Assembly (NCBI GenBank): GCA_965113315.1 | Contig: OZ220363.1 | DNA length: 64,000 nt | Strand: one strand, 5' to 3' | Source of the DNA: Podarcis vaucheri | Taxonomy: Eukaryota | The notes under the pieces: generated by a model | Database searches by the model: none | What the model was told of the DNA's origin: nothing | The model's input: only the letters and a program-made list of their open reading frames with translations | Position numbers and translations under genes: made by a program | Part shown: positions 1-64,000 of the stretch, one piece after another | How the letters are laid out: each line of letters starts with the position of its first letter | How positions within the stretch are numbered: position 1 is the first letter of the stretch

Positions 1-191
1 CTGTCTCTGGTTAACTGCCTGAAATACCATTGCATCCCAGATGTTCACTGTGACTCTGTACTGTTAAGTCACAGTGAAAATCCAGGGAGCTGTTTCTGTT
101 CTATCCTTTTGGGGACAGGTATTTAATGTGTTTCCACCCACCTTGGCTCCTCCCCAACTTTTCATATTTCTCAGATCTTGTTTACCTACAT

Positions 192-305
192 CAGCCTTCG
201 CCAACATCTGACCTCCAGATGTTTTGGACTGCAGCTCCCCTCCGCACAGCTGTGCTGGCTGGGGCTTATGAAAGCTGTAGCCCAGAACCAGGTTGGCAAA
301 GGCTA
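192..305. mobile_element. Short hAT-like MITE of a common lizard family
   Basis: Terminal inverted repeats cagccttcgccaac / gttggcaaaggcta; core ctccagatgttttggact shared with other copies in the window. Confidence 0.6.
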
Positions 306-1789
306 TCACAAGATCTGTAATGTTGCTATTTGCATGTGAACTTTCCCCCTTCCTGGTGTTTTTGGCTAACCCACTGCATTTCTGAATACCCATCCTAAAT
401 TTCCATATAAGGAAATTCTCTGCCTTTTAGACTCTCTGTCACTATCTCTTTACTAGCAGCTAAGTTTATAGTCCAGGCAGTGTGGGTTTGTGTGGCCTCA
501 TGCTGAATCAATCACCTTTATCCTTCTGTATTGCTGAATACTGGTGGACCATGTTGCAAAGCCATTATACTTTCTGCCTGCCATTTTGTGCAAATAAACT
601 CCCCCCCCCATTTGGATTGGTATTTAATTAGTTTTGCCAATTCCCCCCAAATAAGCAAAACAACGTTGGTATTTGCAGAGTAATTGTGTCCATTGCAACA
701 ACAACTGTGGAGAGTAATTTTCCACAGCAAAAGTGCCCAATGTGATAGATATATGTCATCATGTGTGCATGATAAGAGTTCACATGTATGTATAGATGCT
801 TGAGTTTTTTTCTTGTTTTGTTCTATTTTAATATCACTTCTATTTAACTTTTTTTACTGGTTGCAGAAATCTGTAAATATTTAATAAATGAATTAAATTG
901 AAAGGGAGGCCAGTTTCTCACTTTTGATATTGCAGTCAGTGGACAGGAGAACACTAGTGACTGTCAGCACCACCCCAAATTTCCCTTGCAACTGGGCATG
1001 AAGGTGGGCGAAAATAAACTTCACAAATCATGTGACCCTATCACTAAAAATAGCTGAAATACACTTTTTCAGCTTGTAACTGGGACCTCCACAAAATATT
1101 AGCAGTGGTATGGCAACTGTTTGCCCTTAGCATTGATCAGCTGGTCAGAAATCATGCCATCGCCCTTGATCCATGCATTATTTCGTCATGGTTAAAAAAC
1201 AGAAAAAAACTACTTGAAATTTGCTCTCACATTCCTATCACTAAGGTATAAATTGGTTCTATTGGTCCTAAGTGTCTTGTTCTGCTGGGGCTACAGGCCC
1301 ACAGTGGAAGTGGTAAGAAATACCAGAACCTCTTGCAATCCAGGGTAAAGCAAGACAAAGCAAGGCAAATCAGGACCTTGGGCAGCTCCCACTGGTCCCT
1401 GCTGAATTTAGGAAGATGTCTCAGCAGATATTTTCCTGAAACCCTAAAAAGACTGGCAGAACTTAATATTCCAGTGGCACAACTCCCCCAGGGGAGCTGT
1501 TTGCAGTATTTAATGGGCCTGCAGCCTGTTCTACAATTGCATGCTCCGGCATGGTGTTAAGAGTAGGAGAGGCTGTGTGGGAATCAACCTCAGACTCTGA
1601 GGATAATGGAAGAGCCATGTTCTCAGGCCAAGGAAGTGTAGAACTGAGTGCAGAGGGATCCTCCTCAAGTCAGAGTCTGCCTTTGGTCAAAACTGGGATC
1701 CTGAGGCAGGGGATATAACACCAGGACAATATCATGCAGATAAGAGTTCTGAGTGTCCATGGGTCCCATTAAATTCTATAGAGCAAAGT

Positions 1790-2150
1790 CAAAATAAAAA
1801 AAATTCCTTCCAGTAGCACCTTAAAGACCAACTAAGTTAGTTCTTGGTATGAGCTTTCGTGTGCATGCACACTTCTTCAGATACACTGAAACAGAAGTTG
1901 CCAGATCCTTCTATATAGTGAGAAGGTGGGGAGGGGTGTTACTCAGAAGGGTGGTGGGAATGGGAGATAGGCAGATAGCTGAGAGAGCCTGTTGACGATT
2001 CTTAACGACTGTAATAGGTCTTACAGGAAAAGGCAAGGGGTGAGAAGGTGAGAAATGGTTTAGTCATGTATAGTGAGATAAGAATCCAATGTCTTTGTTC
2101 AGCCCAGGTCTTTCCATGGTTTTAAGTTTGGTAATGAGTTGTAATTGAGC
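1790..2150 (-). mobile_element. Penelope-like (Neptune-type) retroelement 3' fragment: C-terminus of the GIY-YIG endonuclease plus pseudo-LTR
   Basis: Minus strand 2150-2064 reads AQLQLITKLKTMERPGLNKDIGFLSHYT*, with the GLN end motif of PLE GIY-YIG domains. A hammerhead motif and the ttagttggtctttaaggtgctactgg pLTR tail follow. Flanked by GAGCAAAGT repeats. Confidence 0.85.
1847..1884 (-). ncRNA. Minimal type-I hammerhead ribozyme motif (PLE), antisense to KALRN
   Basis: Reverse complement reads GUAU-CUGAAGA-A-GUGUG(CAUG)CACAC-GAA-AGCU-C-AUAC: complete core, perfect stem II, palindromic stem III. Confidence 0.8.
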
Positions 2151-3160
2151 AAAGTGAGCAAAGTGAGAGGGATGCAATTAGCAATACTTTGCAGGAAGAA
2201 GAACAACCTACTTTGCCCCATACAAAATTAACATCAGCAGGGGCAGACTTGGCCTGCTCAACACACTCCATTAAGTGTTTCTTAGTGGTACTCCTACAAG
2301 CAATTGTAACAAAATAGATGGTGCTATGCTTCTCCCCTCCCCTCAGATGAATACAAATTTAATGGTGGAAAGTAATATCTCTCTCACACATCTCTTTGCG
2401 CATATATATATACACACATATATATGCAGCTGCCAATAATTTTTTGGGTGTGTGTGTGTGTGTGTGTGTGTTGAGTTCATAATGAAACCTGATACCATAG
2501 GATAAGTGCATATCTTCTTATTCTGGTGGTGATTTTTTTTAAAAAAAGTTTTGTTTATCATAGTATTAAAAATGGCAATGTTTGTTAAAGTAATAATTTA
2601 ATTCACTCTACTTTGAGATATATATTGAAATTATTCAGGTTTTGTTGTTGTTTTGAGCTCCCTGTTGTGACCACATGATAAAGTTTCAGGGTTTTTTAAA
2701 AAGTAGGAAATAATGAGAAATATCAAGTCCCTGCATATTAATATACAGTTTATTCTGATGCAATCTAAAAATAGGCAGATACTTGAATGAATTCAGCAAA
2801 TAGTGTTGTGCACAGCATGCTAGTAGAAGCAGTATTGGTGGGAGAATTGGGCTCACTTGAAATAAAATCAAGGACGATTACTAGTCAGAGTCTTCAAGAA
2901 ACTTTATGCACCATTTACTCCCTTCTCCTTTCCAACTCTTTGTTGGTGCACAGAGGTCATAATGTCACCATATATGAAAGGATGCATACAATTCACTGTG
3001 TAATGCAGGCATTCTGTAATGCAGCCATTCAGCAACTGAACGTGGTGAATCCTGGATAAAACTTCCTCCAACTTTTTCCAGCTATTTTTAGAGCTGAGAA
3101 TGTTTAATATTCTTTCTTATTACCTTTTTCAACACTGCATTTTTAACCGTTCATCTTTGA

Positions 3161-3385
<225 letters not shown>

Positions 3386-4405
3386 TGAGGAAACTTGGGG
3401 TGGGAAGAGATGGACGATCAATTTTTTGTTTGTTTTATGATAATGTTTGAAAGTCAATTCCTAGCCTTATATGCATTTATTCAATGTGACCAGAATGTAT
3501 ACTCTGTAGTTTAGCATAGACAGCTCAAGGAGGTGAGCGGAGGTGGATGCTCTTTCAGGAGGGCATTACCTAACCTTGGTGCCACAAAAGAAACATACCT
3601 TGTGCCCACCTGTTATCTGTCTCATGGTGAAAGGGCACAGAGCAGGCCCTCCAATACTGACCTCAACATTGATGGGGACAGCTGTGGATACAAATCAAAA
3701 CAGAAAGTTGACCTTCAGAGTAATACTGAAAATTACTAGACCTCAAGTAGGGGAAATAACATCAGAAATAAAGGAAAGAACCCAAACCGAATATATACAT
3801 AATGGGCCTAGTTTTGGCAGTTTGCACTTTAAGAGGGAATTTGTATGTTCAGGTGATAGGACTATACAGCATTAACAAATATTATTGGCAGGGAAGAATA
3901 ACATGTGCAGGAAAAGAATTTATTATTATTATTATTATTCTGAAAATGTTTATACTTGAAATTACTGAAATAAGCCCCATGGAATCAGGACCCTGTGGGA
4001 GCAAGACTACTCTATTCACTTCCCTGCTACGGAAATACTCCTCATGAATCTCAGCATGAATCTTAAGAGCAGCTGTTCTTCATACAATTAATTTAACCCA
4101 GCATTTGAACTGTGAAGCATTTAAGGAAGTTTTTGAAATATATATATATATTTATTTATCATTGCCATTAAAGAATGATTTGATTTCAATAGGAACAGAA
4201 TTTGAGTGGGCACAAGGGTGCTATGTTTCATGCTGGCTGTACGGTACTCAATCAGGATGCATGTGTGTACTCTGCCTTGTCTGTGTCAGGAGAGACATTT
4301 AAAAAAGGAAGGAAGAAAAGGAAGGCTTTTATGGCAACAGTACTGTCAGTAACACGCCTCCTGTGAGAGCCTGAATTCTTTTTCCTGCAACTCAAGCCGT
4401 TTCTC

Positions 4406-4540
4406 CATTATTACTATTATTTATTTATTAAATTTGCATACCACAACCCTCCATCCAAACATCACAGGGCAGTTCACAACATAAAAATACAATATAAAAA
4501 TGAGAACATAAAATACATTTTAAAAAAGAACAGAAACAAA
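4406..4540 (-). mobile_element. L2-type LINE 3' terminus; related copies near 40968-41083 (-), 6141-6223 (+) and 57424-57513 (+)
   Basis: Shared gtgaactgccctgtgat...ggatg motif followed by a short tandem-repeat tail. Confidence 0.5.
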
Positions 4541-5725
4541 CAAGGGGGGATAGAAGATCTGTAAAAGCAGCCTTCTGAAATCCCATCTCTATGAATTTCT
4601 GCCCCAGGTTTAGTGATGCTGATTGAAATTAGCACTCACGCATTTGCTGTCTACTGTTATTCTGACTTGGATTTCCAAGAACTGTAAATTGTCAATGCTC
4701 ACATGACACGGCAAGTCGAACTACAGCTTACTGGGACAGAAAGAATGTGTGGGCTCGTGGAGAGTTTGCAGCTGCTTTGTTGTTCCCTAGGCTTTTTTTT
4801 TTTTACTATTGCATTTCACTGTCATGGCCCTCACTACCAGATGAAGAACTTGAACTCCCAGGTCACTTTCTTCCAAAGACTTTAATGCTTAAATCAGAGG
4901 AGTACATAAGCAAGGCAGTGTTCCATGGTGCAGTAGATGTGCAAGAGGATTAGCTCCAACAAGCAGCATGCCCCCTGCATTTTTCTTTTGAAGGATGGGT
5001 GGGCACAGCACTAAGTGCAACAAACAGCAGGGTCTTGAGGCTGGAGAAACAAAGAGGCACTCCTCCAGGTGGATTCAGCTTGCAAGCTCTGTTTATGCTG
5101 GCACTCAGCATCTGATTTACCCTCAGTAGCCTCCTCCTCTGAAGGAACCTCATCACTCATAGGAGGAGGTGCCACAACAGAAGGGATCTGACATGGGGTG
5201 CCCAGTGGCTCTGGAGCAGAACACTTCTCTGCTAATCTGCCAGGACTCTCCCCTGGATCTTACTCTCCATCCTCCACATTACCAGCTGCTTCTGGATTCT
5301 GACACTCCTTGGAGTCCTCCTTCTCACTAATACTTTCCTCAGGGTTGTCCAGCTCTCTGAGCTTCTCCCATTCTTCTTCAGGATCAGACCACCATGACAC
5401 ATCTGTAGGACTCATGTCATGGGCTGAGCTATGTCCTTAGTGTGTTGTCTGTACCTGGACTCATGCTGAAGCTCTTTCCCTACTAACCACAAACAACAGC
5501 CAATAACAAACCTTGGCTACAACACATGGTTAGAGGAGTGAATTTTTTGTTGCTGTAGATGGTTGTTGCTTGCTCCGTTCGTCATCGCTTCCCTTCCCCA
5601 ACTTACCCTTCCCTTTTACTCCAAGCAACTGTGTACAATAACCCTAGAAACTCCACCAGTGCTCACCAATCAGATACTACTATCCACATGGCGAGAACCA
5701 ATGAATTCATAAAACAAGAATAGGC

Positions 5726-5865
5726 CAGGGTTAGCCAACATGGTGCCCTCTAGATTTTGCTGGACTCCAACTCCCATCAGCCCCAGCCAGTATGGCTAAT
5801 GATCAGGGATGATGGTAGGTAGAGTCCAGCAACAGTTGGGGAGAATACAATACTGGCTACCCCTG
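5726..5865. mobile_element. Short hAT-like MITE, same family; weaker copies near 26005-26108 and 36951-37040
   Basis: Terminal inverted repeats cagggttagcca / tggctacccctg (11 of 12 match). Confidence 0.65.
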
Positions 5866-6190
5866 CTGTAGTGTCTCCACTTCATCAGCCCCATTTATTA
5901 CTTTAGAAATATTTATAAACCACTTAATTAACGAGCTCTCTAAGCAGTGCACATAATAAAATTATAAAGCAGCTAAAATCTACAACCCTATTATATATAT
6001 ATACATACACACACACACAAAATAATTATCATTCCATTGAAACCTTGGATAATATAATTAGGCTGCAATCCCCTATGTCCACTTACATGAAGGTAAGCTT
6101 CTCGCAAAATATAATTATCCTAAGGAAGATCCATTTATCTTTTCTGTGAATGGCTCTGAGACCTCCAGGTATAGGGCGGTATATTAATTC

Positions 6191-6224
<34 letters not shown>
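6191..6224 (+). repeat. (TAA)n microsatellite (L2 tail)
   Basis: Seen directly. Confidence 0.95.
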
Positions 6225-6486
6225 TTATTCTCATAGGCAGCTAAATTGTACTGATTTTGAGATGTTTGAAAATACCCAATTTGGGCAATTTCTTCAATTA
6301 CCCACAACTTCCAGTCCAAGGTGATCTTACCTCTACGATTCTGATATAATAAACATTACATCATTTTGCTTTATGCAATATCATAAACATTATATATCTT
6401 TATTTTATGCACTTCTGAAAAACATGTCTTGCTTCCAAACACCATTGTATCTTGTATAATAACCAGTTAAATCTGTTGGGCTTTGA

Positions 6487-6801
<315 letters not shown>

Positions 6802-8474
6802 TGACATACATTTATTTTTACTTTCCAGTTTTCTCCCTTATGGCTCATGTTAGCATGCTTTCACATCTACAAGAGCTATTCTCAAGGAAATAAAACAACC
6901 AAGAGAAATTAAGTGAAGCCTAGCACTATCGGAGTACACACGAACACTGAAGCTAGGTAAAGTTCAAATCAGAAAGATGTTTCTGCTGTTCCATACCTGC
7001 CCTGTTTCCATGGGATTTGTGCTTGGGAGTAATACAGAGAGCTTATGCAGTTTATACTTCAGCCCAGTTAGTTAACTCTAACTAACTAACAGCCCAGTTA
7101 GTTACACAATGGAGGTAAGGGAATGTTCCTGCCTATCTAGGGGATCTTTTTTCACTTACAACTTCTCCAGCTGCTTAAAGTGCTAGCAGAGGCAATATGA
7201 AACATAGCCATCTTGGGAGATGTGGTCTTGTAAACCTGCGGTATTGAAAACTGGATGGAAGTGAAAATCACTAGAAAATCTGGGCCCAAACAAAATAACA
7301 CCTTCATTACTAAATAAGATAGAATGGCTCTTGAACTTCACATTCAGGGCATGGTAATCTATCCTCCCCTTTGGGAGGAAGGTTCTTTTTAAATGCCAGA
7401 TACAGCACACATTTGTTATAATTAGCCTGCATATGGTGTTGTGTCCTCAGGACTTTTCCTGCATTTAGTATGCTTGACTTCGCTACATGTCTTTGATCTG
7501 GCTGCATTAACAATTTTCAATCACACACACGGCTGGTGTATTTCTGATTGTGATAACTCATCAGTGGCAATCAGTAAAGGGCCTAGGATATCAAAGGGCA
7601 GCTGGCTCCCCTGTGATGAATGATTTGGCCTTTCTGTCTTGCCACATGTCAAACAGTTTTAAGCCACATATACAATGACAAAACTGGGATTTCTTAAAAT
7701 GCTGGTATTAACAGAACTACTTTTTCTGTTGCTTTGAATGTATTGTCTTAGGTAAAATAGTGATTCATTAATGTTTTTGCTGGGTGGATTTATTTTCCTA
7801 AATCACAGGGAAATTTTAACTGGGTTTGAATGCAGAACCTTTCTATATACTATGCTTCTTTATGGTCCTTTACTTGGAGTCTGGATCCTAAGAAAACTTT
7901 TGGGAGCATGTGGTGGGCAGAGTGTACCTCCTCTTGACTGCAAACCAAGACTCTTGTCCTCAGCATTGAACAAAGCAACACATAAATGATCACATTGAAC
8001 CCACGAGCCTGAGTTCAGAACATAAAAAAGGTTTATTTTCCTTTGGCTCTGTCTCTTCCTTTTCTGCTATGTGGTGTGAAAGAGAAGTATAATCTTCTCT
8101 TATAATGTGCCAAAATCAAAAGGATATTTACTGTGAATTTCAGTAAGTCTGTCCTCTCTCTTTCTCATAAAATCAGTGGTGTACAAGAGACAGAAAGAGT
8201 TTTTTCTTCACCTTAATTTTAAAAAGTAATCAGTATTCTTTAGTTAAACATTGCATCCCTGAAAGGCTGAGAGCGATTACTCACTGCAAAACTGTTGCTT
8301 CAGACGGCCATGGGGAAGAGAAGCTGCAGCTGGAAGAATAACATTTTGGTAGCTACACAACACATTTCCTATACAGACACCAGCTGCAGATACGTTAGAT
8401 TTGAGCAACTAGCAAACTGATTTCTTGGTGCTTCACAAGGCATCTGTAAATGTGAATGGGTTTATCTACAATAA

Positions 8475-8786
<312 letters not shown>

Positions 8787-9441
8787 TAGTCTGTTTTTGT
8801 GTTGGCTTAAATGTTTCTGGAAGACATGCTGAGCTGCGACATATTGAAAGTGTTAAACTCCCTGGGTGGTATTTAGCTTAGTTTTTTCTCAAAAACAACA
8901 TGAATTGGCAGCTTCCAGATATATTTTATTTGAAAAAACTTTTGTTGCTCATTCTATAGGATCTCCACTAGAAAGTAATATCTTGATCTGCTAATGTTGC
9001 ATGCATAGTTATGTTTCTGATGTAAGCTTGGACTTTGATATCTAGTACAGAGGCTGAGATCATGAGAAAGTTTAGTTTTCAAAAGCAGGTTTCTAGACCT
9101 CTTTTTGTGTAGGACATATTAAATTGTGCAGTAGACAGTACCACGGGTAACAGCTCAAGTACCCAAAGGAATCTTGAATTGGATCAGGGCATTGGTATTT
9201 TGTGTTGCTCATGGTTCTCTTCTGTCCAGCCTTCCATCATTCAACAGCTTGATATGGGTAACAGGCCTGACTGAAGCCCTTCATGCTTGGGAAATTAAGT
9301 CTAAAGCTCCTCAATCCATCTAACTGCTTTTGTAAACCAACCTTAAATTTATCACTGTGGACAATGGCACTTGAGCCCTTCCCTTTCAGCTTTACATACT
9401 TTCTTCCTTATTGTCATTCTGATAAGAAATATTCAGGATGG

Positions 9442-10625
9442 ACTTCTGGCGCTGCCGTCATGGCGAACTGCAGATCCCACGATAGCAGACACCAGCGTTG
9501 CAGTTAATTAAGGATAATCTGGCAGCAATTATCCTTGCAAGCCCCACCCCGGGGTCAGGGGCGGAGCTTTCACTCACAGATCATCCAATAACTGCCTCGC
9601 TCTGATGGATGGCGGGGCAGGGACACAGAGTGCATAGTACTGCATGTATTGGAAACCCCCCAATGCGGTCGCCATGAGCGGAGGTACTTCTGTTTCTTTT
9701 AAGATGGATCTGAATTTGGACTTAAGAAACAGATGTGCTCTGGATGAAGGAGAAAGATAACCTGCTAAATGAATCAGCCACTGAGTGCCAATGTTTTGAT
9801 CTGGAGAGGACTCTCGTTGTAATTGGATTGCTATGTAAGTGAAGGGGAAGCCTTTGTTCTCTTTTACAATATATTTGCTTTGCTATGATTAAGCAAGCCT
9901 TCACTGAAGAAGAATTAATTAATTGCTAATGGAATAAAATTACTAATGGATTAAAACTATATATGGAATGCAAGAGGGATTCAACAAGAACTATAATTTT
10001 CTTTACGGAGTACTGGAAAGAATAGACTTTGTGAAATACTGTGATGATTTGTGACATTGCCTACTAAAGAGGGCTCTAACTCTGATTTATTACGGTTTTG
10101 ATGAGACACCAGCTTGTTAGTAGATTGGAAAGGACTAAGGGAGATAAAAACTGGAAGAAAACCAGGAGTCACGGCCGGACTCTGGAATACTTTTGGTTTT
10201 AGAAAGGCAAAATGGAAGCTGTGGTGTAATGAGAATTAAGTTCTCAAGGGAGGGGCAATGTTGAAGAGGATTGATTGATTACAACATGAAGGAAAAGAAG
10301 AATGAAAACAAATATTTCACACAGAAAACTGCAAGAAATAAATTCCCTTTGCAAGTTAATGGATATGGATTTGCTAAATACGAACGAAAATCATCACACC
10401 AGTGGCTGTTAAAATAAAGGATCAAGATCGGAATTGTTGTATTTGGACTAATTAAGAGAATTGGCGCAGGACCAAGGAATAACATCAACTCCTGATAGCC
10501 AGAACATGGGAAGTCATCCAAAAATGCTGAATTCAGAACTGATTAATTGGCTCTTTTGATTGTATTAATGTGGCCTCCATTGGATTGTTATAAATAAAAA
10601 AATAATAAAAATTATTTATATAAAA
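9442..10625 (+). mobile_element. About 1.2-kb non-autonomous, probably L1-mobilised retroelement with target-site duplication
   Basis: Flanked by AAGAAATATTCAGGATGG (9424-9441) and AAGAAATATTTGAGGATGG (10626-10644). CpG/GC-rich 5' end, AATAAA and A-rich 3' tail, no long ORF. Confidence 0.6.
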
Positions 10626-10664
10626 AAGAAATATTTGAGGATGGTTAGTATGGACACTTTCAAG

Positions 10665-10949
10665 ACGGAGCAAGCTTGTTTTCTACTGCTCTGGATGGTA
10701 GGACCCAAACCAATGGATTCAAGTTACAAGAAAGGAGATTCCAACTAAACCTCAGGAATAACTTTCTGAAGTAAAGTGCTGTTCATCAGCGGAACAGGCT
10801 CCCACGAGAGGTGGACTTTCCTTCCTTGGAGGTTTTTAAGCAGAGGTTGGCGATGGCCATTTGTCATGTATGATTTAATTGAGATTCCTACATTGCAGGG
10901 GGTCGGACTAGATGACCCTTGGGGTCCCTTCCAATTCTATGATTCTATA
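10665..10949 (+). mobile_element. CR1 LINE 3' fragment
   Basis: Degenerate ORF2 end (RTQTNGFKLQERRFQLNLRNNFL) plus CR1 3'UTR ending ccttccaattctatgattcta. Confidence 0.85.
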
Positions 10950-13900
10950 GTGCACTTTTCTGAGAAACCATTTCATTGTTTTTAAAGCATACACATAGTT
11001 TGGTTGAGATGCATTGTTCTATTTTGCCCAGTAGAATATGTACTCTTCTTGTTATGAGCAAGGTTGTCCTAGTAGAACAAGTATTCAGAAAGTACTTTCA
11101 GCGAGGTAAAGTACTGAACACAGTTGCTGTGAAACTGCAAATATTCAGACAAATGTTAATAACCCATAGCATTCTCTGATACACAGAAATAGAACATTTT
11201 GTTACTGGTACAAAAAAACAACACATGTTGAGAACTAGACACATGTTACTGCTAAGTGGGGAGCTGGAAGAAGGCAGAGTTGTGTGTTTGTGTGTGTGTG
11301 TGTGTGTGTTTGTGTTTGAAGTAGGTTTCTTTCATTACTTAGCAAACATAACCAGAAAAATGTCTAGAGTTTGTTTCTGGAAATAGAACAGCACTGTACA
11401 TATGACAGAATGGATTTTATTTTGCCACATGCTGCCTTGAGTGCCTCCTATTGAAGCAAAAAAGTAGTATATAAATGTGTTTAAAATTAATAATAGAATA
11501 AATGTATATGTGTGGCTGCTTGTGTGGGCCAATGGATGTGGGAAATTTGAAGTATCAGGTAAATTGGCAGGATCCACTGATCCATGAATCGTCCAGCAGC
11601 CATAAAGTGGTTGTGTGGTTGCTTCACTCAAGTTCCATTTGGTTTCCGTTTGCTATGCACCGCTGCCCAGCCTCATACTTCATAGCTTTCTCAACAAGCT
11701 AGTGTGATCATGTGCTCCCAAACAGTATAAATTCTAGAACACAATGTGAGAACGCTAAAATATCCCCTTTTACTTTATAAAGTGATTTTCAAGCTATCAG
11801 CAAATGGTGTTGGTTGTTCAAAACGCATCAGAAAATCAGAGGCACTGTGGACAGGGCTTCCAGTAATCAACCAAAGGGGCTCCTCTATTATCTGCACTTT
11901 TTCTCCCCATGATCTTATCACTAGTCAGGAGCACTGCGAAATTTCTTAAACTTCAGGCAATTTAAAAAAATCAGTTGTTGCGGTTTCTAGTGCTTCAAAT
12001 GCTGAAAGGATTTGTAAGGCCTAAACTTCCATTTTGCTGGCTCTTGCTGCCAATCAGAGACAGTCGTTGAAACTGCCCCTGATGTATCATGACCTTGGCT
12101 GGCAACTAAGAGGAGACAGGGAAGCAGAGGAATAGAAACATTTACACCCTTGTAACATATTGACAACTAACAGCCTTTTTTGTAACACTGGAGTAATATG
12201 ATTAGTGTAATACAATCACCTGTTGAAAATGTTTTCACATTTAAAACTATGTTAAAGTTTCCAGACTGTCTTCAGGGGCAGCTCCACATGGAAGACATTA
12301 CAGTGGTCATAAGACTCTTAGGGAAATCTATGGCACTTGTTTGTATCTGTAACTCATTCTGAACCTTTCCCTTTCTGATTTTAATTCTTATTCTTGCTTG
12401 GAAAACTATCTATATACCAATATATATTATCTGCCTTAAAATATTCCCTCAAAATTTCATTTTGAAGGAATTATTGCTTTAAAAGATGCAGAATGAGTCA
12501 TGCTATTTCCATAGTGTGCTCCAACCATCTACAAACTTGTGCAGAGTAATCTAAAGCCCAAACAAAGTGTGCATGGATTTAGGAGTGAACTTTCAAACTG
12601 TTTCAAAAGAGATGTTAACAGCTGTGGTTCATTAGTTTCTTTAGAGTTTCTTTAACGTTATTGGGAAGCCTTTCTCACTCCAATGCTTTACAGCAAGCCC
12701 ATGGTGAAAACACATTTTATTTGTTCAGCTGAATACTTTAAAAGTCAATTGATTATTAACCTGTGAATTATTACAGCTATAGCTTTCCCTGGAAAGAGCT
12801 GGGTTTAAATATATCACTGCCCTGTCATAAAGCGGCTGGATTTGGCTTCCTGTGGGATGAGTCATAATCAAAATCACTTAGTGAAATTGGAATTTATATT
12901 GATTTTGGCCTGTTGTTCGTTTCCAGTCCAGATCCAAATGGGTTTCCCTTTCACTTTAGAGCATCTGAGACGATGAATGGTCTCAAATCCATTACCAAAT
13001 TGCCCTTGCTCTTAGGATTAGAGGAAGAGTGGGCTGCTACCAACCAATACCTGGTGCTTACTCAACTCAACTTTTGCTGATACAGTAGAAAGTCTGGAGA
13101 GCTCTAGAATGCCTACATGTGGTTGCATTTTAACATAATGGTGCTTGGAGATATCTGAAATTGTTTTTTCCCCTTCCCTTTCTCATTAGGAAAGTTTTCT
13201 GTTTTCAACAGTATATGCCATTGGCTTGGTTGTTAAGGCAATGAGTTGAAACTTGGAGTAATTGGATATAAAGGATGTGTAATGTGCATGGGGGCTGACT
13301 CTCTCTGTAGAATACTTAATAAAATAGGTGGCTGGTTTTTCACATTCTCTTATGCTAAGACAGAGAGAGATAATTAAGGGTGTGCCTTCTACCATTATCT
13401 ATCATATCATCTAGTTGTTTGTTTCTCCAAACTGTCCTGCCCAGTAGTTTTCCACTTTCTTCAAATGGAAGACTTTGCTTAGGCTGCCACCAAATATGTC
13501 TGTCCCCCCCAGCTCCCCACACAGCTACTTCTGACTACTCCCAGTTCTGACCCTTTATAGCATCTTTGACTGCTTAGTCTTTCATCTGCAAACCAGATCA
13601 AAAGTATACCATGGCGTGAAATATTAAGGTACAAAACTGAGGCACTGATGTGTCAAAAATTAGTGCTTCCTAGAATGTCAGATCAGGGAATAGAGATTCA
13701 GCCTGGTTCTGTCTCTGAGCCTGGATGCCCAGATTTCAGCAGTGGCAGGTAGTGGTTTTGCATAGCTGAGACTGGTGCACCTTTGAAATTCCTGCCTAGT
13801 CTTCTCTAGGGGGTTAGTCAGCCATTAGGCAAATACCTCTTTTTTTTTAAAGGTCTTTAACCTGTTGATGTTTTACTTCAGGTTTATTTCTCATCTGTAC

Positions 13901-16900
13901 AAGTTTTTATGTGTTCTCGTTGGTTTTATCTTACTATTACTGGCTGTTCTTTAAAAAATTGTTTTATTGTATTTTTGTTATGATTGTTGTTAGCCACCTT
14001 GGATGCTATATGTAGAAAACTGAAATATAAACTGAAATGATGATGATGATATTGATAAAGTTTTTTTGGCTAAAATTATTTTCCACCACAAGTTCCAGGG
14101 AGGCATTCTTTTAATATGTAGCTATTTCAGTAGAAATGAGGACCAAACTATGTGTGATGTTTATCACATAGTTTGCCCAAGAGTGTAAACTTCTTCCTGC
14201 ACAAAGTGCTATAATGGATGGCCAAATCCATATCAGGATATTGGCATATCAGTTTCCTTTGCTGTCCACCATGGTGTCAGTCTGAATGACGGGTCCCACA
14301 TCTGCAATACCCATTTTTGGGGGGTATTCAATTTATCTCAGTCAGAATGTTCCCCCTATATAAATTGTTGGTGTGGGGGCAGGCAGGGCTTATACAGATC
14401 AAGATTGTGGTGAGGGAAGCAAAGAGTTAAAGGGTTTGATCAGACTCCCAAACTGGCAATTTATGAAAGCAAAATCTTGAACTCAAGGGCAAAGTATGTC
14501 ATAAGCATCATGTGTAGTTTGGCCCTTAGATCGGTGCAGAGAAAGTCAGAATTAAAACCAGTTATTGCAGCAAGAGCAATTACGATTCTTGAAAACTTGA
14601 GTCAAGTCAGGAGCTGACGTGACTCTGAGCATTCCACAGCATTATTCTGCTTTTTCATCAAAAAGAAAATTATTTAGTGCTTTTCTATGGGTCTTCAGGC
14701 TCCACTTAAATCCTGAGATATTTAATGTCTCCAAAAACTGATAAAATCTTCAATTTGGATGAAATGTCTGCCTAAAGGTTACTGCCTTTGTTAGTTTGTC
14801 TGTGCATTTAGAGATAATAGGCATATCGGTTACTTCATTGAAAGTGGTGATCAGAGAAGTGTCTGGGGAATGCATTAATCCATATACATAGTTTCTTGTT
14901 AAATGCATGTTAACACCATAGGAGCCTGTGCCAGCTAACAAGCATTTTGTGTAATGCAGATACATATTATTTATGCATATAAATGCTGATTTCCAGCCAC
15001 ATCCTAAGAGCCAAATTTATGAGGTTAATGCTAAAAGGGCTTTTGAAGTCATTGCTTTGTTACCTATTATTTGTGGTGTATTTAAGGATAACAAATCAGT
15101 TTTGGTTTCTCTCAGGTTCTTATTTTTCCAACCGTAAGTTCAGCTAGCATTTTCTTTAAAAGTCTGAATGCAAATTGATAACATTTCTGTGCATTTTTCT
15201 CCTAATATAAACATTTTTGTTTATATTGGTGCTTCACTGTATTATTAATGCTTATTATTATATGTATACCACTTACATCCCAAAATGGCTTCTATTAAAT
15301 TAATACATAATTAAAATACACAATAACATTAAATCATCCTTAAAGTATACAATAAAACAATCAATTAAAAAGCATAACACACAATTAAAAACAGTTAAAA
15401 CTACAGGTCTGTTTTCAGAAGGCAGCAGAATGCCAACACTGATGGGGCTTCTCATATTTCAGCAGGGAGGGTAAACAGGCAGGCAAATCAGACACACTCC
15501 ATCCAGTTCACCCTTTTCGATCTCAGTGATACAAGCTAGTTTGGTTCCCTCATCCATTGATGGGTAAGGTCTTATTACTTACTGACCTGTTGTTGCATAA
15601 CAGCAACATCAGACTATAGAGCCTGGAGGATGCTGTTAGCCTGCATAAAGCTATATCCAGCTGCAAGTGCATGGCTTTTTATTAAGGAGTACCCAGTGTC
15701 ATTTGTTAGAAGGCAGTATGTAAATACTGTAAATGAATGAATAAAGTACCCAGGGTGGAGGAGTTACACAGCTCATTTTCTAGGTACTCTGTCCAGTGGA
15801 GGACAAGCACCTCACTTCACCTTAACAAAGGAAAGGTACACTGCGGAACATGTACTTAGAAGCACTGAGTCCAAATTTTCAAACTCTGGATGATGGAATG
15901 GAAATGTCTCCAACACTTATATCATATTTAAAGGTTAAATCTGCTAAACCTGGCCTTCTTAGTTGTACCAACATTTGTAACCTTGAGGAAAGATTCAGCC
16001 CCCTCCTCAGCAGATAGATGAGAGAGATGTGGGTTGATGTGCCTCATTTCCTTGGCCAGCCCTAATGCTGGGATGTCTTTGCACAATTGTCCCTATTCTT
16101 ACTGTGTTTATGGCAATTAAGCTAATGCCTGGATTTTCATGGGAGATTCCCAGAGAGAATGGGAAAAGGTACTAGATGGATACACAAAGCTATAGGAAAG
16201 AGGTTAATCCCTATTCCTTCGTTTTTCAGCAAACCCTTTAGGAGATTACTGTAACATTTCCTAATTGTAGTAGCTTAAATGCTCTACCCGATGATGATGA
16301 TGATCAGCACAATCACTATTATCCCTGAATCCTCCAGACAAATTTCATTTACGAAGAGCTTTGCAAAGGAGGACATGTATTAAGTTTCCAAGATGATGTA
16401 AAGAGTAATTAATGTCTCTAGAAAATGTGGATGAGTAACTGCAAATTCCTTTATCCTATTTGCTTAAAGGCTCATCAGAACATAAAGGAGTTGCTGTAGT
16501 GTAGCAGAACAAATTTCTCATTCTGGCCACTAGTGGCATTTGTCCCACAACTAACAGCGCAATCCTATGCGTGGGAGAAGTTAACCCTGCTGACTTCAGT
16601 GGGACTACATGTATGTAGTGTCACGGTCTGAGTCATATGAAACCATTCTTGGCTTCAGTTTTCATCCCCTGGAGGTGGTTCTCTTACTGTTGTTGACATC
16701 CATCTGTCTTGGGAGGAGTGTACCTTTGAGGGTGAAGTCAAACTGTTGGAAGCTTGCAGTGCCTGCTGTGGCTGTAGAAATTGATGCAGGAGAGACATGT
16801 TTTGTTGCAGCTGGGGCAGATGAAGGCATCTGGTTTTGCTGTTGCAGATGCACCATGATGTTTCTCTTACTAGGCTGGGTGAAATAATGGCACTTTTGTG

Positions 16901-17913
16901 TTAAGGTAGCCATACAGCCAAAGTATCATTTGACATACATCTCAAAATCCATCATTTGTAATATATAAGGCCTATTGTCTATGAATGCATTGGCCCAAAG
17001 CAGTTTACAGTATGAAGAAAGTCAAATTGTCACAGTAGATCATCGTCTGTTTCAGTTTGCTCTCATGAAATGACGCCTCATTTCTTCTCAGGCTATGTAA
17101 AATGTACAATTCCTGATGCAAGTGCAAATTTATCTAGCAAGTGAAAAATGATAGTGTATGGACTCCCCACAGTTTTGTTGCATCAAGCTTACATCCCAAT
17201 TGTATAGGGCAAGTATCAATATGTGGTAGATCAAGACTAATCCAAGTGTTATGTATTCTACATTTAAACAATGGAATGTATATAAGGAAGGGGGAGGAAT
17301 GTTGCAGTCATCTTATGTACTGTATCTAAATATCATTGGCTTGAGAACTGCACCAACTATTTAAAGAGTGGGAAGTTGAAGTGTCATTTTTATGTATTAT
17401 GCACACATGCAATGGCAACTTGAGGTTTTGTCAACACATCAACAAAATGAAGAATGACCCACAACACCAGTCCATGTTGCTAAGGTCACCAACCAATTTT
17501 GCTGTTGCATGCAACATTTAGCTGCCTTTCCTGTTGCTAGAACAGGCAGGTGTAAAATTAAAATAAAATGGGCTGCTGTGCTGATCGCTAGTCTACATTT
17601 TAGGGGTCAGCTATACACTGTGTACAATTGTGTGTACTGCAGCTCTGAGGTTGTTTTCTTTCTTTTAAAAAAAAGAAAAGAAAAACAGTTGGTGTACATT
17701 TTGAACAAAGAATTGGGTGTAGTGCTTCATCACTGTTACAAGACTCAAATACTTCCCCAATGGCATTATAAAAAGTATGTGATTTGGATAATAGTAGGTG
17801 GTTAAACACACACAGTATTGCTCAAAACTACCTTTTCAGAATGTGTTTTTAAAGTATTATTATTATTAGCATTAGCATTAGTGTTGGGGCTGCATCGCAC
17901 AAAGTTGCAGTGA

Positions 17914-18092
17914 GGGACTATCACTCAATAGTGGACCTCATGTTTTGCATGCAGAGAGTTCCAGGTTTGGTATCTGTCATCTGCAGGCAGTACTTGGAAA
18001 GTCTCCTCTTGGAGACCCTGGAAATCTGTTGCCACTTACTGTAGACAATACTAAGCTACATAGACCAATGGTCTGAGGCAGCTTCCTACATT
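17914..18092 (+). mobile_element. Degenerate tRNA-Ala-like SINE
   Basis: ttgcatgcag...ccaggtt head and gtagacaatact.agcta...gaccaatggtctga...ggcagcttcct tail; recognised from memory of lizard repeats. Confidence 0.6.
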
Positions 18093-20879
18093 TATGCATG
18101 CCAGGTGATTTTTTTTGGGGGGGGGGAGGGAATTAATCATGACAATATTCTTTTGGCAACTGGCCATAATGTGCGTGTGTGTGCGCGCACACTCACACAC
18201 ATGTGCTGATGGTGGCTTCTCATTTTGCTTTGTTGCTCTTTAAGATACATTTTCCATAAATTTGGTATGATCCTGTCAGTGTGAAACAGTTTCAACAGAA
18301 AAGGGAGTGGGATTGCTTGCCCACATATGACAGAAAATAGGAGTGCATGTTCCTCTTTTGTTTCAACTACCCAAAGTTAAGAGTTTCCTTAAATCACATT
18401 CTGGTAACTGAAACTAATGTTCCTTTTGGGAGGGTACCAGACCATCATTAGGAGAAGCCACATTATGCTCTTTCAGTTATGTATTTTTAACTAAAATCTC
18501 TCCTGATTGTACTTACTCAAATCACTGTTGAACTCACTTCCTTTTTTTTAACCCTCACCTTGCATGGGTGGTTCTCTCTACACAGTATGTTTCCCCAATA
18601 GTTAATTCAATTCTACAGTCCTCATTAAATGTTTATTCTAGACTCTCACTAATCCAGACCATCTGCTTGTAGGGATCAGTTTAAGGGCTATGTAAAAAGA
18701 CATTTTTAAAAAAGGTTATCAGTGTAAACAAATCAATTAATACTGTAGGCAGATGATCTGGCACTGATGGCCTTTATTCCGTAAGCCGTGGGTTATAAAC
18801 TTATCCCAGACTGCATTTAGTGACTTCAGATTGATTCTCAGAGCTGGCCCTGATTTTGGTGACTGAAGGTGATCTGGGATAATTTATATTGTAATCCTGT
18901 TCAATGTGTTATTTACACTTCTTGTCTGTTTAAGTCAGTAACAAGCCAGACAGTTAGAAGCCGGTGATGCAGAAAAGATATTGATCACCAAGTAGCTGGC
19001 AATTAGACACAGAGTTTCATATTCTTGGTATTGATTAGTTGTGCTTAACCGTAGGCTCACATAGTAACAAAACTGCAATAGCAGTGCTGGTGGTGAGATA
19101 GAGAGAAGCTACATTAATGCCCCCCACCAAAAAAACAAAACAAAGAAAACCCCAACCTAATGGAGTTACTGTGGAACTCAGAAGCTGTTTGAAATACTTA
19201 TAAAACTTTTTAGCTAACTTGAATCATTTCATACTCCATGTATTCCTCAACAATTTGGAATCAGTTGTTCTCTGGTGTTATATCTCTCCCCAACCTTTCA
19301 TATTTTAAGAAAACATATCCCACCCCCAATTCCATTCCATCCTGTATGTCCAAAGCAAACCCACTACAAAGTGCTGCACAGGTCAGTTGGACCTCAAAAA
19401 CAGATTCTGTCCTTAGGGTTAAATTCTATCTCAAGCTGGATTTATCTTTACATAGAAGTTTTAAACGATTTCATAATGCAAATTTTCAAGAGTTGCTTCT
19501 AATTTATCATAGATATTTTTGAGGTGGTGGAAATTTCTTGAGGTATCTTTTTGTAGGGGTAAATTAGATGTTAGCTATTGGGATACATTGGACCCCTTCC
19601 ATTATTTACTTTGAGTTCAGTAACTCACCTGGCATTTTGGTGGTTTTCAGATTTGTTTTCTCCTTGTTTTTTCTGTGAGCCTAGTTTTTCACCTATGCAT
19701 CTCTCTTATTTTTTTTACAGGGCTTTCTTTACAGAGGAATTTAAGTTAATATTGTGAGGCCTAGTGTACCCCAATAGCTTTTGGGGTTTTTTTGTTGCTT
19801 TTTGTGGAATGTGATACCAATTAAATCAAATTTGGCATTAAACTGGATGGCGGGGTAGGGGTAGTGATGGATTTCTTGAAGATCCCACTTGCAGAATCTG
19901 CAGTCAGCGCCTCCATGCAAACAGGTGTAATTGAAACATATGGACTAGTTACTTCTTTTCGTTTCTAATGACAACTGATTTCTTTAAGGATGGTAAATTT
20001 TGGTGATGAGAGCAATATATGATGTCCTGGGGGGGTAGTTTCATGAGTCTCAGCTGGAAAGGGGATTGCAGTAGGGCTGCTAGTGAGAATATTGAGCAGA
20101 AGCCATTGGATTTCATGTAGCTAATAAACACTTTTGATCATGAAATAAAGATAGGCTGTTTCTATTTGTGAAATGGATGAATCTGTTTCTATATAGAGAA
20201 AAGAAAAAAGAAAAAGAAACTCAGCATTTTGCAGTACTGTTTCCAACTATTGTAATAACTATTCTAGCAAGTTACTGGGAAAATATAACTAGAAGTGTAA
20301 ATATTCAGCATGGGAACTTGCGTTCAGAATTAAGTTGCATTCTTACCCATTAAGCAATGGATGACATCTGGCAAGTGAGCCACGTGTGGTGCCTGAAGCT
20401 ATTATGTGACCCACGGGCTCTTATTAAAATCTGAAGAATCTCATTTTCAATTAAAATCATAAAGTAAGTTTCTAGGCCTCAGAGGTACAAAGATGTACAT
20501 TTAAGATGTAGTGCCAAAATGCTAAACAGCTGGCATCAAAGAAGCAAATAAAAGATACCAGTTTATTGATTTTCAATTCTCATGGTTCCTTCATCCATAT
20601 AGTAACATTTTCTAAAAGCCAAATAGGACCTTACATATTTTAAAGTAATAGTTTAAGACTTTATGAATAGCAGAGAAAGTAGAGCAGGAAAATGTCTTTA
20701 AAATATTAAAATAGTATGCCAAAACCAACTCAGGGCAGGTACTTTTGGTGAGATTTGGCCCATCTCAGGGGAGAAAAATTGTTCGTAGGTAAACTGTATA
20801 TGCTACATATGCACAAATATTGAGTTTCCATAAGCAAAAATAATATTTTTAGTGAAAGAATATATGAATGAGTTGTCTA

Positions 20880-20881
<2 letters not shown>

Positions 20882-20919
<38 letters not shown>
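20882..20919 (+). repeat. (GT)n microsatellite; others at 2448-2470, 11281-11316, 52559-52581 and 63461-63477
   Basis: Seen directly. Confidence 0.95.
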
Positions 20920-20920
<1 letters not shown>

Positions 20921-21132
20921 GAGTGCACCACAGGAGCTACTGTAAATACATGCTTGTCAATAAATGGCTTGTGGCCGTTGTCCTCGTTGGACTGGGTGTG
21001 CTTAGGACTCCAATCTTCTGATTTGGTTTCAGACTGTCTTTCAACTCAAGTAACTTAGAACATGCTGTGTGAAGCATAATGGTGAAGAAGAACACATCTG
21101 AGGTACAGAGCCCTTTGGCTTAACTATGCTAA

Positions 21133-21342
<210 letters not shown>

Positions 21343-22027
21343 TGAGGCCACCTCCTTGGGCAGAAATTTAATGGTGATGAAAGTGCAAGGGACCAAAAAC
21401 AAGATGCTATTTAACAGTGGGAGGAGACTACAATTGTAACAGATAATTTACTATCAATAGCAAAGCTTTCCTGTTACTTGACAAAAATCACAATACATGA
21501 AGAAGCTGCTCATTTCCCATACCACCTTTGTAATTCCTTGCAAATGGTTCAGCAAAAATATAAACTAACCCCCCAAAAGGCAAGTACTCATGGAAGTGAA
21601 CTTAAAGATTGGAGCATTGGATTTCTTTTAAGCCTTTACAAAACTTGAATAGCACCTCTATCTACCTCTGCATTGGGCGTTTATAGGTTTTGATAGGCAA
21701 TACTACTGATAGAAACCTCTTATCCTCTTACAGGCTTGTTTTGTTGGTTGGAGAGGAATTAGGTTAAGGGTGCATTTATGCACATACACAGGCCTGTCAA
21801 AGCATCAGTCTGATTTGTTGCAACAGAACAAAAGTTCAGAGGTTAAATAGGCACTGACTGGAATGAATATGTGAGGGCCAAAGAAGTATGCAGTGAGCAT
21901 AAATTGTGTCATTATTTAGTTCAGCAACACTGAAGGTCCACAGGTTCCTCACCCTTGGCTTGAAGACTGGGACAGATAGTCAAAAGCAGGAGAGCAGTAT
22001 GTACCCTGCTGTATTAGTCACTTGGAA

Positions 22028-22160
22028 ACATTTGCCATTTATTTATTATGTTTATATCCTGCCTTTCTTTTAAGGAATTCAAGGCAGCATACATAGTTCT
22101 CCATTCTCCTCCATTTATCCTCATAGTAACCCTGTAATGTAGGCAAGGCCAAGAGATAGC
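22028..22160 (-). mobile_element. MIR-like/CORE SINE remnant; related remnant near 34540-34720
   Basis: tttatcctcatagtaaccctgtaatgtagg resembles the reverse complement of the CORE domain. Confidence 0.5.
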
Positions 22161-23664
22161 TATTTCTCTGCATTAGGTAACCCTTGTTACTTAGAGGTTT
22201 GTAGTTTTCCACTCCAGTATTTGCTTATGGATGGAGTCAGAGGTACTAGAAGTGACTGTTCACTTAGTGGTTGTAATAACATGGCACCATGGTGGTGGTG
22301 GTGGTTCTTTTTTTAATTCCCATCTGCAAAATGCAATGTCAAGTTAAAGCCTTCATGGGCTAGAATAGTCATCCAGGGTGGGTTTTTTAAAGTCTGTTTT
22401 TTCTCACATTAGTAGCAGTCACATATGCACACAAATAGCTCAACAGGGGTGGGTCCAAAGCGACTTTTATTGTCATATGTGAAAATACCGTAAATTAAAA
22501 ACAAACAGACCAGGAAATTGTATCCCCCCCCTTCTTCTGATTCATCTGAAATAAATTAGCATTGTCTTGGTATATGACCATTGTTGATGTTCTTGGAACT
22601 TCCCATAGCAGGAATAAATAAGTCACTTTTCTGTAGAGGTATTAATCATCTCTTAATGAGCATCTGACAAGACTTTACATTATCCTGCCATATTGGCAAA
22701 CCCCAAAGGGAAGGGAAGCCTTTTATCATCCAGTGGAGGAGGTTACCATTCAGCTGCATCTTGGCAGCCTTAACCAGGCACCTCTGTGGAGCAGAATACA
22801 CATTTCCTGTTAGCACAGCTTTCCACACTTCAGAGATGCTTGTACTTGGAATTAACTAAGAGGCCCACAGTGAGACATAGGTTCTCACGCTGCCAATGGG
22901 AGAAAAGAATTTTGTTCAGATATGGGAATACCAGATTAAATATTGATGGTCCTTAAAATCTCAGCATGTAACTAGTATCCAGAAAAGCATACAGTGAGGC
23001 AGGGAAGGTCTAACTGTTGATGGGGTTTCCATTGCAAATTCTTTGGCATCTTTTTTAAAAACAAGCATTCTCATTATCATCTGGGCAGCCACCCCCAACT
23101 AATGGTATCTGGGAATTTTCAGAATGTGTATGTATATATGGGGTGGGGTGGGGTTACTGCTTTTTATGCACTATGCAATTCAACATGGTGTTAGAAGAAA
23201 CTTTTGAACTAATTTTCAAGTTTAGGGGTTTTAAAGGCTTGATTTATTGCAGTGAACAAAACCTGTATTGTGGCCATACTTCCTAAATTATCTTTCTTAA
23301 AATGGTCCTAATAGTGTTGTACGTTCCAGGGTTGTGAGGAGGGAAAATAACAAAGATTTTAAAGCAGTGATTGCGATAGAAGTGTAGTGGAAATTATTAA
23401 TAATGCCGGTGTTTACCTTTGTTTAAAAGCTGCCTTGAATATTTCATAGAAGAACAGGGTATAAATATTGATAATAAATCAGGAATAAAAATAAATATGC
23501 CCGTATGAATCTGCGAAATGTTTAGTGATGAGAATCTGTTGGTTGTGGAAAACACTAAAAATGTTTCATTCTCTCGCATTTTCATTCTCACGCTTCACTT
23601 CACCTCTTTTTACCATATGTCTGGCACATCTGTACCAATCTCTCTTTCCTCCCCGCATACACAG

Positions 23665-23883
23665 TCCCTCTTTCACGCCACTTCCTTGCAGAAGACGCAC
23701 CAGAGTGCCCTCCAGGTGCAGCAGAAGGCGGAGGTATTGCTGCAGGCTGGGCACTACGATGCTGATGCCATAAGGGAATGCGCAGAGAAGGTGGCACTGC
23801 ACTGGCAGCAGCTAATGTTGAAGATGGAAGACAGGCTGAAGCTGGTTAATGCATCTGTCGCTTTTTATAAAACCTCAGAGCAG
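23665..23883 (+). CDS. KALRN: KALRN exon: [SLFHATSLQ]KTHQSALQVQQKAEVLLQAGHYDADAIRECAEKVALHWQQLMLKMEDRLKLVNASVAFYKTSEQ; alternative acceptor at 23692
   Basis: acacag|23665 and ttgcag|23692 acceptors 27 nt apart, CAG|gtgagc donor, 219 or 192 nt. Confidence 0.95.
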
Positions 23884-24813
23884 GTGAGCCGAATGATGTG
23901 CAGTGATACTTGTAACTATTTTAAAAATCCCATAGTATTCATTGTCATAACATTTTATTTAGGGCAGCTGTGAATTCAAATCTCTGAGCTAGCCACATCT
24001 TTATATTGCCCACATATTCATTGATGCTGTCTGAATCTTACATAGTCCTAGATTGAGATTCATTAACTACAAATCCCAAGATTTGGGATCTCCTCCAAAC
24101 CTCCAAAGTTTTGAGCCAAAACAAATTTTAAGCTATTGGCTCGGCCTTCTCCACAATGGATGCATATTGTTGCTCAGTGTACTATATGAAAGTGCATTGA
24201 CAGTGAGTATGGTCAACATCAATTCAGACTGTATTATCGATACATGAATTTTCTGTATGAATAACTTAACTACCTGCAACCCAGGATTTTCCTGCATGGT
24301 TTGAGCACAATAACCTAAACAATTAAAATACATCTCAAGCCATTTCCAAGGCATCAGTCCTAAATTCGATGCCCTTGACTCACAAATAAGAGAACTGGCT
24401 AGCTCAGCACCATAGCTGACAAATGCTGACTTGTTGCCCCATTGTCAGCTGGGCAGACAAAGAGACCATTTCATGAGACCAGGTGAGTCGCAAACCTACA
24501 AATCAGTATATTATTTTTCTTCTGTAGTTTTAGCACAACTTGGAATCCTAAAGTTCTGCATCATTAAAAATCCACATTAGGAAATAGGCTTCATCAACCA
24601 CAGGGCCAAATTAGGTTGGAATTTTCTCTTTAAAAGGTCAATTAATATTTCCCAAACTAATATGTTCTGAGTTAGGAAGCCCATATAGCATTTGTCTGTG
24701 AATATCTCCTTTTCTTGTCTTTTGTTAGCTTTCTAGGTTAATGGACTTGTAGTAGTTTTTCTATGTTTCTGGATGTAGCTTTTATAGCTGAAGTGTCCTG
24801 ACTTATGCCTCAG

Positions 24814-24963
24814 GTTTGCAGTGTGCTAGAGAGTTTGGAACAGGAATATCGAAGAGATGAAGACTGGTGTGGAGGTCGGGATAAGCTTGGACCAGCATCT
24901 GAAATAGACCATGTCATCCCCTTAATCAGCAAACATCTGGAACAAAAAGAAGCCTTTCTCAAG
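24814..24963 (+). CDS. KALRN: KALRN exon: VCSVLESLEQEYRRDEDWCGGRDKLGPASEIDHVIPLISKHLEQKEAFLK
   Basis: cctcag| acceptor, AAG|gtctgt donor, 150 nt. Confidence 0.95.
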
Positions 24964-26718
24964 GTCTGTTGTAGTCTTCCTCTTTTCTGTAGTTGTTTTT
25001 ATTTTTTGGTAACTGAAAATAGCTGTGGTGGAAACCTGTCAGCAGAGCATGCAGATGATGTTCTGTGCACTGTCATTTCCATATAGAACATACCTGAATA
25101 TAATTTTATGGGAATCATAAGAAAAACACAGTTTTTGCATGCAGTCATAGTGTAGCTTTTCTCTAAATGTTTTATGACTGGACAACTTGCACAATCTTTC
25201 TCCAGAATAGAGATTTCCCAACTCCTCCCCCCCCCCCCAATCCTCATTTTGACAGTCAGTTCCAATACTACAAAAATGGATATTCTGCCCATACAAGTGG
25301 CTGCTTCCACAGGCAGTGTAATGTGGGACCAATCAGCTTGTTCCTTCCCTTTCATGGCCTGAAAGAATTACAACTTGTGAATTTTTTTCAATTCATGGAA
25401 GGGAACAGAAGAGCTCATATTAATCTGCTGTGCTAATGTTACGTCCTTCACTTGAATAGCCTGCTCATGTGGGCAGTGCCTTGTGCATTGGATTCCAGTG
25501 CCTCATTTGAGCCAACTCTTTAGCATTGCAAAAGGCCAGGTACAATTAGCAGATGGAGAGACAAGGGTTTGTAATGTTTCATTGCTCTTTGGCATTAAAA
25601 AGGAGTAGAGGCCTACTAACCAAGCATGAGAGAATGTGGCTTTGAGCAGATATCAGTAGTTGGTTTTGTTTCTGGATAGATGTGAGGGCAGGAACAACTG
25701 TTTTCTTCTGCCCAGGGTCTTCTAAGCAGCATTCACATTGAAAGGGTAAAGAACTCAAGGTGCATCTTTTCTTCCTGCCCTTATTGTTTCCCTTTCTCCC
25801 AGATCTCATTTATCTGGCTCAAAGTAGCTGCAGTTGGAGAAAAAGTTCAACACTCAGTAGTCAAGCACATGATTTACATGCTGACAGTAGTATGATTCAA
25901 TTCCAGGAACTGCTAGTTAAAAGGAATTCAGAGCTGGAAAAGATCACTACCTTTTGACTTATGAGAACTGATTCCGGGCAGGATTGACCAGAGGAACAGA
26001 CAATGTGGTACCCTCCAGATGTTGCTGAATTAGAACTCACACCATCTCTGATTGCTGGCCATGCTGGCTGGGGCTGTTGGGAGTGTCCACTGTCATCTGG
26101 AAGACACTGCATTGGCTGTCTCTGGGATACATGGTACTGTGGCATATTAACAATTGTTCTGACTAGGATATGGCAAGGATAAGGATAAGTTCCTGACTGC
26201 TGTATATTCTGTTGCAAGAATGCAATGGCAAGAAGTGACTGGCCTTTCTTCCATGTATCCCTAGATCTTCCCCTCAGCAAGCCATAGCTTGTATATAAAT
26301 GTTAAATAATTCTTAACACCTTTGCTTTTCAAAGTTGCATACAGATAATGTAAAGGTATGTTTTTGAAAGACTGCATTCCAGAATAAATCAACTGTCACC
26401 TTCTGGAATAAAGATCAAGATGTACAATCCCCCACTAGCGGTGTTATGCTTTTGCTTTTCTACTGGAATCAGCCAATTTTTTCCACATAGCATTTTCTCT
26501 CATATCATACCCATTCCCAAGATGATGGATGTGTGTGACTGCAGTCTGAGTTTCTCAGTGTTTTCTCATGCACGTCAACATCCTTCAGAGGTCAAATGAG
26601 AAAAGAAGCTCATGCCACAGTTCAGTGGTTCCTCTGTGTTTTATTCTTCTGATTCACTTGTCAAAAGGGTAACTGTTGTGCTTGGGGGTGGGGTGGGGGT
26701 GTTGTTTACTGCCCACAG

Positions 26719-26833
26719 GCCTGCACACTAGCACGAAGGAATGCAGAAGTGTTTCTCAAGTACATTCACCGAAACAACGTCAGCATGCCAGGGGGAGTGA
26801 GCCATACGAGGGGACCTGAGCAACAAGTCAAAG
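26719..26833 (+). CDS. KALRN: KALRN exon: ACTLARRNAEVFLKYIHRNNVSMPGGVSHTRGPEQQVK(A)
   Basis: cccacag| acceptor, AAG|gtcagt donor, 115 nt. Confidence 0.95.
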
Positions 26834-28745
26834 GTCAGTGTGTTTGTTGGGGAGATGCATTAATGGAATGGCAGCTTGGCTTTAGAAATGTACCACACAC
26901 CCATGGATGACACTTGTGCTCACCACTGATGCTTCCTTACACCGGATTAAATTTGCCACATAATAATTACAGGTGCACCTTTTCTGCTGGACAGAATAAG
27001 ATTAGAATACAAGCAGATGGTATGAAAATGACAGCGTCTTTTTCATTTCTGTGCTGGCTCAGAAAACTTAGGAGTGGATCTAGTGAAGTGTTTTGCATAT
27101 AAATTTACCAGTGTGCCATCATCTGTCATTAGAACAATAGAAATTCCATTAAATCTATAGGCAATACTTCTCCTATTAGTATGTTTAGAGTATTTTTAAA
27201 AGTAGTAGTCATTAAGATCCTTTCTCTATTACACCTATCACGTGCTTCTTTCATATCAATCCATACTTTAAGCTTCCACTTCAAAATGTGTCAGGGTGTG
27301 GGCACTAAAATCATAGCAGGGTCAAACTTCTTTAAGCTATCTCATTTTACTACCCATTGTCTAAGTGATGCCCTGGTAGTCATTTGAATTGTTTTTAAAA
27401 AGCAAAAGAGTTAAGAGGAGAGCAGTGATGGATTTGTAGGAAGGTTACTGTACATATACAGATCCCTTCTTATTTCCAGACTGCCTACAGGTGTAAAAGA
27501 GAAACCATCCCATCTGATTCAGAGCTTAGTTATGGAATCTGAAAGCAATTAATTACTAATCTAATTTGGGGCGGTGGGGGGGGGGAGAAAGACTGAAAAT
27601 GTGGGCAGTTCATTAGTTTAGCTACAAAGAGCTGCTGTAAATAGTATTTCCTTCTGTTGAAAGGACAATCCCTTAACTCCTTCCACTTCAGGAAACAGTG
27701 GGCAGAAAGTATCTGTCTCATACTACATTCAAGGACAGAACAGGTTATTATACTGGGTTTGCTTGTTTTTTGGCATTTGGAGCTATTGCAGAGTATTAAT
27801 CAGGCTTCCATACCACCCTTCTTCTTCCAAGACAAGCCAAAATTGAAATTCACAACGTGATCACTTTTCTCAGAGTTCAATGTCTGCTTCTCTTTCTTAG
27901 CTATTTAGCCACAGTGACCAATAGAATGACCTTCTTATGCTTGCCTCTTTCATATGTTCAAATGAACATGGGCTGCTGTGGTGATGATACATTCTTGGAG
28001 GAGTCTGGGGTGATGCATCCCCTGCTTTCTTTTGTAGCTGTAATCCACCAGTTGCTAATCTGTTCCTTGATTCTGTGAGGAGCTGATAAAAATGAACTAA
28101 AGTAAATCTGCAGAACTAAGCCATTTTTCATCTCTGATTGGATTACTTTTAGAGCTGTAGAAAAGAACAGATCAATGACAGTGTAGGGCAATAATAATTA
28201 TGTAGTTTGATACTGAGTGTGCCATACAGTTGCTATCACTAAAGGGGTTGAAAATGCTGCAGCCTAACATAAAATCTGTACTTTAAAAATATATATTTCT
28301 TTGGTTAATATTGCTCAAGAACTCAAAAAAAGAGTCTGCACTCGTATACATGAGTATCTTTTTTTAAAAAAAATGCACACACAATTAAGATGGGTTTTTA
28401 AGATACAGTTTTAGGGAGAAGGCTTACTAAAATATATGGAACTGTTTATACATGTTAAGCAGTAGACATAAACTTTAGGCAGCCTCTCACATTGTCATTT
28501 TAAGACATAAGATATTTCCTATGAGGAGACAAGCAAGGAGAGTAAGCTACTTTACGCAGTGGATATAGGTCCCCTTATTATTTTTATAAATATATTTCCA
28601 TACCACTGTAACATGAAAATATAACACAGCAGTTTACAACAATATAAAAACATAAAACCAACCAATAGCATCATAAAAGTAAAAATACTAGCACATTTAC
28701 AAAACTAAGCAGGGTCCAATATGGTTTCAAATGGGGACTGCAAGT

Positions 28746-28819
28746 TGAGATTCCTACATTGCATAAGGTTGGACTAAATGACCCTAGGGTCCCTTCCAAC
28801 TCTTATGATTCTGTGATTC
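28746..28819 (+). mobile_element. CR1 3' tail fragment
   Basis: tgagattcctacattgca...gtcccttccaactcttatgattctgtgattc. Confidence 0.8.
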
Positions 28820-29868
28820 AGGATTAAAACAAAAAAAACAACAACAATATCAATAGACCATTGTAGGGGATATACACTTAGTTGCCTTAATTAGTAAGCT
28901 TGGCTGTGACAGACAGAAAAAGCTGGGACATTCTCTTTCACTCGCCCCATAGAATTTTATTTAACTGAAGCTTGCACAGAAGAATCTGTTGGTAATCCCC
29001 CCTATTAATTAGTGAACCAGAATATGAGTTGAATTTACCCCCTTAGCCACCAAAATGTCCTGGACTGGTCCTTGCTTGTACCTCAAAAGAATCCCGTTAG
29101 AATGTTTCATTTGTGAGTCTAGAGACAGCTCAAGGATATGTACCACAAGAACCTCTTGCAGCCCACCTTTCAGATTTCAGTTCTAAGAAATCAATAATGT
29201 GACCTGAGCATTCTGAAAAAGTCATAGGACTGCTTTTAGGGGAGGCTTTGGTGACCTAAAATTGTAATACCATTGAACAAAGAATAAAGATGCCTCTCTG
29301 GAATAGAACTGTATGGCAGAATCGTCAAATACCTTTTGTTTTAGTATAGTATGTCCACCCCAGGCCTAAGGCATCACTGACTGTGCTCCAAATAAATGTT
29401 GTATAAGTGAGCAGGTGAGTGTGGGAAGTACAAGGTAGACATTTGTGAGTCTGGCCACTATTGGTGCCAAGGCATGGCGCTTGTTCCTTCTGCATTTACG
29501 AGGATACATTTAATGACTGGGTATCTAAACTGTTGTCAGCTGCATGACTTGTAATTGTTCCCCCACTCCCGTTGTTTGGGCTTTGAACAGTGTGGCCTGA
29601 AGTGCTCTGCACTGTATCTGTATCTATGTGTTGGAAATATAATATTTTTTTCTGTTGATTTTTGTCCACACACCCTTAGTGAGCCCCTTGTGTTAAAGAC
29701 TGCCCACTCTCTGCTATTTTGTTTTTTCCCCCCAGTTAACTCTGAAGTGCTTCATACTAGGGAGCTTATATCACTGTGATGGAGTAGCCAGTTGAATTTG
29801 CATTGACTTGCGTCTGCATGTACTCACTGAGCCACTGAGGGTAACGACCATCCTCCTTTTCTCCGCAG

Positions 29869-29984
29869 CCATTCTGAGTGAGCTGCTGCAGAGAGAGAAC
29901 AGAGTTCTTCACTTCTGGACCTTGAAGAAACGGCGATTAGATCAGTGCCAGCAGTATGTGGTCTTTGAGCGTAGTGCTAAGCAG
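29869..29984 (+). CDS. KALRN: KALRN exon: (A)ILSELLQRENRVLHFWTLKKRRLDQCQQYVVFERSAKQ
   Basis: ttctccgcag| acceptor, CAG|gtagct donor, 116 nt. Confidence 0.95.
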
Positions 29985-30072
29985 GTAGCTTAATAAAACT
30001 CTGCTTTCCCCTCTTGTTCTGTTGTTACGGCTGACAGGTAATAATGGACTGTGTAATAGATTAGTTGTGGGA

Positions 30073-30290
30073 AGGGTTGTATCTCAGGGACTGCAGACTT
30101 TGCATTATGAGACCCCATGTTCAATCCTTTGCATCAATCAAGACTGGAAAACTTTTTGTTATGAGGTGCCATGTTCAATCCTTTGCATCAGCCAACACTG
30201 GTAATGACCCTGGAGAGTTAGTTTCAAACCTGACACTAGTTGAAACTGACAGTGTGAGCTGGCTAGGCCATTGGCCTGAATAAGGCTGCC
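30073..30290 (+). mobile_element. Degenerate tRNA-Ala-like SINE with an internal 54-nt tandem duplication
   Basis: Similar to 17914-18092; ccatgttcaatcctttgcatca occurs twice with period 54. Confidence 0.5.
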
Positions 30291-30595
30291 AGACTGCAAA
30301 CCAGAAATAAACATGTTGCCTTGTACATGCTGAATGCTGTGGGAGAAATTGTTAACTGCTCCCACCTGTTTCTTTCCTGGGTCTCCTAGCAGTTGGTCTC
30401 AGACCTCATCTGTTGTAGGGCAAAACAGAAGTTCTTCTTGTTTCAGTAGATGGAGAAGAAGGGTGAGCCTATATTCCGGGGGGGGGGGGAGCGGATGTGA
30501 CGAGAAGCCTAACATTGGCAACCTCTCACTTCGTCTGCACTACATTAATCTCTGGTATGAAGTCTTGCAAGACTACTACGGTCAAGATCAAGCAA

Positions 30596-30678
30596 GGAGT
30601 CTCATAGCACCTTAAAGACTAACAAATTTATTACCTCTTCAGCTATTGTGAGCTCAAGTCTGCTTTGCCAGATGCAAG
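30596..30678 (-). mobile_element. Old Penelope-like pLTR remnant with a decayed hammerhead
   Basis: Shares tagcaccttaaagac with the 1813-1827 copy; the core is mutated (CUGGCAA...CAAUAGCU). Confidence 0.6.
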
Positions 30679-30967
30679 GAAAAATATATCGTGTGTAAGT
30701 GTCTGTGACCACATAAAATTCAACGCAGTGGACAATCAGTCCCTACTGTGCTACATTTTGCTTGCTTGTTTACTGTGTAAAGTGTTGTTAGACTTGAATT
30801 TGAGGCCTGCCTGTCAGGCTTCTTCCTTTCTGAGGGCTAGTGGTGCTCTTCAACTGCAATAGAACTTGAATAATTAATTTTGAAATATGCCAATGAGAAC
30901 TGGTTGCATGGGTGAAAACTAGTCACCTTGTTTTTGTTCATTTGGTCCCCCACCCTCCCATTTGTAG

Positions 30968-31090
30968 GCCTTAGACTGGATTCAGGAAACAGGAGAGTAT
31001 TATCTTTCTACTCACAACTCTACGGGGGAATCAGCAGAAGAAACTCAGGAACTTCTGAAAGAATATGGAGAATTCAAAGTACCTGCCAAG
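30968..31090 (+). CDS. KALRN: KALRN exon: ALDWIQETGEYYLSTHNSTGESAEETQELLKEYGEFKVPAK
   Basis: tttgtag| acceptor, AAG|gtaaac donor, 123 nt. Confidence 0.95.
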
Positions 31091-32130
31091 GTAAACCCTA
31101 CTATTGATTTTATAATTTCATGAGCTTCCTTTGGTAGTTTCAGTTAAGGAAATGTAGTAAATGTATACAACTCACAGGATTTAGTCTCAGTTACACTATT
31201 ACTTATCTACATGCATCATTTATTACTAAATAAATGTATAACATGATATATTTAATAGCTCTGAATGTTATAAATGCTCCCCCCCCATTTTGAAGTCTAT
31301 GGCTGAGATCCCAAAAAAATACTAATAATGCAATCTTATGTGTGTCGAGTCCCATTGAGTGTATATAGGATTGCAGACTGAGGCTCATAGAAGGGGCCTG
31401 TTTTCCTTTGGAAGCTCACTCCATGCATTATCACAAATGTCTTTTAAAACTCACCTCAAATACAAAAGGAGCTTGTGATGTGGCATGGAGAACAATTTCT
31501 TGAGGAAAACAACTCTAAAGCCTCCTTTTGCTAATGGAGCTAGTTTCAGAATTCTCTTGTATACTGACCAATGATATTAATTATTTCTAAAGAACTACCA
31601 AACTTCAGAATGACCTCAGAATATTCTGCCCTTGTTTTCTCAATTCCAATATCTTCCTGTTTGGGGCCATCAAGCTCTGCAGACTCCCTGCTATCACTTT
31701 GTACCCACATCCCCATGCTCATCTCTTCCTGACAAGTTCCATTCCTGTCTGCCACAGTGTCCATTTGAAGAGAAATTCTGACCAAGCAGGTCAAAATTAA
31801 CACCCATAAGCAGAATGGTGTTATTACTCTCTGCTCACATTTCCACTTTCAAAAGATTGCTTCAGAACCAAACAATTCTGCAAAGTATTGCAACCTGTAA
31901 CAATTAAGTTCCATTGAGTAGTACTGAGTGGCAGTGGGAAATTCAGAACCATTTTGGATAATAAATGAAAAGATTGCACTCCACCTACACTATGTCTCCA
32001 AAGATCTCAGGAACATTTTGTGTTAGTGATGCTTGTGAAGAATACGAGGTCCATATGGTTATTATGTGAATGAAAATTGAACAAAATGTCCATGGAAGAT
32101 ATGATAACCAAGGAAAACTCTTTTGGGCAG

Positions 32131-32313
32131 CAAACCAAGGAGAAAGTGAAGCTTCTCATTCAGCTGGCTGATAGCTTTGTAGAGAAAGGGCATACTCATG
32201 CCACTGAAATTAGGAAATGGGTTACCACCGTCGACAAACGCTATCGGGACTTTTCACTGAGGATGGGGAAATACCGCTACTCTTTGGAAAAAGCTCTTGG
32301 AATCAATACAGAG
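32131..32313 (+). CDS. KALRN: KALRN exon (last spectrin repeat): QTKEKVKLLIQLADSFVEKGHTHATEIRKWVTTVDKRYRDFSLRMGKYRYSLEKALGINTE
   Basis: ttttgggcag| acceptor with a weak pyrimidine tract, GAG|gtactg donor, 183 nt. Confidence 0.94.
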
Positions 32314-33549
32314 GTACTGTAAGTCACATGTTTTGCTGACATACTTTAAACAAATGAAAAAACCTTAGCGGTATTAGCACTGTCTTATGTGGAAATGCTT
32401 TCATGCATTACATAGCCAGCCTTACCTTGCAGTGGCATAACACAGAGCACACTAGGTGTGGATTTTGTGACACAAATTTGTTCCTTTGTGACACAAAGGC
32501 TAGACAAGATGACAGGGGAATGATTGGTTGGGTGCCCAGGAAGTTGCTATAAGGAGTAATCAAGTAGACTTCCAGGTATAAATTCATGTAGATGATGATC
32601 AGTCAACATAAGACAAAATGGTAATTCATTCAAAATAGCGGGGCAAATCAATGATTAATCTGTAGTTAATTCCTACCTGGCGCTACTTGTGAAAAGCTGC
32701 AGATTTTACTGGGCTGCACATGGCCTGTTACATAGCTTTTCATGTTGATGGCACTGGCCTTGTGTATGTACATGTTTGACTTGAGTCCCACAGAGCTAAA
32801 TGGATGCTATTCTGGGTAAATCTACTGTTTTGCAGTCCATTCTGTTACAGCCAGCAGGACACGTGAAGAGCGGATTTAGGTTACCATGTATAAGCCAGGG
32901 CAGCGTTAATTTTTAATTATTGCCTCAAAAATTCACTTCATAACTATTCAAGTGAGAAAGAGGGATTGGATCCTAATTTCCATATGTGAGTTCCTCTGAC
33001 AGTCACCTTCACCTTCTTGCTATGGCCATTTTGGCTCCTAAAAATCTGCTCCTGAAGATTGGAAGGCCTTCTGGGAAAGGATCGGATGCCGTGAAGCTGA
33101 CTGCAGCAGAAAGGGGGGATTGGCAAAATTGGGCACTTACCTAGTGCAAACAACAGTGTGCTTCTACTCACACAGGGGTCAGCGCCAATGTTTTTATTCA
33201 GATCTGGTTCATTTGAAGGAATAATGCAATAAAGATGTACCAAGTAAATATCGTTTATGAAATTTGAGCAAATGCTGTCATTTGGGGAAAGTAGAATACA
33301 ACCCTCAGAGGCAATATTGCAGAGCAGACAAAATGTGTCTGCTTGCTGCCACCACTGATGTGTCCCAGGATTCCCATGAGGAAAGCCATCCCCTTCCTAA
33401 AGTCAAATGAGAGGAAGGGGTGCTGATGAAGCCTAGCAAATTGTTTGGGGAAAAGGACTGAAACCCTCCTACCACCTGCCAAATATGTGATGCATTTAGC
33501 CAGTCATTAGTAGGTCTGTATGTGCAGTTGTTTGTTTGATTTCTTTTTC

Positions 33550-33628
33550 TTTTTCCTTTCCTTTCCTTTCCTTTCCTTTCCTTTCCTTTCCTTTCCTTTC
33601 CTTTCCTTTCCTTTCCTTTCCTTTCCTT
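33550..33628 (+). repeat. (TTTCC)n pentanucleotide microsatellite
   Basis: About 15 perfect units, roughly 100 nt upstream of the 33733 acceptor. Confidence 0.95.
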
Positions 33629-33732
33629 TTCTTTTCTTCCAGCCCTATATCCTTTTCTTTCACTTTGTAAATATGCTTACTTTTACAAAGCATAGAAATG
33701 TATTTTAAATCCAAGACACTACTCTTTTTCAG

Positions 33733-33851
33733 GATAACAAGGACCTGGAATTAGACATCATTCCAGCAAGTCTGTCAGATCGCGAAGTGAAGCTGCGTGA
33801 TGCCAATCACGAAGCTAATGAAGAAAAAAGGAAGTCAGCCAGAAAGAAAGA
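33733..33851 (+). CDS. KALRN: KALRN exon (spectrin-DH linker): DNKDLELDIIPASLSDREVKLRDANHEANEEKRKSARKK(E)
   Basis: tttttcag| acceptor, AGA|gtaagt donor, 119 nt. Confidence 0.95.
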
Positions 33852-34388
33852 GTAAGTGGTGGGAAATGGGCACCTCACAAAACATAGCACATGAATGACA
33901 AACAGCAGCAGTTCCATGTGAACAATTCACCAAGCCCACCTATTTGTGAGGCAGGTGAGATAGCCTTGCAGGAATGTTATGCAAACAAAAGACCAGAGTT
34001 TGGAGAGAAGTAAGATATGTGGGATAAGTCCATGCCTGATAAATTAAAAACGTAATTGTTTTTTCTCTCTATGTGTGTGTAACTAAATACTAATTTATTC
34101 TTATTTATCAAGATAGAAACTCATATTTATATAACCACAACAAGATTAACAACATTTATACTTGATTCTAGAAATTTATTGAATTATGCAAGTATTATTC
34201 TAATTACTTAAACATGCAGAGATGGCTACAATACATAAATCTTCAAACATGATATGATACATTCTAAATGTATTTCCATAATCTCGGGAGAAAATACAAA
34301 TATGCTAGAGACTAAGAACTAATGTAAACTGATGGGAAGGGAGAAATGGCTTGAGGAATTACATTTTATTTACTTACTTATTAACACT

Positions 34389-34537
34389 TACCGTACTTTT
34401 ATGTGTATAAGACTTTAAAATAAGGTTAAAAATCTGGGGGCATCTTATACACAGATAGTGCATATGCCCATTTTAAATTTGGGGTCCCCAAAAGTAGGCG
34501 GTGTCTTAGACATAGGGATGTCTTATACAAGGAAACA
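34389..34537. mobile_element. Partial pogo/Tigger-like MITE
   Basis: TA|CCGTACTTTT...GTATAAGAC end and complementary GTCTTATAC near 34520. Confidence 0.55.
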
Positions 34538-34894
34538 TAAAGTATATCTCACTTTTCCTCCAAAGAGCTCAAGACAGTATACACAATTTCCTTTCCCCTG
34601 TTTTATCTCTGCAGCAATTCTGTGAGATAACTTAAACTGAGATAGTGTCTGGCCCAATCCAATGTCACCCAGTGTGCTTTGTGGCTTAGCGTGGATTTGA
34701 CTGAATATCACCAGTCCCAGGCTGATTGCTACATCATAGAGGAGATACTTAAGTTCTCTTTTCATACATTACAAAAAACTGGAGAAAGCAGAATAGTATC
34801 CACACTTGCTTAATGCATGCATGAAGCAGTCCCTACACTTCCAGTTTGTAATCCCTCCATCCCTTAACATGAATGCTTTTCTAATTTGGAAATG

Positions 34895-34999
34895 ATACAA
34901 TTGTTGAGTTGGAAGGGACCACAAAGGTCATCTAGTCCACCCCCCTGCAATGCAGGAATCTTTTGTCCAACGTGGGGCTTGAACCCATGACCTTGAAAT
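34895..34999 (-). mobile_element. 5'-truncated tRNA-Lys-derived SINE with CR1 3' tail (P.s.1/SINE-like)
   Basis: Reverse complement atttcaaggtcatgggttcaagccccacgttgga matches the 3' half of tRNA-Lys(CUU) with its B box, fused directly to the CR1 tail agattcctgcattgcagggg... Confidence 0.75.
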
Positions 35000-35205
35000 G
35001 TTATAATATGTGATGAGATGGTCACATAAACAATATTTTATTCTTTCATTTACAATGTGCAATTTAGGCAGCCCAGAAAGATAACGACTACAATATTCTG
35101 TACACTTACTTTCAGCAAATATCCATAGCATTGGTCTACGTAACGTTGAAAGTATTTTTCTTTCTTTCTTACGAAGAATATAACAAAGAGAGAGTTTGTG
35201 TTTAA

Positions 35206-35316
<111 letters not shown>

Positions 35317-35736
35317 TAAAGACTCTGTACTGTTTCTGATGGCTGGTGGTCATAATAACTACCACCATGATGTGGTGTTGTGGTCTTCAGTTACGGCAGG
35401 GTTTTCAAGGATTATAAACTTGCCTAGATGAGACCTGTGTGGAGGTTTGCTGTACTGTGCAGGCTGGTTCATGATGTTTGTGTTTCAACAATCTGAAAAT
35501 GCAAAAGCCTTTGATATTTTCTACAGGTAGAATGGAAGGTGGGTGCAATGTATGTGTTCAAAACTGATATATTACTCTTGCTGTAGACATGCAACACCAT
35601 AAGTAATATACAGCTTTTAATGTTGTATTTTTAAATTGTTTGTGGTGAAGCGTGGGTAAGAAATGTAATTATTGTTATTAAGACAAAAAGCTAACATTCA
35701 GTTTGGACCTCAGAAAAAGGTTTTGTATGCATAGCA

Positions 35737-35737
35737 A

Positions 35738-35790
<53 letters not shown>
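35737..35790 (+). repeat. (AAAG)n followed by (AG)n
   Basis: Seen directly. Confidence 0.95.
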
Positions 35791-35791
<1 letters not shown>

Positions 35792-36059
35792 AACGGTTAT
35801 GGTAACTGAACCTTTGAACTAACTGAAGATGTGCCTGAACATCAAACATCTATCTTTGAATATGTTGAGATATTTCTTATCACTGAAACATCCACATTCA
35901 TTGTTTTGGTTTATTAGTTGTGTTGGTTTTTATTATCATCTTTTAGCTTAGAACTCCATGTTTTCTGAGATATTCTATGCCTTTGGCAAGAAAACTGCAA
36001 GGTCTTTTCTTTTGTTGTGCACTTCTTCTCTGTGTTTAAGAACTGCTGTTGTCTTCTAG

Positions 36060-36169
36060 ACTTATCTCTGGGAAATGACAAGTGGAGTGGAGGAGATACC
36101 CCCAGGGATTCTTAACAAAGAGCACATAATTTTTGGCAACATCCAGGAGATTTATGACTTTCATAATAA
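36060..36169 (+). CDS. KALRN: KALRN exon (DH1): [36 protein letters not shown](N)
   Basis: cttctag| acceptor, TAA|gtacgt donor, 110 nt; IFGNI DH motif. Confidence 0.95.
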
Positions 36170-37312
36170 GTACGTATTCTTCAACACTTTGAGAAAGCTA
36201 CCCTTTTGGAAGCTTACCCTGTTTTGCAAAGCCAGGAACCAGCATTGAGGCCAAGTGCTCCTCTCCTTTGGCATCACACACTGGATCTGGTGGGTAGACC
36301 CTGGCTTATTATTTAACAGTAAGCTACAGTTCCCTGGTTCAGACATAACAAGAACAAATTCTGGATTAATACAAGCCAGGATCCTTATGCTGAAACCAGT
36401 GTGCCCTGAGATACAGAGCAGAGGAGGGACATGGAGAGGAGCACTCAGTCCCAATGCTCGTTCATAGCTTCATATATAATTGATTATGAAGTGTCAAACA
36501 ATTTGCAGGAGTGGGCTAATGTGTGGCAAGAACAGGTGCTGAGCTATGGAGGAGGAAAATAACTGTGCTATAGATTTTAACATGAGAAATATTGGGCAGC
36601 CCTGGCCTACCTGCTTATGCAGGCTGGAGACATGTTCTGTGCGATGTCACTCCCCACTCATCTGCTCAGACCTACAATGTCTAGCAGGAATAAGACAGTT
36701 CAGGGATATCTAGTCCCAACTTTGAAACTCACACTCTACGTAATAAGGAAATTGCCATGGCAATTATGTTAAGTATTACAGCCAGGTATGTGTGGCCTCT
36801 CTATGTGGATAAGGTAACCAAAGCTCAGTAACTTGCATTCACCTACCATGAAATGTGACTTTCTGTACTAAAAGAAGAGTTGCTACTGAATGTCTCATAA
36901 AGAAAAAATCAAAGTGAATTTGAAAGGTCCTGCTCAGCTGAAACATCTATAGCAAGGATAGGGAACACATGAGCTGTTGGCCTCCACAACTTCCATCAGT
37001 CCCACCCAGAACACACAGTGGTCAGGGATTATGGGGACTGAATCAAGTTTGTAGGAATTTCAAGGAGAAGTGAAATAATTTCTTTAAGATTATTGAAATG
37101 TCAGAGGTTGAGGTTTGCACATCTGTAATCTACTGACAGATTTTACGCTCAGCAACATTTGAGATGAATTTGGAGGGTCCTTTCTTCTGTGAAATATATG
37201 AAAGCATTTTTCATCATCCAGCACCTGCTTCTACTAGGTGGTTGTGATTTTCCCCTGAGTCACTCAACCAAATAGCGTTGGAGGGTGTACACACTTTAAT
37301 ATCTTGTATTAG

Positions 37313-37495
<183 letters not shown>

Positions 37496-38226
37496 TAACA
37501 GGGACTGAGTAGCTTTAAGTAGGCCAAAGTAGTGGACTGTGCAGTTCTTCAGGCAGTACTTTGTTGAATGGTAATTGAACCTTTATAGAAAGTTTTCCTC
37601 AAACATTAATTTCAGCCATCTAATAAGTCCGCTATTTGCAAAAGGTTGCAAATCATCACAGGACTTCTGCCAATGGACAATCAGATCAATATAACACAAA
37701 TGCAACTTAAAATTTGAAATTCCAGAGTTCATCTGCTAATATAGATTTGTTTTGATCAAATAACTTCTATGTACTAAGTACAAGTTTAAGACAGATCCAG
37801 AATTTTTAAGGTGTACAGTACCATAGGTAACAGCAACATTTATATTTCGATTTTTAGAAAATCTCAGTTCCTAATTTAATTATTTCTAAGCACCTCATCT
37901 TACATATTGTGCAAGATATATTTCTGTGGCAAAAAGGACTTTTAAATAGACACTGAAATATGTCAGTGGGCACTATAGATAAAATTTTCAAAAGGACACA
38001 CATTTAATTAATAGGAAAGGCAATCATGATTTTCTTGTAGATTTTTTTCTACTAGTCTAACATACTCTGTTATACTTTTTATTGTTCCTTTCATTTGCAG
38101 TACATTTCTAATTAGAGGGGACAGGCATAAAGTATTCATTTATTCTGTGGAAGTTGAATCGGAAATAGTGCAAGTACAACTCTTGATCATCTTGCCTTTC
38201 CCCCCTCTTGGTGTTTATTTTCACAG

Positions 38227-38316
38227 GCAGATAAATTTCAGATGTATGTTACCTACTGTAAAAACAAGCCTGACTCCAGCCAGCTAATCCTAGAACATGC
38301 AGGAACATTCTTTGAC
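38227..38316 (+). CDS. KALRN: KALRN exon (DH1): [30 protein letters not shown]
   Basis: ttcacag| acceptor, GAC|gtaagc donor, 90 nt. Confidence 0.95.
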
Positions 38317-41300
38317 GTAAGCGTTTATTGTTTTTCTATTTCAGATTAGACAGTAACATGTTCTGCTCTTTTGCTGTTGCAATGGCTATCCAGTTTGGAG
38401 GCTTGTTGGTTATATGAGAGTTTTTTGCGTGTGTGGTATTAGACACCATGCAGCAGAGACTTGATGGCTGCCTCGGTTTCCCTCTCATCTAATTTTCTCC
38501 TGGCTGCCACTGAAAAATTAGAACTGCACTGGCCCAGTTCACACATAGCACTAAGCCAAACCATGGCTAAATATGAACATGCAAGTATGTGCATACTTGT
38601 AGTAAACATTGTGACTGTTTAGCGCCTTCCCCAGTCCTACTGCTGTGCTACCTGGAGCTGTGCCATAGTTTGCTTAGCATTACTGTATGTCTGGCCCTGG
38701 GCTTGTGGTTTATCTATCTCAGTGAACCCAATCCAGACCTCTTTGGTGTTTCAGCCTGTGAGCTGCTGCAGCAAAACCTTCTGCCCTGGCCAGTTTGTGT
38801 GGAAGGACTGTGCAAGTGGTGGTGGTTATGCCACTTCATCAAACCCATTGCTAGTGGTGAGGAGTTTAGATTAAATCTGCTCTCCTGAAGTCTCCAAAGC
38901 CTTGATGCACTAGTGGTACATTTTAATTTTCCCATACAGCTCTTTGTATCCTGGTCTGATTCCATTAATAGAAGTGTAAATTCAATGGCCAACTCAAATT
39001 TGAGTGAGAAATTTCAAATTCTAATGGCAGTGATTTGAGACTTTTTGCTAAAATTTGGATTGTGCTACCTACATTTTATTAATAGGATTCAAATTTACCC
39101 CTAATATTTGAGACTATGTATATTAAAAATATATATAAATTTAAAAGTTTGGGGGGAGAAATGAATATTGCTTAATTTTAAACAATTTTTGGGGCCAAAC
39201 TAGGTGAAACATTAGAGATCTGTGACTGGTTCTGCCTTCTTTTCAGCAGATAACAGCCACAAGGTACCCATTCCAGATTAGGACAGCAGCACTGTGGAAT
39301 GAAGGTTAACTCTTTTTCCAAATGCTGTTTACCCAATGAAAATACCCTGTCAACCACTGCTTTCTTTGCTCTGAGCCAAGGCAGTTTTTCAGGAACCAAA
39401 AATAAGAGTGGATAGCCTTTTTTACTGCACAGAACCACTCTCAGCTTGCGCTATAGGTAGGACTCCAGTTTGGCTGGGTCCCTGCTCTACTTAGCATAAT
39501 GATTAATCTACTCCTAAATTGAACAGCTCAAATTACAAATATCATCCCTTGGCAGTCTTTCCACCTAGATGCAGCTGTTAAAGTCTTATATGACTTGCCT
39601 CATTACACGCCCTTGATTACATATTCTCTTTTTAGCTCATTGTTTAGAACATTTTCCAGTGAGTTAAGGAAAAAGAAATGTGGAGAGAGTATTATTCTTT
39701 TTAATTGGGCGACGTCCCATAGGAGTCTCTTTTAGAATTATCCCTGTCCCTTTGGTGAAAATATGTGTGATAGTTAAATATATGAACCAGCAGGTGGCAT
39801 TCTTTCCTACTCAAAGGTTTCTGGAAGGGATGTAACATTTCAGCAGATTTACATGTTTAACAGGGTATTGACACAGATTAGAACGCATTTGCCTGGCTAA
39901 GCTTTTCTAGCCCAGCTGCGTTATGCTGGTTGGAAATATTCTGATAATGCTTAATACAAAATAAAGTTGATGTTTCATCCCATTTATGTTTTGCAAATGA
40001 GTGGTAGATTTTTCCTTTCTCTTTTTCAGTTTCTAGGCTAGAAAATCCCTTTTCCTGAAAAGCAACAGGAAGAAAAAGAAGCTGACTTTTTGTGCATTTT
40101 GGAGAGTTAGTCTGACTGTACTTTGTCATAGCTGCTCACATAGTCATTCAATCATGCAAAAAGACTGCAAAATGTTCCTTGCTTGATTTGGCACCTCTTC
40201 AGGTGTCATTTTCAGAAGGAGGGCAGCAGAAAATCAGAGATGGGGAACATTATGGTGGAAATTAGGTCCTCCGGGAACATTATCAGATATCTTCTTGTCT
40301 AATTCTGGCCTTATACTTAGAACTGATTTTTTTTTTTAGTGTGAGCTGACAGCAGTCTAAACTAACATTGAAAATCTGGCACAAGATAGATTAAAAGCCA
40401 ACAATACTGGGCATAACCCAGGCAAAGTGCACAAAGAGTGGCTTGTGGAGGTCTCCTTCCACTAAAATTATCTGAATCCAGCCTGCAGGGCATTGTGGCT
40501 TCTCCTGCTTTAACATGGCTGAACCAGAAAACAGCTTACCTGTGACTTATTTATTTATTTATTTACTTAGTAAATTTATGTACAATTCCTCATCTAAAGA
40601 TCACATATACTGTGTGCCTCCACCACAGCATCCAGTGGCCCAGGTAGGGACCATATCAAGGATGCAGATTAATCCTGATCAGGATGCAGTTGAGGAGGCT
40701 GGGCCATGATGAGAGTGTGTATTTCACAGCAGGGTGAGGGTTACAGTTTGGGGCGGCATTGGGTAGGACAACAGTGTGTTTGGGAACCATGTCTGTGTGT
40801 CCTGGGATCACCGTCAGTGTACTGCTGCTCTCTGTGAGGCCTGATGCCAGTGGTCAGACAGATTGGGCACTGGTCAGGAAGCCAAGGGGCTCAGCAGGAT
40901 CCGTCTTCAACCTGGCCCACCTGCGCCTACAGGGCAGCTGGATGCTCATTTTAGCAGGTGGTGGTACCATATTATTATTCATAATAATTGAATTTGTATA
41001 CTTCATTGGAACATCGCAGGACAGTTCACAATACAAAAATACAAAATGAGAACACAAAATACATAATAAAACAAAAACAAACCAGTGATAAGGACTGCAT
41101 TCACCTGCTTCGTTCCCAATGAGCCAAAATTCATTCAGGGATTGAATGTGGCTTCACATGCATGTTTTCTTGCCCATCCATGTGAGAGCTGCACTTCCTA
41201 CACAGGGATAAGGAATAGTGTCATCTCATTCTGTGCAACTAGGTTCAAAAGCATCAGGGAAACTGAACTAATTAGGGCCCCTTCACTTGTTGCACACAGT

Positions 41301-43618
41301 TTCTGTATGGAAGGTACTTGCAGTTTGTGTAACAAAACAGGGAAGAGCTCAGTGGGTGGCCTAAGAGAAAACATGATCTCTCAGAGAATGATAACTTGGG
41401 TCTACTTTGCACAGTTGAAAGGATTACTGAACTAAACAAAAGAAGCACTATATTAAGGATGGAGAACCAGAGGCCCAGGGGCCACATCCAGCACTCACAG
41501 CCTTTCTGTTAATCCAGCACCCTCTCCTTCAAGCCCTATACTCTCATCAGCATAGGCCCAAACCCTCATACCAATGCCTGCCAAAGTAAGTCAACAGCCT
41601 CCATGCTTGGAAGCACTTGTATATTCAAAGAAGTGTCTGTGCCTTTCCATTCTTCCTCTGGCATTCTTGCCTGCTCTCAGAAGTGCTTGGATGCTCCAGG
41701 GAGTTTTCTGCAGCTCTTGACTTCTTCCAAAAGCACTTGGGTATGTTCAGAGGCACTTGTCCATTACTGCTGCCTCCCACTTATCCTAAAGCAATAATTA
41801 TCCCAATCAGAGTTGTTTCATGTCCCTCAGTCACAACCAACATAAGCAAAATCAGACTTCAGATTTCTCTCTCACACACTGCCCTGTTGTTGTTAGATTG
41901 ATTGAAAGAAAGCTTTCTGTTGTCATTGTCCCACTGGGGACAGAGAGCACAGCTTGATATAAAAGACAAATAGCATAGGGGTACTTGAAAAAGCGAGAGA
42001 TAATACACAGAGATGGGGGAGGGCAGAGAGACACAGAGACGGAGAGGGTGGAAGGGAAGGAGAGCAAAACTCCTGTTGCCCTGAACTGTAGGAAGGAGTA
42101 GCCTGATAAGATGAATCTGGAGAATCTGGAACAGGGAAAGCTGAATGTTATACAAAAGCATGCACCCAAATGTGTATTTGTGTGGAAGGATGGGTGTGAA
42201 AGGGATGTGAATAGGGTGTGTATGTGGTTCCACCCCCACCTACTTTTGCTTTATTCCCTCCTGCTGGCATGTGGCCTCCAGATGTTTACCCATGGGGAAT
42301 GTGGCCCTTGAGCTGAAAGCTTTCTCCTGCACATGCACTGTGCTACATGCAATTGAAATTACTAAGAAACCCATGTATAGATTGTAACTTGTGACTACAT
42401 GCAAGTCTTTCATTATCCACATGCTCTGAGAAGCCACGGCCAACTAAGTTTTCTCAGTGTGAGGAGAAACTTTTTATCAGAAGTTACAATCGACACACTA
42501 GTTTTTGTACATATCCTTAAAGTAATTCTTACAGTAATTGACTGTTGAAATGGGAATCAGTCATGGGGCAAAACAAAGCATCATTCACTAAAGCATTACG
42601 TTGTGCCTTGGAAATGAAGCAGAGCTGACTGTCTTTACTCAGCAACTCTCTTAACACATAGGTGGATTCTTGCTGCTTCCTGATTTCTCCAGACTGGAAC
42701 TATACAATGTCAAAGTTGCACCTTCTTCTGAGAGCAGCTGCTGCTTGTTCTTGCTACATGCACTGCAGTAGCTCAAATTGTAAGGGTCCAGAGTGGGCCT
42801 GGCCTTGTTACCTTTTGTAATCACCCCTTAAGAACATGGTTTTGCTAAAATAGGAGAGGGGGAGTCAGGAGATAGGCCTTACTGATTTCATAACAAACTC
42901 CCTTGTCCTGCTCTGTCATAACTTGAGCAGTGCCAAACACTTTTGTTTGGGGAAATTTTAAATTGTGTCACTGCACATCTTTGTGTAGATAGACTACACA
43001 GAAACAAAGCACTTCAGTTTAGGAGCAATTTGAAGAAGACAGGGAGAACTCTCCTATGTCTACGGATTGTGATAAGAATCAGGAAGATTTAACTGGCTTT
43101 CTCTTGTTTGCTGGACAGAAAAGGAACAATACATATTATGCCCCATTAATTTTGTTGGAGCTGTATTTCACTCAGATTTAGTAAACTATGCTCAAAGGGT
43201 TCCCGCAAGTTAAAAAGCAATCCAAATTTCCATATGTAGAAGGGGTTTAGTGATTCCCCCACCATCCCTGCCAAAATATTAAAATTGATCTAGGCTTTAA
43301 TGTTAATTATCAAGAAAAAGTCACCTTTTTATGGGAGTAAAGATCTGTTTAAAACAAACCATTTATTATTTTATTGGGAAAGCCTTAACTGACATATTTG
43401 TATTGAAAGGTCTCCCTCAATGACCACAAGGAATGTTATAAAATTTCTCTGTGGATATACTGTTATCCATCAGGTAACCACATAATAATTATCTATTCAA
43501 AAAAAACAACAACACTGGTCAGCCCAGGTATTGTGCAGCTAAAATTGATTATGTGTGGCTGCTTTTCAAACTGACTAAGTCTAGGAACTTTTTCATCATG
43601 TTCTATTTATATGTTTAA

Positions 43619-43753
<135 letters not shown>

Positions 43754-44630
43754 TGATTTGTTTCTACTCTTATGATACTTATTTGCATATGCCTTTATTA
43801 AACTGATGGTACACTAACTGAGAGGAATGTGAATCCCACACCAGCTCAGATTGAGTAATCTAATTTAGATTTCATTTACAAGGTACATTGTGATACTAGA
43901 TAGCAGGCTTGGAGAATCATTAAGTTTTTCATTGTTATAATAATATATGTTGTGTTTCTTCCTTGTCCTCTCCTGGTCCTGCATCTGTTGTTCTACCCAG
44001 GGCTAAGCCACAGTTTGGCTTAGCATCACATCTGAACCTGAGCATTTATTTATTTATTTATTTATTTACGGCTATTAGCCCATAAAGTGAACCTGAGCAT
44101 GTGGTTTGTTTCCTCTAAGCAAAGCATGAGTTGTAAACCAATAACAAACCATAGTTGTGGTTCATGGTTTGTCTGTAGTAAGACAAACCACAAGCCTGGG
44201 TTTGGATATACTGTTACGCCAAACCATAGCTTTGCCCCAGGTAATGTGGCAGCAGCAGAACTGGAGGAGCATAGCAGTCACTATAATCTCTCCAGGAACC
44301 CACATGTTTGCTTGTCTGCAAGTCACTATCAAAATGGCATGGGTCACATGCAAAGTCACTGGGTGGAGCTCAGAGATGGTTGGGTCACAAAGGAGAAGAT
44401 GGGCTGAAGCAATATTGTGATAATAATACCCAGTACTGAACTTAACTTTAATATTCAGTAAAGTGGAGAGTGAGTGTTTGTTATTGAAGTTATATCAACA
44501 TTATCTACATCTGACAAGATACACACTCATCCAGGTGCCTAATACCTTGATTTGAATGTTCTTATTGACTGCAAAATAAGGAAGCAGCAATCTTTTATGG
44601 GGTTCAGTTTTGTTTTCTGTTTCTCTTCAG

Positions 44631-44742
44631 GAGCTTTTAACATGCTGTGAAGAAGGGAAGGGAGAACTCAAGGATGGTTTGGAAGTGATGCTCAGTGTTC
44701 CCAAGAAAGCCAATGATGCCATGCATGTTAGCATGTTGGAAG
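44631..44742 (+). CDS. KALRN: KALRN exon (end of DH1): [37 protein letters not shown](G)
   Basis: ctcttcag| acceptor, AAG|gtaagc donor, 112 nt; the catalytically important AND motif is intact. Confidence 0.96.
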
Positions 44743-45471
44743 GTAAGCATATTTTGACAGCAGGGAGAGGAATGTTACTACATACATACATACATACATA
44801 CATACACACACACATACATGAATGAATACGCCAGTAAGTGCAAAAGTGAGCGTTCTTTTGGATGGATAAATAGATAACTGCATTTACAGATACTTGGCTT
44901 TACTAACTAACTTTGCAGATTCCTGCTCCCAAAGAAATAATGAAAGAAAGAACTTGAGACTGTCTATAACTTGTGCCACGCATTCTTAAAAGTTTTTGTT
45001 TTCAACACACGACATACCTCCTTGAAGTTGCCACACTTTGTCCAAGTTTAACTAGTACCCCATTCCTTTCTCGACACATCTTCACCAATCCCTTTCCCTC
45101 TTGTTGCATAATATATATATTTGTTCTGTACAGTAGTTTTGTACAACTTTAGCAAGTGTGTATTTGCATCAGAGTTCCAAAGGGCCATTGCTTCCTCACC
45201 CCATTTATGGAATCCCCCTTTGGGGAAGGAAAAGGGGGTCTCGGTGGTGGAACACAAGATTGATATGGCAAGGAGGTCAGACACAATCTCAGACTTGCAC
45301 AGAATTTCATGGCATTTATAGATATGGCACATATGTCCTCTTCCCTTACTTTTGGTAATTCTTTAGAGAACAAGTTTCATTTCTCAGTCTCTGTCTTATC
45401 AGTTTGTCTAAACCCAACTTCATTTCATGATCTTTATGTTTTTCATTTGATCTGATTTGTTTTATATGTAG

Positions 45472-45662
45472 GATTTGATGAAAATCTGGATGTTCAGGGA
45501 GAACTGATCCTTCAAGATTCCTTTCAAGTGTGGGACCCCAAATCTCTCATCCGGAAGGGTCGTGAGAGACATTTGTTTCTCTTTGAAATTTCTCTTGTTT
45601 TCAGCAAAGAGATCAAAGATTCTGCAGGGCACACTAAATATGTTTACAAGAACAAATTACTG
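45472..45662 (+). CDS. KALRN: KALRN exon (PH1): (G)FDENLDVQGELILQDSFQVWDPKSLIRKGRERHLFLFEISLVFSKEIKDSAGHTKYVYKNKLL
   Basis: tatgtag| acceptor, CTG|gtatgt donor, 191 nt. Confidence 0.96.
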
Positions 45663-45970
45663 GTATGTTTGCTGAGACTATGATGAATGTTTGTATGGGC
45701 TTATTTTTTAAGTATGAAGGGTGGAGAATTAAGGTGTGCATGTCTTTGTACCAAATTTGGAAGATGCTAGCAGTTTGGTGCCACATCCCATGAGGATTAG
45801 CTTTATTCTACTTTACTTGGGAAGCAATGTGCAGAGGATACCTGAAAAGGCTTAACACAATTCAATAAAGTTACATTCGTTGCAGTATGATACTAGATGT
45901 GAGTTTCTTCCTAGCTTCAGTTCCAAATCTGTAGAAAATGTGTTTCCCAATCATCTCTCTTTCCTAACAG

Positions 45971-46072
45971 ACCTCAGAGCTGGGAGTGACAGAGCATGTG
46001 GAAGGAGATCCCTGCAAATTTGCCTTGTGGTCTGGACGGACTCCCTCCTCAGATAACAAAACAGTGCTGAAA
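45971..46072 (+). CDS. KALRN: KALRN exon (PH1): TSELGVTEHVEGDPCKFALWSGRTPSSDNKTVLK
   Basis: cctaacag| acceptor, AAA|gtgagt donor, 102 nt. Confidence 0.95.
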
Positions 46073-46546
46073 GTGAGTCTCCAAGTTTATTTTCTGTGTC
46101 TTCATCTCATTGTTCTACCTCAGCAGCCATATGTTGTTAGATAAATCTAGCTCTGTGGTACAGCTGGCAGTTTGATATTGAGTCTGATGTAGAATAGAGT
46201 CCAGTTCTTCAGACTGTGGTTCCTTAGCAGTTCTCTACTTCCACAGCTAGGAGTCTGCATACCTATACAGTCCACCTAATGATGTTGCATTCATAATGAT
46301 GTAGCAGCTGAACTGGCCTTGAGGTAGGAGTTAGGATGCTGTGCCCATATGATTTAGCCACCTTGGGTCCTGTGCTGTGATGGGGATGCAGATCCTGCCA
46401 AACACAATGGCTCCTGTTCACCCACTCTCCCCATTTTAGGGCTTTCTACCAGCAAGTGATTGGGTTACCCCCCCCCCGCCAAGCTACTTATCACCAATTG
46501 GCCTAAAAGTTTCCCTCATGTCTCCCCAAGAACAACTTAAAGTAGC

Positions 46547-46889
46547 ATAAAGTTAAAAGACCCCTGACCGTTAGGTCCAGTCGTGGGTGACTCTGGGGTT
46601 GCGGCGTTCATCTCATTTTATTGGCCAAGGGAGCCAGCGTACAACTTCCGGGTCATGTGGCCAGCATGACTAAGCTGCTTCTGGCGAATCAGAGCAGCGC
46701 ATGGAAACGCCGTTTACCTTCCCGCCAGAGCAGTACCTATTTATCTACTTGTACTTCATGCTTTTGAACTGCTAGGTTGGCAAGAGCTGGGACAGAGCAA
46801 CGGGCGCTCACCCCATTGAAGGGATTCGAACTGCCGACCTTCTGATCGGCAAGCCCTAGGCTCTGTGGTATAACCCACAGTGCCACCCA
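46547..46889 (-). mobile_element. Sauria (Squam1) SINE, near full length
   Basis: Diagnostic ttccgggtcatgtggccagcatgact and gtttaccttcccg...gtacctatttatctact segments; B box GTTCGAATC on the minus strand; degenerate (ACCTTT)n tail; CpG-rich. Confidence 0.9.
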
Positions 46890-48100
46890 CATAGAACTTG
46901 GCTTAAGACATGCATGGTGAATAATCAGAGATAACAAGGTTTTAATGAAGCGTAGATAAAAGTATACTAAAGTGATACAATAATTTCTTAAGAAAAGGGT
47001 TTTACGTGGAAAGGTTATAGAAAAACAAACTCAACCCACAAATGGAGCAAAAAAACAACAACAAATTAATCATGAAGGCTTACACACAAATTCCACACAC
47101 TCTCTAGTCACATTCCTTAAGGCTACAGACTTAGGACCATCTTGCAATATTGATCTGCCTCTCTAAGGATTTCCTGGGTACTTGTAACCTGAAAGTTCAT
47201 TTGATTTACAAATCAAACAACACACCTTTCAAAGGCTTGAAAGAGAATGATGGCCCTTGTCCTTGATAGACAACATACTTTCCTAACTAAAACAAGGCAC
47301 CTAGCAAGTTAATTTTTTTAAAAAAAAGTAAGTTCTAGAAGGTTGATAGGAAATTAAATCATGCCCAAGCATTGCTAGGAAAAATCCATGTGGTCCAATT
47401 GAATGCAGATCAGGTACAAATTATCAGATTCATGAGACTGAAGTAGTCTGCAGGTTGTTTTTTAAAAAAAAGTTTTTATTAAAGATTTTCTTATGTTAAA
47501 AAACAAACACATAAACAAGGAAGAGGACATTTTCAATTCATAGAGTCTTTTTCATAGTTGGTTTATGTTCAGTATGAGACACTATTGTTATAAACATCAT
47601 GCAGTTGTGGGGGGAGAGAGGGGGGAAGGGGGAAATGGTCTGTGGTGTTGACATGGTGTGACGTAAGGAATGTATTTGCTATTCATTGCTTATAACAAGA
47701 GAATCAAGTTCACTGAAAGTTCCTTTATAGTATTCCCCCCTCCCTTAACTACTGCCCAGTCTCTCTGGATTGTTTTGACTCTAACGATTTTTTCACCACC
47801 TGAACAAGCTGGTCATTTTTGCTGATTGATTTTGTTTTAACAAGGACCTTGTAGCATACAGAAATCCTAGTTATGGAACAACATCCTATTTCCCCCTCTG
47901 TCAGGCATATTGTATTTCATGTACTACACACATTTATCTAGTTTTTGCTAAAGCAGCTGGTCAGGTGCTTTTGACACTTGAACTACTTATGATTTACCCA
48001 GGCAGATTGTTCTCTAATGAAGAACAAAGGAATGGAAGAAACTGAAACAAAGCACTAGAACATGAAGCCATACTTCTGCTTTCTCTGTTGAATTCTTTAG

Positions 48101-48243
48101 GCATCCAATATTGAAACAAAACAAGAGTGGATAAAAAATATTCGGGAAGTGATTCAGGAAAGGATGATACACTTAAAGGGAGCCTTGAAAGAGCCAATAC
48201 AGCTCCCCAAAACCCCAGCAAAGCAAAGAAACAACAGTAAGAG
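48101..48243 (+). CDS. KALRN: KALRN exon (end of PH1): ASNIETKQEWIKNIREVIQERMIHLKGALKEPIQLPKTPAKQRNNSK(R)
   Basis: tctttag| acceptor, GAG|gtaatc donor, 143 nt; contains the TPAK motif. Confidence 0.95.
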
Positions 48244-49262
48244 GTAATCTTAGTAATTCCTTGGAATAGTCATGATTTTTAATCACTTGATGCTCTGCTT
48301 AAGGTAATTGGTTTGCTATGCAATGGCTTTGTGAAGATTTGTCAGTGAGGGAGAAATTGTATAAATAGCTGTTTCAGTGAAATATCAACAGCACAATAAA
48401 CTTTGTCTACAGGGATCAGTTTCTCCCATAGCCATAACCTTGGATCCAGCAGAAATCAGGCATGGCTCTGTCTCTCAGCTGCCCAGCTGGTTCCTTGCTT
48501 CTAGTTCACACTCCTCAACTCTGGTCTTTCTAACCAACAGTTATATGTGCCCCCCCCCGAACCATTTTACCTCTAGCTTGGAGCCACTTCCTTTGTTACC
48601 TTAGCAACCCATACTTAGCCAGCCATTACCAAAAAACTTGCCTGGCTATTCCAGCAATTGAATCTTTGTTGGATTCAGGAATTAGAAGGGACTCAGGCAT
48701 ACAACCTGCCCCCTGCTACATACCAAAAAAAATCACAATAGTATGACTTACAGAGAGAACATTTGAATGGAAAGGTAGGAAATACTCCAAACTCTTGTAA
48801 AATGGAGGAAATATATAAAATGGAGGGGAAGGGTATAAGTACATTAATGTTTTGTACGTTTTTCCTTAAAGATTGTTATGCTTTCTTAATTCAAACTACT
48901 AAAAATGCAAGGACTGAGAAATGACCCTTGGCAATTGGCGTCCGTTTTCCAAAACAGCAAGGCTATAATCTAGATAGCTTGGTTTGGTTATGTGAGAAAT
49001 CCAAGCAGAATGGGCTATGGGCAGGCCACCCTCATTACAGAGCTATTTTAAGAAACATTGCTGTCACCATATAAGCCCAGGATAGTCAATTTCCAAGAGC
49101 AAACATGGTTATTATGTGCTAGCTTCATGGTAGAGGTGACATCATTCTAAATTACAGATTGAGTTGTAACACAAATGTGATCGGCTGAGCAACTGACTTT
49201 TCACATACTAGCAGAGCAGTTTTCAAATCCATTGACGAAATTTTCTGGTTCTATCCCCGCAG

Positions 49263-49365
49263 AGAGGGAGGAGAAGATGCTGACAGCCAAGGAGATGGGA
49301 GCAGTCAGCCAGACACAATTTCAATTGCATCCAGAACTTCTCAAAATACAGTGGACAGTGACAAG
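49263..49365 (+). CDS. KALRN: KALRN exon (last exon common to all isoforms before the 3' branch): (R)EGGEDADSQGDGSSQPDTISIASRTSQNTVDSDK
   Basis: ccccgcag| acceptor, AAG|gtagga donor, 103 nt. Confidence 0.95.
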
Positions 49366-49706
49366 GTAGGATTTGTTCTTGAAAATATAGCACTGCTGTA
49401 GAAGAGTCCGAAGTACTGTATTAAACTGTAGTCAGAGATAAAAATTAAGTGTTCTATCTTTCTGGAACTGCTTAAACTGTCTGTTTATGTGCCATTGCTG
49501 CATAGAGTTCATATCAGGTCATGCCCAACTTTGTCCCTCAGCTGACAGAAGTCTCTTTGATCCTGTGGAGGTTTCCATGAGTGGAAAGGGACAGGAGATG
49601 ATTTTTGAAAATTTCCCTTGTGCCGCTTTCCATTCTATTCAAAAACATCCTCTGGAGCAGATTTGAGGGGCACAGAAAATATTACCTCCTCCCTCAGGAG
49701 GTTGTA

Positions 49707-49865
49707 CAGTCTCCCTCAGGAGGTTGTGGATTCTCCTTCCTTGGAGGTTTTTAAGCAGAGGTTGGATGGCCATCTGTCATGGATGCTTTAGCTGAGATTC
49801 CTGCATTGCAGGGGGTTGGAATAGATGACCTTTGGGTTCTTTCCAACTCAAAGATTCTATGATTC
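49707..49865 (+). mobile_element. CR1 3' fragment
   Basis: ccttccttggaggtttttaagcagaggttggatggcc...gattctatgattc. Confidence 0.85.
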
Positions 49866-50813
49866 AATGTTTCTGCCTTTCTACTCATAGAAGCTTCAAT
49901 TGGATCAAATTGCCCTTCTCTCATTGAAGAGACACAATTGAATACAACTCATTCTTTGTGAGTGGGAGCATCCTGGAAAAGTAAAGCAGCCAGGTTGGAT
50001 TCACTCCATAAACTGGATCCAGGGTTATTTTTTCTTTCTTTCTTGGCACATTGGCATTGTGAATTGCACGTCATCCTTAAGCAGTTATCACCAAGAATTT
50101 ATGTGATGCAAATGTAAAAGAGCTGAGTTGCCCTCAAATCTGTGGCACCATAACATGGAAAAGACTTTCCTTTCCAAGTAATGTCCATGTGTTACTCCTG
50201 CTCTGTAATCGCAGGTGGAGGAGGAAGGATGGGCAAGGAGGCAAGGGCTGATTAGCAGGGCCAGCCTGATAGCATATAAGCAACCTAAGTAGTCACTTGG
50301 GGAAGGAATGCTTTTAAGGTTGTAAGTAGATTAGTGTGTGATTTGTAGCCCAGAAACTCTTTCAATATTCTGGATTGAGGGAGGCTCTGCTTGCTTCCTC
50401 GAAATTTTAAGGCACACATTTCAGATTGTACAGCACAATTGCTTGGAGGCATAGACAGATGGGGAATGTGAGCTTGTTGGACCCTGGAAATTGGTGGTGT
50501 TAGAAGAGGCCCTGTCAGGAATTGATAAACCACATATGAAGAGGGCTGCCAGGTCCAGGAACTCAAACGCACTTCAGCAAGAACAGCACAAGACTTTAGT
50601 GTGGTGTCCAAGGTGCACAACCTGGTAAGGAGTCATTTTGTGGGGTTGAATAGTCTCTATCTTTTCTCTCTTTGACATAGTGGAATGCTTGAAGATGATT
50701 GGATTCTGTTTTCATTGAATGCATTGTTCAGATCTGGATATTCAGTTGCCATATTAATTTGATTGGGAACAGAAATGCATCTGCTTGGTATTGTTTCCTG
50801 ATCTTTCAGCGGT

Positions 50814-50840
50814 GACAGACAGACAGACAGACAGACAGAC

Positions 50841-50870
<30 letters not shown>
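50814..50870 (+). repeat. Compound (GACA)n(GATA)n microsatellite
   Basis: Seen directly. Confidence 0.95.
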
Positions 50871-50871
<1 letters not shown>

Positions 50872-50899
50872 GTCCCAAGGCACACAATTCAGAATGCAA

Positions 50900-51047
50900 A
50901 CTTCTGATTCAGTGTATCTGAAGAAGTTTGCATGCACACGAAAGCTTATACCCAGAACAAACTTAGTTGGTCTCTAAGTTGCTACTGGACAATTTTTTTA
51001 TTTCATTTCGACTGCGTCAGACCAACCCAGCTACCTACCTAAATCTA
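50900..51047 (+). mobile_element. Penelope-like pseudo-LTR fragment
   Basis: Closely matches the reverse complement of about 1808-1900 (ttcagtgtatctgaagaag...acttagttggtct.taag.tgctactgga). Confidence 0.85.
50914..50951 (+). ncRNA. Minimal type-I hammerhead ribozyme motif (PLE), sense to KALRN pre-mRNA
   Basis: GUAU-CUGAAGA-A-GUUUG(CAUG)CACAC-GAA-AGCU-U-AUAC; core intact, one U-C mismatch in stem II. Confidence 0.72.
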
Positions 51048-51212
51048 GAATCGTGCAGAAGCAATTACTGAGCTGTAGTTTGATGATTGCTATTGAGTCT
51101 TGAAATAACACTGTTTGGTTCAGGTACAAAAGCAGAAAAGGTATAAAAAATTTCCTAAACTGCCTGAAAAGTATTGTCTATGGTACATTTGGGACAATGT
51201 TATGGTACATGC

Positions 51213-51373
51213 CATAGAATTATAGAAGTGTAGAGTTGGAAGGGTCATCTAGTCCAAAACCCTGCAATGCAGGAATCTGAACTAAACCACTGATGGCCAT
51301 CCAACCTCTGCTTAGAAACCTCCAATGAAGGAGCGTCCACAACCACCTGAGGGAGTCTGTTCCATGTTCGAAC
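51213..51373 (-). mobile_element. CR1 3' fragment (inverted)
   Basis: Reverse complement of the 49707-49865 copy over about 150 nt. Confidence 0.85.
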
Positions 51374-52371
51374 ATATGTCCTTTCCAGAAGCAGGGTAAA
51401 TATCATAAGCAGCATTGTTGGCAGAGCAAACCTGTGAAACAGGAGTAAATCTTAAATGAATAACTTTTATAGGAGTCCTAAGATATACAAATTATGTTTG
51501 CATTAAAGGCATATTCCGGTGTTATTGGTTTAATTTCCTTCCAATAAAGTGGCAGTCATATGATCCTTCACAGATGTCTAAAAGGTCAGTAGGGCTGGGC
51601 AAATGCACTGTTCCAAACACATTGTTCAGAAGCAGCACAAAGATTAGCTATGCTTCTTCCTTTTGTTTTGTTTTCTTAGGACCAATTTTGTATGTGGTTT
51701 GCTTAAGCGATTAGAGATCAACTCTAGTTTGCTATCATGGTTGTACACTTGCTTAACTTTCTTGGCAGTCTGAATCTCTGAATTTCAATTTTTTTTGTAA
51801 AGAATGACATAATACAATTAAGCACATAATCAAAGCCCTTGAGAAACCACAATAATCCTGCTCACAATATTAGTGACCTTAAAGCAAGGAACCAAGTCTG
51901 TTGGCAATACATTTTGAAGTCTGCAATATTTTGTCTGAAGGATCTTTTTCTTTTTTTCATTTCAAAATTTGGAAACTGTGGCAGAATTTAGACTGTACAC
52001 CTTATCCTGACTATTGCAAACCCTAGCAGCTGGCAGTAGATCTACTCACTTATTGACCACTCTGGCCACCAACATCCCCATCCTCAAAGAAGATTATGCA
52101 TTTTCTGAGAATTTAAGGCAAATTTCCCATGGCAACACATCTGCAGTGCCTCTCCAGCTGTTCCCATCCCTGCAAAACTGAAGCAAAGGCCAATCATTCC
52201 GTGATTTCCTATTATGTGCATATGTCACACATTGCTTTCTCAGGGAGTGATGCAGGTTTTTTGAAACATCCAAAGGCTGCATGTTACAGGTGGAAAAAAT
52301 GATTTCTAACCGGTCACATTTATACTAAAACATACTCAGCCAATTTATATACCACTCACTGAATATATATA

Positions 52372-52560
52372 CAGTGGTACCTCCAGTTGCGGACAGGATC
52401 TGTTCCAGAGGTCTGGCTGGATCCTGAGGTTTTTGCAACTGGAGAGATTGCTTCTGCGCACACGCATGTGGCAAAAACCCGGAAATATACTTCCGGGTTT
52501 GCTGCTTACGTATCCCGAAGTTTACGTCACCAGAGGGATATGTAAGCGAACGTACGACTG
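52372..52560. mobile_element. Tc1/mariner (Tigger-like) MITE
   Basis: TA|CAGTGGTACCTC left terminus, degenerate GTACGACTG right terminus, internal palindrome aaacccggaa...ttccgggttt. Confidence 0.75.
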
Positions 52561-52759
52561 TGTGTGTGTGTGTGTGTGTGTATTCCTGTAGGCTGTGAAC
52601 AATAAGAAAAAATTATCCAGGCTGTATTAATGCCATCAGAAATAGTGTCTGAACAGTTCGACACATTGGGTTGATATGGTGGCAGAATTTAGCTGTCTCT
52701 TGCCTTCCATTTGCCTGCTCTTCTACTGCCTGTGTTCATTTTGCTTGACTCAATATGCA

Positions 52760-52798
<39 letters not shown>

Positions 52799-53506
52799 TT
52801 GTGCCTTAGTTATGCAACTGCTAAAATTCATCAAGTCCCATCTACCACAGTCAGGAGCCAGGGACCCATGGGGCTCTCATCTGAAGTCCATGCTTATATT
52901 TTCATATTGTAATGTATGGTATGGAGACTCCCTTCTGTTTGACTTGTATTTTGGTAACTTATTTCAGATTTTCTCTATGATGGGGAGGGGGCAGAATATG
53001 ATTGTCACTTTGCCTTTTAGAGTTCTAGTCTGGCTTGTATTATTTTTGCGCATGTGTCTTCCTGCGATGACACTGGGGAGCTGTAGCGGGAGGGTGGGCA
53101 AGCAGCTCTGTGTTGCTTGATGTCCTGTTTGGCTTGCATCATTGTGGATCCTGATTGGCTGCTGGAACATGGAGGAGGAAGCGTTGGCAGCTCCAGTGGC
53201 ATTTAACTATTTTTTAAAGTTAAATGTTTCTTTGGTGAGCATGAAGTCTCCCTTTGACAATACAACTCAGAATCCACTTATGATAACTTTCCCATATGGA
53301 TTATCTGCAGAGGAATAGACAATGCCCTTTTTACCTTCAAATGTGCTGCTATCAAATATGCTGCCAAGAGTCTTTATGCTGTATTGATGTAGCTCCGTCT
53401 CCCCAAATAGAAAACTCTTTTTATTCTAGCGGTCATAACTGTTTCAAGTGTAAGAATCAAACAACAACAGAACAAAACGCTATGTGGTTAGTGTTTTATA
53501 TAAAGG

Positions 53507-53640
53507 CAGTGCTTTTTTTCAGGGGTTACTCAAGGGTACACGGTACCGGTACACCTCTCTTTTTTTGTTAAAAAATGTGGCACTTACTGTAACAGCTTCA
53601 TGGTGAGTACTGGCACCTGTTTTTCTAGAAACAAGCACTG
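53507..53640. mobile_element. hAT-type MITE with 8-bp target-site duplication
   Basis: Terminal inverted repeats CAGTGCTTTTT / AAACAAGCACTG; flanks TATAAAGG (53499-53506) and TATACAGG (53641-53648). Confidence 0.8.
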
Positions 53641-54624
53641 TATACAGGAATCAAGTATTATCTATCAGATAGTAAAGAGAATGCCACCGTAGAGCAGGTG
53701 TACATTCCTGCAACATGTATCCTCAAATCCCCCCCCCCAACACACATATGGAAGTGGAGCCAATTCAGTAAGTGGGAATTATAAGAGCAGGCGCAGGTTG
53801 AGATTCTGAATACACACCCTCCCCACCCCTCCCTAGCAACAGAAAAACAAAGACTGGACTAAAACGCAATTCTCTGGCAGAAACAGCAGTTTCCCACCAA
53901 AATCCAAGTAAGAGGTTAAAGCAATCAAGTTCTGAGAACTCTTCATTGACCTACCCCAATAAATGCTCACCACACAGGTACTAATGTGAGACATCCGGTT
54001 GTTATTAGTTAGTAATTTCAAAAGGTCAGGGTGCATGACTCACAACGAAAAATAATGAAAAATAAACAGTGAAAATTCATGTTATTTATTCATTTGTTTG
54101 TTGAAAATCTGATGCCCTGCACTTCCAATGCATTTGCATTGCTCATGGTGGCAGATGGTTATCTACGCACAGCATTTTGTGGGTGGTGTCACTGACGTCT
54201 CTTCTGGAGACTTCAATGCCTGAATTTGTGTGTGTATGTAATCAATGGTGACACATACGTTATTGCTTTCTTTCCTGGATTATTTCCAGTACTGCTGGGA
54301 TTATTATTATTATTTTAAAGAGTTGTTCTGTCTTAGGTAGGACTCTGAAATAGGTAACTGCCTACATGGAATTGCTGTGGAAGAAATAAACAATTCATCA
54401 TGGAAATGGAAAGGTAGACAAAGGGCAGGAAATAGAGAGAATGGTGCCTGTTTCTTCCCACAGAGCTATTTCCCCTGCTAAGGTAGGGCAGCAAGATCAC
54501 CAGATTGGTTCTGCAGATTAACTCAGTTACAGCACAAGAGACCCAGCCAGGGTGGGAGGAATGCCATAATGAGAACCCACAGCAAAATGTTGCTTGGATT
54601 AAAAAGCTTAGTGCCCTATACAAC

Positions 54625-55080
54625 ACCTCACTCCTGATTCTCCCTTCCCTTCCCCTACCTGTCACCCTGTTTCTAACTTCCTCTTCTGCAATCCGTACTG
54701 TGTCTTTCATTTTATACTTTTCTCCTTTCTCCCCTTTGTGTTCCACTGTTTATGCTGCCATTTCCCCTCCCTCCACCTCTGCTCCTGTCCATTCTCTCTC
54801 ACTTGATCACTCTGTTCTCCTCTGCCCCCAGCCCCACCTTCACCATCTCTTGTTCTTGGTCCTTTTCATCCTACCTTCTCCTTACTCCTCTTTGCTGCCT
54901 CTGCTCTCACCCAACTCCTCTGTTGCCTTCTCTCACTCACTCTGTCATAAATTGTCTTTCACTATCTCCTACCTCCTGCTTTCTCCTTATTGCCCCCTCC
55001 TCGCTGTCATCCTTTGGATTTCTTCTTTTCTCCACTCAGTTTCTCCTTCTGCTTCTTGCTTCTGTTGTCCTCCTTCTGTC
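54625..55080 (+). repeat. About 450-nt pyrimidine-rich low-complexity tract
   Basis: Strong C/T skew; explains the spurious 199-aa and 124-aa ORFs. Confidence 0.8.
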
Positions 55081-57473
55081 AAGAGCCTGTGTGATGGTTT
55101 TTGAAAGCCTGCCACGCAAACCCTGACCCATACAGATTATGAGACAGCCAAAGAGCATAGCAAGATTGACATATACTGCATGCTTGTGCAGTTGTATTCA
55201 AAACCTTTTGCGTGTGGGGCGGGGAGAAGTGCTCCATCTGTTTCTCAACCCCCCACCCCCAATTTTTTGTGTTTCTATATTCCTCAAGATTCACCAAGCA
55301 TGCAGGTATCTTTCTCTTGCTCTTTTGTCAACCCATCTTGGCTACAAAGCTTGTTGAGGCTGACCTCCCATCTCTCACACTTTGTTCTACAGCATTATTG
55401 TGGTGCCCGCTGCAGCATGGTGCCCAGTGCAGGTATCTGATGTGGTGGAGCGGCAATCACCCACCCCCAATGTGCTAGGGACTTGTACCATGTTCGGTCT
55501 CTGAAGCGTCACACCCAACCTGGGCTGTGGTGAAGTCACCAGGCATTGGCAGCCAATGGCTCCTGTCTACAGACTACCACTTCAAGTAGCACTGCCTTAG
55601 TGTTCATGTGCACAAACAGTAACATCCCATTTTATGTGTAGAACGATATAACTGATCATTTAGAAGTTATTTAGCAATATGGGGGTAAATCTGTTTGAGT
55701 AGTTTGGAATCTTCCCCCGCCCCCAAGATATAACTATGATCCGGTTCAGCATCACTTGTTGAAATGAATCAAGTATTCCTCAGTTTCGTGAAGCATCCTG
55801 ATATTTTGGTTTTGACTGATTAGTGGGTATCTGTAAGCCACAGGTTGGCAACTCAATTCCAAATCACCAGAGTTCTTTCCTTTCTTCCTGTTTGTTTCCT
55901 CCTTGCTTTTCTCTCTCTTTGTGTAGTTTTAGAGCAACTGAAAGTGATAGTATTTTCTTTGATAAAAATAACTTGATTTTTTTTAAAATTTAAAGCTCCT
56001 GGTTGTTTGGCTTAGAGTAAATAAGTTTTCCCCTAGTCATGCAGTTGGTAGGCTACTGTCCTGTGTGTTTGTAGCATACTAAAGTCAGAACAGAAATACT
56101 TCCTCTTGCTTTCCAGAAAAAAGGTGCATTGCACTTTAAGTGTCCTCTGTACACCTATTTGAAAGTCACCCTATCAAACTAAATGAGGCTTACTTTTCAG
56201 TAAACCTGGATGAGATTGTGACTTCTAACATGAGATGCACATTGTGAAAATTGAAGTAGGGTGGTCTCTTTCCATTTAGTTCATGAGAACACATAGAGTA
56301 ATGATCCATAAGAAAATGGCTTAGATATACTTCAGAGCCTTAAACTATTAAGTTTTAGCAGCAGGAACTTATCGGCTTATAGTTGGGAAGGCAGTGAGCA
56401 AGAAAGAACTCTGCCATTGCTATAGATTGTTCATCATTTATAAAAGCAAACCGTCCAAAGCATGTGCTTGCAGTGTAAATTTTGATTACCCCATCTGCTT
56501 CTGAGCAGAGTTTAACCAGCAATTCTCATAATGCAACAATTATGACTCCCCCCTCCCTTTCTGGGTCACCCACGTAAAGCTGTCCATGTGATTCCCCACC
56601 CCCATCCCTGGCAGGCTCTTGAATTGACTGTGATGCATAAAGGGGTCGATCGACAAAGCGGTTGCCTGGGTGGAAAGACACATACACAAATGAATCAAGA
56701 GCACAAAGATTTCATGTTTGCTTCCCACACTCAAGACTTTGAGAAATATTCATTTTTCTGTCACCTCCTTTGGGGTTCTGCACTGAAGGGGACAGGTAGG
56801 CGTTTTCAAATAGCAATAATTTGTGCTTCTATGGCCTTTTGCATCTGCACCCAGGGAGCACTGCATATGTGAATCACAAGCAGGCTTTTCTTTTTCCTCC
56901 CCTCCCCCTTTCTATCCTTTAAAATATCTGAGCTATGCCCGATAGTTGTGGAGGTGGGGAGGGAATAAGGAAGCATGCTGAGTCCTCTTCTTCTGCTATT
57001 ACTATCTTTCATCCAGTACAATGTCATCATAAGGTCAAGAGTGACAGCAAGAGGCTACCCTGCAGTAGGCTGCATGCTGACAGTGCCATGCAGAAACAAT
57101 AGAGTAAGGGAAAGGCCAGGTGATGGAGAAGTTCACTCAGCAGAAGCAGGGCTAGGGGCTAAAGGTGCTATGGCAGTGAAGAACAGATGGACGAGATATG
57201 GGGAAGCTGAATTGGATATTTAAATGTTACTTACCTTCTGTTCCACCTTCCAGCCTCAGAAATGCTCATATACTCTGTCCAACCATTGATCAGTTTTTAG
57301 AGTCTGTATCTGACACTGGGAATTCAAGATATGATTAGCAACTAGTCTACTAGGAGTGGAGTTGCACTGCTGGCCCCATCTCATTCATTGGGCACGTTAT
57401 TGGCCCTATAATGACCAAAAACCTGTGTTTTTATATTGCAAACTGCCCTGTGATCTTTGGATGATGAGCAGTA

Positions 57474-57514
57474 GAATGAATGAATGAATGAATGAATGAA
57501 TGAATGAATGAATG
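57474..57514 (+). repeat. (GAAT)n microsatellite; also (GCTT)n at 52759-52791 and (TACA)n at 44778-44806
   Basis: Seen directly. Confidence 0.95.
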
Positions 57515-60500
57515 TTGTGGATGCCTGAAATGAAGAAGCCTATGGCTGAGCAGCTGCTTGCATTCAGACTTCGACAAAATTTGTAAGACTTTTTAGGAAG
57601 GCTTGGTACAAAGAGTTAGTTATAATGTAAGAGATTGCATGGATTTGCCGGCCCCCGTGCCCCCAACACCTCTGAATTGATTTTCAAGGAGGGATTCATT
57701 CTGTTTGCTCTTTAATGTTGTGACACGGTCTTCTTGTTACCATTGTCATGGCACCCTCTTCTGCCAGACACTTGTGTTGGGTTGCAAATAATCCACTATC
57801 ACCTGTGCCTGGTCAGTAAATTAGACCAGGCTTTGAACATAGCTCCCATTGTGAAGTTATATTTAATGTACAAACCTACATGAACTTTGGAAGGGTTTTT
57901 GTAGAGCATGGAAATAGCCTAGTCATATTGGCTGACAGTCTTGGAATGTATGTGTGCCTTTTACAGGAGAATGCATCTTGGAACAATTTCAGAAATTGTG
58001 GGATACAGTACACCATATTCACACTTGGTTTAGTTTTTGTGCGCGTTTGATATTTTGTGTTAATTTATAGGCAAGATTAATGTGTGGTGTGTATGTAAAT
58101 GGTAAAGGAATCCTATCTTTTCAAGATGCAGGAGCTGCTGAAAGATCTTCAGGTTACTTATAACTCTGTGATTATCCATGGCTTTAATCAAATTAATAAG
58201 ACATTTATGTTTGACTAGTACAAATCATATGGTGTGCATTATTGGCGCTCTTCCACATTATCCAAAAGAGATGCTTGAAAGGTTGCCAGAGGACATCCTT
58301 CCCAAACTTCTCAACACACCCACAATTTATTATAACCAGGTCAGTTTTAAAAGCAAAAACAACTTTCATACTTAATGTTGAATTAGGGGATAAACAGTGT
58401 GTTTTAAGAATATCTAACCCTTAATATAGAGACAGTGAAATCTGAATTTCTGTTTTGAATTTGGGACTGTTTTCTAAGCACCCTTAGAAACACTGTTTTA
58501 TGTAAGAGCATCACACTGTAATCACTGAAAGATGCAACTCTTATAGGCATCTGGTTCATTCTGAGCAAAGCTCTCTTATTTATGATTTGCTGCTTCTCAA
58601 CCACACAATTGATATACACCTTCATTCTTGTAACCTTAAGCTACAGTTTAGCATTGCATTTAAACACAACCATAGAAGAGACTGAAGACAGCCAAACAGC
58701 TTTTTAAAAAGCATAATATTGAAATAGAGGAGTTGAATGTCCTTAGCCAGCTAATCAGATTGTCAGCCCATCACTGCCTTGTAGTTTAGGCAGTGTGAAA
58801 AAATCATTTTACAATCAATACCTTCATAAGATGTCTTTGTAGTGCAAACACCATAGCTTTCAGCTAAACCTCATGTTAGTGAACTGTTTGCTATTCGAGC
58901 TAATTGCTTATGCAATGTCTGTAAATCACAAGATGCTTCTGATGTACATGTGATCTCGCTGTAGGCAGAATGGCTGAATCTTCCAAAGCATAAGGGAAGC
59001 CCAGTTACTGTACTGACATAAAAGTTGGCAGCCCATGCAAGTTGCAGAGGTGGTACAAAGTCTCTGTTCAGAATGACTGTGTGGTGCTAAATTGCAGGAA
59101 ATAAACCATGTTGCAAACCTATAAAGCTTCACTGGAAAGTCAGACAGGCAAGGGGAGGGGGAAAGAGAGAGAGAGACAGACAGAAACATTTTCAGTTTTG
59201 CCTTCAACCGCAAAGAGGCTGCAGCCAGCAAAGGAGCAGAATGTTAAAGTGGATGAGTTCGAGGCAACCAAAACAGATCAAGAAGAGAGTGAGTATGACC
59301 TGAACCCCTCCCTTTCCTCTTACATCACATTAGGTCAAGGGGATAATAATAGTATAATCATGATCAGCTAGTAAAATGAACTATTCAAACCCAAGTCTGT
59401 AAAGGTACAAACAGTGTTCCAATTCAATTTCTAATTAGGAGAAGGAGAGTTCTCCCGTTTTGAAGAAGCCAGATTTTATTTTGCTACTTGAATTAACAAT
59501 TTAGGATGTAAATGTGTTGTAAGAATTCGTAGAGTGGGAATGGTATTTGTGTAAATATGGTGGACAATCATTTGTGTAAATGCTGAAAAACAGCTCCATG
59601 TTATAGGGACATGGTCACTAACAGTTACCATTCAGTCAAGATTTCTAGCAAATGGGTGAAGAACTTGAAAAGATCAGAATAGACTTGTGGCAGAATAAAC
59701 TTGCAAGCATTTTAAGTAGGTGTAAAGTTGAAATGGAAAGTGTAAATACTGTGATGTTGTGTTTTGTCAGCTTATTAGAGGCTACCTAAGTGTTTAAGCG
59801 AGGACCTAAAAAATAATTATCCATTTCTCTAGAATAAGCAGCTCCAGTCCACAGATTCCTTTTTAATATACATATTTGCTGTCAAAGAGAGTATCAAGGA
59901 AGTGCTTCCTCAGACCACCCATAAAAGGGGATAATGGGTGTGGTGAAATGTTGCAGACATTCCCTCTCTGCTGCTGAGCAAACTGCCCTGTTGGGGTTAT
60001 TTGCAGTCCAGCATGTCTTTCATAAATGGGAGCACTTGTGGAAAGTTAACTAAAGGAGGAACCGTGTATGATCATGCAGTTAAAGGCTTCTTTTTTATTT
60101 TTTTGTACTTTTTTATTTTCAACACTCTTGTTGTTTTAAGTGCCCATTTAATATATGTCTTTCATGCTGTCCCTAAACATTGGAGACCTGGAAATGAGTA
60201 CATTGTACTGATATCAATGACAATTATCTAATGGTTTGAGAGTAGGGGGAAACATAGCTAATGTTGATTCCCAGCTAGCTCTGTCCATTTCGAACTAGCT
60301 ATGTGCATATGCCTGGTTTGGGTGAGGTTCATATTTACACTGGCATTTTACAAGCCAAACCCTGATAACAGTAGTGCATGCACATGAACAACCTGGCTCA
60401 ATATTCCTATTTACTAGAAGCTAGTGTGTGTACCCTTTTCCCCTCAACAGCTCCACGCTGACACTGTAGTTTGTGTTTTTTTATTGCTCACTCATTCATG

Positions 60501-63500
60501 CATAGAGCCTGTGGGTGCATTCAGACATGAGGATTATTGTGTTAGTTTTCCTGGTTATAATGCTAGTGCTTCTGTCCCCGTTTCTAACATTCAGCACCTC
60601 CACATGACACTAAATTCCATTCATTGCAGAAGGTGTGGTGTGACACAACAGCTCACATTATCCAACATGTTTCCATCCCCCACCTTTTATGTGCGTGTGA
60701 GCTTCTGTTCCCCCATGCTCCCCCTACGAAATTTTATGCTGGAACACCATCCCAAATCTTATCTCACAATTTTCCAGGTTAATTGGTTAGCCAGCTGATT
60801 TTTTTCTGGAAGCCATTAACATGGAAATGTTAGCATTAAACTTCCACTAGAGTCCACTAGATTTACAGAAGGGGCTTTTATATTGTGTGAAAGATTGAAA
60901 ATTATCAGGTAAGGAAACATTGGGGAAACAGAGTAAAGTGCTGTCTGAACACACCCTGCCTTACCTCTAGCCCGTTAAATAATATTTAGGATTTGGCCAC
61001 TGCTTATATAAGGCTGTTACACAAAAATAAAATATTGTTTTGGAAATATATATTTAACTTACTTTCCTCTTTCATTTTCTTCATTTTGACGCTTGCTTAT
61101 AAAGTCCTTAAGGCAAGCAGGGCACTTAATAAATAACTTCAGGCATATATTCCCCGGTTAAGGAATGAGTTACTCTGGCAAATCATTTACATCTGCTAAA
61201 ACAGGGATATTATTGATAGAAAGTGACAGGTGAAAACACCAGGAAAGGTAATTTACAATATATATTATTTGCATGCTCTACACTACAAATTTGATCAAAG
61301 TGCTAACAATATTAACTTTGTAGTGACACACTGTTGCCTTAATCTTTTATCAAACAATTTTATAATTCTGTAACAGCTACTGTAACAGTAACAGATACCG
61401 TTATTAAACATTTCTGCAAATCTAAGACGCTAAAGAGAAGCTATTGTTTATTTGAAGATTCAAGGTTATCCTGAGAATATTATCGCAGGCCATGCAACTT
61501 TGTGTGAAAGCTTGGCTGATGAAAAGAATGGTTCAGATCATGCATTGAACCAATTTTTAACAAAGGTTTTACTCAGTGATCCCTTCTGGGGTTTGGGTTT
61601 TGGAACCTCTTTACTGGTTGAAGCATTTACAAGGTTTCTAGATGGGTGAGAAAACAAGCTGTGGGTCTAGCTTTAATTAAAGATTATTTCATTGAAGAGT
61701 GACTCAGTGATCTCTTAGGGTAGGCTGCGAGGTGTGGAGCTAGGGAAAGGGAGAAGAAAGGAGAGGCAACTAGGCTAACAAGCCGTTCTAATTGTACATT
61801 CTAATTGAACATTCGTATAAGTTTGGTAGGATTCATTAGCACTTGCTTCAGGTCAGATACGTTCACTGCTTTGTATGCTTCAGAGATACCGTGACTCCGA
61901 GGAGGTTTTCATATCAAAAGGGTCTCTTTCAGGCCACATAGAATCTAATAATAAATCATATGGCAAGAAGTGGCAGTGCATCCAGGATTCTGCCTTCAGA
62001 TCCCAGGGAGATGGACAATATTCTCATGACTTTGGCTTTTTGTTTCCCTCCTGTCTGTAAGATGCATGTTCTTGTTATGATCGTTTTAGAAATAACGGAT
62101 GTTTCATTGTTACTTGTGCCTCAGTAAGAGTAAGTATAGCATAGTGGTTATGGTACTAAAGTGAAAGTACTAGGAAGTATCTAGTTCAATCCTTATCTCT
62201 GTTAATGAGCTCACTAGGTAGCACTAGTCTGTAAGCATATATACACCTACCTTCAAGGAAATCTTATTGAACTCAGTGGAGCTTATTCCTGAGTAGACAT
62301 ATATGCTATCATTCCTCTAGTACTATGGAAATACTTAAATATGATAGGTTTTATGATCCATTACAGTGATGTATTACAATCAAAATAGCCTCAACAATTA
62401 AAAGGTCTGCCCTTAAAACTAGCAGCCCTAATATTACTTGACAAGTAAACATGATAGATATAGAGAAAAAGCATGTATATTTTACATATTACAAATAATA
62501 TTTCCCCATAGGGCGGGGAGAGATTTGAGGAATTTATTCAGCATAGTGGACCACTGGAGACGCTTATCAAACAGTATACAATGGGGAAGACATTTTTTAT
62601 AATATATAAAATATACAAGCTTTTTCCTCTTCCACACACCAACATCCTTTGATACAACCAGAGCATTGGTAAAGTACAAGCGCATAATGATCCAAACTCT
62701 TTGAGTCTAAGGAAGATTATTTCCTATCCGAAGCACCCTCTTAAAAAAAAGCCTACCCAACCTTCCATTGGGGAAAAAGGGGGGCGGTCACAATCCTGTA
62801 TTCTGCATTCTGTGGAAACAGAATTCTGAAATTTGACCTATAAAGGCAAGTTCTTCCATTATTTCCTAGATGTGGCACAGGGCTTTTTAGCTTGTTTTCC
62901 AGTGTCTTATGAACGGGCCATTTATTTCATGGCAGATTATTAAAGGGAGCCGATCAGAGGGTGAATAATATGTAACTAGGCTATCACCACCCCCTAAGCG
63001 AGCACATGATATTCACTGTCCTAAGCTTTAAAGAATACAGCTTGGACAGATAGTAGATCCTGGAATGGAATCCATTCTCAAATTTTACTTTTATGCTTAT
63101 CATTCTTCTATATAATATGGGCTTTTTCACATACTCCCCCATGAGTTACTATGACGACTGCCAGAACATAAAATAACAGCTTCCAGACAATATGGGCACT
63201 GCCTTACAAAGTGTTTCTGGCTCATAAGAGCTGAAGTGATTGAAGTGCTAAATTATTCATTGTTGTTCAAAGAGATTACCCACAGATTAATGAACTTTGA
63301 AAATTCTGGACTAGAATAGACACCACAGAGAAGCACAGAGAAAATTTCCAAAAATGGTGGTAATCAAATAAAAATGTGTGCAGTAGATGTATTTGCTGTG
63401 TTAGTGATGTTGCTGCATGCTGAGTCTGGAGGTGTTGATGTACAAACCCACTATACTAGCTGTGTGTGTGTGTGTGTACATGTGTTTGTGTGTTTATATA

Positions 63501-64000
63501 TTTTTATATAAAATGTGCTTATATGTGTACAGTGGAAAGCAATGCAGTGTGTAAAAGATTTCTTAATTATGCTCAATTTGAACACAATTAAACTAACAAA
63601 TCTCTCCTTGATTCAGAGTTGTTCTCTTGGACATATTGTTCAGGGAATTTTGCTTTGTGAAGCAGGGGACATTCTCTGCTGAGGTTTGCTCTTCATGATG
63701 ATTTTGACACAGAAGTGTGTTTGTCAAGATAAGGAGATGCAGACAAAACTCTTCCTTACAAGTTGGGTCACTATCCATCATTTTGTTTTATGACTATACT
63801 GCAAGTTGTGAGAAGAGTGTGGAGAGTGTTCAAATAGTTCCAGAGTTCTAGAAGTCACTCCAAGGAATTGAACACACTTCAATACAGGTTTGATTATTGA
63901 TGCTATCCTTAGTTCTGGTGCTGTATAATTATTTGGAGACAATAATGTGCATATGGTGATTAAAAGAGAGGTGTATTATTTAGTGACCATCAGAAGAAAT

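Follow-up and report, generated by a model that had tools for sequence, protein, structure and literature searches.

A hammerhead ribozyme motif in a KALRN intron of Podarcis vaucheri is very probably an inert, mismatched relic of a Penelope-like retroelement

Minimal hammerhead ribozymes (min-HHRs) lie in the pLTRs of metazoan Penelope-like elements (PLEs), are marked by an extra base between positions 9 and 10.1, a G10.1-C11.1 pair and a palindrome at 15.2-16.2, and occur as thousands of solo truncated copies in hosts that include a turtle and snakes (Cervera and De la Pena, 2014; PMC4209133); supplement file 2 of that paper yielded no lizard entry. Cleavage was undetectable for single min-HHRs and low for dimers (PMC4209133). 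The min-HHR of Chrysemys picta, CUGAAGAA, has a 5-bp stem II, GCU-U, a 4-bp stem I and a UU cut site (PMC4209133). The hammerhead of PAc, a Poseidon element of Anolis carolinensis, cut only with protein in vitro, was dispensable for insertion in vitro and gave no RNA-seq ends at its site (PMC11167929). Type I hammerheads also occur in amniote introns (RECK, C10orf118, CTCL, DTNB), where those of the RECK type work as single motifs and have been conserved between groups of amniotes (PMC6155905, PMC10761166).

Here we compare with these systems a motif in the window, i.e. the whole 64-kb stretch of Podarcis vaucheri DNA that was analysed, which a first-pass annotation had identified as a Penelope-type minimal type I hammerhead in a KALRN intron that might affect 3'-end choice or might equally be inert. 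Sequence comparison and folding models lead us to consider it highly probable that the motif is a lone, mismatched transposon relic, inert and spliced out uncut, since it is a repeat copy with a broken stem II and a core predicted to be trapped, has no tandem partner, has diverged to an ordinary degree and falls in a class with the published behaviour of min-HHRs. The motif and its parts, assigned from the sequence, are as follows.

50914..50951, + strand: minimal type I hammerhead motif, sharing its layout with the Chrysemys min-HHR (supplement of PMC4209133)
50914-17 and 50948-51, + strand: stem I strands GUAU and AUAC
50918-24, + strand: CUGAAGA, followed by the extra A at 50925
50926-30 and 50935-39, + strand: stem II strands GUUUG and CACAC, with the loop CAUG at 50931-34
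50940-43, + strand: GAAA, with the palindromic AGCU at 50943-46 and U17 at 50947
50902-06 and 50953-57, + strand: UUCUG and CAGAA, the proposed extension of stem I

All the hammerhead elements named in the annotation were found in place. The core runs CUGANGA, GAAA and UH in type I order with a short helix I, its catalytic bases and stem I are all intact, and UH is UU, with the cut predicted after 50947 (50947/50948); A50925 is the extra nucleotide between 9 and 10.1, G50926-C50939 the G10.1-C11.1 pair and AGCU at 50943-46 the palindrome 15.2-16.2. The strands of the stem I extension are present, but their predicted pairing probability is 0.0. Both the UU and the CAGAA are common within the minor subfamily of the host repeat (below) and are no adaptation of the KALRN locus.

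A relaxed minimal-hammerhead descriptor matched the window twice, at 50918 (+) and 1880 (-), against seven matches in 150 second-order Markov simulations of 64 kb, and a looser pattern matched twice, while 100 shuffles averaged 0.13 matches and three of them reached two; chance origin of the motif at 50914-50951 is unlikely. Rfam, at E values up to 10, returned no hammerhead family for the KALRN-intron copy, a blank that is uninformative since an intact sibling fails as well, and the matches returned instead were below the gathering score and were treated as chance. The second descriptor match, at 1880 (-), is nearly identical to the first and pointed to an origin from a repeat.

50900..51046, + strand: 147-bp 5'-truncated 3' pLTR fragment of a Penelope-like retroelement (likely of Neptune type), minor subfamily, with full-length genome matches 87-94% identical
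1792..1899, - strand, antisense to KALRN: second copy in the window, major subfamily, with intact stem II
50814..50871, no strand: (GACA)n(GATA)n microsatellite, separated by 28 nt from the downstream element at 50900

The boundaries of the KALRN-intron copy were set by comparison of its flanks with 29 sibling hits and by alignment, with the 3' end of homology at about 51046; a 5-nt candidate for a target-site duplication was seen by eye and is not claimed. A genome search with 50872-51040 returned 1,831 candidates, the full-length matches among the 40 scored being 87-94% identical, and a 34-base core pattern had 10,730 exact matches in the genome (5,395 forward and 5,335 reverse), or about one per 150 kb, with none for the reversed control. 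The hammerhead at 50914-50951 is thus not specific to the KALRN locus but part of a high-copy repeat. Two subfamilies of the repeat differ downstream of the core, the minor one having 142 exact matches to a 45-base pattern and 287 to a 3' pattern. With regard to the microsatellite insertion bias of Neptune elements, the (GACA)n(GATA)n tract at this one locus lies 28 nt upstream and not at the junction.

The 64-kb window carries the non-coding tail of the element only, and the evidence on its coding part comes from sibling copies. A frame upstream of one sibling had 3,262 candidates in the genome, and among the 150 scored the open frames reached 520 aa and many candidates had identical scores. 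The hammerhead-bearing segment lay just downstream of the ORF at all ten long-ORF loci fetched, with 187-196 nt between the end of the ORF and the start of the core in the three loci measured. Both sibling ORFs scanned with Pfam had RVT_1 followed by GIY-YIG, RVT_1 being above the cut-off in both and GIY-YIG in one (22.0 and 25.2 bits vs 22.6). The CCHH motif of the endonuclease (C..C and two H) was found in three of three sibling ORFs, a CX2-5CxxC linker between RT and EN in two of the three (the first Cys is changed in the third), and the nearest named proteins were unannotated turtle ORFs at about 70% identity. We accordingly identify the repeat that carries the motif as a PLE, and the KALRN-intron copy as lying, like the min-HHRs, in the pLTR of such an element; the Penelope-type identity proposed in the annotation is borne out by the layout, by the pLTR location and by the RT and GIY-YIG ORF of longer copies.

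The linker is a mark of Neptune and Nematis that is absent from Poseidon (PMC8557442). The clade of the family is likely Neptune, with Nematis sharing the linker, and the EN+ PLEs of the Neptune clade have in common with the family an RT followed by a C-terminal GIY-YIG with CCHH, the CX2-5CxxC linker, a pLTR and frequent inverted 5' ends (Craig et al., 2021; PMC8557442). PAc resembles the family as a lizard PLE with a pLTR hammerhead that has no stable helix III, but it belongs to Poseidon, which is without the Cys linker found in the Podarcis family. The study of PAc is reportedly by Frangieh et al. Compared by eye, the stems of the Chrysemys min-HHR (PMC4209133) and those of the Podarcis family each show one compensated pair, which supports a selected hammerhead at the level of the family. 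From one locus to another the PLE ORFs hardly differ, and in the ten long-ORF loci fetched their open frames span 355-520 aa, so the major subfamily appears to have expanded recently. Several of the ORF loci are nested in other retroelements or lie beside an olfactory-receptor-like frame (labelled by eye).

49260..49365 (5' edge approximate), + strand: KALRN exon ending ...SQNTVDSDK, the last common to short and long isoforms (tblastn), with a GT donor at 49366

By tblastn, named kalirin proteins align to exons of the window on the + strand. The exon of the long isoforms, LSGGCELTVV, begins at window-extended position 84482 (G000:C1:95502482), which makes the intron between 49365 and 84482 35.1 kb long. 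The annotation was correct in placing the element in sense orientation 1.55 kb into KALRN intron sequence and in placing that intron after the last exon common to the short and long isoforms. Its statement that only one sense copy is visible is true of the window but not of the intron: 19.7 kb downstream, at extended 70623-70724, the intron holds another sense copy, which faces an antisense one head-to-head across about 14 nt. This inverted pair consists of intact major-subfamily copies (G000:C1:95488407-95488724, extended 70407-70724), and a similar pair lies at extended 150672-150865. An intron of 35.1 kb would hold a sense copy by chance with a probability of 0.11, which is a minimum since exact cores alone were counted, and the 264 kb examined hold six cores, three per strand. 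Separately, the KALRN-intron copy is flanked by oppositely oriented fragments of another high-copy repeat, putatively a CR1-like 3' end, at 49706-49869 and 51213-51360; their inverted arms (72 nt at 90% and 50 nt at 86%) are about 1.4-1.5 kb apart and could form a long-range duplex in the pre-mRNA.

Compared with the min-HHRs of PMC4209133, the KALRN-intron copy is set apart by a mismatch in stem II and by a competing hairpin made with bases at its junction.

50928, + strand: T for the family G, breaking the middle pair of stem II (U·C); the base is other than G in 84 of 10,730 matches
50894..50933, + strand: competing hairpin of the MFE fold, in which 50894-50905 pairs perfectly with 50922-50933

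G-C forms the middle pair of stem II in 10,646 of the 10,730 matches (99.2%), which gives the family a stable helix II, and about 17 of the 84 matches with another base, by a count from the list, have T at the position equivalent to 50928. The KALRN-intron copy retains four of the five pairs with a predicted pairing of 0.0, the isolated stem II with T being predicted at 0.0 vs -4.1 kcal/mol, and comparison with the siblings marks the mismatch as a defect of this copy and not the family form. Immediately upstream, 50894-50899 are non-family junction bases complementary to the T-bearing arm of stem II, and they lengthen a 6-bp ACTTCT/AGAAGT complement of the family to a perfect 12-bp inverted repeat with 50922-50933. 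The hairpin at 50894-50933 is predicted to trap the core of the KALRN-intron copy: its probability was 0.96-0.97 in six folding windows of 64 to 451 nt, in which stems I and II stood at 0.0, and folding predicts a structure other than the hammerhead for this sequence. Forming the hammerhead would cost 14.2 kcal/mol over the ensemble here against a median of 4.0 in 51 intact copies folded with their own flanks, four of which were as bad or worse, and the probability of stem II was 0.0 against a median of 0.84 in the same copies. The motif also has no helix III, and as a single motif it is dominated by the competing fold in place of a canonical one.

A modelled dimer of the KALRN-intron copy had an energy of +1.5 to -0.1 kcal/mol; the values were -10.9 to -12.7 for two copies that are fully intact and -6.5 to -8.1 where the copy has a G-U change. 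Nearest-neighbour energies ignore tertiary contacts, Mg2+ and proteins, and the hammerhead dimer is not the cofold MFE even for intact copies, so the folding model discriminates only relatively. No tandem partner or repeat was found at the locus, where the KALRN-intron copy is solo; a non-LTR retrozyme is a tandem array of at least two HHR-bearing units (bioRxiv 10.64898/2026.07.22.740005), a class to which the copy does not belong. The fallback of the annotation, that the motif is inert, fits best with a lone copy, a U·C in stem II and the predicted hairpin.

With its core intact, the KALRN-intron copy might alternatively be a weakly active passenger that cuts occasionally when the element's protein or an abundant sibling RNA refolds it in trans, without any selected consequence for KALRN. 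In favour, protein assists the hammerhead of a lizard PLE in vitro (PMC11167929), and the many near-identical ORF copies, with open frames of up to 520 aa, suggest recent activity of the family, so that partner RNA and protein may exist; a second sense copy is also present in the same intron. That copy, however, would pair with its antisense neighbour about 14 nt away, the tested Anolis element belongs to a different clade, and the penalty of about 14 kcal/mol and the broken stem II also weigh against such activity, which we regard as unlikely. We give very little credence to a bolder form of this idea, in which the family protein, or sibling RNAs acting via AGCU, would refold the motif in trans, cut KALRN pre-mRNA and tune short versus long kalirin in brain; were that true, intact intronic copies in their thousands would act as conditional cut sites throughout the transcriptome, and transposon activity would be linked to isoform choice in a synaptic gene.

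The annotation had also drawn a parallel to RECK and C10orf118, in which the motif would be an exapted intronic ribozyme whose co-transcriptional cut shifts KALRN to a short, Kalirin-7-like 3' end. Its sense orientation 1.55 kb into the intron before the long-isoform exon suits such a role, and the conserved amniote intronic HHRs are precedents (PMC6155905). In mouse, Kalrn chooses among 3'-terminal exons in this region, with a Kal7-specific terminal exon between two large introns, and the premise of a choice between Kalirin-7 and the long isoforms thus holds for mammals (PMC3048553). In the 35.1-kb Podarcis intron, however, the best local score of the Kalirin-7 tail (P0053) was 33 vs 31 for reversed DNA, and an AG-ORF-PDZ-ligand scan gave no candidate for a PDZ-ligand terminal exon; the search combined that scan with motif scans, tblastn and ungapped and gapped alignment, and a diverged short exon could escape it. 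The full tail was present in four mammalian proteins only, among 27 hits, and literature searches found nothing on Kalirin-7 evolution in non-mammals (at the level of listings) and nothing joining KALRN and hammerhead. Read-through of the splice donor (49366-49401) would append 11 residues, VGFVLENIALL-stop, similar to the C-termini of kalirin models from Varanus and Lerista. This could reflect either an artefact of gene modelling or a genuine short isoform made by reading into the intron; the next AATAAA, at 51543, would put the hammerhead copy in the 3' UTR of such an isoform.

Exaptation might also be expected to leave a trace in the divergence of the motif. Outside the search pattern, the KALRN-intron copy departed from the majority base of its siblings in 5 of 86 columns, and near-full siblings (11 of 30 picked by pattern) had a median divergence of 5%; for 29 hits picked by BLAST, one sibling locus being counted twice, the mean was 3.4% vs 6 of 130 sites in the KALRN-intron copy. 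A point against the inert reading is that the BLAST-picked siblings were less diverged inside the hammerhead (22 of 1100 sites) than elsewhere (103 of 2585), which may reflect search bias or fewer mutable sites. The divergence of the KALRN-intron copy appears ordinary, with no sign of constraint beyond that of its siblings.

Presence in relatives, which the annotation had put forward as a check, was followed through short contigs of four runs, covering a further individual of the species and three relatives, with 2-5 differences over about 408 bases in their upstream flanks. Contigs X4 and X14 contain the 3' junction of the insertion with about 16 element bases each, which is below the 31-base bridging rule of the junction call, and contig X5 holds a 64-base piece with one difference across the rare variants of the KALRN-intron copy. 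No empty-site allele was found among the 15 joints listed, where contigs break at the microsatellite (50808-50877) and X5 and X12 are without cover of 51056-51178. The insertion appears, from these short contigs, to be shared with at least two related species and probably predates the close relatives, as a divergence of 3-5% would predict. An age greater than the split of close relatives would itself favour exaptation. Nevertheless, a repeat with 10,730 core matches and sibling-like divergence, in a recent copy conserved no better than its siblings and without a helix III of its own, is unlike the low-copy, conserved hammerheads of the RECK type, and the parallel to RECK and C10orf118 is not supported. 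With more than 10,000 copies, the stem II defect, the predicted trap and no Kalirin-7 exon found, a role in the choice of the KALRN 3' end seems to us highly improbable.

The preferred reading, that of an inert relic, raises the question of where its defect arose. Five other minor-type copies carry the same T, and one of them (G000:C1:21107987) also shares the C at the 51027 position, a base seen in 5 of 287 matches; in three of these five the hammerhead region is missing, and the T is present in the two that retain it. We had considered that stem II decayed privately, once the copy was inserted, but a second copy sharing 50928T and 51027C led us to drop this view. We infer that the source element already had the broken stem, and the sharing of two rare variants suggests repeated copying of an element whose hammerhead was defective. 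Likewise, junction bases that match the T-bearing arm would fit fold-back priming of the cDNA end at insertion; both proposals draw on two copies and on a 6-base match noticed after the fact. Inverted 5' ends were visible by eye in 5 of 30 siblings and are described as frequent in PLEs (PMC8557442).

The history of the locus might then run as follows. In the family, the hammerhead would process the element RNA, either by dimerising at the AGCU palindrome or with assistance from the protein of the element. A source element already bearing the stem II change would have given rise to the KALRN-intron copy, target-primed reverse transcription stopping early and leaving it truncated at the 5' side. 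The cDNA end could have folded back at the ACTTCT/AGAAGT complement and been copied for six more bases, producing the 12-bp inverted repeat. On transcription of KALRN the predicted hairpin would form in the pre-mRNA and lock half of the core together with the 5' arm of stem II, and the intron RNA would be spliced out and degraded without cutting at a rate that matters.

As read here, the KALRN-intron copy is of little consequence, a single damaged representative of a type of transposon ribozyme that is already known. The two dispersed copies with a broken stem II hint that a source without a sound hammerhead could still be copied. More than 10,000 exact copies of one min-HHR from a recently active PLE family, a five-unit array among them, would be better material for testing in vivo cutting of vertebrate min-HHRs. 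The array, on the minus strand at G000:C1:5631954-5632397, has five exact cores of the same family at a spacing of about 101-104 bp in a retrozyme-like tandem arrangement; it could form dimers in cis and is a better test case for cleavage than the KALRN-intron copy. In addition, a CTGATGA-type minimal hammerhead pattern had 43 matches, which represent several further hammerhead families, mostly older and with a different stem II, including about six copies of one family with a longer loop 2.
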